This document shows, one piece after another, positions 1 to 64,000 of a stretch of DNA of 64,000 nt. A program made the translations under genes and the position numbers. Within the stretch, counting starts at the first letter, position 1; the number at the start of each line of letters is the position of its first letter. The notes under the pieces were generated by a model that was not told the origin of the DNA, did not search any database, and saw only the letters and a list, made by a program, of their open reading frames with translations. Source of the stretch: Octopus vulgaris (lineage: Eukaryota); the NCBI GenBank assembly GCA_951406725.2, contig OX597820.1, positions 46,810,001 to 46,874,000 on the forward strand. Direction: 5' to 3'.

Positions 1-77
1 CAAATAGGGAAAGGTAGCGGAAGAGACATGCTAGCAGATGAGGGAGTGATAGAGTGAACGGCTGTATCTCTGTTTGT

Positions 78-462
78 GGAGGCGCAATGGCCCAGTGGTT
101 AGGGCAGCGGACTCGCGGTCGTAGGATCGCGGTTTCGATTCCCAGACCGGGCGTTGTGAGTGTTTATTGAGCGAAAACACCTAAAAGCTCCACGAGGCTC
201 CGGCAGGGATAATGGTGATCCCTGCTGTACTCTTTCACCACAACTTTCTCTCACTCTTACTTCCTGTTTCTGTTGTACCTGTATTTCAAAGGGCCGGCCT
301 TGTCACTCTCTGTGTCACGCTGAATATCCCCGAGAACTACGTTAAGGGTACACGTGTCTGTGGAGTGCTCAGCCACTTACACGTTAATTTCACGAGCAGG
401 CTGTTCCGTTGATCGGATCAACCGGAACCCTCATCGTCGTAACCGACGGAGTGCTTCCATCC
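78..462 (+). mobile_element. Full-length tRNA-derived SINE with 12-bp target-site duplication
   Basis: A-box tggcccagtggtt and B-box-like gtttcgattcc; TSD atctctgtttgt at 66-77 and 463-474. Diverged copies near 19225-19550 (-), 28895-29480 (-) and 32945-33215 (+). Confidence 0.88.
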
Positions 463-2869
463 ATCTCTGTTTGTAAAGCAACACTGTAAAGAAACCTGAG
501 GCACAACGTAATAAATCTTACTATTGAGACATTTACTTTTCTTTCTGCTCGATAGAGAAACGTTTGTCGACATTTACAGCGACTGGGAAAGCTCTACAAA
601 CGGTCACTCGCCCATCTAGAAATAGCTGCTAAATTACACCCTACTACCTTTGATCATAGCACTGTTCGATTGGAGTTTACTTGAAGCTAATCAACAACAA
701 CAACAACAATGAAGTAAACTCTGTTGTAGGTACTCAAAGATCTGTGTTGCTTATTTCAGTCTTCATCGGGTAAATCTGCAGAAAATTTAAAAGGTATTTC
801 GCAAATATAACAACGAAAATTGGTCGTATATAATTTTCTTTTATTTTCTTATTTACAAACGGTGGGTTTTACTGCTATTACAAAGCAACAATAATTCCAC
901 AGCAAATTGTTTTGAGAATTAAGGTTAAATATAGAATTGAAACATGGAAAAATCTAGAATTAATTTGCAACAGTTTACGTGAATGTAAATGTTAGATAAT
1001 TTATGTTGTAGAAATGTTAGATACGATGTTCATAGATATTGTCTTCATGTCGATCGGATAATGTATATAGTAAAATTTAATATGTACAAACAGGTCGTCA
1101 GGAAAGTAAAATAAACGTGCATGAATTTACTGTTTGAAATTCTGTAGAGGCTATGCCGCGGTAGAAGTTAACTGCTATCCTGAAAGAGTGAAATGCGAGC
1201 AAAATAAAATCTGACTCATGATTGCTACCATAATAAATCGCCAGAAACAGAGATTTGCTTGTGTCTAGCGAATGCGACCAAGGGAGAAACAGGGAGATAT
1301 TTAATTTTCACGTGATTTCGAAGAAAATTAGCTCCAAAGTCTACGTGTCTCTGATTCGCTAAAGCAGAATATGTAACAACATTGGCTGTTAAAATGGAGT
1401 CGGAGTAGACCTATGATGAAAGCTATTAAATAGTGGGATTTTAACATGCTTTAGCTTCTAAGCTGCTATAAATTTTGTTATATACTTTTACAGAATTCCA
1501 ATGGCAGATTCAATTAGCTATGAATATGATGCTATTTAATTGCTTGCCAGTTTATAATTTCTTTTATTTATTATCTGATTGTTTTTGTATAGACACCACA
1601 TAGTACGCCTATTCATGTGTAAGTTATCTTTCTTAGTTTAGTCAGTTTCTCTATTCGACTTTTCCTTCATCGAAGACACAATTGTACATTTCTTAGCTCC
1701 CACTTCTACATAATTTTAGCTCCAAGTTGAGACGTTCAAATAATCCCGATTACTCCTTATACATGCCATCAGGTCATGGGAAGCAGAAGGTGAAATCATT
1801 TGTCGCGCAAAAACTTGAGCTGCACGAAGTAACAATCAAACCTCTAAAACCACACCCTACGTCTTAAAAACGAAAGGGAATCTAGTTTTTTTCATTCGCA
1901 AAATATGCATTTTTTAAAAGGAAGTAAAAAATCTGAAAGTCGGCTATAAAAATGTATAAATTAACCAGTCTTCCTTACTGTCATGGCATTCAGACAATTA
2001 CTTACACAGTCATTCTTAATACGTTTTGGTTTTGTTTTGAGAGAGAGAGAGAGAGAGAGATTCAGACTTAAATATATTGAACGCTGTTGTATTCCTTCAC
2101 TGGAGAACATCTTTCAGACAAATATGCGTTCATAGCACACTCGATTCATTAGCTTAAGTCCTTTTTACATATAAAGAATGAATATCGAAATCATCGTTTT
2201 GGTTCTCGCTGTTCACTGTGTTCATGACGATTTACTGTGAAATATAGAGCTAACTTATAGTTTTACCCTAAGTATTTTCATAGACAAAATTGAGGATAAT
2301 TTATAGGGAAGCAGACAAAATGCTTTGTAATAGTATATTATTACATTCCTTTGTTTTGAATTTAAATTTCCGGTGGCAACTGCAAACCATATGCTCTTTT
2401 CAGCTTGCAACATCAAAAAACCAGTTATAGGGCTGATCGTCCAGATTTTTATTACTTTGCCTTATCAACGCTTGTCATGCTATTATTGTCCTGGTTATAT
2501 GACTACCAGAGAAGCTCAACCAACTTGTTGTCATCGACACCATGATAAAAAGAGAGAGCTTCCTACTTAAACGTCGTATTGTTTCATAGGTTTATTAGTA
2601 CAGGTGTATATATAACGTGACATACTGCAGTCATTGCATTTTTATGACAGAGACAAATAAAAAGAGAACAAGAAAGATATTAATAATTCAAACTACACTC
2701 TACGTTGGTGTTTTATTTAGCTTACTGGTTGCTTACTAGGAATTGCTGTTTTGCCTGTTAGAGATAGTGTAGTGACTCTCATGCAGCAATTACCTTTTAG
2801 TTGTTCACCGTTTTGCATTGGTTTTATTTGGACAAACCATGGGACTATGCATAGCGGCTTAACTTCGCA

Positions 2870-3410
2870 CGTCTGAGGGAAGCCATTTTTGAGGCAAATG
2901 ACAACCTCATTTTGTTAATAGGTAATGAAGCTCATTTTCATCTCAGTGGCATGATGAATCAGCAGAACTGTCGTTATTGGGCTCTTGAAAATCTGAGAGA
3001 ACTGCACAAAAGACCATCGTACAGCCCAAAAGTGATGGTTTGGTGTGTTACTGGAAAAGCTGCCGTCATCGGTCCTTACTTTTTGAAGACAATAATGGAA
3101 ATGCTGTTACTGTGAATTCTGGATGTTACATCAAGATGATAAACAACTTCTTTGTGCCTGAATTCCGACAAAAACGTATGCCTATTTGACAAGTGTCGTT
3201 TCAGCAGGATGGGGCGACGGCCCACACAGCCAGAGCATCAATGGATGTTCTTTGCTCTCTCTTCGGTGACCACCTCATTTCAAGGCTTACTGACACTCCA
3301 TGGCCCCTTCGGTCCCCTGATTTGACCATGTGTCACCATGTCTTGTGGAGAAACATCAAGGCACGTGTGTATGTACATTGGACGATTTGAAGGAAGTTAT
3401 TCATGTGGAT
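2870..3410 (+). pseudogene. Degraded Tc1/mariner transposase, DD41D (rosa) type
   Basis: EAHFHLSG..NQQNCRYW and FQQDGATAHT...WPLRSPDLTMC, with 41 residues between the second D and the mutated third D position; frameshifted. Confidence 0.8.
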
Positions 3411-4039
3411 GTAGTGGTTATATGTGTATCAATGAACATAGATGCAAATGGAATGTGTATGTAAACAAATACGTAAACCAATCCATAATTGAAAAGAATT
3501 TATTTACAGTGTTTGATTCGTTATAGGTACACTACATACAAATTGTAGGCAACTGCTATGAGTTGCTAGAAATACAGAGTACATTCGTGGAAGTCATATT
3601 AGGAATGAATATGTTTGTGTGTGTGCGTGTGTGCGTTGATCATTTGAAACAGTAGTCGATCGTAACACTTCGAAACATTTCTCTTGGTCTCTGCCAAAAC
3701 CATCTGTAAGTGGACTATCTCGTCTATCTGCCCCGTTTTGTCTGCCTGCCTCTCTTGTTTCATCACGGTTTTATAATATTTGTGGCAGCTAGAAAGACAG
3801 AACTACTGCAACAGAGTTTGTACCTAAGTAGGTCAGCGCCTGTCCAGTTGAACTTCGCAGGTCGCAGGTCAAAGATGAGGTCGCAGGTCAAAGGGAGATG
3901 ATCAATCAATTTTTGACAGGACAAAGAAAACCTTTTTTCGCGCCTGTTGATCGTCGTGGTTTGGACGACCGAGAATTCTTGGATTCGGTTTCGAATCTAG
4001 GCTTGGAAAAGGAAGTATTAATTCTTACATGGAGGTCAC

Positions 4040-4268
4040 CCAACTCTACAGAGTAATGGTGGAGAGACTGGAGGCCAACTTCCAAGAACGCCTTCAGAAA
4101 TGCATCAATGAAAACGGACACCACATGATGGATGTTGTTTTCCACACGTAATTTTGACAAATGCTAATTCAATACGAACACATTGATGTCAATAAAATTT
4201 GTTTGCAGCTAAAATTGATGATTTTATGAAATTTTCAAAAACGTCTTTCCTCTCTGCCCCACCCTGTA
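4040..4268 (+). mobile_element. 3' end of a rosa-type Tc1/mariner element
   Basis: Encodes NFQERLQKCINENGHHMMDVVFHT*; ends in caccctg followed by TA. Confidence 0.65.
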
Positions 4269-4479
4269 TATATATATATATATATATACGACAGGCCTCT
4301 TTCAGTTTCTGTCTACCAAATCCACTCACAAGGCTTTGGTCTGCCCGAGGCTATAGTAGAAGACATTTGCCCAAGTTGCCATGCAGTGGGACTGAACCCG
4401 GAACCATGTGGTTTGGAAGGAAGCTTCTTACTCCACAGCTACATGCTTATTTCCATTTCCTCAGCAACATTTTATCATT

Positions 4480-4987
4480 CATCCACACTTGAGCCACTCA
4501 AAAGATCTTTTTGATCCTGCCTCATAATGATGGACCCACGTTTCATCTCCTGTGACTATTCTGCTTAAAAACTCGTCACCCTCATTGTTGTAGCTATTGA
4601 GTAACGTTGGCAGACCTCAAGACGTTTGTGCTTGTGTTCTGCAGTATGCTCTCTTGGCATCCATCTTGCACAGACTTTATGGAAGCCGAGCTCATCGTTA
4701 TTGATTTGATAGGCAGAACTATGACTAATCTGCAGAGCACGAGTACATGACACACCTTCCGACCAGAGAAATCCTATCACCATTCTTTCTTCTTCTTCGG
4801 TACACATTGCTAGTGGAGCAGCAATGCTTACACTGTAAAGCCAGAAAGAAAAATGGTGCAATCAGGCTCAAACTTCGATCACGTGACCATAATAGTACCA
4901 TCTATAAGCATGCGTGCGCAGAAGGCAGTGTGACAATAATAAAGATATGTTATGGCGAAAGAGAGGATAATTTTTGACTTCCCTTTA
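4480..4987 (-). mobile_element. Mariner transposon 5' remnant
   Basis: ERMVIGFLWSEG, ELGFHKVCARWMPR and IVTGDETWVHHY on the minus strand; TIR-like end near 4965-4987. Confidence 0.8.
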
Positions 4988-5193
4988 TGTGTATATATCA
5001 GGACGCCATGATAGATCGTTAGCTCCTACACGCATTTTTTTCTCTCCTTGTTTTTTTCTGTGTATCGTTCTGTCGAAGAGCGTAGGCTCGAAACGTAAAA
5101 GACTTTTTCTATTCCTGAGCGCTATACTAATACATTTGTTTAGTTGTACTCCATCTGCCTTCGTCTTTTGTTTATTTTCGTAAACTTTCCCTT

Positions 5194-5226
<33 letters not shown>

Positions 5227-6141
5227 CATGTTTCTATTAGTTCCCATCTACCAAATCTATTCACAAGGCTTTGGTTGACCCGAGGATATAGTAGACACTT
5301 GTCCAAGCCCAAAGTGCCACACAGTGGGACTGAGCCAGGAAGTGGTAGGTAGGGAATCAAACTTCTTTCCACACAGATATGCTAGCGTGTATTTTCTACA
5401 GCACGTTTCTGAAAACGTTCCATTTATTGGATGTTGTAATTTGAGACTTAGTGTCCGTGTGTACATGAATTACTGCCTGGTTTGAGCCTGTACGTCACAA
5501 ACTTTGGAAGGACACATGCTGTTTAACTACTTTGAATTATAGTTTCACTAGACCGGAAGATATCTACACTTCTAGTGATAGAAAATAAAAGAGAACTATT
5601 ATAATTAACTTGTCATCTTTCTATGAATATCTATATTTTTATAGTAGCATGTGTAAATTGATTTCAATGTACTCCACATATAGATATACAAATATAAACA
5701 CACACACACACACGCGCGTGTCTGTGTTTAAAGATTTATAAACGAGAGGAAACTACTCAGACGCAATGAACCGTCCAATTACTTCAATTAAAAGTCTTGC
5801 TCAATAATTAACCTTTATGAGTTCTCTTGAGATGTGTGTGTGTGTGTGTATGCATGTATGTATGTATAAAACACCATTTAATCGATGCTGAATATGGGTT
5901 TCAGGTTTTAGCACAAGACCAGCAATTTTGAGGAGGGGTGTGTCGATTACATCGATCCCATTGCTCAACTGGTACTTATTTTACCATCGACGAAAGAATG
6001 AAAGGCAAAGTCAACCTCGGCGGAATTTGAACTCAGAACGTAAAAACGTACAAGATGCCACTAAACATTTTCTCCGGTGTGCTCACGGTTCTACCAGCTC
6101 ACCTCCCTAATGGATGAATAAATTATACAAATTTATAACTA

Positions 6142-6355
6142 TTGGGTGGGTGCATAATTATTGCGGCTTTTTTTTTTTCAACAAATTTTATTTAAAATAA
6201 TACAATAACAATATTTAACAAAAACATCTTTAAATGACGGTCTCATCGTCTGCCAAGCAAATGGGAAGCAGTAATTAAAGTAGATGGTGAATATGCTCTG
6301 GAATAATCATTTAAAGATGTTTTTGTTAAAGCCACAATAATTATGCACCAACCCA
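6142..6355. mobile_element. Mariner-derived foldback MITE
   Basis: TIRs ttgggtgggtgcataattattgcggcttt / aaagccacaataattatgcaccaaccca (Hsmar1-like); internal KWEAVIKVDGEY transposase C-terminus. Confidence 0.8.
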
Positions 6356-6638
6356 GGAAGATGAGATCATGAGACCAGAAACCATATCAGTTAAAATTTG
6401 ATACTAATGTCTCCTCTCAATGAACAAAAGTGCGTATATAAAGAATTCATCTTTTCTGTACTCCATAATGGCAGCAAGAGGAACCAGTTACCAGATGCCT
6501 AACAACGAGACATTATTTATATGGCGGAAAAAACTGCGTCGAGAACAGGTGTGGGAGGGGAGCAGCGCTGCAGGGGCTGCAAAGGCTGCGTGAGTGCGTA
6601 GAAACCATTTTATGGGTGGTAGTAGTAGTAGTAGCAAG

Positions 6639-7265
6639 GATCTTTTCCTTTTGAACGGCACTTTGTAACAATTTCTAGGTAACTAAAAAGTTTTAAACTT
6701 CGTATACTGGTAGAATACTCTTGGTTTTATTGAGAAAATTCTATAGTTTGTAAGATATTTCGTCTGAAATTTCGAGCATTTCGGCAATTTTAACCAATCG
6801 ATTAACCCCATTGAGCTAAAATCATTTGCTGCGTCTAAAACTGAGACAACATCCTGTCACTAACCCTAAACCTCACCCTAACCCTAAATATTTTTTTTCT
6901 TAATTGTTAAATTAATTTAATTGTTACGCGTGTAAAAAAAACGAAAGCAATGGAAAATAATTTAAACAATTAACAAACAAAATAAGTCTATAATTTTATA
7001 CACACACTTTCCGTATAGGGTGAGGTTTAGGGTTAGTGACAGGATGTTGTCTCAGCTTTAGACGCAGCAAATGATTTTAGCTCAATTAGAGGCGATTCAT
7101 TGGTTAAAATTCGAAAAATTAAACTACGTTAAACAAACGAATTACAATTTTGTCAAGAAAGCCAAGAGAAAAAAATGTTTTATTTTGACACATTCTACCA
7201 GTATACAAAGTTTTAAAGTGTTTATAGTTAACTAGAAATTGTGTGCCGTTCAAAAGGAAAAGATC
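6639..7265. mobile_element. Long-TIR foldback element with internal telomere-like hexamers
   Basis: Ends gatcttttccttttgaacggca / tgccgttcaaaaggaaaagatc; arms pair over roughly 230 bp, including ctaaccctaaacctcacccta / tagggtgaggtttagggttag. Confidence 0.8.
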
Positions 7266-7317
7266 TAATAACAATAATAATAATTGTTGTTGTTGTTGTT
7301 GCTGTTGTTGCTGTTGC

Positions 7318-7369
<52 letters not shown>

Positions 7370-7551
7370 GGAGTGATCCTGCTTTCCTCTTTTTTCCTAG
7401 TGCCATATACAATGTATACTCTCCTTCTTCTAATGTTTGCTGTGTACACTTTTTATTTTAGCATTCCATATGTAACTGCCCACTCCCACTCATATCTGAC
7501 ATTGTATTGTCTCCATAATCCTTTGCTCTAGTGGCAAATAAAAGAAATCAC

Positions 7552-7590
<39 letters not shown>

Positions 7591-7603
7591 CATCATCATT
7601 ATT

Positions 7604-7950
7604 AAGGCGGCGAGCTGGCAGAAACGTTAGCACGCCGGGCAAAATGCTTAGAAATATTTCGTCTGTCTTTATGTTCTGAGTTCAACTTCCGCCAAGGTCC
7701 ACTTTGCCTTTCATCCTTTCTAGGTCGATAGATTAAGTACCAGTTTTGTAGTGGTGTCAATATAAAAACGACTGGCCTCCTCCCACCAAGTTTCGGGCTT
7801 TGTGCCTAGAATAGAAAAGAATCGTTAGCACATCGGGCGAATTGCTTAGCGGCATTTCGTCCACCTTGCTGTTCTGAGTTCAACTTCCGCCGAGGTCGAC
7901 TTCGCCTTTGATCCTTTCGGGGTCGATAAATTATGTACCAGTTGAGTACA
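7604..7950 (+). mobile_element. tRNA-derived SINE with Meta-type central domain (two adjacent copies)
   Basis: ggtcgactttgcctttcatcctttcggggtcgataaattaagtacc core. Other copies near 5905-6105, 28390-28810, 29900-30090, 35545-35690, 49360-49960, 55415-55600, 58840-59055 and 63035-63960, often next to (TAA)n. Confidence 0.8.
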
Positions 7951-8129
7951 TTTTGTGATTCTACATTTCTTTAATAAGCATTCTGTCATGTGGTGGGTGA
8001 GTTTACATTCTTAATTAATCCGGATGTTCAGTTGTAGCATTATTGATTGAATAAAGTATTTAGTGTACGGATCATTAAACATATATTTTGCAACAGTTCA
8101 TTCAGTGAATAATTATGTGTGTATGTGTG

Positions 8130-8895
<766 letters not shown>

Positions 8896-8940
8896 TGTTA
8901 TATATATATAAACCCTTGATAAATATATATATTGATAAAC

Positions 8941-9491
8941 CCTTGTTTCAGGTTTTAAGCCAGAGGCCATTAGTCATTGATGAGTCAGGGCTTTGTCAAC
9001 ATCTGCATTATTCGCTCTCTTTGGATATTTGCCATTGAGAGGGTTTTCTTGCCATTTATCATTCAGAATATCTAAGGCAGCAGTTTTAGCACGGGTTTTC
9101 ATGCGCTTAGCTTTTTCTGTGCTTGTTTCTTGTATGTCTAATTCCGAAATTTGTTGTATTCGGAATTCACTTAGATATTCCTTTTCCTGTTTTGTTACTC
9201 AGTATGATGCTTTCTTGTTTTCATGTTATGAGACAAGTTTTAACATCCAGTCCTCAGAGTTTTTCAGGTAGGTGTCTAGGCCAATTGTAGCAATCTTCAT
9301 TGTTATTGCCAATTGTAAAAGTCCATGGCCTCCCTCTTTTCTTGGCAGATAAAGTCGTTCTATATCTGCCTTACGGTGGTGCATTCTATACATTGTCAAC
9401 AGTTTTCGTATTTTTCTGTCAAGATTACATATTTCAGTAATTGACCAGTTAACGATATTGAAACTGTAAGTCACAACTGGTATGGCTAAAT

Positions 9492-9492
<1 letters not shown>
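8941..9492 (-). mobile_element. R4/Dong-clade non-LTR retrotransposon fragment (RT C-terminal region)
   Basis: AIPVVTYSFNIVNW...LDRKIRKLLTMYRMHHRKADIERLYLPRKEGGHGL. Confidence 0.8.
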
Positions 9493-9527
<35 letters not shown>

Positions 9528-9539
9528 AGTAGTAGTAGA

Positions 9540-10200
9540 AGTGGTGAAACAGTGAAAATCCAGACAATAACGTATCCATTGTTATAACGATTCGAACGTG
9601 ATCGCTGTTCCTTTTCCTCATCAGATAACACCACCTCCCTTTTAGACATTGCATATTCATCACAAGCCTGATTCACCTGTGTAAGGGGGCTTTGAGGCAT
9701 TGCGTTATTTCGACCTCGCTGTATGTCTCCTCTGTCAAAGTTACCTCGTCGGACTGATGAATCTTACAAGAGCTTGAGCGCTCCTTTATAGGAATCAGCA
9801 AGCAAATTATTTACTGATGTGTGTTGATGTCTGCTTAACATAAAAATTCATGGAATTCATGTAGAACAGCAAGAATACAGAAGATAACACATCTATTCAT
9901 TCTTAATATGTTCTGGAAGATTTGAACATTAATATCTGATCACTTGTTTTTAGTCATCGAATGACACTTCTTCCCTTAAACTGCGATTCTGACTTTTACA
10001 GTTGAAGTAGACAACCAGGTAAATAGTGGTCTTTAGTATAATTCTTTTCTCTGTGGAGCAGAGCCTGCACCTCCTACTGCTATTCATATAAGGTTTGCAA
10101 CTCTCCAATTCTCTCCCCTTGATGTAATCCGCAGCATATTCTTTCAATGACCATATGTACCTTGCCAGGGTTGTGACATTTCTCTTCTCCCGAAAAGAAC
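9540..10200 (-). mobile_element. Penelope-like element 3' fragment (GIY-YIG C-terminus plus pLTR hammerhead)
   Basis: TTLARYIWSLKE...KPYMNSSRRCRLCSTEKRIIL; HHR-like motif at 9580-9630 downstream on the same strand. Confidence 0.72.
9580..9630 (-). ncRNA. Minimal hammerhead ribozyme, A15.1U mutant
   Basis: UGUUAU-CUGAUGA-G...GAAC..GUUC-GAAU-CG-UU^-AUAACA: perfect 6-bp stem I. Confidence 0.65.
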
Positions 10201-11914
10201 TCTCTTCACTCGGGCACCTACCTAAATTGTAAAAGTAAGATCTTCCGATCCTGCCCTCATGAACGAAGATATATCATTGGATACTAGTTGATTTGCGCTA
10301 TTGATATAACCGTTAGAATTTCCATCATGGTATTTCTTTTACCACAGTCTGAGGGCTTGATATAAAGTATGCCATACCCAACTTTATTTCACACACACAC
10401 ACACACACATGATTTTAAAACTGACTTCTCCATCCCCACTTCCTACTTCACCCCGTGCTCACATCACCCCAACTCATACTCTCACCTTACCCCCCTCTAC
10501 GAACATTGACTTTATGCACTGTGATGATAATTTCTGATTTTTATCAAGAGTCATAGTTCTAAAGAACAAAAGTTTCCTCTTTTTTTTTTCTCTCACGTCT
10601 TTTTTTTCTGTTCCTTATTTCTTTCTTTTTCGACACCTACATACCAGATGTGACACTTTTTGATCTTTAGTGGCAAAGAGCTCGCATCACACTTTTCCTA
10701 CAAACCCTTCTGATGAGTGTTGAAATCGACTTTCTCAAACCCTCGTATACAAAACCGATTAGTAAAATCGGCTGAAACGGGTCCATAACACTGTAGTGTA
10801 TAAATATATCCGCTTTGTTGACCAGTTTTTACCGATTCATGGATTCTCAGACGACTGTGACTGTGTATATGTACAATATGCATGTGGCGGGGGTATTGGG
10901 TCATGCGTACATGTATGTGTGTGTGCGTAGAGAGAGAGAATGAGGGAGATTAAGAGATTAAGAGAGAGGGAGGGAGAGAAAGCGAGAGGGAGATTAAAAG
11001 AGAGAGAGAGAAGGAGGGAGAGAAATGGGGGAGAGAAAGAGAGAGAGAATATAATTCTCAGGGACAACTGCTTTATAAAATCGTTGACGTATTTGATGAT
11101 TTTAATGAATTGAAATTAATTAAATATGCAATGCTAAAGTCTGAACTTTAGCATTGCAGTAACAACTCCAGACATGTTTCGGCCTTACTGGAGCACTCAA
11201 CTAATCATATTATAACTGCTTGTTTCAATCTTAGATGAATGCGATTTGTTTCCCTGTTCTTTTGTGAATGAACATTGTGGCTTTGTAAATCAAGGAAATG
11301 GCTATATATGTGTAAACCTTTTGCCGATGTACACTTGCAAAGGGTGGAAACATCATCGAGAAAGCCAAACTAAGACCTAGCGGAGTTTAGGAATAGCTGT
11401 CTCTCGAAGTCCTATACCTCATAGGAAAGGGAAACAGTATAGAGGTGATGCGCAAAATGCAAAATATCAATTTTTTTTCAATAGCTATCTGCGTATCATA
11501 CATAATGTATACACGCAATCAATAGGCCAGTTATCTCAAGAGAAATACTGCTGTAACTGGGATATCAACAGTGTGTATACATGAAGTATAACATAGAAGG
11601 CTGTTTTAATCTAATACTGCCTCAATAGCATATATCAGATTTTTGGAAGGAATCATTTTTCTTAAAATTGTAATGTTCATTGTATGAAACACAGGAATAG
11701 TGAAAAAAAAGTTTAGAAAAAAAACCCAAAAAAACACCTTTCTTTTCCCAAGAGGTAAGTGTTTTTGAGGGATAGCAATTCAAAAATTCTGTTCTTGACC
11801 TTACGATATTTTCTTTCTTCTGAGTTACAGACACTCCCTTACGATAAATTAATCACTGGCCTGTTGGAAATGTGCATCAAATGCATTTACTTCATTTGTT
11901 TAGGAAAAAAAAAT

Positions 11915-12460
11915 GTGTGATAAGAAGCTTGGTTCTGAACCACGTAGTTCCGGGTTCAGTCCCACTTCGTGGAGCCTTGGGTAGATGTCTTCTATCATAG
12001 CCTCGAGTTGACCAAAGCCTCGTGAGTGCATTTGATAGACGGAAACTGAAAGAAGCCTGTCGTGTATATATTCTTCTATTCTTTTACTTGTTTCAGTCAT
12101 TTGACTGTGGCCATACTGGAGCACCGCCTTAAAATATTTTTTCGTTTAGTCGAGGAAGTCGACACCAGGACTTATTCTGTCGGTCTTTTGCCGAACCGCT
12201 AAATTACGGAGATGTAAACACACCAACATCGGTTGTCATTGTGTTTGTCCTTGTCCCCACTCCGCACCATTGCTTAACAACCAATGTTAGTGTGTTTATG
12301 TCCCTGTAACTTAGCCATTTGGCAAAAGTGACCTATGGAATAAGTACCAGACTTACAAAAATAATAAGTACTGAGGCTGATTCATTCGACAGAAAATTCT
12401 TCAACGCGGTGCCCCAGCATGGCCACACTATAACGCCTGAAACAAGTAAAAGATAAAAAG
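11915..12460. mobile_element. Cluster of fragments of a bipartite tRNA-SINE family in both orientations
   Basis: Head ggttcagtcccact...ccttggg..gtcttctactatagc and tail ...gactgaaacaagtaaaaga modules; also at 4285-4445, 5230-5375, 13675-14090, 30800-31675, 42420-42660 and 59605-59930. Confidence 0.75.
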
Positions 12461-12855
12461 ATATCCAGAAGGTAATTTCACCCGATAACCTAAAGGGAGG
12501 TAACTCTAGCAAATTTGTTCCGCTTTAGCATGACGTCATATACAAACTAACCAAACTATAATCATAAGCCAACAGTGGGACCTTCAACGTGGTTGCTTGA
12601 CTACTGAAAATGGCAAACAAATCTTTCTCAAGCTATCATACTACCTTATATAAATCAAAGCACGTGAGAAATTGTAGTCTTATATCGTCTTAAAAGACAG
12701 GATGGTCACAGCGAGAATAATTTCCACGGTAGCCTACCTTGTATGTGACTCAGACCTAAAGAACTATAAGAATTGAAAGGAAAAAAATCGGTAAAAGTTT
12801 ATCAGTTTCTTTGCAATGTTATCTAAACTATAGGTCAAGAGGGGATAGATTACTG

Positions 12856-12887
<32 letters not shown>

Positions 12888-13086
12888 TTGGGTGGAAGAA
12901 AGAGAGAATAATACCACGCCAACGTTTGGAAATGTGCTTTGTCGAAACTTGTTGTTGGACACACACGCACAAGCACATACATACATACATACATACATAG
13001 TAACAAGCATGCATACATACATACATACATACACACAGACATACACAGACATTCAAACACGCTCGCCGCACGCATATGTTAACATT

Positions 13087-13110
13087 ATGTGTGTGTGTGT
13101 GAGAGAGAGA

Positions 13111-13146
<36 letters not shown>

Positions 13147-13181
13147 TTGTATGTGCGTATGTGTGTGAGAGAGAGAGAGAG

Positions 13182-13229
<48 letters not shown>

Positions 13230-13243
13230 TGCGTATATGTGTA

Positions 13244-13285
<42 letters not shown>

Positions 13286-13325
13286 TGTGTGTGTGTGTGT
13301 GAGAGTGTGTGTGTGTGTGTGTGTG
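13087..13325. repeat. Compound (TG)n/(GA)n microsatellite with higher-order duplication
   Basis: Direct reading; the gattgtatgtgcgtat unit occurs twice. Confidence 0.9.
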
Positions 13326-14639
13326 ATCTTTTAAAACAAAATTGAGCTAAGAGAAATAACTCAGAGTGGCTGGCGGCATGTATTTGTACAACAGACGTAA
13401 AATACATGTGCACCAAATACAATACAATACAAGTTTTTGATTTATTAAACTTACCACTGCCTCTACAGGGTGTGTCGCAGTTACCAGATGGTGATTGATA
13501 TCTGTTCAAGATTCAAGAATTTCTCCAAAACTGACATGCCTTAAAGGAAAAACAGGTTTATTGTCTAGAGATAAGAGGACCATCGTGTATAAGTGTTTCT
13601 GCCTTTATAGGCGTCATCAGCACGACATTTGTCATTTCTTATCTCCAGAAGTCAACAGACTAAAACGTCTTTTATATTTTACTTGTGTCAGTCATTAGAT
13701 TGCGGCCATGATGAGGCACCGCCTTAAGGAATTTTAGTCGATCTAATCGACCCCAATACTTATTATTATTTTCTTTGAAGCCTAATACTTATTCTATCGA
13801 TATCTTTTGCCGAACCGCTATGTTACGGGAACGTAAAACAAGCCAACATCGGTTGTCAAATGGTGGGGGACAAACACGCGCGCGTGTGCACGCATGCACA
13901 TATATGTGTACGACGGGCTTCTTTCAAGCTTTAGTCGGCCTGAGACTATAGTAGAAGATACTTGCCCAAGGTACCACGCAATGGGACTGAACTCAGTTCG
14001 TAGTACCTTGGGCAAGCGTCTTTTAGTATAGCCTCGAGCCTACCAAAGCCTTGTGAGTGGATTCGTGAGACAGAAACTGAAAGAAGTCCGTCCTAAAAGT
14101 GTAGATCACGTTTATGGCCTAATTAATATGCATATTTAAACAAAAATGTTTCAATCGTCATTTGCTAAATGTGGCACACCCTCAAGAAGTGGAGATAATT
14201 TTTTATAAACAAATATTTTATATTGTAAAGCATTTGATGTGCCTATATTTGTCGAAGCCTGTCCTATCCTTAACGGTGTGTCACTTTGGAGAATTCTTAA
14301 TTCTTCACATTATCTCTCTTTCTCATACGGAACTGGTCTTAGTTATCATTTGTAATAGCAATCTTAAGCCACAAGGAGATAGGTATTTAGTTTAAAGACT
14401 TTCTGCTTATCTCAGGATTCAAAACGTTATATAATTAACAATTTATGATTTTCCTATTTTATTTCCTACAAATAACGAATAGGTATCTAAGCATGATCTA
14501 GCTCTCTAGCCTACTTGAATTTCAGTATATTATTATAAGAGAGAAAAGGGTGCACGTTGCATATAAATTAAGTTGCAATCGTTTAAGTTTCGGTGGTTTC
14601 CACATCTGTGTTACCAATAATATACATATACATATGTGC

Positions 14640-14672
<33 letters not shown>

Positions 14673-15044
14673 AGCATATTTGTATACATACATATATGCA
14701 TGCATGCATGCTTACATAGTACTCATGCATCTACATATGCATACATACTGACATATATATACATAATCGGCCAGACTATTAGATTGTGTTACACATCTTT
14801 GGTCACAAAGTGCTCCGCATCGTTGTAGCCTTTGAATGGAGCCACCTTGCTGGCTAGGCGAGTAGGCCAACCCGCCACCCCACTAACTGAAAGTAGGACT
14901 AAAGCAACGTGAAATGAAGTGTTTTGCTCAAGAACACAACGCCCCGCCTGATCTGGGAATCGAACCCAATATCTAACGACCGGGAGTACAACAGTCTAAA
15001 CCACTAGACCACGCACCTTCACACACACACGTACGCACGCAGAC

Positions 15045-15131
15045 GTATGTATGTATGTATGTATGTATGTATGTATGTATGTATGTATGTATGTATGTAT
15101 GTGTGTGTGTATGTATGTATGTATGTATGTA

Positions 15132-15164
<33 letters not shown>

Positions 15165-15223
15165 ATGTATGTATGTATGTGTGTATGTGTGTGTGTATGT
15201 ATGTATGTGTGTGTATGTATGTA

Positions 15224-15260
<37 letters not shown>

Positions 15261-15376
15261 ATGTATGTATGTGTGTGTATGTATGTATGTATGTATGTAT
15301 GTATGTGTGTGTATGTATGTGTGTATGTATGTATGTATGTATGTATGAATGTATGTATGTATGTATGTATGTATGT
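15045..15376. repeat. (TATG)n/(TG)n microsatellite
   Basis: Direct reading. Confidence 0.95.
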
Positions 15377-15979
15377 CAACGATTTTGACAGTTCGCCAGA
15401 TGAATTCACATAAAACCCTTATCTCGAACTGTCTCTTCAGCTTGATTTAAATTATTCATTTTGCATTGTATACACTCACCGACGTACCCAGACCACTAAT
15501 ATTTCAACTCCATTTTACCAAAACATGTTGCGACCAGATTATACTGTCACCATTTCAGGATTTGGCAACTAACTGCCTTACACATTCACCCTGCCTTTGT
15601 TTTCTCATTCTCTTATCTACATTTCACTCCTTCTTCGGTCAGTGGTGCTAGGTGAAAAATATGAATACTTCCTCTGTTTTACGCTTTTCTATCATTATTA
15701 TTATTATTATTATTTTTTAATACTTCGTCCTTTTTTTTTTTTTTTTTTTTTAGTTTGCTAATGTTGGTACCCGTTTCGTTTAGATGTCAAACTTTGCCTC
15801 TCTCTAAATCTGATCATTGTTGATCGTTGAAGTTCTACAGCATTCTGGAACGTCTTTGTATATTCTATGTTCAAAGAGAAAGGAGAGTAAAACGTGAGAG
15901 GAAACAAAATATGACCAACACCAAGGAGAAAAGGTGATGAGAACCAAACACAAAAGGTAACAGGAACGCTCACACCTTC

Positions 15980-16780
15980 GCACGCATACGCACACACACA
16001 CAAACATACTCACTCTTACATACATACAAACATACATACGTACGTACATACATACATACAAACATACATACATACATACACACATACATACATACATACA
16101 CATGTATGTATGTATACATACACACATGTATACATACACACATAGATACATAGATACATACATGCACACTCATACATACACACACATACACACATACATT
16201 CTCACATACATAACACATACATACATGCATACATGCATACATACATACATACATACATACATACATACACACATACATACATACATACACATGTATGTAT
16301 GTATACATACACACATGTATACATACACACATAGATACATAGATACATACATGCGTACACACACATACATGCACACTCATACATACACACACATACACAC
16401 ATACATTCTCACATACATAACACATACATACATGCATACATGCATACATACATGCATACATACATACATACATACATACATACACATGTATGTATGTATG
16501 TATGTATGTATGTATGTATGTATGTATGTATGTATGTATAACTCAAATACACTCATACATACATGCATAAATACGTCTGTACATAGATACATGCATGCAT
16601 ACATACATACTTGTACACGATATATACATGCACATGTATGTATGTATGTATGCATGTTTGTTTGTATGTATGTGTGTGTATACATACATACATACATACA
16701 TACATACATACATACATACATACATACATACATACATACATACATACATACATACATACACACACACATACACACATACT
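15980..16780. repeat. Complex (CATA)n microsatellite with an internal duplication of about 190 bp
   Basis: The block starting catgtatgtatgtatacatacacacatgtatac recurs near 16101 and 16289. Confidence 0.9.
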
Positions 16781-17379
16781 ATATTACTTTTTGTTTCCAC
16801 ATTTGCTTCTTCTTATAAGTTCTAAAATATATTAGTTTTAAAATATACAATTTCGAGTCAAATTTGTTTCACATTATTATCAATCGTAACGAATAACTTT
16901 CAACATTCAGTGGTAGATTCTGATACAGACCTTTCACAACGTTAGTTACTATGGTAGATCATAAAAAGATTATTCCCTACATTGAAACGATAATAATATG
17001 AACATGTCATTTCATGAAATAAAGAGTCCTTATTTCTGCTCTACCTATACGACAGCATTGTAAGAATATCTTTTATTCTGACCAAAATTCTAAATTTTAA
17101 CCATGACTATGTGAACTAAATTTTATATGTTGCGTACAAGACCTTTTTTGATGCATAAACTATTGTTTGCCTCATTAGCAGTATTTATTCTATAAGAGAA
17201 AGATATTCAACAGATCTGAAAGTGTCTTTGATATTTTCTTGTTTGGAAATCAGGTTTTTCAAGCTATACTTTCAAGCTTACACGTTAATTAAACGACTTT
17301 AAGTTCGTTTAGATATTAACAGAAGGACGCTGCTAAGGTGGTCCTACGCGGTTACTCTGAAAGATCGCATCGATATTCG

Positions 17380-17496
<117 letters not shown>

Positions 17497-17508
17497 GTGC
17501 GTGCGCGC

Positions 17509-17702
17509 GCTGAAAAGTTCCTGGTTTGGGGTAAAAGAAAATACAAGAGGATCAGTTGTGATTTTATTAGACATTCCCCTCTCAGATTCACATACTTATT
17601 GCAACGGTCCTTCAGTTTTTCAAAGAACTCGGAAGATTGGGCCCCTATCCAGGCCGTTTGCGACACCCTCAAAGCCAGGAGCTTTTCAGCCACCCCCTCG
17701 TA
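17509..17702. mobile_element. Mariner MITE (about 200 bp), left TIR eroded by (TG)n
   Basis: TIR gctgaaaagttcctgg / ccaggagcttttcagc..ccccctcg-TA; internal RCNKYVNLRGE remnant. Confidence 0.78.
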
Positions 17703-17985
17703 TCTGTCGGTTTCAAAAGTTCTCTGTCTGTTAAATTTCCATTTTAAAAACAATAACTTAATAAGATAGCGGAATATTTAGATATGATAAAGTGATGGGT
17801 TACGTAGTTATTGTAGCGAACTTAAACTTTCTAATTATTAAAATTACACCTGTAATGAAGAAAAAGAAATATTAAGCGTTATTCAGGAACACACACACGG
17901 GAAGGGAGTTTGAAATCCAAGCGGCCCGTCTAAGAAATAAGCCCAGCGTGGTGGGGGTGGCTGTTGCAGTGAGTGTCACTGACCA

Positions 17986-17999
17986 TTCTCCGTGGCAAC
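17986..17999 (+). promoter_or_regulatory. Candidate RFX X-box
   Basis: TTCTCCGTGGCAAC resembles GTCTCCATGGCAAC and lies in a CpG-retaining unique stretch upstream of the candidate UTR exon. Confidence 0.25.
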
Positions 18000-18249
18000 G
18001 CCTTTGCATTTATATCTGCGACCTCCCCACCTTCACCATCGCTTACTGTTTAATATACCCCAACTTTTGCTATCATCCTTTCGGGGTCGATAAATTAAGT
18101 AGCAGTTGCGTACTGGGGATCGATCTGAATTTCGAGCCTTGTGCTTTTTTTTCTGTGTTTCCTTGATGAGGTAGTTATTGTTTTTGTTTCTTTTGACAAT
18201 TTGATGTTTTATACTTTAATGTGTTTTTTTCTTTCTTTTCTTCCTCTAG

Positions 18250-18308
18250 CGAAATAATCAATTGACTGCATTAACATAAATTAAAAATGAAATAGGAGAA
18301 TGCTATCG
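18250..18308 (+). other. Candidate non-coding 5' UTR exon of the FBXW10-like gene
   Basis: Long polypyrimidine tract ending ctag at 18249 and donor gtgagt at 18309; stops in all three frames. Link to the gene is inferred. Confidence 0.35.
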
Positions 18309-19785
18309 GTGAGTGAAAGTCTTTGGAAAGTACGATGACATATTTCTAGGCATATTTCAATATTATAATATCCTCTCTGCGAAGCGTAGTTTTACTCGTG
18401 CTCATCAAGTTCCAAATGACTTGGTAGAATGATAAATATCGTGAGCGAAAAACATTTATTGATTTGGCAACCTAGAATAAAGATGGGGCGGGGGAAAGAA
18501 AAGTTATTTTATGAGAATAAATTCAATTTAAAAGGTAGGTAACTCATGTATTTTAGAGTAGTCTCCCTTACAAAGTCTTCAATAATCCCTTAATTGGTTG
18601 ATTGTTCATATCTTTAAGTCTTAATTTATTTTGCAATTTCGTGTTTGCCGCATTTACAACTTTGTGACTACAGTATATAACCTTAGACGATATCCTTCGA
18701 CCTCGAAGACTGTTTTTTCTCGAAATGATCTGCACAAAAGTTATACACGCAGATGAATGAATTTGTAGATGCGTAGGCTAGTGGTTAGGGAATTAGACTC
18801 ACAGAGGTAGGTTCGATTCCCCAACCGAGTCTATTGGATTACATTATTATAGTATTGAGCCGTCTGTTATTATGATGTGTGTGTGTGGGGGGGTATGTGT
18901 GTGTGTGTGTGTTCATTTATTTTCGTCGAGTCAGTCTCTTGCTACTCTAAGTTGCGTCGACTGTGAGTGCACAGGGTCTTTCCGACAGTCAACACTAAAC
19001 GGTATGTATGTATGTATGTGTGTGTGTATGTATATGTATGTATGTATGTATGTATGTGTGTGTGTATGTATATGTATGTATGTATGTATGTGTGTGTGTA
19101 TGTATGTGTGTGTGTATCTATGTGTGTGTATGTATTATGTATGTATGTATGTGTGTATGCATGTATGTATGTATAACTACATGTTACATAGGTATATACG
19201 TGTATGTGTGTGTGTGTGTGTGTGTAACTGGCACTCCGTCGGTTACGACGACAACGGGCCCAGTTGATTCTATCATTGGAACAGCCTGCTCGTGAGATTA
19301 ATGTGCAAGTGGCTGAGCACTCCACACAGGCACGTGTACACTTAACATTAATCTCTGGGAAATTTAGCGTAATACAAAGTGTGACAAGGCTGGCTCTTAC
19401 ATATGCTGGTACTACCCATTTTTGCCAGCTGAGTGAACCGAAGCAATAGGAAATAAAGTATCTTGCTTACGGAGACAATGCATCACCGGGAATTGAACTC
19501 ACAAACTTACGATCGCGAATCAATTATCTTAAGCACTAAGCAACGTGCCTTTGCTATATGTATATGTTTGTGTGTGTGTGTTCGTGCGTGTGCGTGTGTA
19601 TATATATATATATAATAAATGAAAAATTATATATTTATATATACATAATAAATAATAAATAGTATATATATATATATATATTTATGTATGTATGTATGTA
19701 TGTATCTATCTATCTATCTAATAATATAAATAATATACATATATATATGCATATATACATACGTATATGTACATACATCTATACG

Positions 19786-19838
<53 letters not shown>

Positions 19839-19926
19839 CATAATAACAGATGGCTCAATACTATAATAATGTAATCCAATAGACTCGGTTGGGGAATCGA
19901 ACCTACCTATATATATATCCTCACAC

Positions 19927-20638
19927 GATACAGCTATGGGTCAGACCCGATTCTGATTCGTCAAAACATTGATGACGTCTTTCTTCCGTGGTCAAACTAC
20001 TCGTTCTGCTGGACTAGCTATCTAACAGGATACAGTCATGGGTCAGATCTAATTTTGATTCGTCAAAAAAATGATGACGTGTTTCTTCCGTGGCCAAACT
20101 GTCGTTCCGCATGGTTGGTTTCCTAACAGGATACAGTTAGGAGTCTTTTCACTATATTCGTTGAGACTGGGTTTTGATTGGTTTGGAACTATATGACGTC
20201 AGTGAACAGTGCAAGTGACCACAGCTTAGCTGAGCTGATATAAATCCAACAATCACAAAATTTACCAAAATTATGCAAGCAGACACCGACCAAAAATCAT
20301 TACTGTTGCTCCCATTGGAACACAAGGTAAAATCTAAAATGAACTCCTCGCCTTTTCAAGAACATGAATTTTTTACATTTGACTCTATTGAATGTATGTC
20401 ACAATTATGAACTATTACATCATACTCTTTAAACATATAGCATGGACTCTCTTTATTATATATGAATTCTTTTATATTTGACTCTATTGAATATATGTCA
20501 CAATTATGAACTATTACATCATACTCTTTAAACATATAGCATGGACTATCTTTTTGATAAGGTTCGTCATTTCAAGAACCGAAACATGTTAAATTAAAAT
20601 TTGTCTAATATAGCAGCATTTTCAAACTTCATTTTTTT

Positions 20639-20640
<2 letters not shown>
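19927..20640 (+). mobile_element. PLE-like non-autonomous element with about 102-bp tandem repeats, an internal duplication of about 95 bp and a hammerhead
   Basis: gatacag units start at 19927, 20029 and 20130; HHR at 20551-20593; inverted partial copy at 22905-23295. Confidence 0.62.
20551..20593 (+). ncRNA. Minimal hammerhead ribozyme, U3-A8 covariant
   Basis: UUU-UUGAUAA-GGUUC(10 nt)GAACC-GAAA-CAUG-UU^-AAA; palindromic AACAUGUU. Confidence 0.7.
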
Positions 20641-20685
<45 letters not shown>

Positions 20686-20686
<1 letters not shown>

Positions 20687-20815
20687 TTTATTTTAAGCAG
20701 CAGAAAATTCAACAAAATCTGTTACTCTGAGTTTCTCGTTGCCGTTCATCAGACAACGGCAACGAGAAACTCAGAGTAACAGATTTTGTTGAATTTTCTG
20801 CTGCTTAAAATAAAG
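20686..20815. repeat. Perfect 61-bp inverted repeat with 8-nt loop
   Basis: 20686-20746 is the reverse complement of 20755-20815; loop catcagac. Confidence 0.92.
20719..20756 (-). ncRNA. Minimal hammerhead ribozyme
   Basis: UUGU-CUGAUGA-ACG GCAA CGA-GAAA-CUCAGAG-UA^-ACAG; A.A mismatch at 10.1/11.1. Confidence 0.68.
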
Positions 20816-20884
20816 CATATTACTCTACCACTGGTATTTGAGTACTCTTTTTTCCACCTTGTTTCACATTTATGTGTTTACTCC

Positions 20885-20952
<68 letters not shown>

Positions 20953-22207
20953 TATATATGTATGTAGATGTGGACACAGAACGTCATGAAACGTGTACAA
21001 CAAAAAAATACGAAATACAAGTACATGGAATATGAACTATTTTTTCAAACACCGAAAGACACAAATGGAAAACAAGACAAACAACATAAAGAACGACCCT
21101 TCATCAGTAGCTGGCTGATTTTCTACTCTCGTATTTTGAGACTTTAACAACAATATATGCTTTTGATTAAACAGTTGCTCCCACAAAGCAAATTAAATAA
21201 AATTTGGGATTTTGCAGAGGGTCAAAATTGGTAACTTAAACAGGACAATGAAAACAAACAAAAGGCTGCTAAGCTTAAATGAGGTTGTGGTGGCAAACAC
21301 ATAAATCAAGCTTGGACAGAGACAGACAAGAACACATCTTCCTTGTTCCAGCTACATCGGAGAGAAAAAAAGAAACACAAATTAGGAGAATAAAGAAAGA
21401 TGGCCGATGGTCACATGGGATCCACGTGAAAAAGGGAGGTGGAGTGAGGGAGAGACAGTGACAGAGTAATAGGATAGAATAGTGGGAGAAGAGGAGGTAA
21501 AAGAATAAGAGAGAGAAAGAGAGAAAAACGAAAGAGTAAAAAGATTGTAAAGTGTACATATTAGAATTATTAAGATAAAACTTACTTGGAACAGGATGCG
21601 TAGTGTTCAATCATGTAATGATATAAATAATATCCCAAATTTTATTTAATTTGCTTTACGGGAGTAACTGTTTTATCGAAAGCATATATTGTTGGTAAAT
21701 GCTCAAAATACGAGAGTAGGAAAACAGCCAACAACTGATGAAGGGTCGTTCTTTATGTTGTTTGTCTTGTTTTCCATTTGTGTCTGTCACTATTCAAGAA
21801 AATAGTTCATATTCCATGTACATGTCTTGCAAACAACTTGCACATGTAAGTGCTACCAGTTAAAAGCTCCGTATACCGGAAGCTAGCAAGTGTATGGGGT
21901 CATCAGGAGAGAATGCGCGCCGTTTTAGGGCCTACCTCTCGACGGCATCAATGCGCACCGGCCCCCCCTCACTGATATGAGGCCCCGCTTGCTAGATCTG
22001 CTGGTTATGAAGAACTCAATATACTTCTAGCCATCGCTCATCGTCTCTTTTTAACCAAATCCAGTGGCTAGCCTTCTCCACTGTAGATTGGATATCAGTC
22101 ATGGTGGTATTGACTTTACGATGAGTTAAGCCTATCGATAACAACAGTCATCTCACGCTGTGTCCAACAAACCCTCTACATCTGTATTTCGTATTTTTTG
22201 TCCACCT

Positions 22208-22245
<38 letters not shown>

Positions 22246-22540
22246 CAGTGTACATTTAAACACATTAAGCGGTATCAATAATAGGCTAGAAGGAACAGCT
22301 AAAGTCCAAACCACTAATTAGGGATAAAAGGTTGAAGGGAATGAAAAATGAAAACATTTTGATTAATGATTTGGACTTTAGCTGTTCCTTCTAGCATAAG
22401 GGAGTCCTATGATGGATACCTCTTAATGTGTTTAAATGTACACTGTATTTTAAATGAATAATATATAGTCTATTGACTAATTTTTCTATACGCTAGGCCA
22501 CTGGTAGTAAAAATTTCTAAAATTTTTATTACCTTGGTAT

Positions 22541-22593
<53 letters not shown>

Positions 22594-22630
22594 TATATAC
22601 ATATGTATATGTACATACTTACATCTATAC

Positions 22631-22683
<53 letters not shown>

Positions 22684-22869
22684 CATACATATATATATAT
22701 ACATATATATATATACATCATCATCATCATCATCATCGTTTAACGTCCGTTTTCCGCTCTAGCACAGGTTGGACGGTTCGACCGGAGTCTGGGAAGCCAG
22801 GGCTGCACCAGGCTCCAGTCTGATCTGGCAGTGTTTCTACAGCTGGATGCCCTTCCTAATGCCATATAT

Positions 22870-22908
<39 letters not shown>

Positions 22909-22973
22909 AAAAATGGAGTTTGAAAATGCTGCTATATTAGACAAATTTTTAATTTTTATATATACATTATTTA

Positions 22974-23016
22974 TTTAACATGTTTCGGTTCTTGAAATGA
23001 CGAACCTTATCAAAAA
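22974..23016 (-). ncRNA. Second copy of the U3-A8 minimal hammerhead
   Basis: Reverse complement of the 20551-20593 motif with identical core and stem II. Confidence 0.68.
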
Positions 23017-23719
23017 AAAATTATATATAAAAAAGATAGTTCATGCTATCAAATATAAAAAATTCATATATAATAAAAAATTCATATATAGTGAAGCGAG
23101 TCCATGCTATATGTTTAAAGAGTATGATGTAGTAGTTCATAGTGGTGATATGCATTCAATATAAAAAATTCATGTTCTTGAAAAAGCGAGGAATTCATTT
23201 TAGGTTTTACCTTGTGTTCCAATGGGAGCAACTTTGATGACTTTTGGTTGGTGTCTGTTCGAATAGTTCTGGTGAATCTTGTGAATTGTTTGGGTTTTAT
23301 ATATATATATATATATAAATATGCATATATATATAATATAAATATGCATATGTGGGCATAGGGTGTCATGATAATTGTACAACAAGAAAAATACGAAGCA
23401 CAAATACATGGAATATGAGCTATTTTTTCAAAAAACTAAAGACACAAATGGAAAACAAGATATCCATCCATACATATATACAAACACATGCACTCATATA
23501 TATCTATACACACTCACATAGATATACATACGTGTATTTATTTGTGCATGTATGTCTCTGCATTTACTTGTTTCTACATGTATCCGTTTTAATGTTTCTA
23601 CAGTAAATAAGTTTAAAGCTGTTGATGAAGCAGTAATAAATCTTATAACATTATGCCATAAGTCACAGCAATTCTTAGTCAAAGTGACTATTGCTTGCTT
23701 TAAGCTGTGTGTGTATACA

Positions 23720-23782
<63 letters not shown>

Positions 23783-24119
23783 GTTAATGTCCACCTTTTA
23801 TGAACGCTCTTCATTCATTCTTATTCTATCAACTATACTCTTCCTCTCTCTCACTTTCTCTGAGATATATAGAAATAATACATTTCTAAATATCTCAGAG
23901 AGATTTATACAGTAGTGGTATGATAAAGTAGTTGTATACTGTCAACTCAATGTGACAGTCCCATGAAGGGAATGACACCACTGCTATTTAGCCCTAGGAA
24001 GCAGCAACGCTTCCTGTCGGCCTTGACACATTTCCTGCATCCTTATGTTTACAAGGAGGAGATAAGCACCCCACCCAGCTAAGCCTGCAGCCAGAGACTA
24101 GTTTCTGAGTCTTTGTTTG

Positions 24120-24369
24120 TCATATGACACGTAAAAGCACCATCCGTTCGTGGCCGTTCGCCAGCTCTGTCTGGCACCTGTGCAGGTGGCACGTAAAAAA
24201 CACCCACTACACTCGCGGAGTGGTTGGCGTTAGGAAGGGCATCCAGCCGTAGAAACACTGCCAGATCTGACTGGGCCTGACGAAGCCTTCCAGCTTCACA
24301 GACCCCAGTTGACCCGTCCAACCCATGCTAGCATGGAAAGCGGACGCTAAACGATGATGATGATGATGA

Positions 24370-24370
<1 letters not shown>
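24120..24370 (+). mobile_element. Short retroelement with (GAT)n tail, probably RTE-mobilised
   Basis: ggttggcgttaggaagggcatccagc...acccatgctagcatggaaagcggacgctaaacgatgatgat; other copies near 22735-22865, 31760-32160, 33825-34120, 37020-37370, 46965-47350 and 54140-54320. Confidence 0.75.
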
Positions 24371-24430
<60 letters not shown>

Positions 24431-24435
<5 letters not shown>

Positions 24436-24880
24436 TAAAGATAATTATGGCCAGTTTATGAGGTTACTCAGTATTTCGTGTCCATAAAGTGCTTGGGTTT
24501 ACAGTGTTTCTTCAGACTCTAATGGCTGGTAGAGAAAGAAAAGACCTCATGGCGAGTTGTTGGCCAAAGGAGAGGAGTCAAGTGCAAGGGATCGTCTTCC
24601 TTAAACTACTGTCTGTAATCGATCCTGTCAGCTTGTGGGTCCCAGGACTCTTTTGAAGTGTAAGCAGGGTCTGAAGACTTGTGTCCTGGAATTTAAGACA
24701 TCCCCTTGGTTGAGGCAATTCTTTAATATTCTTGCTTGTTCAGCTATGCACAGCTTGCAATGCTTACTCCTGTTGATGTAGGGGCGTGGTTTTTCTAGGA
24801 TCTTCCATGAGAGATTACATGTATGGTTCCTTTGTCTATACACGAGACATCCACATGAGATTGAGCATACATATAGTTCT
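24431..24880 (-). mobile_element. Penelope-like element 3' fragment (GIY-YIG endonuclease C-terminus)
   Basis: WKILEKPRPYINRSKHCKLCIAEQARIL...LNSRTQVFRPCLH; degenerate CUGAAGA...GAAA motif at 24460-24520; ends at (TA)n. Confidence 0.78.
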
Positions 24881-25059
24881 ACCAAGGCAAAATTAGCACT
24901 AATAAAGCTTCAACATAAAGGGACAAAACTAGAAGGTTTAGAGTACTTTGCTGTTTTTCTTTTCTACTGTATAAATTTTGTAAATAATTTTTGCATTTAA
25001 TTTTTGGTAGTTGGAAATGTATTTCATTTGATGTTTTATTTTTTTCCAGAAAACAAGGC

Positions 25060-25648
25060 ATGGAAAAATTTTCTACGAACGAGAACAACACAATGAAAAA
25101 TATTCTGTCAAGAATGTCACGTAAACTCAGCAAACCACTGAAGCATGATCTGAAATTGGGGCTAAGGAGTGGTTGTCAATCAAATTGTGAGGAAACATCA
25201 GAATTAAATAGAGGTGACCAGTTCAAGTTGTGTGACTATTGTGTCCGCAAGAGACAGTTAAAGGAATTCAATCAATGGTTTCCAAGACTAAGTGAAGACA
25301 ACAAACAACGTTGCATCCTAGGATTTGTCCAGCGCCTCTCCAGTCACATTGAAATACTCAGACATCTATGCAGGATGATGGCACCAACTTTTAAAAAGGA
25401 CTATGTGTACGCTTGCTGTAGACTGATCACAGGCCAGGAGACAACTCAATCAGTCTTTGGCATTAATCAAACTCTGTCTGATAACTTCAGTGACAAAGTC
25501 ATCGAATCAACTTTGAAAGGTTACGATGATATGTCAGCACGGAACAAGCTAAATTTTCTGGTTGCTGTCCTTCAGAGTTGTGACATGCATCACATCTACC
25601 TTGTCTACAACTTAGTCACAACCTTAGTGCAGGCTGATAACACTCGCA
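25060..25648 (+). CDS. FBXW10: FBXW10-like coding exon 1 (N-terminal domain)
   Basis: Acceptor ttttttccag ends 25049, ATG at 25060, donor gtaagg at 25649. The start codon is inferred, and an upstream exon is implied. Confidence 0.85.
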
Positions 25649-28600
25649 GTAAGGATTATTGTCAAAAGTTTTCATTTATTTTCCTTTGTCTGTTGCTTTG
25701 TCCTAGTTCACACATTTTGTTCTACTGAGTTTTGTAGAGATATTGTTCCATAGAACTAAATACATCTGACACACCCAAGGGTTTCCATGGAGACATGATA
25801 ACCCACACAAATTGAGAGTGTGTATCTCCAGCAGAGTTATGCTGAAAAGTTTTCCAGTCATGACCATCCCAACTCACTGTATGTAACACTGTCTTATCTA
25901 ATGTGTATACTCTTGTTGAAGATGGTCAGGAGCAATTTGAGTGGAATTTGGCTAGTTTTGACTACATAAAAACTCTTTCAGTAGCTCCTTTTCTTTGAGA
26001 GTTTGTCATCTTGTCATTAACCTTTGCTCATTCTTGGTATCTTGTGATAAGGGACAAATCCATTATTACTGGACTTAAATTTTGATTTCTTACTTTGGTA
26101 CAGGGCCACACAAATTTACAGGAAAGTGAATGTAGTTGATTGAATCAGCTTCAAGTATATTACTCATACTTGTTTTTATTAAAACCCTAAGCAATCCAAG
26201 CTAGAGCTGACGAAAGGTTAGAATTGAGCTCAGAATATAAAGTATGTAACTAAATACTGTAAATCAGTTTTGTCTAACACACATGACTCAGTGGTTAGAG
26301 TGTTGGTCTCACAATCATGAGATTTGAGTTTGATTCCCAGACTGGGTTGTGAGTTGTGTTCTTCAACAAGACACTTTATTTCACTCAGCTGTAGAAATGA
26401 GTCACAATATTACTGGTGCCAAGCCGTATTGGCCTTTACCTTTCTCTTGGGTAACATTGGTGGTGTGGAGAGGGGAGGCTGGTATGCATATATGACTACT
26501 GGTCATCCACAAACAATCTTGCTCAGACTTGTGCTTCAGAGGGGAACTTTCTAGGTGCAATCCCATGGTTAATCATGATTGAGTGAGGTCTTTAGCTTTA
26601 CCCTACTATATCTGCCACTTCACAGCAATGTTAGCAGACCCAACCTTCTGAACCACCTGATTCACAGCTTTGGTCTGGCTTAAACCATTATAGAATAGCA
26701 GAAGAAAGTGGACAGATTGTACAAGGGGGTACTGAAAAGTTCCTGGCTTTAAGGGTACCATGAAAGGTCTGTTTGAAGGCCCAATGTTCTGAGTTCTTTT
26801 ACAGGGCTTAGAAAAACTAAAAGAATGCTGCAACAAGTATGTGAATTTGAGTGGGGAATATGTTGGATAAAAATCATAATTAACTGATTCTCCTGTATTT
26901 TCTTTTATCCAGAGCCAGGAACTTTTCAGCACCTCCTCATATTCTTCACAATTGTCTGTACACACATTTTGTTCTACAGAGTTTTGTAGAGATATTGTTC
27001 CATAGAACTATATACATCTGACACACCCAACTGTTTCCTTTGAGACATGACAGCCCACACAAATATGTTGGGAGTGTATGTCTCCTGGCAAATGAGACAA
27101 TGTGAGAGCCTCTGTGTCACAAGAGAGCCTCTGTGATACTGGAGAGCCTCTGTGACACTGGAGAGCCTCTGTTCTCGTGATTCTCAACCATTTTAATATC
27201 CAGGCCAGACCCCAAACCTGGATTTTTTTAGGGTGCCACACCAAAACATAAAACACAAGTCAATTAGAGAAAAATTTATTGTTTATAGAGGGAAGATCAT
27301 TGGGGGTGGAGGGCAAAGGATGAATGTTTGAGGGCTGCATGCAGTTCAGGGATCTGCACTTGAGAACCTGTGTTCTATGCAGTCACTACCTGCAAGAAAC
27401 AGCAGCCAAACCTCCCTCAAATTACATTCTACCATCTTAAAAAAGGGAAGGTCACATTGGATAATGTTTTGCTGGACAGCCCCAGAAAGACAAAATTGTT
27501 ATAACTGCAATACATTTGATCAGCAGAGAGAAAGGAAATAGGCAAACAGAGAGAGAGAGAGAGATGAGAGGACAGTGGAGTTGGAAGGAGTGTAGGAATG
27601 GAGAAAGTGTGAATAGAAAGAAGCATATAAGAGTTTGTTAAATGAAGGGGTGAAAGAAAGTAGATTAGCAACAACACTATATAGTGGCCATAGTGAAGTA
27701 TGAATGTGTTTTGACATGTCGATATGGGGAAGATTTATGTTTGTAGCTTGTAACTATATATATGTATGTGTGTATGTATGCATGTATGCATGACCTGGGG
27801 TTAAAAAAAGAACAACTGTGTCTTACACAATTGTGTATCAATATGTGTCCACACACTGCCATAGACATATGTACCATCTCTCGCTCTCTCTCTCTCCTTC
27901 CTCTCCCTCTCTCTTCCTCCTCTCTCTGACTAATCTCTCTCTCTCTCTTCATTGCAGGTTTAAAAAAGAATGTACAGATATCTCCAGCAATCAAGCAAAA
28001 AGATATTCTTATTGACACTGGCCAAAATACTTCGAGGCCCAATGAAAAAACAACTGAATGGTCCACCAATTTGACAAAAAGATCAAAAAGAGGGACAAAC
28101 CTGTTTCAATTTAAAGACTTAATTGGTCAACTACCAGCACCTTTGGCCAAGTATATCCTCAGTATGTTGGATGAGGTCAGCTTACGCAATGCTACCAAGG
28201 TCAGCTCAAAATGGCGCACCCTAGTAAAGCAGTTAATGAAGGAAGCAGTTCTGAGTCAGCAAGTTGCTGAAGAGGCTTTGCTTTTACAGGTTACATCTAT
28301 GTTATATATTATCACATTCTCTTTTGTGATGTATCAGTTTTGTGTTTTATAGTATAGATGACAGATGTGTATTATGTATTATCCTTTTAAGGCGGTGAGC
28401 TGGCAGAATCATTAGCATGCCGGTCAAAGTGCTTGGCAGCATTTTGTCCGTCTTCAAATGGTTGGGTCTGTTAGCATGGCAGTGAAGTGGCAAATATATA
28501 AGAACACCAGTGAACAATTGAGTTCACTAGTTTTCCTCTGTTATTGTATGTGCTATGTGAATAGTGAGATTGTGTAACTTGTACCACCCATGCCAGCATG

Positions 28601-30452
28601 GAAAAACAGATATCAAATGATGATAAAACAAAATGCAAATAAATCTCCCCTTCAAACTAGAGGTTAAAATGTTCAAATTCCGCCGGGGTCGACTTTGCCT
28701 TTCAACCTTTCAGGGTTGATAAATTAAGTACCAGTGAAACACTGGGGTCAATGCAATCAACTAGTCTCCTCCCCCTCAAATTTCAGGCCTTGTACCTTTA
28801 GTAGAAAGGATTATGTAGTGTCTTCTTGAGAGAGTCAGGTATATGTTGTCTGTGCTCTTCTGAGATTTGTAAGCCTAGTGTTAAATATTCTAGACTGGTA
28901 CTCCATTGGTTATGATGACGAAAGTTACAGTTGATTCAATCAATGAAACAGCTTGCTTGTGAAGTCAACATACAAGTGACTGAACATTCCATAGACATGT
29001 GTACACTCAATCCTTTAGCATTCAAACTGACCATATCCAACTCAAAATAGTCTACCTGTTTTATGTTCTAACTGGCTAGGTCTGACCTCTCACAGCTACC
29101 TGACAATGTCATTCAAATCATAAACAATAACATCGTTTGAGATAAACAATTACATAAACAATTACCTCATTTGAGATACTGCATGATTAATTTTTAAAAA
29201 TGCTAATTAATAAGCAATATTTTTGACAGAGTAATCTGAATGCTAAAGGGTTAATGTAGTCCTCAGCAAAATTCAGTGTGACATACAATGTGACAAGGCT
29301 GGCTCTTTGAACTGAAAGTACTTCTTGATTTTGCCAGCTGAGTGAACAGGAGCAACATGAAATAAAGTGTCTTGCTCAAGGACACAACACACCACCAAGA
29401 CACAACACACCACCAGGAACTGAACTCATGACCTTATGATCACGAGCCAAATACCCTAACCATTAAGCCACACACCTTCATATTCTATTGTGGGATGTGT
29501 CAGGTGCATGTTACATGTTGTCTCCTGAAAGTATCAGCTTTACATTACATATTTTTCACTAAGGTATCAGAACTGTGTTACATATTGTTACATGACATAT
29601 TGTTTTCTGATACATTTTAACCTCTAGTTTGAAGGGGAGATTTATTTGCATTTTGTTTTATCATCTTTTGATATCTATTTTTCGATACTGGCATGGGTGG
29701 CACAAGTTACACAATCTCACTATTCACATAGCACATACAATAACAGAGGAAAACTAGTGAACTCAATTGTTCACTGGTGTTCTTATATATTTGCCACTTC
29801 ACTGCCATGAAGACCCCAACCATTTGATTAATTATTTGTACACCAGAAAAAACCTTCATGTCATTTCATCCATCTTTACATTTGGAGTTCAAATTCCACC
29901 AGGCTCACTGGACAAAATGCTTTGCAGAATTTCGTCTGTCTTTACGTTCTAAGTTCAAATTTCACTGAGGTTGGCTTTGCCTTTCATCCTTTCGGAGTTG
30001 ATAAAATAAGTACCATTTGAGCACTGGGGTCAATTATATTATTGACTTGCCCCATTCCTTCAAAATTGTAGGCTGTGCCAAAATTAGACAGAATTATTAT
30101 GGATAAGGCTTATTTTTCTATATGGTGGCTCATGAGAAAATGTTAATGTACCACTTAGTAACAGCAACACTTACATAATAGAAACTGGTATAATTAGACT
30201 GTTACAGTTATACATAGTTACAGCAAGCTACAGCTACAGTTACACAGGTAGGTATCGCAGGTAAATTTTTACTTTCCCTCTATCCTCGCCCCACTCCTTG
30301 TTTAGAAAGAGAGATGTAGGGGATCTAGAAAGGAAGAATTAAGATAGGAAAGAGATAAGAGGAAAAAGAGAGAGACTGAGAGAGAGAGAGAGAGAGAGAG
30401 AGAAATAAACAGAAATAGAAATAAGCAGAGAGAAAGAAGGAGAGAGAGAAAT

Positions 30453-30483
<31 letters not shown>

Positions 30484-30910
30484 TGAGAGGGCAGTGGAGT
30501 TGGAAGGAGTGTAGGAATGGAGAAAGTGTGAATAGAAAGAAGCATATAAGAGTTTGTTAAATGAAGGGGTGAAAGAAAGTAGATTAGCAACAACACTATA
30601 TAGTGGCCATAGTGAAGTATAAATGTGTTTTGACATGTCGATATGGGGAAGATTTATGTTTGTAGCTTGTAACTATATATATGTATGTGTGTATGTATGT
30701 ATGTATGTATGTATGTATGTATGCAGGTATGTATGTATGTATGTATGTATGTATGTATGCATGCATATATATAAATATGTATATATATTTTTATATATAT
30801 TGGGTTCAATCCCACTGCGTGGCATCTTGGGCAAATCTTCTGCTATAGCCTCGGGCCGACCAATGCCTTGTGAGTGGATTTGGTAGACAGAAACTGAAAG
30901 AAGCCTGTCG

Positions 30911-30953
<43 letters not shown>

Positions 30954-31186
30954 ATTTGTGCGTCTGTGTTTGTCCCCCTAGCATTGCTTCACAACCGATG
31001 CTGGTGTGTGTTTACGTCCCTGTCACTTAGCGGTTCGGCAAAAGAGACCGATAGAATAAGTACTGGGCTTACAAAGAATAAGTCCCGGGGTCGATTTGCT
31101 TGACTAAAGGCGGTGCTCCAGCATGGCCGCAGTCAAATGACTGAAACAAGTAAAAGAGAAAAGAGTATACACACACACATATGCAT

Positions 31187-31223
<37 letters not shown>

Positions 31224-31474
31224 CACACGTATATATTTATGAGTGTGAATATATGTATATATACTCTTTTACTTTTTTACTCATTTCAGTCATTTGTCTG
31301 TGGCCATGTCAGAGCACTGCCTTTAGTCAAGCAAATTGATTCCCCCAGGACTTATTCTTTGTAAGCCTAGTACTTATTCTATCGGTCTCTTGGCTGAACC
31401 ACAAGGTTACGGGGACGTAAACACACAAGTGATGTGGGGGGACAAACACAGACACACAAACATATACTCACCCA

Positions 31475-31514
<40 letters not shown>

Positions 31515-31695
31515 TACAACAGGCTTCTTTCAGTTTTCATCTACCAAATCCACTCATGAAGCTTTGGTCGGCCCGAGGCGATAGAAGAAGACATTTGCCC
31601 AAGGTGCCATACAGTGGGAATGAACCCGAAACCATGTGGTTGGTAAGCAAGCTACTTACCACAAAGCCACTCCACATGTACATTATGTATATATA

Positions 31696-31761
<66 letters not shown>

Positions 31762-34700
31762 TGACGATCAGAATCGAAATCGATCAATGGAAATCGATCA
31801 ATGGAAATTGCAGATGTGTTACCAGTGCCGGTGGCATGTAAGAGAACTTTCCGTTTCGCGACCGTTGCCAGCACCGCCCCGTTTCGTGTCCATTGCCAGC
31901 CCCGCCTGGCCCTCGTGCCGGTGGCACATAAAAAGCACCATCCGTTCGTGGCCGTTTGCCAGCTCTGTCTGGCACCAGTGCGGGTGGCACGTAAAAGCAC
32001 CCACTACACTCACGGAGTGGTTGGCGTTAGGAAGGGCATCCAGCCGTAGAAACACTGCCAGATTTGACTGGGCCTGATGAAGCCTTCTGGCTTCACAGAC
32101 CCCAGTAGAACCGTCCAACCCATGCTAGCATGGAAAACGGACGCTAAACGATGATGATGATATATATATATATATAATATATATATATATATTCTTTTTT
32201 CTCTCTAATTTCAGCTCAGAGCTGCGGCCATGCTGATACATATATTCACACGCACATATAAGTACATTCCTATATATGTATGTGTATGTATGTATATATG
32301 TATATATATATATATAGTAAAATAAGGATTGAGATAGAATCAGGTACTTGGAAAGATATGCCCCAGGTAGGGTTGGATAATCTCTGTGGTTTTGGCCTAT
32401 GGTTGGTGAGCATCAAATAGGATATTTTGGTTGTATACACAGAGAAAACCAACCCTATGAGTATTTAGCACCTAGGGGCTGGTCCAAATCTTTTGTTACT
32501 TGGAATAGTACATTGTTGGTATACTCTAGGGTATCCAACAGGTTGTAAATCCCCTCGGTGTTGTATAATCAAATGAATAATAACATACGATGGATAATTG
32601 TCAGCTGATTACAGCTGTTTCTTTGGTAACTTTTTAATAGAAGAATGAGAACATTATTCCTTTACAAAAGACTGTAATCACCAGATGGGAAGTAATTTTA
32701 CAAACAATAGAATATCCCAAGAATACAGCAATGAAATGGGAGAATGACCAACTAAGTTAACCCTGAAGTTTAAGAATATAGTTTTTGAAAGTAATATGAT
32801 GTCTAAGGTCAGCGACCCGGGTGAGATAGGAATCTGCTTGACTCGTTCTTATGTAGGCTGCTGTGGGGTGTAGGTGATATTTTATTATAGTAGGCTTAGA
32901 GCAGTGGGCAGCAACGAGAGGACCTAATATTAATTAAGGATAATAAGGTTGTGAGTTTAATTGCTGATGGTGTGCTGTGTCCTTGAGCAAGACGCTTTAT
33001 TTCACTTTGCTCCAGTCCACTCAGCTGGCAAAAATGAGTTGTACCTGTATTTTAAAGGGCCAGCCTTGTCACATTATGTGTCACCCTGAATTTCCCTGAG
33101 AACTATGTTATGGGTACATGTATCTGTGGAGCCACTTGCACATTAATTTCATGAGCAGGCTGTTCTGTTGATTGGATCAACAGGAACCTTCATTGTTGTA
33201 ACCGACGGAGTGCCAATTTACATCCTGTAGAGGTGGAGATAATATTAATAAGTCAAGGATTTATGTTGTATGGTATTTCATATATCTGTGTTTCTTTGTC
33301 ATAAAATACTTTGTTAAGTTTTGCTATTCACCATGGCCTTTGTAGTAAAACAATGATAAAAACTTTTGGTTTTATTTCATTTTGTTGAAGTTTATCATCA
33401 TTATATAACTGCCAATCTCTCACCATCTACTCTGCAAATTCCTTCCACAGGGAGCAATGTCACATGGTGTAAACCCAACTTATGCAAAAGATATTGATGT
33501 AATAGTACCAAATGTCTGCAACCAAACATGGAATGTCATTTACAATGGTGAACCAACCATTGATACCTCATCACTCAATGAAGTCAACTTTGAGGCAGCC
33601 TTCAGTGGTATATCTACCCGTAAAGTGATAATGGAGGAGAAGAATATATTCTGTGGTGCCTACAATGTGATGATATTGCAAAACAAGTAAGTTTATCATT
33701 TGCAATATGTTTACTGGAAGTTTATCACATACACTACAGGTTTATCAAGAGTTGAATACATATATCATAGCATTTAGCACAGGGACGATATCAAACTGAA
33801 CAATTTCTTTGACAATATCAAATCATCATTGTCGTTTAATGTCCATTTTCCTTGCTGGCATGGGTTGGTTGGCTTGACAGGAGCTGGTATGGCTGAGGGC
33901 TGCACAAGGTTCCATATTCCGTTTTGGCTTGGTTTTTACAGCTGGATGTTCTTCCTAATACCAACCACTTTATAGAATGTACTTGGTGCTTTTGACATGA
34001 CACCATCACCAGTGCTATCTATTTGGCACCAGCTCCAGTACTTTTTACAAGATACCAGCACCAATGTATTTTATGTGGAGCCAGCACCAAGACTAATGCT
34101 TTTCACATGACACCTTGGTTTTAGGATATCAATTCTGCAATGATGGGCAAATCTTCTTGAGTACAGCAATGTGCTACATATGGTGTTTTGAGATCAGCCT
34201 TCAATACTTTGTCATGTGTCTTACTAGATCTCCCTCTTCCACACCTTCCCTCCACTTTAAGTGATTGGCACTTCTTTATGCAACTGTCCTCATCTTGACC
34301 AAATGAACACAGTCGCCTCTCTTGCTCACTGCATATAATTCCTCTTATGCCTAACTTCTCTTACAAAAAATTAGTAGTCACTTATCACTTGTCACTTATC
34401 ACTTGTCACACCATTTTCAAATTGTCTAAACAGTGGCTCAAACAAACAAAGACTCAGTTTTCAACAGTGTGACAGTATTTCATACTTACAGCTTTATTTA
34501 TCCACCCTTATTTATTTTATACTCCGCTCTGGAATTTCAGGAGAGATAATCAACGAGTGATCCATACAGATGGAGGAGAACTGCTTGCAGTCAGCTCCGA
34601 AGACCATAAAATCCGTTTCATCAATGCCACCACTGGTAAAGATATTGGTCCAACTATCTCAGGTCATGCTGGCTCCATCCATTGCCTACATCTCTGTGAA

Positions 34701-37700
34701 AAGAAGAGGATTATTCTCAGTGGTAGTTATGATACAAGCATCCGGTAAGAAAATTCCTACATTTTAAAACACTTTTTTCTTCACAAAGAGCAGTATTTCT
34801 GATCCATTTTATCTTTGGACTCCTTCCTATTTTACTTCATCTAATGCTGAAAATATCCTGTTATATTTTTATAAGTACATATTATTAGGAATTGCATAAA
34901 AAATTGTTAAAATATTTGTGCATAATAGAAATATAACCAATTTATTGCACACTAGCACTATGACCTGGCAACACCGAGTCATAGTGCTAGTGCATGCATA
35001 TACAGCTGCGTGCGTGCACACATACACACGAGTACTGTCCAAATCTCTGACCAATCACATACAGCTTGGTGTATCAAGTTTCGGGCATTTTGATTGGGTT
35101 TTGGATAGAAAATTCACAAAAAAGTCACTTCTATTGATTTTCTAATGGCTTTGCTGGGTTACTGGAGAAATTTAAAGATGTGCACAACCACCCTTGGACG
35201 GTTTTGAATAACCATAGAAAGTGCGAGCCCTCTAACTGAAAAATTGTGTATTTGAATAAAGGATACACACACACACACCCACAGACATTTTGTCGTTTAT
35301 ATAGAGATAAGTTTTAACAACAAAATCTTATATGACCCCCAAGGGCAATATTGACCCTAGTTAAGAACCACTGAGATAGAGCAACAAATAAAGTGTCTTG
35401 TATTATTTAGCTATGTCTCTGTACATTTTGAGTTCAAATCTGCTGAAGCTGACTTCACTTTTTATTAATTTGGGTCAATAAAATGAGTACCAGTTATATA
35501 TCAGGGTCTATTTAGCCAACTGTGCTCCCTTGCCTCAAAATCTTTTCTACTCTAGGCACAAGGCCTGAAATTTTGGGGAGAGGGCCACTTGATTAGATTG
35601 ATCCCAGATCACAATTGGTACTTAATTTATCAACTCCGAAAGGATGAAAGGCAATGTCGACCTCAGCGGAATTTGAACTTAGAATATAAAATAATACATT
35701 ACAAACAAATGGAATTGAAATGACCAACCATATTTTCTGGCATGCTAGTCAAAATTTTCAAACTGAAATTTACAGCCAATAAAGGTAGTTGATTTATACA
35801 CCAAAAGGACTTTGGAGGACCAAAAATTCCATGTGAAATGCAGCAGGGTTTGCAAAGATAGTAATGATGTTTGAGCGTTTACGTTACATGTTTATGCTAT
35901 ATAATACATTGACTTGTATTCTGGAAAATATGGCATGTTAGTCAATAAAAAAGTTATGTTCACCCTCATATGATAAAAATATTATATGTGAGTTGAACCC
36001 AAAATAATGCAAAATTAGGCATAACATTTTTATTAACATAGGTAATTTAAATTGCATGTTAGTAGTGTACTTCTTCCTCTGTACAAAGTTACTTCTCATC
36101 AAAGTCTCCATTGTATTTGCACCATCATTGAACACAACTCCTGACTCCTCTTTGAAACAATTCAAGTGTACACTGTTCTACTCACTTCTTCACAGCCTCT
36201 TTCACCTCATCTATGTCATCAACTAATTGTTCCTGAAGACTGTCCTTCATTGAACCAATCAGCTTGAAGTCAGAGGGTGTCAGATCTGGGCTGTACAGAG
36301 GATGAAGAAATTTTGACAAGCCCCATTTGTTGTTTGATTTTTTGTCGAAGATGTTTATGGTTGCATACTGCCATGGTGAACGTGAATCATTTTTCAGGTT
36401 CTTGTTCAGTCTCATCCTCTTAGTGGTTTTGTCTAAGCTTTTTGAGTGTCTTAATGTACTGTTCACTGTTCCCTATACTGTTCACTATATTGTTCACTGT
36501 TCACAGTACAGTCATGTTCCAGAAAATAATGAGAATGATGTCCGTGACATTACATAAGAAAAACAGTTACTATGACTCTCTGTGCCAATCATTGACTTAT
36601 GTTTTGAAAAAGAAGTGACACCATTCTACCGACTGAACCTTTGATTCTAGGTCATAAAGATATGTCATCATTTGCTTCAAATGCTTCTAGCAGATTAGTG
36701 CAGACTCCTGACCCTCATCTTTGAATCAAGTGTCATCAGCTGAGGTACCCACTTTACACATGCTTTCCCTTATCCAAAGTCTTCCACTATTAAATTGAAA
36801 CCACAGTTCAGTTGGGCAGCAGGTTCATGGATTAAGATTTGTTTGTCTATGAGAATCACTCATTCATCCACTCACTGGCGTCTCATGTCAATGTTCACAA
36901 TTGATGACCTCCAACCACATAATTTTGTCTTCAATGCTGGTTTCCTCTTCTTTTATACTTCATCCATTTGAACATATTCATGGAAATGACACAGTGGTGT
37001 CATTTTCATGAACAACCTTCATCATCATCATCATCATTTAATGTCTGTTGTTCATGCTGGTATGGGTTGGACAGGTTGACCAAGGCTGGAAAGCTGAGGG
37101 GCTGCATCAGACTCCAGTCTGATTAGGCATGATTTCTACAGCTGGATGCCCTTCCGAATGCCACCTACTCCAAAAATGTAATGGGTGCTTTTACATACGA
37201 CCAACAGGAGTGCTAGTTGTGTTACACCAGTATCTGCATGCCGAGGGTCTCAATCATTTGTCATTGCCTCCGTGAGGCCCAATGCTTGAAGGGTGCTTTT
37301 TGTGTGCCACTGGCACAGGTACCAGTTACGCAACACCAACATTGGGTACATTGCCCAATGCTCGAATGGTGCTCTCACAGAGGTGGAAAAAGTGGAGAGA
37401 GTAGAAAAAGAAACAAGAAAACAGAGTGTAGAAAGGAAGGAGAAGTGTGAAAAATAAATGAAGGCTAACAACAAAAGTGGGTGATTAAAGGTTAGCAGGG
37501 GAATGAATGGAAGAAGAGATAAAATGTCAAAGCCACTAATATACTCACTGTATCCATCAAAACTTGTACCCCTCTTTCATGAAGAATTCAAAGATGGTAT
37601 GTTGTTTTTGTTTGGAATCAATTATTTGCCTGTAATAAAGAACAAGAATTACCAGAGAGAAAAAGTTACTCTACTAGCATGTGCAATTTGTATGACTTGA

Positions 37701-39155
37701 GTCAGTTAATAAAGAAGCTTATCAAGCTTTCAATGATGAATCTGCATTAAGTATGAGACACTGATTGCTATTTTATACAAACAAATGACTGTATGACATT
37801 TAGTTCCGTAATCTACATTTCTACTACATAATGTCCTCTGTTTATGATGATTAATTAAGTATTGGGTTATAATAAATGAGAATTAATTCATTCACTCACT
37901 GGCAATTCATGTCAGTGTTCATAGTTGATGGCCTCCAAATAGATAATTTGTCTTCAATGCTGGTTTCCTCTTCTTTACACTTTTTCGTCCATTTGAACAC
38001 ATTGCTCTTATTAATGGTGTCATTTCCATGAACAACCTGTAGCCATCACAACCTGTACCCCTCTTTCATGAAGGATTCAAAGATGGTATGTCACTTTTGC
38101 TTGGAATCAATTATTTGCTGTAATAAAGAACAAGAAGAATTACCATAGTGAAAAAATTTCTCTACCAGCAGGTGAAATTTGTATGACCTGTGTCAGTTAT
38201 TAACGAATTTATACCACTTTTGCATTACTATTGATATAATCTTCAAATTATATCTGTTGTACATTGGGTTGTAATGAACTGAACATGGCCAAATCAAATC
38301 AGTTTGTATGGGAATGTGGCTAAGTAAAAGAGAAAACTGATGCTTGAATATTTACAAAATAAATTTTTCAGATGTAGTTAAAATTACATAAGTAAATATC
38401 CAGACCACACACATACACATACAGATAAGTACGGATCTAGATTAACTACACACACACACACGCATATGCGCTCACACATTCCACTAAACAGACGCACACT
38501 CACCTGCATACATACACTCATAAAAAGGTACATATCTAGATTAACTAGTCACATATACAAGCATACATATATCTCAGGGTTGTATATGTGCAAACAAATG
38601 AACACACTCACATGCACACATACACACACACACATGCATACATACACTTATAAGTAAGTGCATATCTATATTAAATATTCACACATAAAAGCACACATCC
38701 ATATGTATAAAGTACATATGTGTACACAACACCCACCCACCCATACACACTCACTTATACACACACACACACACACACACATACACACGCACACACACAC
38801 ACAGTTGCATATACACAATATTGGTTTCTACTTTCTGACTTACAGATGCTGGTCAATAGACAGTGGTCGTTGTCAGAAGATATACCGTGGTCATCGAAGC
38901 ACAGTCTTATGTGTTCGTCTTTTCAAAGATGCTGTAGTATCTGGGTCAAAGGATGCCTCCTGTAGATGTGAGTTACCATCTTTAATTCACTCTAAAACTT
39001 ATCTCTCTATTTTTAACTCATTGTTCTCCTTTATTTCTCCTTTATTCCCATTGTGTTCTTCATTGGAGGGTCTTCCATTAGGTTCATCATTGGAGGGTTC
39101 CAAAGAATGCTGGGAGTAGCCTCCAAGGCCTTCTGATAATGTATTGCAGCCAATT

Positions 39156-39214
<59 letters not shown>

Positions 39215-42200
39215 GGAGGGAGGTACTGCTAATAACATTAATCAATGGAATCACAAACATCAAGAAATATTTTTTGGTATTTGTATGTACTCTTGTTCAA
39301 TGGCTGCCCTATATTTGTCAACTGTTGCCAGTTTTGTACCACTAATTTTATATTAAAAGCCTAATGGTGTGAGGTCTGGTGAATGCAGAGGGTATTCTAG
39401 TGAACCTCTTTGTCCAGTCCACTTGTTCAGCAAAATCTCATCAAACTAAGCCCTTACATTAGTTATGGTTGAATGCCCCCCCCCCCCATCTTGCTGAAAA
39501 TGAAAGTTCACATCTCCAAAGCCTTCATGAATGCTTTATATAATACATTGTTGCAGCAAGTCCAAGCAACCAGAACCAGGCACTGTACCATAAAAAAAAA
39601 TTGTTCAGTTAATCTTTTTGATTATAATTCACACCAAACTGTAACTCCTGGTAAATTAACATGATGTTTCTCCATAAAATGTGGATTCTTATATGCCCTA
39701 TGTGTACAATTGTGGTGATTAATTGAACCATTTAATTTAAATGTAACCTCATCACTCCAAACAATCTTTGTGGACAGTGTACATCTAATTATCCTACCAA
39801 TACCACTCACAAAACCCACTCTTTGGCTTATCTTCATGGAGAGCATGGACTATTCTAGGAAAGTAACTTTTCTAATGACAGTGCTCCAAAATGTGATTTG
39901 ACTCTTGATTTTCAAATTCTTGTTTCATACATTGCCCCTTACATAACATGGAGTTCATTAAAAAATTAAACATGTACTTATACAAGGAAAAGTATACTGT
40001 GACTGGTCCCAAAAGTTGATGGAATATGGCTTGGACAGAACTTTTTAACTACATACTGATCTCAGAGAGGGGAACCAAGTAACCAGTTCCATTTTAGAAG
40101 TCAAAACAAAAACTGAAATCATTATTTATTTCGTAGACTTGGAATATCTGTTACAGCAGCCTTCAATATTTTTCAGTATGACCATGTAGATAGGGAAAGG
40201 TAAGATATCAAACAACTAGCTAGAGGAGTTTGCAGTTAGTATCCTGCCACTCAGCACTTCATTGTTTACTTAAAACACTTATTCTACTGAAACACATGTG
40301 GCAAGTGTCTAGTTATAGACTGGTAACATATCTAGAAAGAGATTATTTTCTCTTATTCACTTAATACATTGTTTTGCTCTGGGATGCTAATTCCTGGTGA
40401 AGTTATAAGGCAAGGCCGGATTAAGACCCATAAAAGCCTTTAGCGCTTAAAAGATTTTGGTGCCCTCCATAAAAGATTATGTTATTCAAAATATAAATAA
40501 TAAAACCATAAAATAAATTATTTTTTAAAATGAAACAAAAGAAAATTTAAGATGGAAAATAATACTTATTTTTGTACACTTTCACTTTATTTATATTTGA
40601 AAAGTTTTCTACTTTTTTTTAAATTGTGAAATCTTTGATCAGATCATCACTATGACATCATGAACACTTTGAAATTATATTTCCAAGTATATACGCTACT
40701 CTGAGTATTATTTTTGCAAGTTTAAAGTGATTTTTTTTTTCTGTGTTGTAAATTATTTATCAGTTACCATTTCTGTGGTTCCCCCTTCACTTGATGCCCT
40801 AGGCATGTGCTTATTTTGCTTAATGGTTAATCCTGCACTGTTGTAGGGTCACTGTTGTGACAAACATGTCTTGAAAATTTACACCTGGTGGAGTCCATTC
40901 CTCTTCAAATTCAGGGACGGTCATTTCTCTAAGAAAAAGGTAAAAAATGACAGAAAAAAAAAGATGTAACAATCAATAGATTTCAATACTAGACATGTAC
41001 TTTAGTTAGCAGCCCTGAAAGGATGAATAATAAAGTTCACCTTGGTGGTATTTGAACTCAAAGTGCCAAACTGGATCAAATACCACGAAGCCTTTTATCC
41101 AATGCTCTAATACTTCTACTAATTTGTTGCCTCAGCACAAAAGGAACTGGAGATAAATTACAATCCTATGCACAGAGAAAGTCTGTGAAAGTAAATCTGT
41201 ACAATTTTTATGACCCTCTAAACATTGTAGACTTTCTCTTGGATATTATGTTTCGACAATGCATCAAATCTCAAATCTTTCAATCTTCTTGTCATTAAGT
41301 GTGGGACCTGAACACTGGTAAATGTCTGAAGGTTATGCGTCATTTGAAAGCAGTGAGGTCAGTGGCAATATCTGGAGAACTCGTTATCAGTGGATGTGAT
41401 GAGGGTGAAGTGAAGGTTTGGCACCGTGGCACTGGACAAATGGTTAAGGTAACAGCTAACTTAAGCTTATTTCATTCTTTTTTCCCCACTCCAAATGTTG
41501 CCCTATGATTGATTAGTTTTTGCTTCTCGATTGATTTATTATATCCCCCACAACACCTGCTGCTCCTCCACTTCCTCTCACATTCACATTCTTTCCATAT
41601 TTTTAACTTCTTTCGTGTTTTTATCTTCCTTTTTCCTTATTCCAGCTCTCTCTCTCTCTTTCTCTCCTTCTTCCTCCCTCCCTCTCACCATCCTCTCTCT
41701 CTTCATGTATGATAATGAAATTAATTGTATACAGTGCTCAGGTGCACCACAACTTGTCAGAAAGTGCATATAAAGTACATGCAGTAATGTAGAAATGTCT
41801 GGAAAGCGAACAATGTATGAGTCAGATACATGCTTGTGTGTGTATGGAGGGGAGAAAATCAAGTGTAGTGTTGGCGAATCTCAGGAAGCATGGAAGTTTT
41901 GAAGGATGCAGTGCTCCGACAACTAACAACTGATGCCGGCAGTTTGTTCCATGCTTCAGCAATTCTCAGCGTGAAAAAATGTTTTCCCTGAAGTCATGGG
42001 AGCTGTGCTGTTTTCTTACTTTGTAAATATGTCCACGGGTGTTAGATGGGTGGAGTTTGAAAAGGTGCTCAGAGTTATTGTTTGTACGATGGTTGATAAT
42101 TTTATGGGTGTCTGCCAAGTCAGCTGCCAGACGTCGGAGTTTCAATGTGTCCATGCCCAGGGAAGTAAGGCGTTCAGGATATCAATAGATGCATTGAACA

Positions 42201-45200
42201 CCAGGTGATGTAATTTAAATCTTCTGCTGCTGCTGTGACATGTGCTTTAGTATGATGTTTAAATCTACCCTCATCACATTCCCTACTAATTTTAACACTA
42301 AGATCACACAAACCTCAGGCTTAGTTTCTCAGACACTTGTGTGACAGCAAAAAGCCTCCTTTTCATGATTCATTTTTTTAGTGACCAAAAGAGCAAGTGA
42401 CAGAGTTTTTATGGCATAAACACACCAGCATCAGTTGTGAAGTGATGTTGGGGACACACACATACACACACACACACGAACATATACACACACATGCATA
42501 TATATATATATATATATGACGGGCTTCTTTCAATTTCCATCTACCAAATCCACTCAGAAAGCTCTGGTTGGCCCGCGGCTATAGCAGAAGACACTTCCCA
42601 AGTTGCCCAGAACCATGTGGTTGGTAAGCAAGCTACTTACCACACAGCCACTCCTGCACCTATGATGAACTCGTTGATATGACTGGTGTGTCCTGAAGCT
42701 CCTATCAACGAATTTTGAGTGAGAAAGTGCAAATGAAAAAATTTGCAGCAAAATTTGTACCTTGCTTCCTCATGGAAGATCAAAAGCTGTCATGAACAGA
42801 TGGAAGTTGATCTGGATATTTTTTCAAAGGTCATCACTAGTGACAAAAGCTGGTGCTATGGAATTTGCAGATGTGGAAGAGGTGAAGAAAAATAATGACA
42901 GAGGTGTTAAAAAGCATCACTTCACAAGAGTTCCAGCACTGCTTCCAACAGTGGAAAACATACCTGGACTGATGCATTGCTTTAAATGGGGAATATTTTG
43001 AAGGTGATAAAAGTGTAAACATGTGAATAAAATGATATTGCAAAATTCCACTTTCTTTTTGGTACCCCATCATATGTAGCAGATAAATTTCTTTCAACAA
43101 AGTTCCCATTGTCTTTAAAATGGGAACCAGTAAACTAGTGAGGGAGCTTCTTCCTTGATAGTTAACCCTACTCGATATCACAGCTAAATTCTCTTCTGCA
43201 AATTCTTAACATTCTTGAAATGGTAATCATATTAGCCAGTGAACAAGCTTCCATATATTTCTTTGATTTGCTCAATATCTGGACCAGGAAATCTCTATGG
43301 AAAGGGAGCCAAACTTTTCCAGGAATGCTTACTATTACTGTATTTTCTGGCATACAAATAGAATTTTTCAAACCAAAATTTACAGTCCAATGTAACTAAG
43401 TCAAATCTGGAGGGCCAAAAATTCCATGTGAAATGCAGCAGGATTTGGAAAAATAGTGATGATGATTGAATGTTTACACTACATGTTTACACTATATGCT
43501 ACATCCACTATATAGTACAATGTAGTGTATTGTATATTCTATAATGTACAATGTACAGTATCGTATTTTCTGACATATGTTGACTTGTATGCCAGAAAAC
43601 ACTGTATGCTTTAAATAGGAACTATTTGATTCACTGAGGGAATATCCATGCAGTCACTTAGTCCAGTGCTACTCAAAGTGGTACTCGATGGACCAGTGCT
43701 GGTCCACGAGTCATCAGCTGCCGGTACATGGCGAGTTTCCAGAAAAGAAAGAAGCAGTAGAATAATTTTAGTAATTTCGCCTTATCCACTGCAATAAACA
43801 ACTTGATAGATCGCCAGCCACTACACATTCTTTATTTTCTCTCCTTGTATCTTTCTGTGTTCCTTTCTGTGGAAGAGCGTAGGCTCAAAATGTTAATGAC
43901 TTTTTCACTTCCCAAGCATTATACTAATACATCTGTTTGTTGTCTACACCACCTGTCTTCGTCTTTTGTTTTTTTCTGAATTCTCCCCGTAATATAGTAT
44001 AATTTGTTTACAAAATAAATATAAGATAAAAAAAATTGTCAACTTTTATTATTTTCATTATATATATCGTTTCCAGTATAAATTAATAATACTAAGAAAT
44101 ATTATTGGTCCCTGGCACATGGGAAAAAAAAAATTGCCAGTACGCCACATTAGATAGTTTGAGAAGCACTGACTTAATAAAACAGTTAAAGTTTCCTAAT
44201 AGAAAACTCTTTCTTGTTTTTAAAATAAGGATTACCAGCAAGAATTTTTTTGTAACATAGCTTGACTTTTACAATACAGTAGCTATATTGTTCTCAACAA
44301 TTTCCTTTCTTTGCACATATTTATTGTAAAGCAGGAACCACAGAAATTTGTTTACACAATGAATTTGTTCAAATTTTGTCTCAAAACTGTCATTAAAATA
44401 GGGGGCAGGGCACATGTAATTAGATGATTATCAAACATAGTATTGTTGGAGATGTTCCAAGATGATGGAGAGTAAAAAGGGACTGAACCAGGTTTTCAAA
44501 TATCTACTTTTGTGAGAAACAGATATTAACTATACTAAAGAAAGCAACCATATGCAAGTATGATTTATATCAAAATACATTTTTAATTAGTTTATGTCTG
44601 TTTTCCCAGAATAACATTGTATGGGTTGGATTTTGTATATCATTGAAGCCATTTTTCTCATAGCTCTGTGGCAGGGACATCCTGCCCGGGTAGGCGAGGT
44701 AGGTAGTGCCTACCCTGAATAAAATAGATCGATAGTAGCATTTTCCTTTTATGGCAAAATATGCACCTAATTCAATAAAATTATGAATGTTACTCTGATT
44801 ACTATGCATAAAATGTATTTTTTAGTAGAGTAGGTAGGCATAATTCACCCCTGCCTTTCAATTTCAGTATTAATACTATGTATAATACTGCTGTGGTACA
44901 CATGCTGTGTACATTCCTTCAACAACATTTTCTTTACGTGCTATAAAGGCAGAAGTAATTCTGCCTCCAACTCAGTTGCATGCCTGTGTTTTGCTTATTT
45001 TTTGTGTGTTTTACTACATAAACATTACCAACTGCCTACCCTGAGTAATTATTGACACTATGTGCTTGCCCTGTGGTCTTTCTACCACTAACAATGTTTT
45101 TTTCGCGTTCTCTTTAAACTTGTTTTTTTTTTTACCACAGAAATTAAAGGGTCACTCAAGTTCAATAATGTGTCTTAAATTTGACCGCTGGCATATTGTA

Positions 45201-46928
45201 AGTGGGGATAAAGATGGTTATGCCATGGCCTGGAGTTCCCAAGGTAATCATAGCCGCTGTCTGAGTGTTTTCAAACATCCAAAGTAAGATCCGATTTCAT
45301 TGGTAAATTTCTTTTGTAGTTGAGGTATTGTAAAAGAAAAAAAAATTGTACCTACATATATAAATGCAGAAATTCACATACATACATACATACAACCATA
45401 CATACATACACACATACATACATACATACAACCATACATACATACATACATACATACATACATACATACATACATACCTATCTGCATGCATGCATGCATA
45501 CATACATACATACATAAACCATACATACATATCTGCATGCATACACACATGCATACATACATACATACATACATACATACATACATACATACGTACGTGC
45601 GTGCATACATACATACATACATACATACATACATACATACAAACATGCATACAATATACATACATAGATACACAGATACATACATGCAATATACATAAAT
45701 ATATACAATATATATACATGGAGACACACATACAACATACATACATACATACATATATACATACATACACATACACATACATACATATGTACATACAGCA
45801 TGGCTGTGTGGTTAAGAAGTTTACTTCGTTGCCCTTGTTGCTTTGGGTTCAATTCCACAGTAAAATTTGATAAACAGAAACTGTACAGAAGTCTATCATG
45901 TATATATATATGTGTCTATGTAGATCATATATGTATGTCTGTGTGCATGTGTGTATATGAATGTGTTTACATTTCTTTGAGTGAGTGTGTGCACATGTGT
46001 GTGTGTGGGTGTTGATGTGTTTTTTGTTCTGATTAATAATTATTTGTGATGCATATTTGCCAATTAAATATGGCTAACCCTTAAGGGTGGATGCTACTGT
46101 AGTTTGTAGGTCCAGGAGGACACCTCCTCCAGTTGGCTTTAGACACACTTTCTGTGCCCTATCAGTATTTGCAAAGGGAAGCCATCCTTCCCGTCTTCAA
46201 CTTATGATACACACGGACTCGAGTTTCTGGGTATTGACCCGTCATTGGTGTGTGACAATCACAGTTGTCGATGAGAAGTAGGTTCCCTTCACAAACACTT
46301 ATACTTTTTCCACATCGACAACTGTGATTGTCACATGCTGATGACGGGTCAATACCCAGAAACTCGAGTCTGTGTGTATCATAAGTTGAAGACGGGAAGG
46401 ATGGCTTCCCTTTGCAAATACTGATAGAGCACAGAAAGTGTGTCTAAAGCCAGCTGGTGGAGGTGTCCTCCTGGGGCTACAAACTACAGTAGCATCCACC
46501 CTTAGGGGTTAGCCATATTTAAATGGCAAATATACGTCACAGTGTGTTGCAGCTACTGTTTATAACTCGCTCTAAGATTTATTATTGAATAATTATTTAT
46601 TGTAAGAAAATGCCATTTACTGAACTCAGTTTTCTAAAACCTAATAATCATTGCTTTATATTTATTTCAGGGAAGTGTGGTGTATTGAGCTTGCATTTCT
46701 GAGAGTTGTTACTGGATCTGATGATGGTAGGATCCGAATATGGAATTTGATAACTGGCCAGTGTTGCCGAATTATGAGAGGTAACAGCCAGAGTGATCCA
46801 ATACTGCATCTATTCCCTGTTGCAAATAGGTGAGAAGATTAACGCCAATTTTCTGTAAATTGTTCAAACAATCATGTAACCTGGTCATCATTATCACAAT
46901 TAGTATTATTATTATTATTATTATATTA

Positions 46929-46965
<37 letters not shown>

Positions 46966-49301
46966 TCGTTTAGCGTCCGCTTTCCATGCTGGCATGGGTT
47001 GGACGGTTCAACTGGGGTCTGTGAAGCCAGAAGGCTGCACCAGGCCCAGTCTGATCTGGCAATGTTTCTACGGCTGGATGCCCTTCCTAACGCCAACCAC
47101 TCCATGAGTGTAGTGGGTGCTTTTTACGTGCCAGACGAGGCTGGCAAATGGCCACGATCAGATGGTTCTTTTTATGTACCACCGGCACGGAAGCCAGGTG
47201 AGGCTGGCAATGGCCACGATCGGATGGTGCTTTTTACATGCTACTGGCACGGAGGCCACTCGGGGTGGCGCTGGCAATGGCCACGTTTCGATGGTTCTCT
47301 TATGTGTCACCGGCACTGGTATCACAGCTACGATTTCCATTGATGTTGATCGATTTTGATTTTGATTTTCACTTGCCTCAACAGGTTTTCACAAGTAGAG
47401 TTTTGTGTCCCAAGAAGGAAAGGTATGCATAAGTGGACTGAGGCCACGGGTTACGGCCTCACTTGTCCTGATGGGTCTTTTCACGCACAGCATACTTCCA
47501 AAGGTCTCGGTCTCTAGTCATTTCCTCAGTGAGACCTAAAGTTCAAAGGTCGTGCTTCATTATTATTGTTATTATTATTATTATCTCTATCATCCTCGCC
47601 ACCACCTTTTCTCTTTAAACCTTTGTATTCTATGTATGTGTCCCTTCTTTTTTAGTGTATACCGTGTATACTTTCTTTTTTTATCATTTCATTATATGCA
47701 AGCCCCAACACTTTGTGTCTGTCTTTGTACTGTCCCTCTTTCTCTCATCCTTCACCCTTGTGGTAAATAAATGAAATCATCATCATTATTATTATTATTA
47801 TAGACATCACACAGTATACAATATTGTGAGGTTGTTGATTGAAGATATTGTGTCTACTGGAGGTTTGTACTGTTTGTCAAATCACAACAAGGACCTCAGA
47901 CAAACAGTACTTTATGCAATATGCATGCAGTTCCAAGTAATGCTGACTTTTGCAATACACCTAGATTGTAGTGTATTTCTAAAGTTTTCAGCTGTTTTTT
48001 CAGATTGGGTGGTATTGAACTCGATACTCCGATGATAATAGGTATAACCTTTATGTTTGACTCTCATATCTGCCACATCTTAGCAATCTCAGTTCTCAGG
48101 TCTCCATATTTATCAACTTTTTCTCTTTCTTTCATGATGATATGTTGAACTCTGGGCACTGCCACATCGACTATCAGGCACTCTTGTTTGTCCTACCTAT
48201 AGGTTACTATATCTGGCCTTTGGTGCGCTAATACTTAGTCTGTCTGAAAGTCAAAGTCCCAGGGGATTTTTGCCTTTCTCTTTTTGTCCATTACCTTTTC
48301 CGGTGTATGTTGGTACCAAGCACCTATAACATTATATCCATACTTAGGGCATAGTAGCCAGTGGAGGTTTTGGGCTACTGTGTCATGTCTATGTTTGTAC
48401 TCTTTCTGCTCAAGACTTTCACAAGCACTGACAAGGTGAGTCATGCTTCTGACCCTCTTCCCACACATTCTGCAGAGGTCCGTTGCACTTGTATAGTATA
48501 TATTCGTTTTCACTAAGTTGGTATTCAGTGGTCCTGAGCAACAATGATTAAGCTTTCAGTATTCTTTTTTAGGTCACTCCATGATGCCTCTTGGCCTTTT
48601 AATTTGTTGGTTTCATGGTGGAACTGACCATATTATTCCATGTGGAGTAAGGTTTCTTCTCTCTCGTTTGGTGTTCTTGATCACAATTCACAAGCACTCT
48701 CAAGTCATTTTTGTTAAATCCTTCTGCATTAGCAGTATACTGTAGCAGGTTTTGTTTGCTGTTTACCAAATATTCTGTTATGTTTCTTCTTTCACTGTTG
48801 ATGCACTCTTGTACACTAATCAGCCCATGTCCACCTTTACTACTCTTCATGTAGAGCCTGTGTACATTCACCTTAGGGTGGAGGGCAGCATACATTGTCA
48901 TTGTCTTTTGAGTAGTGTGATTGAGTTGGTTAATCTCGCTTGTGTCCATTTCAAGATGGGTGCACTATAGTAGACTACAGCAACTGCTCATATGTTGATG
49001 GCAGTCACAAGGTTCTTTTAGTTGAGTTTTGATTTCAAGAGAAGTTTAAGGTACTTGAAACATGCAGTGATGATCTTGTCTTTCATTTCTTTATGCAAGA
49101 TATTGTCCAGCTCCAGGATCTCAAGGTACTTGTACCCATTATCATCCGAGTCTTTCATTCTCTCTTCATTTGGCAATTCTATGCCTCTACAATTTGCTCT
49201 TTTCCCTCACTTCATAGTAAGCACCGAACACTTTGAGACACCGAATTCCATCCCTATATCCATGCTGCACATTTGCACAGTCTCAACTAGCCTCTCCATT
49301 C

Positions 49302-49346
<45 letters not shown>

Positions 49347-52300
49347 CATTATTATTAAAGTAGCAGGCTGGCAGAATTGTTAGCACACCAGACAAAAAGC
49401 TTAGCAGCATTTCGTCGGTTTTTATATTCCAAGTTCAAATTCTGCTGAGGTCGACCTTGCTTCCATCTTTTTTGAGGTTGATAAAACAAGTACCAGCCAA
49501 GCACTGGGCTTGATGTAATCGACTTACCTGCTCCTCTAAAAATATTGGACTTGTGCCAAAATTTGAAATCTTTATTATTGTTATTATAACTAAGGCAGTG
49601 AGCTGGTAGAATTGTTAGCATGCCGGGCAAAATGTTCAGCAGTATTTCATCTGTTGCTACATTCTGAGTTCAAATTCCACCGAGGTTGACTTCGCCTCTC
49701 ATCCTTTGGGTGGGGGTTTAAAATAAGTACCAGTTATGTGCTGGAGTTAATTTAATCGACTAGCTCCCTTCTCACCAAAATTTTCAAGGCCTTGTGCCTA
49801 GAGTAGAAATAATTCTGAATTCAAATTCCACTGAAGTCGACTTTACCTTGCATTCTTTCAGGGTTGATAAATTAAGTACCAGTGAAGCACTGGGGATGAT
49901 GTAATTGACTAGTCTCCTCCTCCAAAATTTCAAGTCTAATGGCTATAGTAGAAAGGATTATTATTATTATAACTATTATATATATGCTATAGCAGTAAGC
50001 AAGGATGTTGTTTTGAGGTTTGGAGGCAACAAATCTCCTCAAATCTCAAGACATTTTCTGATGATACCTTCAGAATACAGAATTACACTTTTCTGCATAT
50101 TTGACAATGTGTTTCTCAGCCTTTTAAATAGCAGTTTGAGTGTTGTGTCAAGTGTACCAATTACCATAAGAATAATTGTCATCTTAGCCTTCCATAATTT
50201 TTTAAACTCCTGATATTGCTCAATTTTTTCTATATCCATTCCATTACCATATGACCTTACACTGTTTGTTTCTTTCGTCCTCTATAATCATATCCAGTCT
50301 TCTTGCTTCAATATGGTCAATCTTTATAGGGAAATCGTATATAGTCTTGTAACTTTTATTCATAGCCTCTGTTTCTAGTTCATACCACTTTTCTGTTACT
50401 CTGAATCTACACATTTCGCTAACATCCTAATGCACTTTTCACTTATATAGTCATACCTGCTCTTAAACTTTTTCCATGATAGCTTACTAAATTCAATCGA
50501 GATATGGTTAATACTTTCATCTCCTCTCCCACAGATTCTGCATTTGCTCTTCAACTGAATTTTATTAAACTTTGCCTTTATTAAATTCATTCTAATGGCT
50601 TGTTCCCGAGTGGCTGTAATAAGTGCTTCAGTTTCTTGTTTCAGGTTTCTACCCATCAGCCACAACCAGCCTTCTTTACTTACAACATTGTTGGTTTGTT
50701 GCATGAATTGGTCACATAATTTGCTTCTTGTGGAAGGCATGCATGCATTTCACTGGCTGGGTGGTCTGCTGTGAGCACTCCCTGTATAGAAAGCTGTGCT
50801 GAGATTGCACCATCTACAGAGATTCCAGGATAGTGAGCAGGTGTAGTCACCCTTTATCAAGCATATTTTCTCCACAGTTCATCTCTTTTGTGGAGATCCA
50901 GTACTAAGTCTAGTGAAAACCAAGACTGGATGGCTTTTGTCATGACTGGAATTTTGTCATTTGTTCACAACCCTCTACTAGTTAGGTAATATACCTAGTG
51001 AAACTGCTACATTAGCATTCTATGGAGAGCTATAAATGGGAAAGAGTGCAAACATTCTTGGTGAATCAACTGGCTGGTCTGTTCTGGGTGACTTTCAGGT
51101 TGGGTACTATGAGGTACAATGGATAACTTCCAAAAATCCTCTTAAGAAATATTGAATAGACACTGTCATATATTGCTTTTATTTTTCTTTATTATTTTCA
51201 GACTTACCGTAAATACCCACACTAAAATATTGACATTGATATTTGAAGAAATAGAATGGAACTATGACCTAGAGAATGACAGTTTACCCCCACTGACTCA
51301 GTACACTGGCTCAAGTCACCACTCTAGAAATGAGAAGTGGCAATATTTAAATTGGTCAGAGAACAGAATAGGCAGTGATAGCTTTTCAAATAGTAATCTT
51401 TCAAAATCTTTCTCCTTGCTTGGACAAAAAAGCAACTCTCAAATACAAAGAATGAGCATATCAGAAGATAGTAAGAGTTTTCAACTCAACCGTAAAGTTA
51501 AAAGTTTTAGAACAAACCATTTGGCAATATCTAAATACAATTTGAAGAATCGATTGAGCCACTCAGCTCAAAGTGATTATGGATCAAAAGACAAAATGGC
51601 TCACTCTTCACAAAACTGTCAAAGGACCTCAAGCAAGTTGAAGAAGAAAGATGCCACCTGGCAGCAGAAATCTAAAAGTGAGAGTGACATGAAAACAGAT
51701 TCTGTCAAAAAGTCTGCAGTAATTTCAAATAATGTTTCCCAAATTGATCAAAATGGTGAGAATCTAAAATCTGATGAAGAAACTGATCAGGAGTTAACTT
51801 TGGTGCGTAGATTATCCTGGTCGTTTGATCCCCCTAAGATTGTTGAGTCCAAAGAAGTTACTTTGCTAGAAACTAAAAGCTTGCTGAGGTCCCAAATTCG
51901 TAGTAAAACTAAAGTAAAAATTCCAGAGTTTATCCGTTTAACAAGACAAGCTTACCAGCAGCAAAGTAAACTTACAGATGTGACACCTTCAAAAACACAC
52001 CGGTCTTTCTCTTCTCCAGGGAAAATTGACCCAAGGACAAGAATTTCTCTCGACCAAGTATTCCTATCCCAATTGAAGGACTGTGGTTCTTCCAATGAAA
52101 ATAAAGAAAACAATGATGATGATCCAAAAGGTAAGACAGAAGCTAGAATTATGACAAAGACAACAGTACTGACCAAGTTTGTCACAAAATACACCAAAAC
52201 CAAGGCAAAATTTGAAATGCAATCACCAAAAGTAAAGTCTACCATTCCAAGAGGTTGGACCACAAGTCCTGCACCAACTTGGTTTCTACTGGAACAAGAT

Positions 52301-52714
52301 TCAAAATCCTGTGTTATTAGACCATTTACAGCTTTTACTAAAAATGCCAAATCAGATTCAGATTTGCTTCTAAAAAGAGGAATTCATTCTTCAGATTCTC
52401 TCATGCAGCCAGTTCAAAGATTAATTCCATCCAAACAACAGATGGATAAAATTGCTGAACTTCAGGCAAAGTACCGTTTAAGGTGTGAAAGTCGACGGCA
52501 GGATAGCATGATACATGGCAGGGTGAGGTTGTGTGATGATCCACTTAGAGATTATGCTGAATTTCATCTGAAAACATATCAGGAAGAAAACCAAGAAATT
52601 GAAGAGATGGAGAGAAAGAAAAAATGTCTAGAAATGGAGCAAAAACAAAAGCAAGAACAGAAGCAGATAGCACATTGGTTGGCATTTTCTAAGGGTTTAC
52701 GTACATCAAGTTGA
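25060..52714 (+). CDS. FBXW10: F-box/WD repeat-containing protein 10 / CDRT1-like; spliced CDS join(25060..25648,27958..28289,33451..33686,34541..34744,38846..38967,41300..41448,45141..45283,46671..46829,51202..52714), 3447 nt, about 1148 aa
   Basis: All eight introns are GT-AG and the phases chain (1,0,2,2,1,0,2,2) into one open frame. N-terminal CxxC..WF..KDYVY region, F-box ([33 protein letters not shown]), [15 protein letters not shown] motif and about 7 WD40 blades match the FBXW10/CDRT1 family as I recall it. Confidence 0.9.
26722..26939. mobile_element. Mariner MITE (same family as 17509 and 56741)
   Basis: TA-caagggggtactgaaaagttcctggct ... agccaggaacttttcagcacctcctca-TA. Confidence 0.85.
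27104..27171. repeat. 19-bp minisatellite, about 3.5 units
   Basis: gagagcctctgtgacactg-type unit. Confidence 0.85.
27958..28289 (+). CDS. FBXW10: FBXW10-like coding exon 2 (F-box)
   Basis: Acceptor ttcattgcag, donor cag|gttaca; encodes the F-box motif [18 protein letters not shown]. Confidence 0.88.
29011..29250. mobile_element. piggyBac-type MITE nested in a SINE
   Basis: TIR cctttagcattca / tgaatgctaaaggg; TTAA on the right and TCAA on the left; the SINE resumes on both sides. Confidence 0.78.
33451..33686 (+). CDS. FBXW10: FBXW10-like coding exon 3
   Basis: Acceptor ccttccacag, donor gtaagt; [15 protein letters not shown]...[15 protein letters not shown]. Confidence 0.9.
34541..34744 (+). 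CDS. FBXW10: FBXW10-like coding exon 4 (WD40)
   Basis: Acceptor atttcag, donor gtaaga; GHAGSIHCL...SGSYDTSIR. Confidence 0.92.
34951..35308 (+). mobile_element. Non-autonomous Helitron/HINE-like element
   Basis: Starts actagc with a 14-bp stem hairpin (actagcactatgac / gtcatagtgctagt), carries a subterminal (CA)n and ends ttatatagagat. Confidence 0.55.
35729..35935. mobile_element. Tc2/pogo-like MITE; second copy at 43336-43605
   Basis: TIR ..tattttctggcat / ..atgccagaaaa; shared core ccaaaaattccatgtgaaatgcagcagg. Confidence 0.62.
36180..38200 (-). mobile_element. Degraded mariner element interrupted by a SINE, plus a second partial 5' copy (37880-38200)
   Basis: [23 protein letters not shown]...DEVKEAVK; the 5' block appears at 36855-37020 plus 37555-37720 and again at 37880-38200. 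Confidence 0.72.
38846..38967 (+). CDS. FBXW10: FBXW10-like coding exon 5 (WD40)
   Basis: Acceptor cttacag, donor gtgagt; [23 protein letters not shown]...SGSKD. Confidence 0.9.
39260..39850 (-). mobile_element. Tc1/mariner (rosa-like) transposase remnant
   Basis: [20 protein letters not shown]...[10 protein letters not shown]. Confidence 0.72.
40412..40840. mobile_element. hAT-like MITE
   Basis: Ends caaggccggatta / taatcctgcactg with an AT-rich core. Confidence 0.5.
41300..41448 (+). CDS. FBXW10: FBXW10-like coding exon 6 (WD40)
   Basis: Acceptor cattaag (AAG type), donor gtaaca; [14 protein letters not shown]...[11 protein letters not shown]. Confidence 0.88.
41735..42205 (-). mobile_element. 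CR1-like LINE 3' end
   Basis: [17 protein letters not shown]...NTRGHIYKV...FS.[10 protein letters not shown]. Confidence 0.78.
42680..43075 (+). mobile_element. Internally deleted mariner remnant
   Basis: FQHCFQQW...[13 protein letters not shown] with a TIR-like end. Confidence 0.68.
43664..44171. mobile_element. hAT (Charlie-like) MITE with a nested HHR-like element (43800-43990)
   Basis: TIR cagtgctactcaaa / tttgagaagcactg; flanks acttagtc / acttaata resemble a decayed 8-bp TSD. Confidence 0.72.
45141..45283 (+). CDS. FBXW10: FBXW10-like coding exon 7 (WD40)
   Basis: Acceptor ttttaccacag, donor gtaaga; [26 protein letters not shown]. Confidence 0.92.
45375..45797. repeat. (CATA)n complex microsatellite
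   Basis: Direct reading. Confidence 0.92.
46045..46541. mobile_element. Inverted pair of HHR-bearing pLTR-like units (arms 46045-46280 and 46302-46541)
   Basis: Arms are near-identical reverse complements; the ORF track shows the same spurious peptide on both strands. Confidence 0.88.
46332..46376 (+). ncRNA. Minimal type I hammerhead ribozyme, sense to the FBXW10-like pre-mRNA
   Basis: CACAUG-CUGAUGA-C GGGU CAAU ACCC A-GAAA-CUCGAG-UC^-UGUGUG; predicted cut after 46370. Confidence 0.8.
46671..46829 (+). CDS. FBXW10: FBXW10-like coding exon 8 (WD40)
   Basis: Acceptor tttatttcag, donor gtgaga; [31 protein letters not shown]. Confidence 0.92.
47802..49303 (-). mobile_element. R4/Dong-clade LINE, 5'-truncated and degraded
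   Basis: [27 protein letters not shown]...HLVSAC zinc knuckle and [12 protein letters not shown] restriction-like endonuclease; (TAA)n on both sides. Confidence 0.85.
49985..50720 (-). mobile_element. R4/Dong-clade LINE 3' fragment
   Basis: [25 protein letters not shown]...KCRICG; EKIEQYQE...QKSVIL. Confidence 0.8.
51202..52714 (+). CDS. FBXW10: FBXW10-like terminal coding exon (end of last WD blade, long S/K-rich tail, terminal coiled coil)
   Basis: Acceptor ttattttcag in phase 2; 504-codon open frame to TGA at 52714. Confidence 0.88.
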
Positions 52715-53419
52715 TATCAAATCTACAAGAATGTAAGAGAGGCAACCAAACTGTTCCAATTAAATTATAATTAATTTATTCCTTTAGACATAATTCTCCA
52801 ATTTCTATAGGGAAGTAGGATGTATTTGACTGAACAAAAGTATATCACTGGTATTATTTTAAACTCTTTAGAAAATTGAAAGACAAGGAGTTATTTGAAC
52901 TTGTAATGTAGAGAGATGGAACTAAATGCTGTAATGAATTTAGTCTGACAAATTACCATTTGAGCTGACAATATTCTCTAAATTGTTGAGAATGGCTACC
53001 AGACTAGCTGAAAATTTTTTCACTGTTTTTGTACATATTGATTATATTTAGAGTAGAAGATTTATCCTTTTACTACAGTATCATTGATATTAAAGAAAAA
53101 ATAGACCTCAGTGGTTCATTGAAGCAGGACTTAATGTTTATACCTGAAATTTCAATGTTCCTACTTCATGGCACACTAGAGATTAGATAATCCTTTCTCC
53201 TGTAGGCACAAGGCCTGAACTGTTTTTGGAGGGGGCTAGTAGATTACATTGACTTCAGTACTCAGTTGGTACTTTTTTCGTTTCCCCTGAAAGGATGAAA
53301 GGCAAAAGTCGACTTTTCATATAGCAAAATTATGAATGACATGTTTTCCAAGAAATTTTCCACGATCTTATTTTGGCTATAAATTTTCTGAAACCCATTT
53401 AAAATACTGATTAAGCAAA

Positions 53420-53920
53420 CTAAGTTATATACAGTCTCAACTATTTCTAGGGAGTCTTCCAGACATTGAAAGAATCCATTTTATGGGTACTTTTATTGCT
53501 AACCATTCTACTACATATGAAGACTTTCTTATCTCTCATCTTTTACACACCCATTGTTTATCTTGGGTACACAGTATAGAGTTTCTATATACTCCTTTTC
53601 TGCATATTAAGAATTGCCACTTCCTAGATGGTGGTAAAGTTCTATGTTCTTTTTTACTAATTAAAACATATCTTTGCAAATTTACTTCAAGACCTTGTGA
53701 TTCTAGACTTGGCTTCCATGCTTGAAATTTCATCTCTAATTCTTTGACAGATTCAGCTAGATATAGATCATCAGTATACAGAAGTTCTCACAAACCACCA
53801 GTCTTAAACTCTCCTGTTAATGTAGGGAGGACTATAACTAGGAACAAGTTGAAAGTCCTCTAACGGACTCTTATTTGCATACCAAATTCCTTACTGAAGT
53901 CATTGCTAACTCTCACATTG
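53420..53920 (-). mobile_element. RTE-clade LINE fragment
   Basis: KFQAWKPSLESQGLEVN...ICRKGVYRNSILCTQDKQWVCKR, a post-RT region with a Cys-rich insert. Confidence 0.62.
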
Positions 53921-56621
53921 CTGACATAGCTATATATGTTACCCTGAAAAGATCCTGCTCCACAAGTTGATAATTACTAAAAACAGTGACTTGCTCTTAG
54001 CTAAGAACTTTTGTAGTTATATCACTAGGAAGAGGACTTGATAGTACCCCTATCCTGATACAAGCTTGAACTGCATCTTGCATAAACTAAATCTCTTCCT
54101 GATGAGTTGTGATATAATTCTTTCTGTCTCATAATTTGATCATCATTTAATGTCTGTTGTCCATGCTGGCATGGGTTGGATGGTCTGACCAGAACTGGCA
54201 AGCTGGGAAACTGCACCAGACTCCAGTCTGACTTGGTATGGTTTCTTCAGCTGGATGCCCTTCCTAACACCAACCACTTTACAGAGTGTGCTGGGTGCTT
54301 TGATGTGGCACTCAAGAGCACTTTTATGTGCTTGTTTTTTCCTTTTAGCAGCTGAACATAAAATCATTATGCCACTCATTAAGGATATCCTTTTTGATTG
54401 ACTAAAACATATTTTGTAACTTGCTGAATATTTTCAGCATCTCAATGAATACCTTCATGGCTTGGCTGCTTTTATATTCCTAATAGCTGTTTTAATCGTG
54501 TAACTGTCAACATTAATTAACTGGTCCCTCTTTTTGGCTGGTTTGGGATGTTCCGTTTCTCTCCCATGTTTTTCCCCATTTAACAAATGCTTGTATTAGT
54601 TGTTTTTTTTCTTCAAAGGTATTTTTTTTATCTCAGCATCAATGCTCCATTATTATTCTGTACATATTTACCCAATGGTATACTAGAAACTTTCGACAGT
54701 ATCAAGATGTAGAAATTGCACATAATCAAAACAATACACTTCTGCTACAACCTCCTTAATCATGAACAAATTACAACTAAAAACTTCCTAAACTTTACAA
54801 ATGCTAATCCTTTCAGATCAAAAGTTACATAACAAGGCTACTCTCCCCCTTCAGTTATAAACAGCTACTGGTCCTCAACATAACCTTAATGTCCCCAATT
54901 CTAAGGACATTTTAATTAAAAATTTTTTTTTTTTTACTTGCCAAGACTGAAGAAAGCTACAGTGCTGATTACCTTTGTAAGCTCTCCAGTTTAATTGATG
55001 CCAGAAATGTTCCTCTGGAATCATTTCCCGTCAGTAACAGCAGAAAAAAACCTGAGGATGAACATTGAGAAGAGAAGACAGCGTATAATGGTTAGTGAAT
55101 GACCTAAGAGATTGGAACAACAGGGGTGATGAGAAATGAAACAGATGGGTCAAGAATGCCCGAGGGGAGATGATATTGGTCCAACCATCTCTGAGAAGCA
55201 GAGTCTATTATAGTAGTGGTAGAAAAAGTAGAGAAAGGAAGCAGCACACTTGTGGGCCAGAGCCAGGAGCATGTGTGTAAGTGAATTTGTGACAACACTG
55301 CTACTACATACACAAACCTTAACAATGGATTGATTTTGCCAACCGACATTCCCCAACACACTATATTTTTCTTTATTGCCTACTAGGGGCTAAACATAGA
55401 GGGGACAAACAAGGACAGACAAAAGGATTAAGTCGATTACATCGACCCCAGTGCGTAACTGGTACTCTATTTATCGACCCCGAAAGGATGAAAGGCAAAG
55501 TCAACCTCGGCGGGATTTGAACTCAGAACGTAATGGCAGATGAAATACCGCTAAGCATTTCACCCGGTGCGCAAACATTTTTGCTAGCTCGCCACCTTAC
55601 CTCCCCAACACACTATAGCTATTAGGACATCAACATACAGTGCAGTCTCTATGTTTCTACATTGAGTCCTCTTAATCTCTTAATTAATAAGTCGCCCATC
55701 ATCTTATTTACTTACAACTTCTTTTACTCTCTGATTAATCCTCCAATCCTATACAAAACACTCCACCAAATCCTTCCTAAAGCTTAAATCCTCTGCCCCT
55801 CTTCCCATCCCAAACACATTTTCCCAACAGGCATTAAACCTGCCAAAATTCAAGCTGAATGTCAACAAAATTGATGCCAGCAGTCTTCAGAGATTTTGTA
55901 AAATTCATGGGCATTGCCCCTCGTCCAGTTATTAGATGGCTGTAATGATTTCTTTTAAGATCAAAGAAAGTTTATAAAGTTCATTAACTCTATTATGGTA
56001 TATATTATATTACTAATAATAATTTCATCAACCTCAGAGATTGTCAAATTCAGTAAAATCTTCCTTCTAGAAATGCCATCAGTCTTCAAACTGTATCAAT
56101 CATTTTGCATCAAAAGCATCTTTAGATTAATCTGTAGATGGAAAATTTGAGGGAATTTCAGATGAAAAACACTGTGAAATAATTCCCTGTAGCTGTCTCT
56201 CACCTTGTAGGAGACCATAAACTTAGAACATCAAGCTAATGAAACCCTGGTTAAATATGTTGTTTACAACTACTTCAGCTATGATACTAAGGCTACAAAA
56301 AGAAAACAAAAAACTCTAAAATAATACAAAACAACCTCATCATATTCTCCTACACGATAAATCTAATGATCCATGTATTTGCACCTTATAGGATTTGAAC
56401 TGAAAACTGTTCAGTTCCAGATCAGGTCTGAAGATGTCAACTTAGAAAAGGGGGAAAAAAATTACTGAATAAATAAGAAAACAAATTAGTTAATAAAAAT
56501 CATTTCTTTATTTCATACAATGGCAACAAACAAAATATAATTGACTGGTATACATTTACCATAACTTGAGTATTTATCAAAATATGAAAATATATCAGTA
56601 AAAAAGCAAGACAGTGCAGTG

Positions 56622-56666
<45 letters not shown>

Positions 56667-56740
56667 CATGTATATGTTTCTGTATTTGTTGATATCAATA
56701 TGTGAGCAAAAATGTATACATACATTCATACATACATGTA

Positions 56741-56940
56741 CGATGGGGTGCTGAAAAGTTCCTGCCTTTAAGGGTCTTGTGAAAGGCCTGGTTGGAGGTC
56801 CAACCTTCCAAGTTCTTTTACAGGGCTTAGAAAAGCTGAATGACTGCTGCAATATGTGTGTGAATCTGAGAGGGAAATGTGTTAAATAAAATCCTGTATT
56901 TTCTTTTACCCAAAGCCAGGAACTTTTCAGCACCCCCTTG
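56741..56940. mobile_element. Mariner MITE (third copy)
   Basis: TA-cgatggggtgctgaaaagttcctg ... caggaacttttcagcacccccttg-TA. Confidence 0.85.
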
Positions 56941-58704
56941 TATGTATGTCATTATAATGCATGTAATCTACAACTAATAATGTAAAACAATGTAAAAAAA
57001 AAAGTCAAAATCAACACTTTATTTTGATGATTTACAGTGTACTCTCCATCTATAGCTATTTCATCAGTATTAACTTATAAATTTTGGCTTAACTTCAATA
57101 AACTGAAATGAAGGTTAAATAGAAGTTATCGCTCATACTTCAATACAGTTGGATGAATCAAGTGTGATAGGCATCCAGATATTATATATAAAACAAAACA
57201 AAAAAAACAATCATATGCTTCAATTTAACATAAACAGATATTTGATGAAAACTAATCCATTTATGTTATAATGAATATATCACTATCATTGATTTTCTGA
57301 CTTCTACACAGTCTGATTGTGTTTGTAATACATCAACCTTCCTCATATTTTGGACCCCTGATGCTTGTAACATCAATTGATATCTGGATCTGTTGAAATA
57401 TTTACTAATGGTTATGACAACATTACATCACTTAAAGTATCGGCAGTTCTTTGTTGGAATTGAATACTGAAGAGCAGTTCCTTTACAATGCAGATAATAT
57501 TTCACATGATTTATCCAACAGAAATTTAACTGTAGATTGCAGCAAATCAAGACCTGGATTTTACTTAAAGAGCAACATAAAATGCCTGTTGTTTATTATT
57601 GTTAGATAATAAATGGATTAAAGCTGAACACTTAACCATTACACGACAGTGTCTCTAACTTTTGGCCAGATACTTCAGAGTAATAATAATATATGAAATA
57701 AAAAATGGTGACTGAAGAATGAGGATAGGCTGAAATATGTAATATAGAAAAAAAATGTAGAAAATGACAAAAAAAGTAAAATCAACAATAGACACACACA
57801 CACAGTTACATTATTACATATGTGTTTGTATATTTAAAAACGATGAGCATTTATAACCAGTACTTGGATAAATTTTTGGCGATTGGAGTTAAAAATAAAA
57901 ATTTACAAACTCCTTTGATTATGTGAATTGGTTAAATATGTAAATATCTAAGAAAAACAATTTTTTTTCTTGAAAAGTTTTCACTTGAAAGTGTAATAAA
58001 AATTACGTACTTGTATGCTTATATCTATATATTTTAAAAACTTGTATGGATAGACAGAAGCATACATATAAACGCATGTGTAAACATATGGACGGCATCA
58101 AAAAAAAATCTCAGAATTGTATATACGAATCAAAGTGGACGGAATTTTTATCTTCGTAATAATTTAAAATGTTTGTATGTTTACAAAATAATGATAATTT
58201 GATGATGAAAAACACATTAAGAATGATAAATATTGTTTGAGTATAAGTATATGAATATTTTATTTTATTTTAGCATTTTTAGTCTTTTCAGGGTTAAAAA
58301 TGTTTCCACTCAGTTGTCAATTTATACTACAATATTATATATATTTATTTATTTATTATTCTATTTTTATAATTTTTGTTCTATGTTTGCATAAGATGAC
58401 TCTTATCAGAATATGAAGCTTATAAAATGACACACTGAATGTGCTTTTTGATTTACTGAGACATTGTGGGTCTGACAAAATAATCTGTATCCTGGTCCCC
58501 TGGCTCTTTAATCAAAACAAAGAAATTTACATTAGAAATTACAGAAAATTTTTAAAAAGTATGATGCTGGGGAAAGAAAAAAAAAAGGGATTTTAGATAA
58601 AATTTGTTAAAAGAAAATTTTTTTAAACAAACAAGTTATATTGAAAACACAACTATGTGCAAATTTGATCTTTTTATCAAGGCTTTTTCACATTAATTTA
58701 TTAA

Positions 58705-59164
58705 CCTTATTGATACCAACCCATTTAAGACTGCCCCTGGTTTTATGATGCAAATTTCATGATTTAAAGCAATCTAAATTAAAACCTTCCATCAAAATTT
58801 TAAGCTAATTTATGTTCTAAATACAGGCTTAATAATCCTTTCTGTTATAGACACAAGGTCCAACATTTTCTTTTAAGAGGGCTCGTCAATTATATCAACT
58901 CCAGTATGCAGCTGGTACTTAGTTTATTGACTCTGAAAGAATGAAATGCAAAGTTGACCGTGGCAAAATTTGAACTCACAACATAAAGATGGACGAAAAG
59001 CAGCTGCTAAACAGTTTTCCTAGCTAGCTAACAATTCTACTAGCTCACCACCTTAAAAATACAGGTTTAATATGATAGTTATTTTACCAAATTTTTCATT
59101 ATTTTGAAAGTTTTATTTGAAACAAAAGCAGTGTATCCCAACAGAAATAATGGTAGCAAGAGCG
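58705..59164. mobile_element. Probable piggyBac-type MITE with nested SINE
   Basis: TTAA on both sides; degenerate TIR ccttattgatacc / ggtagcaagagcg. Confidence 0.45.
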
Positions 59165-62037
59165 TTAATCCATGGTTAGTTTTAGATCAATAAAGTTCTC
59201 TTGTCTATCAAGGATCATGATTTTATTATTGGTGATATCATCATCATCACCAGATTTTTGGCTGCTAACTCCAAGTTACTTTCAGTAATGAGTTATTGTT
59301 CCTAATTTTATTACTAGGGTGCTGTGTACTTTTACAATGAGGAGCTATTGTAGCGAAATACGAAACAAAACTAGTTAGAAAGCATTATCTTTTATCAGTA
59401 AAGTGAGTAGCCACATCAAAGTGACAGACGAATGTCACTACTAGTTTAACCCCAGGCGGATTCTCCACCAGCTGGTTTTTGGTGCAGGCTCTGCACTCTT
59501 TATATACAATAAATTGCTAGCAGGGGGAATGAATCCCTACTACTCTCCAGCAGCTGACAGAATCACAGGACCAGCCAGTTTTGAGCTATTTGACTCACAT
59601 CTTCTATCTTTCACTTGTTTCAGTCATTGGACAGTTGCCAGGCTGAGGGTTCAGTTGAACAAATTGACTGCAGTACTTATTTTAAGTGTGATTACGTATT
59701 CTTTTGGTTTATTTTGCCAAACTGCTAAGTTACAGAGATGTAAACAAACCAACATTGCATATCAAGTATATACGACAGGCATCCACACAGTTTCTGTTTA
59801 CCAAATTCACTTACAAGGCATTAATTGGTCTGGGGCAATAGTAATAGACACTTGATGAAGATGCTGAGAAATGGGACTGAACTCAATACCACATGGTTGA
59901 AACGTGAGCTTCTTAGCCTTACAGCCATGACTACAAACAATCTATACAGAATTTTTCAGTACATAAAAATGAACACAGGTACAGTATTTTTGAAGATACT
60001 AAGTACAGAAATTGATGAATGAAACTAACTTGGAGTCAATGGGGGAAATATTTAATCATCAATGATGTCAGAAAAAAAAAAATGCATAATTCCCAAGATT
60101 CATGCTAACTATAAAACAACAAATTTGACATTATAATCATTTTATCCAGAAATTTAAATTGAGAAATTTTAGAAATGCAAATGGGACCTGAACTGCTATA
60201 GTTTCAAACTAAACATAAAGATCTAATATAGAAATACTAAAAGTCAAATTTTATATACAAAGAATTATATAAATATGATCAAACTTGAAAGTGTGTTTTC
60301 AATATAACACACACGTACATGTGTGTGTGTGTGCGCGCACGCGTGCACATACATGCATGATTTCTCTTCTTGATTAGTGGATTTTTAGAGTATATTTTGG
60401 TCAACCACCAGCACTGTAGCAAGGTTGTAACGAAAAGGTATTAGGAAAAGGGGATCTTGTTCATTTCATCATCTTTCTTTGCAATCATTCAGCTACTAAA
60501 GGTGTGTGAGTGTGTGTGCGCATGTGTCTGCATGCTTATGTGTGTATGTATGTATCACTGATTATAATTTTACGTCTGCTTTTTCATGGTGGCACAGGTT
60601 GGGGATATTATCACAGCCAAAGTGAGCTCTTATTTAAAGTTACTGTCCTCCTAGATAGGAAGGACCGTGTCTCATTTACATGATTTCTACAGCTAGATGC
60701 CTTTTCTATCACCAACTACTTTCAGAATGTATGAGATTTAGTTAATCAAGGCTCCAGCACTAGATAGGTTGTTGTGTCTCTGGCAAGACTCATAGAGTGA
60801 CCTTTCTACTCTAGGTTGCTTCCATAAGTTTCTTTCCTACCCAACTATTAAGTGAAAGTAGAGTAAGAATGAAAGTGTGATAGAAGAGAATGGAATTGTA
60901 AAAGCTCTAGAGATAGGAATGAAAGAGAGAAAAAGAGAGAGAAAATAGTAGACAGCTACACAATGGTTGCTGATAAGGATATTGGAAGGAAGCAACATGA
61001 CCTGAGAAGATGACAGAAGTGGGGAATATGTGAGTGTGTATGCATTTATGTGTATGTGTGTTCACTAAAGTGCATAAACGAAAGAGGAAGAGAATGTTCA
61101 TTACATGCAGTATAAATTTTTAATGTTCACCAGTTGCCGAAAATAACAACCAATGAGAAAGTCATAATAGTGACAGAATGAATAAACAGTGTAGTATAAT
61201 AGAACATAGTATAATTGTATATATTTCAAAAAACGTTTTCTTTAAAAAAAAAATTAACTCTTGACTAGTAAAATATAACAAAAATAAAATATATAATCAT
61301 CATCTTTTGTGCTTAGCCATATAGGCACCAGTTTGAATTAAAAAAGAACAACTTGAACACTGATTGAACTTAAACCAATATATCTATCAATTGTTTGCTT
61401 GACAATCATGTTACCAATTGTATTATAGGTTACCTGCCTTTCTGTCTCTTCAAATTCAATATTATAAATTGTTTCTGTTATTTTAACTCTTTTGTTTTAT
61501 TTCTACAAGATAACTTACCAGTCACTTAGCGCTAGCAGGATAGGCTATCCTGTTATGTCCAACATAGCAAGGTATCTTAGTTTGGTTCAGTGTTTCCAAT
61601 GAGAAATAACTTAATGAATCTAATTAAGAATTAACTAAGATGTGAATGCAAGTGATATCAATATCAAGTGACAGTTGTGTTTAGTTAAAACCCGTTTCAT
61701 AAGCAATGACCTTTAACCTCAAACAGGAGCATTGACCTCCTACTCCAACCCATAAGTAAAAGTTATCTTTAGTAACCCAGAAGAAATTATTTCTTTACAT
61801 AATTAGGAATAATAATTATAATGACATGATTAGAGAGGTATTCTGGGAGATGACACATGTGGTGGTGGTGGTAGGAGGTGGGGTGATGAATGTGGTGAGT
61901 GTATATATGTGTATGTGTGCAAGGATCAATAGAGTACAATAGACTTACTGATACTGGATTAATGTGGTGGCTAAGCATTTTTGCCTAGCATGCTTACAAT
62001 TCTGCCAGCTCACTGCCTTAATAATAATAATAATAAT

Positions 62038-62860
62038 AGGGTAATGTAAAAGTGATACCAGTGGTAATCAGAGCATTGGGCTCAATCCCATTGAAACTTA
62101 AAGACTTCCTAAGGCAACTGGAAATCCCATGCAAAATTGATGTCTTGCAAAAAGCAGCCTTATTGGGCACAGTGCACATCTTAAGGAAAGTATTATCTGT
62201 CTGAGGTCCTTGTTTTGACTTGACACCGGTGCATTTTTAACTTACACTGTGTCACGAAGGAATAATGATAAGATTCAAACATTCAGATTGACAAAGTAAT
62301 AGAAGCTAGAAGGCTTGATTTAGTTGTAGTAGACAAAGAGAATACAAAGTGCCAGGTAATTGAGTTCACAGTCCCAAATGATGAGAAAGTCAATATGAGG
62401 GGTATAGAGAAAACAGAAAATGTATCCCTGTAATTGTAGGTATATTAGGAACTATCCCTAAAGATTAAAAGAGATGTACAGAGGAAATAGGCATAAAACT
62501 TCATAATAATAATAATAATAATATGTAGGATGTGCATGGTGCCTAGTACTGCTATATAACATATAGAAAATAGCACTACTAGGCAGTGCACATATCCTAT
62601 GTAGAGCACTTTCAAAACACTGAAAATAAGAGCACCACAACAAACCAGTGCACATACCCAAGGCACACAGAACTGTGCTTGGTATTGCAGTGAAAGAACG
62701 TGATAAGATTAAGACTACTGAATAATAATAATAATAATAATAATAATGACTTTACAGTTCCAAATGATGAGAAAGTCAATGAGGGTTACAGAGAAAATAG
62801 CAAAATACAATGATACCAGGACTTAGCCTTTAAGTTACAGAGGCTAGAGGAAATAGGAAG
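62038..62860 (+). mobile_element. Cluster of R4/Dong-clade LINE 3' fragments separated by (TAA)n
   Basis: VKVIPVVIRALGSIP...LQKAALLGTVHILRKVL* and IQIDKVIEARRLDLVVVDK. Confidence 0.75.
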
Positions 62861-64000
62861 TTATATCGACATAAAAACTTAATTGGTACTTTTTTTCTAT
62901 CAGTCATAAAAGCATGGCAGGCCAGCTAACTACAGTAAGATTTGAACTCAAGACAAAGAGATGTAACTAATTACCCTGATATATTTTGCTAAGTACACTT
63001 ATAATTTTATAGTTATAATTATAAAGAAACACAAGGTGGTGAGCTGGCAGAATCATTAGCACACTGGGCAAAATGCATAGTGGTATTTCATCTGTCTCTA
63101 TGTTCTGAGTTCAAATACCGCCAGAGTCGACTTTGCCTTTCATCCTTTTGGGGTTGATAAAATAAGTACCCACCTTCTAAATTGCTGGCTTTGTGCCAAA
63201 ATTTGAAACCAATTATCATAAGAAAGCACTAATAATTTAATCATTATCTGCTAGCAATAATTATGATAAAGACTAATAAAACAAACTAAACATTTGTTTT
63301 TTTATAAGCATTGAAATGTGTATTGTAAGATACAAATAAGATAATTTATTTTCAAACAGAGAAATGCCATTAGAACAGCAAAAATATTGAGTAAATTACC
63401 TTTACAAAGCTGACCTTGTCAGAATTTGAACTCAGAATGTAAAGACATGAAATGTCATTAAGTATTTTGTCCAGTATGGTAATGATTCTGCCAGCTCACC
63501 ATCTAATAATAATTATAATTATAATAATCCTTTTATACTAAAGGCACAAGGCCTCATATTTGTGGGGAGAGGACTAGTCAATTACATCGACCCCGGTGTT
63601 TCGCTGGTACTTAATTTATCGAACCCAAATGGACAAAAGGCAAAGTCGACCTCAGCGGAATTTGAACTCAGAATGTAGCAATGGCTGAAATACCGCTAAG
63701 CATTTCATCCAGCACGCTAATGATTCTGCACTCTTGCCACCTTATGTAATAATAATAATAATAATGGTAATAGTGGTTTCAAATTTTGGCACAAGGCTAG
63801 CAGTCTTGGGGAAGAAGGAAAGTCATTTGCATTGACTCCAGTTTGTGACTGGTGCCTTATTTTACCAACCCTGAAGCATGAAAGACAAAGTTGACTTCAG
63901 CAGGATTTGAGCTCAGAATACAGACCAAGCATGAATAAGGCAAAGCAAATTTTTCTAACGCTTTGACAATTCTGTATAATGATAATAAAAATAATAATGA

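What the first reader, a model, noticed from the sequence alone, without database searches (positions are those of the whole stretch)
46045..46541. Sense-strand hammerhead caged in a hairpin of about 240 bp just upstream of exon 8
Seen: the right arm has an intact CUGAUGA/GAAA/GUC core in pre-mRNA orientation, 300 nt before the 3' splice site. The left arm is transcribed first and is its antisense, and its own minus-strand core is mutated (CCAAUGA). The hairpin ends 129 nt before the exon. Inference: the duplex should block ribozyme folding and so tolerate the insertion, and is an ideal ADAR substrate. Editing could loosen the duplex or alter the core, giving a possible editing-gated self-cleavage switch or an editing inducer for exon 8. 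Caveats: C.A mismatch at 10.1/11.1 and a probable need for dimerisation.
Basis: partly seen in the sequence, partly recalled or inferred. Interest (0 to 1): 0.75.

Follow-up and report, generated by a model that had tools for sequence, protein, structure and literature searches.

The report
Fold-back copy of octopus ribozyme repeat
This long hairpin in an intron of an octopus gene is two head-to-head pieces of an abundant mobile repeat that carries a hammerhead ribozyme motif; about half of the insertions sampled have the same fold-back shape, so it is most likely an ordinary by-product of how the repeat inserts and not an RNA-editing switch.

Summary
In detail: 229-bp arms, a hammerhead core on the host gene's sense strand, and a cut site 300 nt before the exon. 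The interpretation mostly does not. The arms are pieces of a 352-353-nt non-coding repeat with hundreds to thousands of copies and tandem arrays, i.e. a non-LTR retrozyme. The insertion (46046-46587) has an 11-bp target-site duplication, a head-to-head inverted copy and a 46-nt tail at one end, the known Penelope-like (PLE) pattern. 33 of 62 sampled insertions are head-to-head and 13 of 62 cage a whole hammerhead, so caging is generic. The core has a C.A mismatch at 10.1/11.1, a subfamily trait, and a 2-bp helix III. The arms differ by 6% and are not homogenised. In a folding model, editing cannot open the cage before it hits the catalytic adenosines. Exon 8 appears spliced, with no variant letters, in contigs of runs guessed to be RNA. 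The duplex is probably hyper-edited, but this was not testable. The mobilising PLE was not identified. The scan noted the same kind of element before on other DNA (e1-9582922, e1-9211780). New member of a known kind.

The parts
46035..46045 (.). Left target-site duplication, 11 bp, AT-rich
   Evidence: Identical 11-mer on both sides at offset 0
46046..46312 (-). Inverted, 5'-truncated copy of the repeat (unit positions 256-352 + 1-170); includes the 39-nt hairpin loop; ends at the family's 'short' end
   Evidence: blastn of a natural unit (L040) on the window, 91-92%
46205..46261 (-). Hammerhead motif of the left copy, core CCAAUGA (decayed), antisense to the pre-mRNA
46313..46587 (+). Direct, 5'-truncated copy (unit about 295-352 + 1-217), less than one unit long; ends at the family's 'tailed' end
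   Evidence: blastn 93-96%
46325..46381 (+). Type I hammerhead motif: stem I 46332-37/46371-76, core 46338-44, stem II 46345-58 with C.A at 10.1/11.1, 2-bp helix III with palindromic loop, predicted cut 46370/46371
46542..46587 (+). 46-nt tail present on one end only (PLE-type signature)
   Evidence: Family 3' ends fall at unit 164-175 (50 of 95) or 207-219 (31 of 95)
46588..46598 (.). Right target-site duplication
46671..46829 (+). Downstream coding exon (WD40 repeat) of the CDRT1/FBXW10-like host gene
   Evidence: Homologues named for O. sinensis and O. vulgaris; tblastn; contigs of runs X8 and X9 match exactly 46671-46829 with 0 other letters

Best explanation
The hairpin is one insertion of a 352-353-nt non-coding hammerhead repeat (a non-LTR retrozyme), made of two head-to-head truncated copies between 11-bp target-site duplications, likely laid down by the reverse transcriptase/endonuclease of a Penelope-like element and now likely decaying neutrally in the intron. 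Shown: repeat family, tandem arrays, duplication, head-to-head geometry, one-sided tail, 6% arm divergence. Inferred: tandem or circular retrozyme RNA is reverse-transcribed from a nick in AT-rich DNA at one of two fixed start points about 45 nt apart; a second truncated copy is joined in inverted orientation, which gives the foldback. In the pre-mRNA the antisense arm is made first and is predicted to pair with the sense arm as it emerges, so the hammerhead, already weak (C.A at 10.1/11.1, 2-bp helix III, no tandem partner), would not fold. ADAR probably hyper-edits the duplex without releasing it, and the intron is spliced out.
For: Family: 3147 first-look candidates, 40 scored, the other top loci 96-98% identical to the right arm; 170 exact tandem-spaced matches against 0 for the reversed control; 227 subfamily-B and 470 subfamily-A core patterns, controls 0. 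Geometry: 33 of 62 independent insertions head-to-head, 0 tail-to-tail; 24 of the 33 have one short and one tailed end, none has two ends of the same class, 9 have an off-class end (chance for 24 of 24 about 1.5e-8). This matches the PLE structure described in PMC8557442 and PMC3846280 (passages) and the internal RT initiation that explains tails (PMC11167929). Caging is generic: 13 of 62; 4 of 88 B loci and 14 of 58 A loci among the first 100 listed matches each. No homogenisation: at non-CpG columns the right arm differs from its own partner at 8 of 203 sites and from 21 other copies at 3-7. Folding and editing models. Exon 8 spliced with 0 other letters in contigs of 3 of 4 runs guessed to be RNA.
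Against: Of 11 transitions between the arms, 9 give G.U pairs on the transcribed sense and 2 give mismatches (one-sided p 0.033, two-sided 0.065); this is what selection for the duplex would give, though strand-biased mutation in a transcribed gene would too (recalled). The insertion seems shared by two other DNA samples labelled as two organisms (contigs run 27 and 29 letters into the tail, under the tool's 31-letter bar), so it is not shown to be private. No autonomous PLE with matching DNA was found in two families examined. Rfam does not recognise the motif, and the five-sequence pair count does not beat its shuffles (covariation 120 of 500). No raw RNA reads were available, so editing and cleavage were not observed.
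Confidence: 0.88

Rival explanations
1. Editing-gated self-cleavage switch: ADAR editing loosens the duplex, the right-arm hammerhead folds and cuts the pre-mRNA 300 nt before exon 8.
For: Core nucleotides match the consensus on the sense strand; octopus has very strong hyper-editing, and palindromic repeats are heavily edited in frog (PMC5625713, passages); G.U skew 9 of 11.
Against: At 50% editing with inosine modelled as unpairable the foldback is still 115 kcal/mol more stable, and the five core As survive in 3% of molecules; even at 100% it is 27 kcal/mol more stable. The right arm alone does not form stem I or helix III (pair probabilities 0.0 and 0.001 in the 275-nt arm). C.A at 10.1/11.1 fails the filter used by Perreault et al. 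(PMC3088659, passages). The same cage occurs in 13 of 62 insertions.
Confidence: 0.02
2. Editing inducer element: the long stem recruits ADAR and raises site-selective editing in exon 8 or alters its splicing; the ribozyme plays no part.
For: Long stem 129 nt from the exon; mammalian precedent (PMC5654063, abstract only).
Against: The model needs a second, shorter target duplex; the exon and its flanks fold no better than shuffles (z 0.20, 58 of 100) and the exon pairs with the insertion little better than shuffled exons (-90.2 against -83.6 +/- 4.0). Contigs over the exon show 0 other letters in 3 runs, but contigs drop rare variants, so low-level editing is not excluded.
Confidence: 0.06
3. 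The two arms are independent insertions, or a DNA-level foldback element (MITE-like) with terminal inverted repeats.
For: Arms differ by 6%; long inverted arms resemble foldback DNA elements.
Against: One 11-bp duplication brackets both copies; they abut with no spacer; the inversion point varies between insertions while the outer ends are fixed; tandem arrays exist; arms of young subfamily-A insertions differ by 0-3.3%, 12 of 13 by under 1.5%.
Confidence: 0.02

Closest known systems
Metazoan non-LTR retrozymes (Cervera & de la Pena 2020, PMC7229834; mussel 350-390 bp, axolotl Rtz_353)
   Same: Non-coding tandem unit of 352-353 nt, GC 43-46%, one type I hammerhead per unit with a short palindromic helix III, target-site duplication longer than 4 bp, PLEs in the same genome; a mismatch at the base of helix II also occurs in axolotl HHR_Amex2 (U.U).
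   Different: Cephalopod family, not mentioned in that paper's main text ('cephalopod' 0, 'inverted' 0). This copy is under one unit per strand and head-to-head. Subfamily B has C.A at 10.1/11.1 and often C at position 4. Cleavage and circles not shown here.
Insertions of endonuclease-positive Penelope-like elements (Craig et al. 2021, PMC8557442; Arkhipova et al. 2013, PMC3846280; PMC11167929)
   Same: Partial tandems, inverted 5'-truncated copy joined head-to-head, tail at one end only, 8-13-bp duplications, AT-rich or (TA)n targets.
   Different: No RT/GIY-YIG ORF; tail about 45 nt against 30-40 described; canonical-type rather than minimal hammerhead; no DNA homology to the two autonomous Neptune-type families examined.
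Retrozymes as non-autonomous PLE derivatives (Li, Clavereau, Pollet 2026, 10.64898/2026.07.22.740005)
   Same: Solo and tandem copies, intronic copies common (about 42-44% in Xenopus), most tested elements inactive in vitro (8 of 9).
   Different: Their evidence is co-occurrence and pLTR homology in vertebrates, with no molluscs sampled; here the link rests on insertion geometry, and no pLTR homology was found.
Editing inducer elements (Daniel et al. 2017, PMC5654063) and self-folding edited repeats (frog Harbinger, PMC5625713)
   Same: Long intronic stem near an exon; a self-contained duplex that needs no neighbouring repeat.
   Different: No target duplex, edited site or conservation shown; resembles the bulk hyper-edited repeats more than an inducer.

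Membership tests
Metazoan non-LTR retrozyme | Tandem repeats with a unit of about 150-450 bp | tested here: met
   170 matches at 352-353-nt spacing, control 0; array of 9 cores at G000:C2:14.09 Mb
Metazoan non-LTR retrozyme | Type I hammerhead in each unit | tested here: met
   Subfamily A canonical with G10.1-C11.1; subfamily B variant; one compensatory change in stem II among 5 rows, not above shuffles
Metazoan non-LTR retrozyme | Non-coding, GC below 50%, duplication longer than 4 bp | tested here: met
   GC 0.43 and 0.46; longest stop-to-stop frame lying within the element 93 aa; 11-bp duplication. PBS and PPT were not looked for.
Metazoan non-LTR retrozyme | Self-cleavage and accumulation as circular RNA | not testable with these tools
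   Only assembled contigs were available; circular folds -123 and -125 kcal/mol against -82 and -92 for mononucleotide shuffles are predictions
Active retrozyme copy (criterion of Li et al. 2026) | [quoted passage not shown] | tested here: not met
   This insertion has under one unit per strand
PLE-type insertion | Inverted 5'-truncated copy joined head-to-head | tested here: met
   This locus; 33 of 62 insertions, 0 tail-to-tail
PLE-type insertion | Tail at one end only | tested here: met
   46-nt tail here; 24 of 33 head-to-head insertions have one short and one tailed end, none has two alike
PLE-type insertion | Duplication of about 8-13 bp, or AT-rich/(TA)n target | tested here: met
   11 bp here at offset 0; 14 of 62 have non-microsatellite duplications of 8-13 bp (offsets up to 7 allowed, no chance control); most subfamily-A copies sit in (TA)n
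Autonomous PLE | RT + GIY-YIG ORF | tested here: not met
   No ORF in the unit; four loci with widely spaced copies held no intact PLE ORF between them
Non-autonomous derivative of a named PLE | Sequence shared with the pLTR of an autonomous PLE | tested here: inconclusive
   No match to 4 full-length copies of a 781-aa Neptune-type family or to the 3' part of a second family; only 30 of 150 listed GIY-YIG loci examined
Canonical type I hammerhead (right arm) | Core C3-A9, G12-A14, A15.1-U16.1, H17 | tested here: met
Canonical type I hammerhead (right arm) | Paired 10.1-11.1 and a fold that forms as a monomer | tested here: not met
   C.A mismatch; helix III pair probability 0.0-0.01; no Rfam hit
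Editing inducer element | Adjacent short duplex with an efficiently edited site; conserved stem | tested here: inconclusive
   No structure above shuffles; no variant letters in contigs, which drop rare variants; conservation unresolved

The most novel reading that the evidence does not exclude
The octopus retrozyme family gives direct structural evidence that protein-less retrozymes are copied by Neptune-type PLE enzymes (same ~43-45-nt tail, same (TA)n targets, one apparent retrozyme-PLE chimera at L159), and subfamily B spread with a crippled catalytic half (C.A at 10.1/11.1, often U4C) because its unchanged substrate half can be cut in trans by canonical-core relatives through the shared palindromic helix III: a ribozyme-borrowing parasite of a parasite. 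The intronic copy would then be protected from such trans cleavage only by its foldback.
Probability: 0.1. Interest if true: 0.6.

Novelty: new member of a known kind. Interest (0 to 1): 0.25.

Why it matters
For this locus, little: it is one of at least some 75 such caged copies (estimate scaled from the first 100 listed matches per subfamily). For the family, moderately: the papers read argue from co-occurrence and pLTR homology that PLEs mobilise animal retrozymes, and the one-sided tail with head-to-head inversion is an independent, mechanism-level sign of that in a cephalopod. The young, intact subfamily A and intact 781-aa Neptune-type ORFs in the same genome make the pairing testable in vitro. 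Such foldbacks are also a likely source of intronic double-stranded RNA in an animal with very high editing.

Tried and rejected
Rfam scans: no hammerhead hit; only microRNA-like hairpin matches below their gathering scores. No RNA holder listed on record; the runs used as RNA are guesses. No cover of the unique intron flank in the 4 runs guessed to be RNA, so pre-mRNA of this locus was not seen. Empty-site allele: no such joint among the 15 joints shown, 41 not shown, and the left flank was masked as repeat; organisms C and D did not cover the flank, so presence in other octopods is open. A-to-G rows over the arms come from other genomic copies (they also appear in DNA runs) and say nothing on editing. 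Search for the autonomous partner: GIY-YIG scan, 30 loci and 4 full copies, four widely spaced pairs, a second PLE family: no shared DNA. The idea that the right arm's CUGAUGA is a chance CpG reversion from CCGAUGA is plausible but not settled. For: 16 of its 21 nearest copies have CCG, the left arm's CCA is one step from CCG, and the site decays like neighbouring CpGs. Against: CUG is the majority state in subfamily B as a whole (58 of 88 loci), the tree groups the right arm with four CUG copies (89/90), most forks are weak, and those copies were picked by similarity to the right arm. Literature: 'hammerhead ribozyme' + 'octopus' gave 5 papers, none describing this family by its listing; searches for inverted retrozyme insertions and for a natural editing-gated intronic hammerhead listed no such report. 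Repbase and Dfam could not be searched, and supplements were not read, so the family may already be catalogued there.

Full report
1. Observation. The hairpin is real: arms 46045-46273 and 46313-46541, 229 nt, 94% complementary, folding at -436.8 kcal/mol, z -45.5. The 14 differences between the arms are listed. The right arm carries a type I hammerhead motif on the + strand with the cut at 46370/46371; the left arm's minus-strand core reads CCAAUGA. The host gene is CDRT1/FBXW10-like, on the + strand, 98-100% identical over most exons to proteins named for Octopus sinensis and O. vulgaris. The next exon is 46671-46829, the eighth mapped in the window. Rfam does not recognise the motif.

2. 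What it is. The arm is a piece of a repeat: 3147 first-look candidates, of which 40 were scored and the other top loci are 96-98% identical. The repeat has a 352-353-nt unit and forms tandem arrays (170 matches, reversed control 0). Each unit has one hammerhead. Subfamily A (470 core-pattern matches) has a canonical core with G10.1-C11.1 and is young: arms of its inverted insertions differ by 0-3.3%. Subfamily B (227 matches), to which this copy belongs, has C.A at 10.1/11.1, C or U at position 4, and arm divergence of 0-16%. Stem I and the palindromic helix III are the same in both. Unit size, GC content (43-46%), lack of an ORF and long duplications fit the metazoan non-LTR retrozymes of PMC7229834 (read: parts 2-3 of 6 and passages).

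3. Anatomy of this insertion. An 11-bp duplication (46035-45 and 46588-98) brackets 542 bp: an inverted copy 46046-46312 and a direct copy 46313-46587, joined 5' end to 5' end. The loop belongs to the inverted copy. The direct copy extends 46 nt further at its 3' end. I merged 105 loci into 62 independent insertions (sampled by similarity to the arm, by tandem pattern and by core patterns, so not a random sample). 33 of 62 are head-to-head and none tail-to-tail. 81 of 95 element 3' ends fall in two classes about 45 nt apart. 24 of the 33 have one end of each class, none has two alike, and 9 have an off-class end. This is the structure described for endonuclease-positive PLEs: an inverted 5'-truncated copy, a tail at one end only and microsatellite or AT-rich targets (PMC8557442 and PMC3846280, passages; PMC11167929, passages and first half of the main text). 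Hammerheads on opposite strands 100-700 bp apart were already noted in PMC4209133 (read: parts 1-2 of 4).

4. The cage is generic. Any head-to-head insertion whose arms both span the core puts an antisense arm ahead of a sense hammerhead, in either direction of transcription. 13 of 62 insertions do so. Among the first 100 listed matches of each subfamily, 4 of 88 B loci and 14 of 58 A loci have both cores, which scales to about 9 and 66 in the genome.

5. Could it work as a switch? In the full insertion all hammerhead pairs have probability 0.0; in the isolated 275-nt arm stem I and helix III still do not form. A 2-bp helix III normally needs a dimer (PMC4209133), and there is no tandem partner here. 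A mismatch at 10.1/11.1 disqualifies a hit in PMC3088659 (passages), although U.U and U4C variants are reported to retain some activity. Modelling inosine as G or as unpairable, the foldback stays 206 or 115 kcal/mol below the separated arms at 50% editing, while the five core adenosines are all unedited in 3% of molecules (an equilibrium model with random sites, without proteins). So editing should destroy the core before it frees it. For an editing inducer (PMC5654063, abstract only) a target duplex is needed; none stands out.

6. Selection or decay? The right arm is closer to 21 other copies (3-7 differences in 203 non-CpG columns) than to its own partner (8), so the arms are not homogenised. 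The differences around the core sit at CpGs. One result points the other way: 9 of 11 transitions keep G.U pairing on the transcribed sense (p 0.033 one-sided); other long subfamily-B foldbacks are near even. Strand-biased mutation in transcribed genes (recalled) would also explain it. Whether the right arm's CUGAUGA is a reversion from CCGAUGA is unsettled (see Tried and rejected).

7. Reads. Only contigs were available. In 2 of 4 runs laid first (X1, X2; labelled as two organisms) a contig runs from the exon 27-29 letters into the tail with no difference, which suggests the filled allele but is under the tool's 31-letter bar; all four organisms' runs hold the repeat family. In 3 of 4 runs guessed to be RNA, contigs cover exon 8 with 0 other letters, two of them exactly from 46671 to 46829. 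This fits normal splicing; it cannot exclude low-level editing, and those individuals' genotype is unknown.

8. The partner. The genome holds Neptune-type PLEs (label from the CxxxxCxxC motif ahead of GIY-YIG, as described in PMC8557442), including intact 781-aa ORFs. Neither that family nor a second one shares DNA with the retrozyme. The second has two 3' ends about 43 nt apart and (TA)n targets, and one locus joins a subfamily-A copy directly to its RT and EN fragments (L159). This is a lead only, since both elements target (TA)n. The 2026 preprint (read: parts 1-3 of 5; supplements closed) argues for PLE origin from co-occurrence and pLTR homology and leaves the mechanism open.

9. Verdict. 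An aged, non-autonomous retrozyme insertion with PLE-type geometry; probably hyper-edited, probably neutral (0.88). Editing-gated cleavage 0.02, editing inducer 0.06. New member of a known kind. My reading was entered before I saw the scan's earlier notes, which describe the same kind of element on other DNA; they are not independent support. Interest 0.25.

Noticed in passing
L159:1326-3100 (G000:C1:71844625-71846400): Composite insertion in (TA)n: 1.5 units of subfamily A plus a 32-nt inverted piece, joined without a TA run to a Neptune-type PLE RT fragment and, inverted, its EN and 3' region; possible template-switch chimera. The PLE 3' end is 26 nt shorter than the family's usual end.
   Followed up: partly
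L124:10-300, L144-L158: Second repeat family, 362-nt unit, 65% like unit B over 144 nt, 2746 first-look candidates, with tandem and head-to-head copies and two end positions about 60 nt apart; its hammerhead core UUGAUAA is the U3-A8 covariant described in PMC4209133.
   Followed up: partly
L054-L062 (G000:C2:14086400-14089550): Array of about 9 near-identical subfamily-B units, all with CCGAUGA and C.A at 10.1/11.1: recent amplification of a doubly non-canonical hammerhead.
   Followed up: partly
L027:1465-2081: Third variant with U.U at 10.1/11.1 and a different loop II.
   Followed up: no
L136-L139: Young Neptune-type PLE, about 4.8 kb, with an upstream ORF region, an intact 781-aa RT-EN frame, tandem repeats in the 3' region, (TA)n at the end and no canonical hammerhead found by pattern.
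   Followed up: partly
window 34745-46671: The O. vulgaris protein record P0002 joins the exon ending at 34745 directly to the exon at 46671 and omits three WD40 exons that P0001 and P0003 include: a gene-model error or an isoform.
   Followed up: no
window 48235-50780: Decayed non-LTR retrotransposon fragments on the minus strand in the next intron (RT-like and 'HRHD' zinc-finger-like peptides; label recalled).
   Followed up: no
window 20715-20785: Short palindromic stretch with a CUGAUGA...GAAA pattern on the minus strand; similar letters occur in L110, so it may be another repeat family.
   Followed up: no
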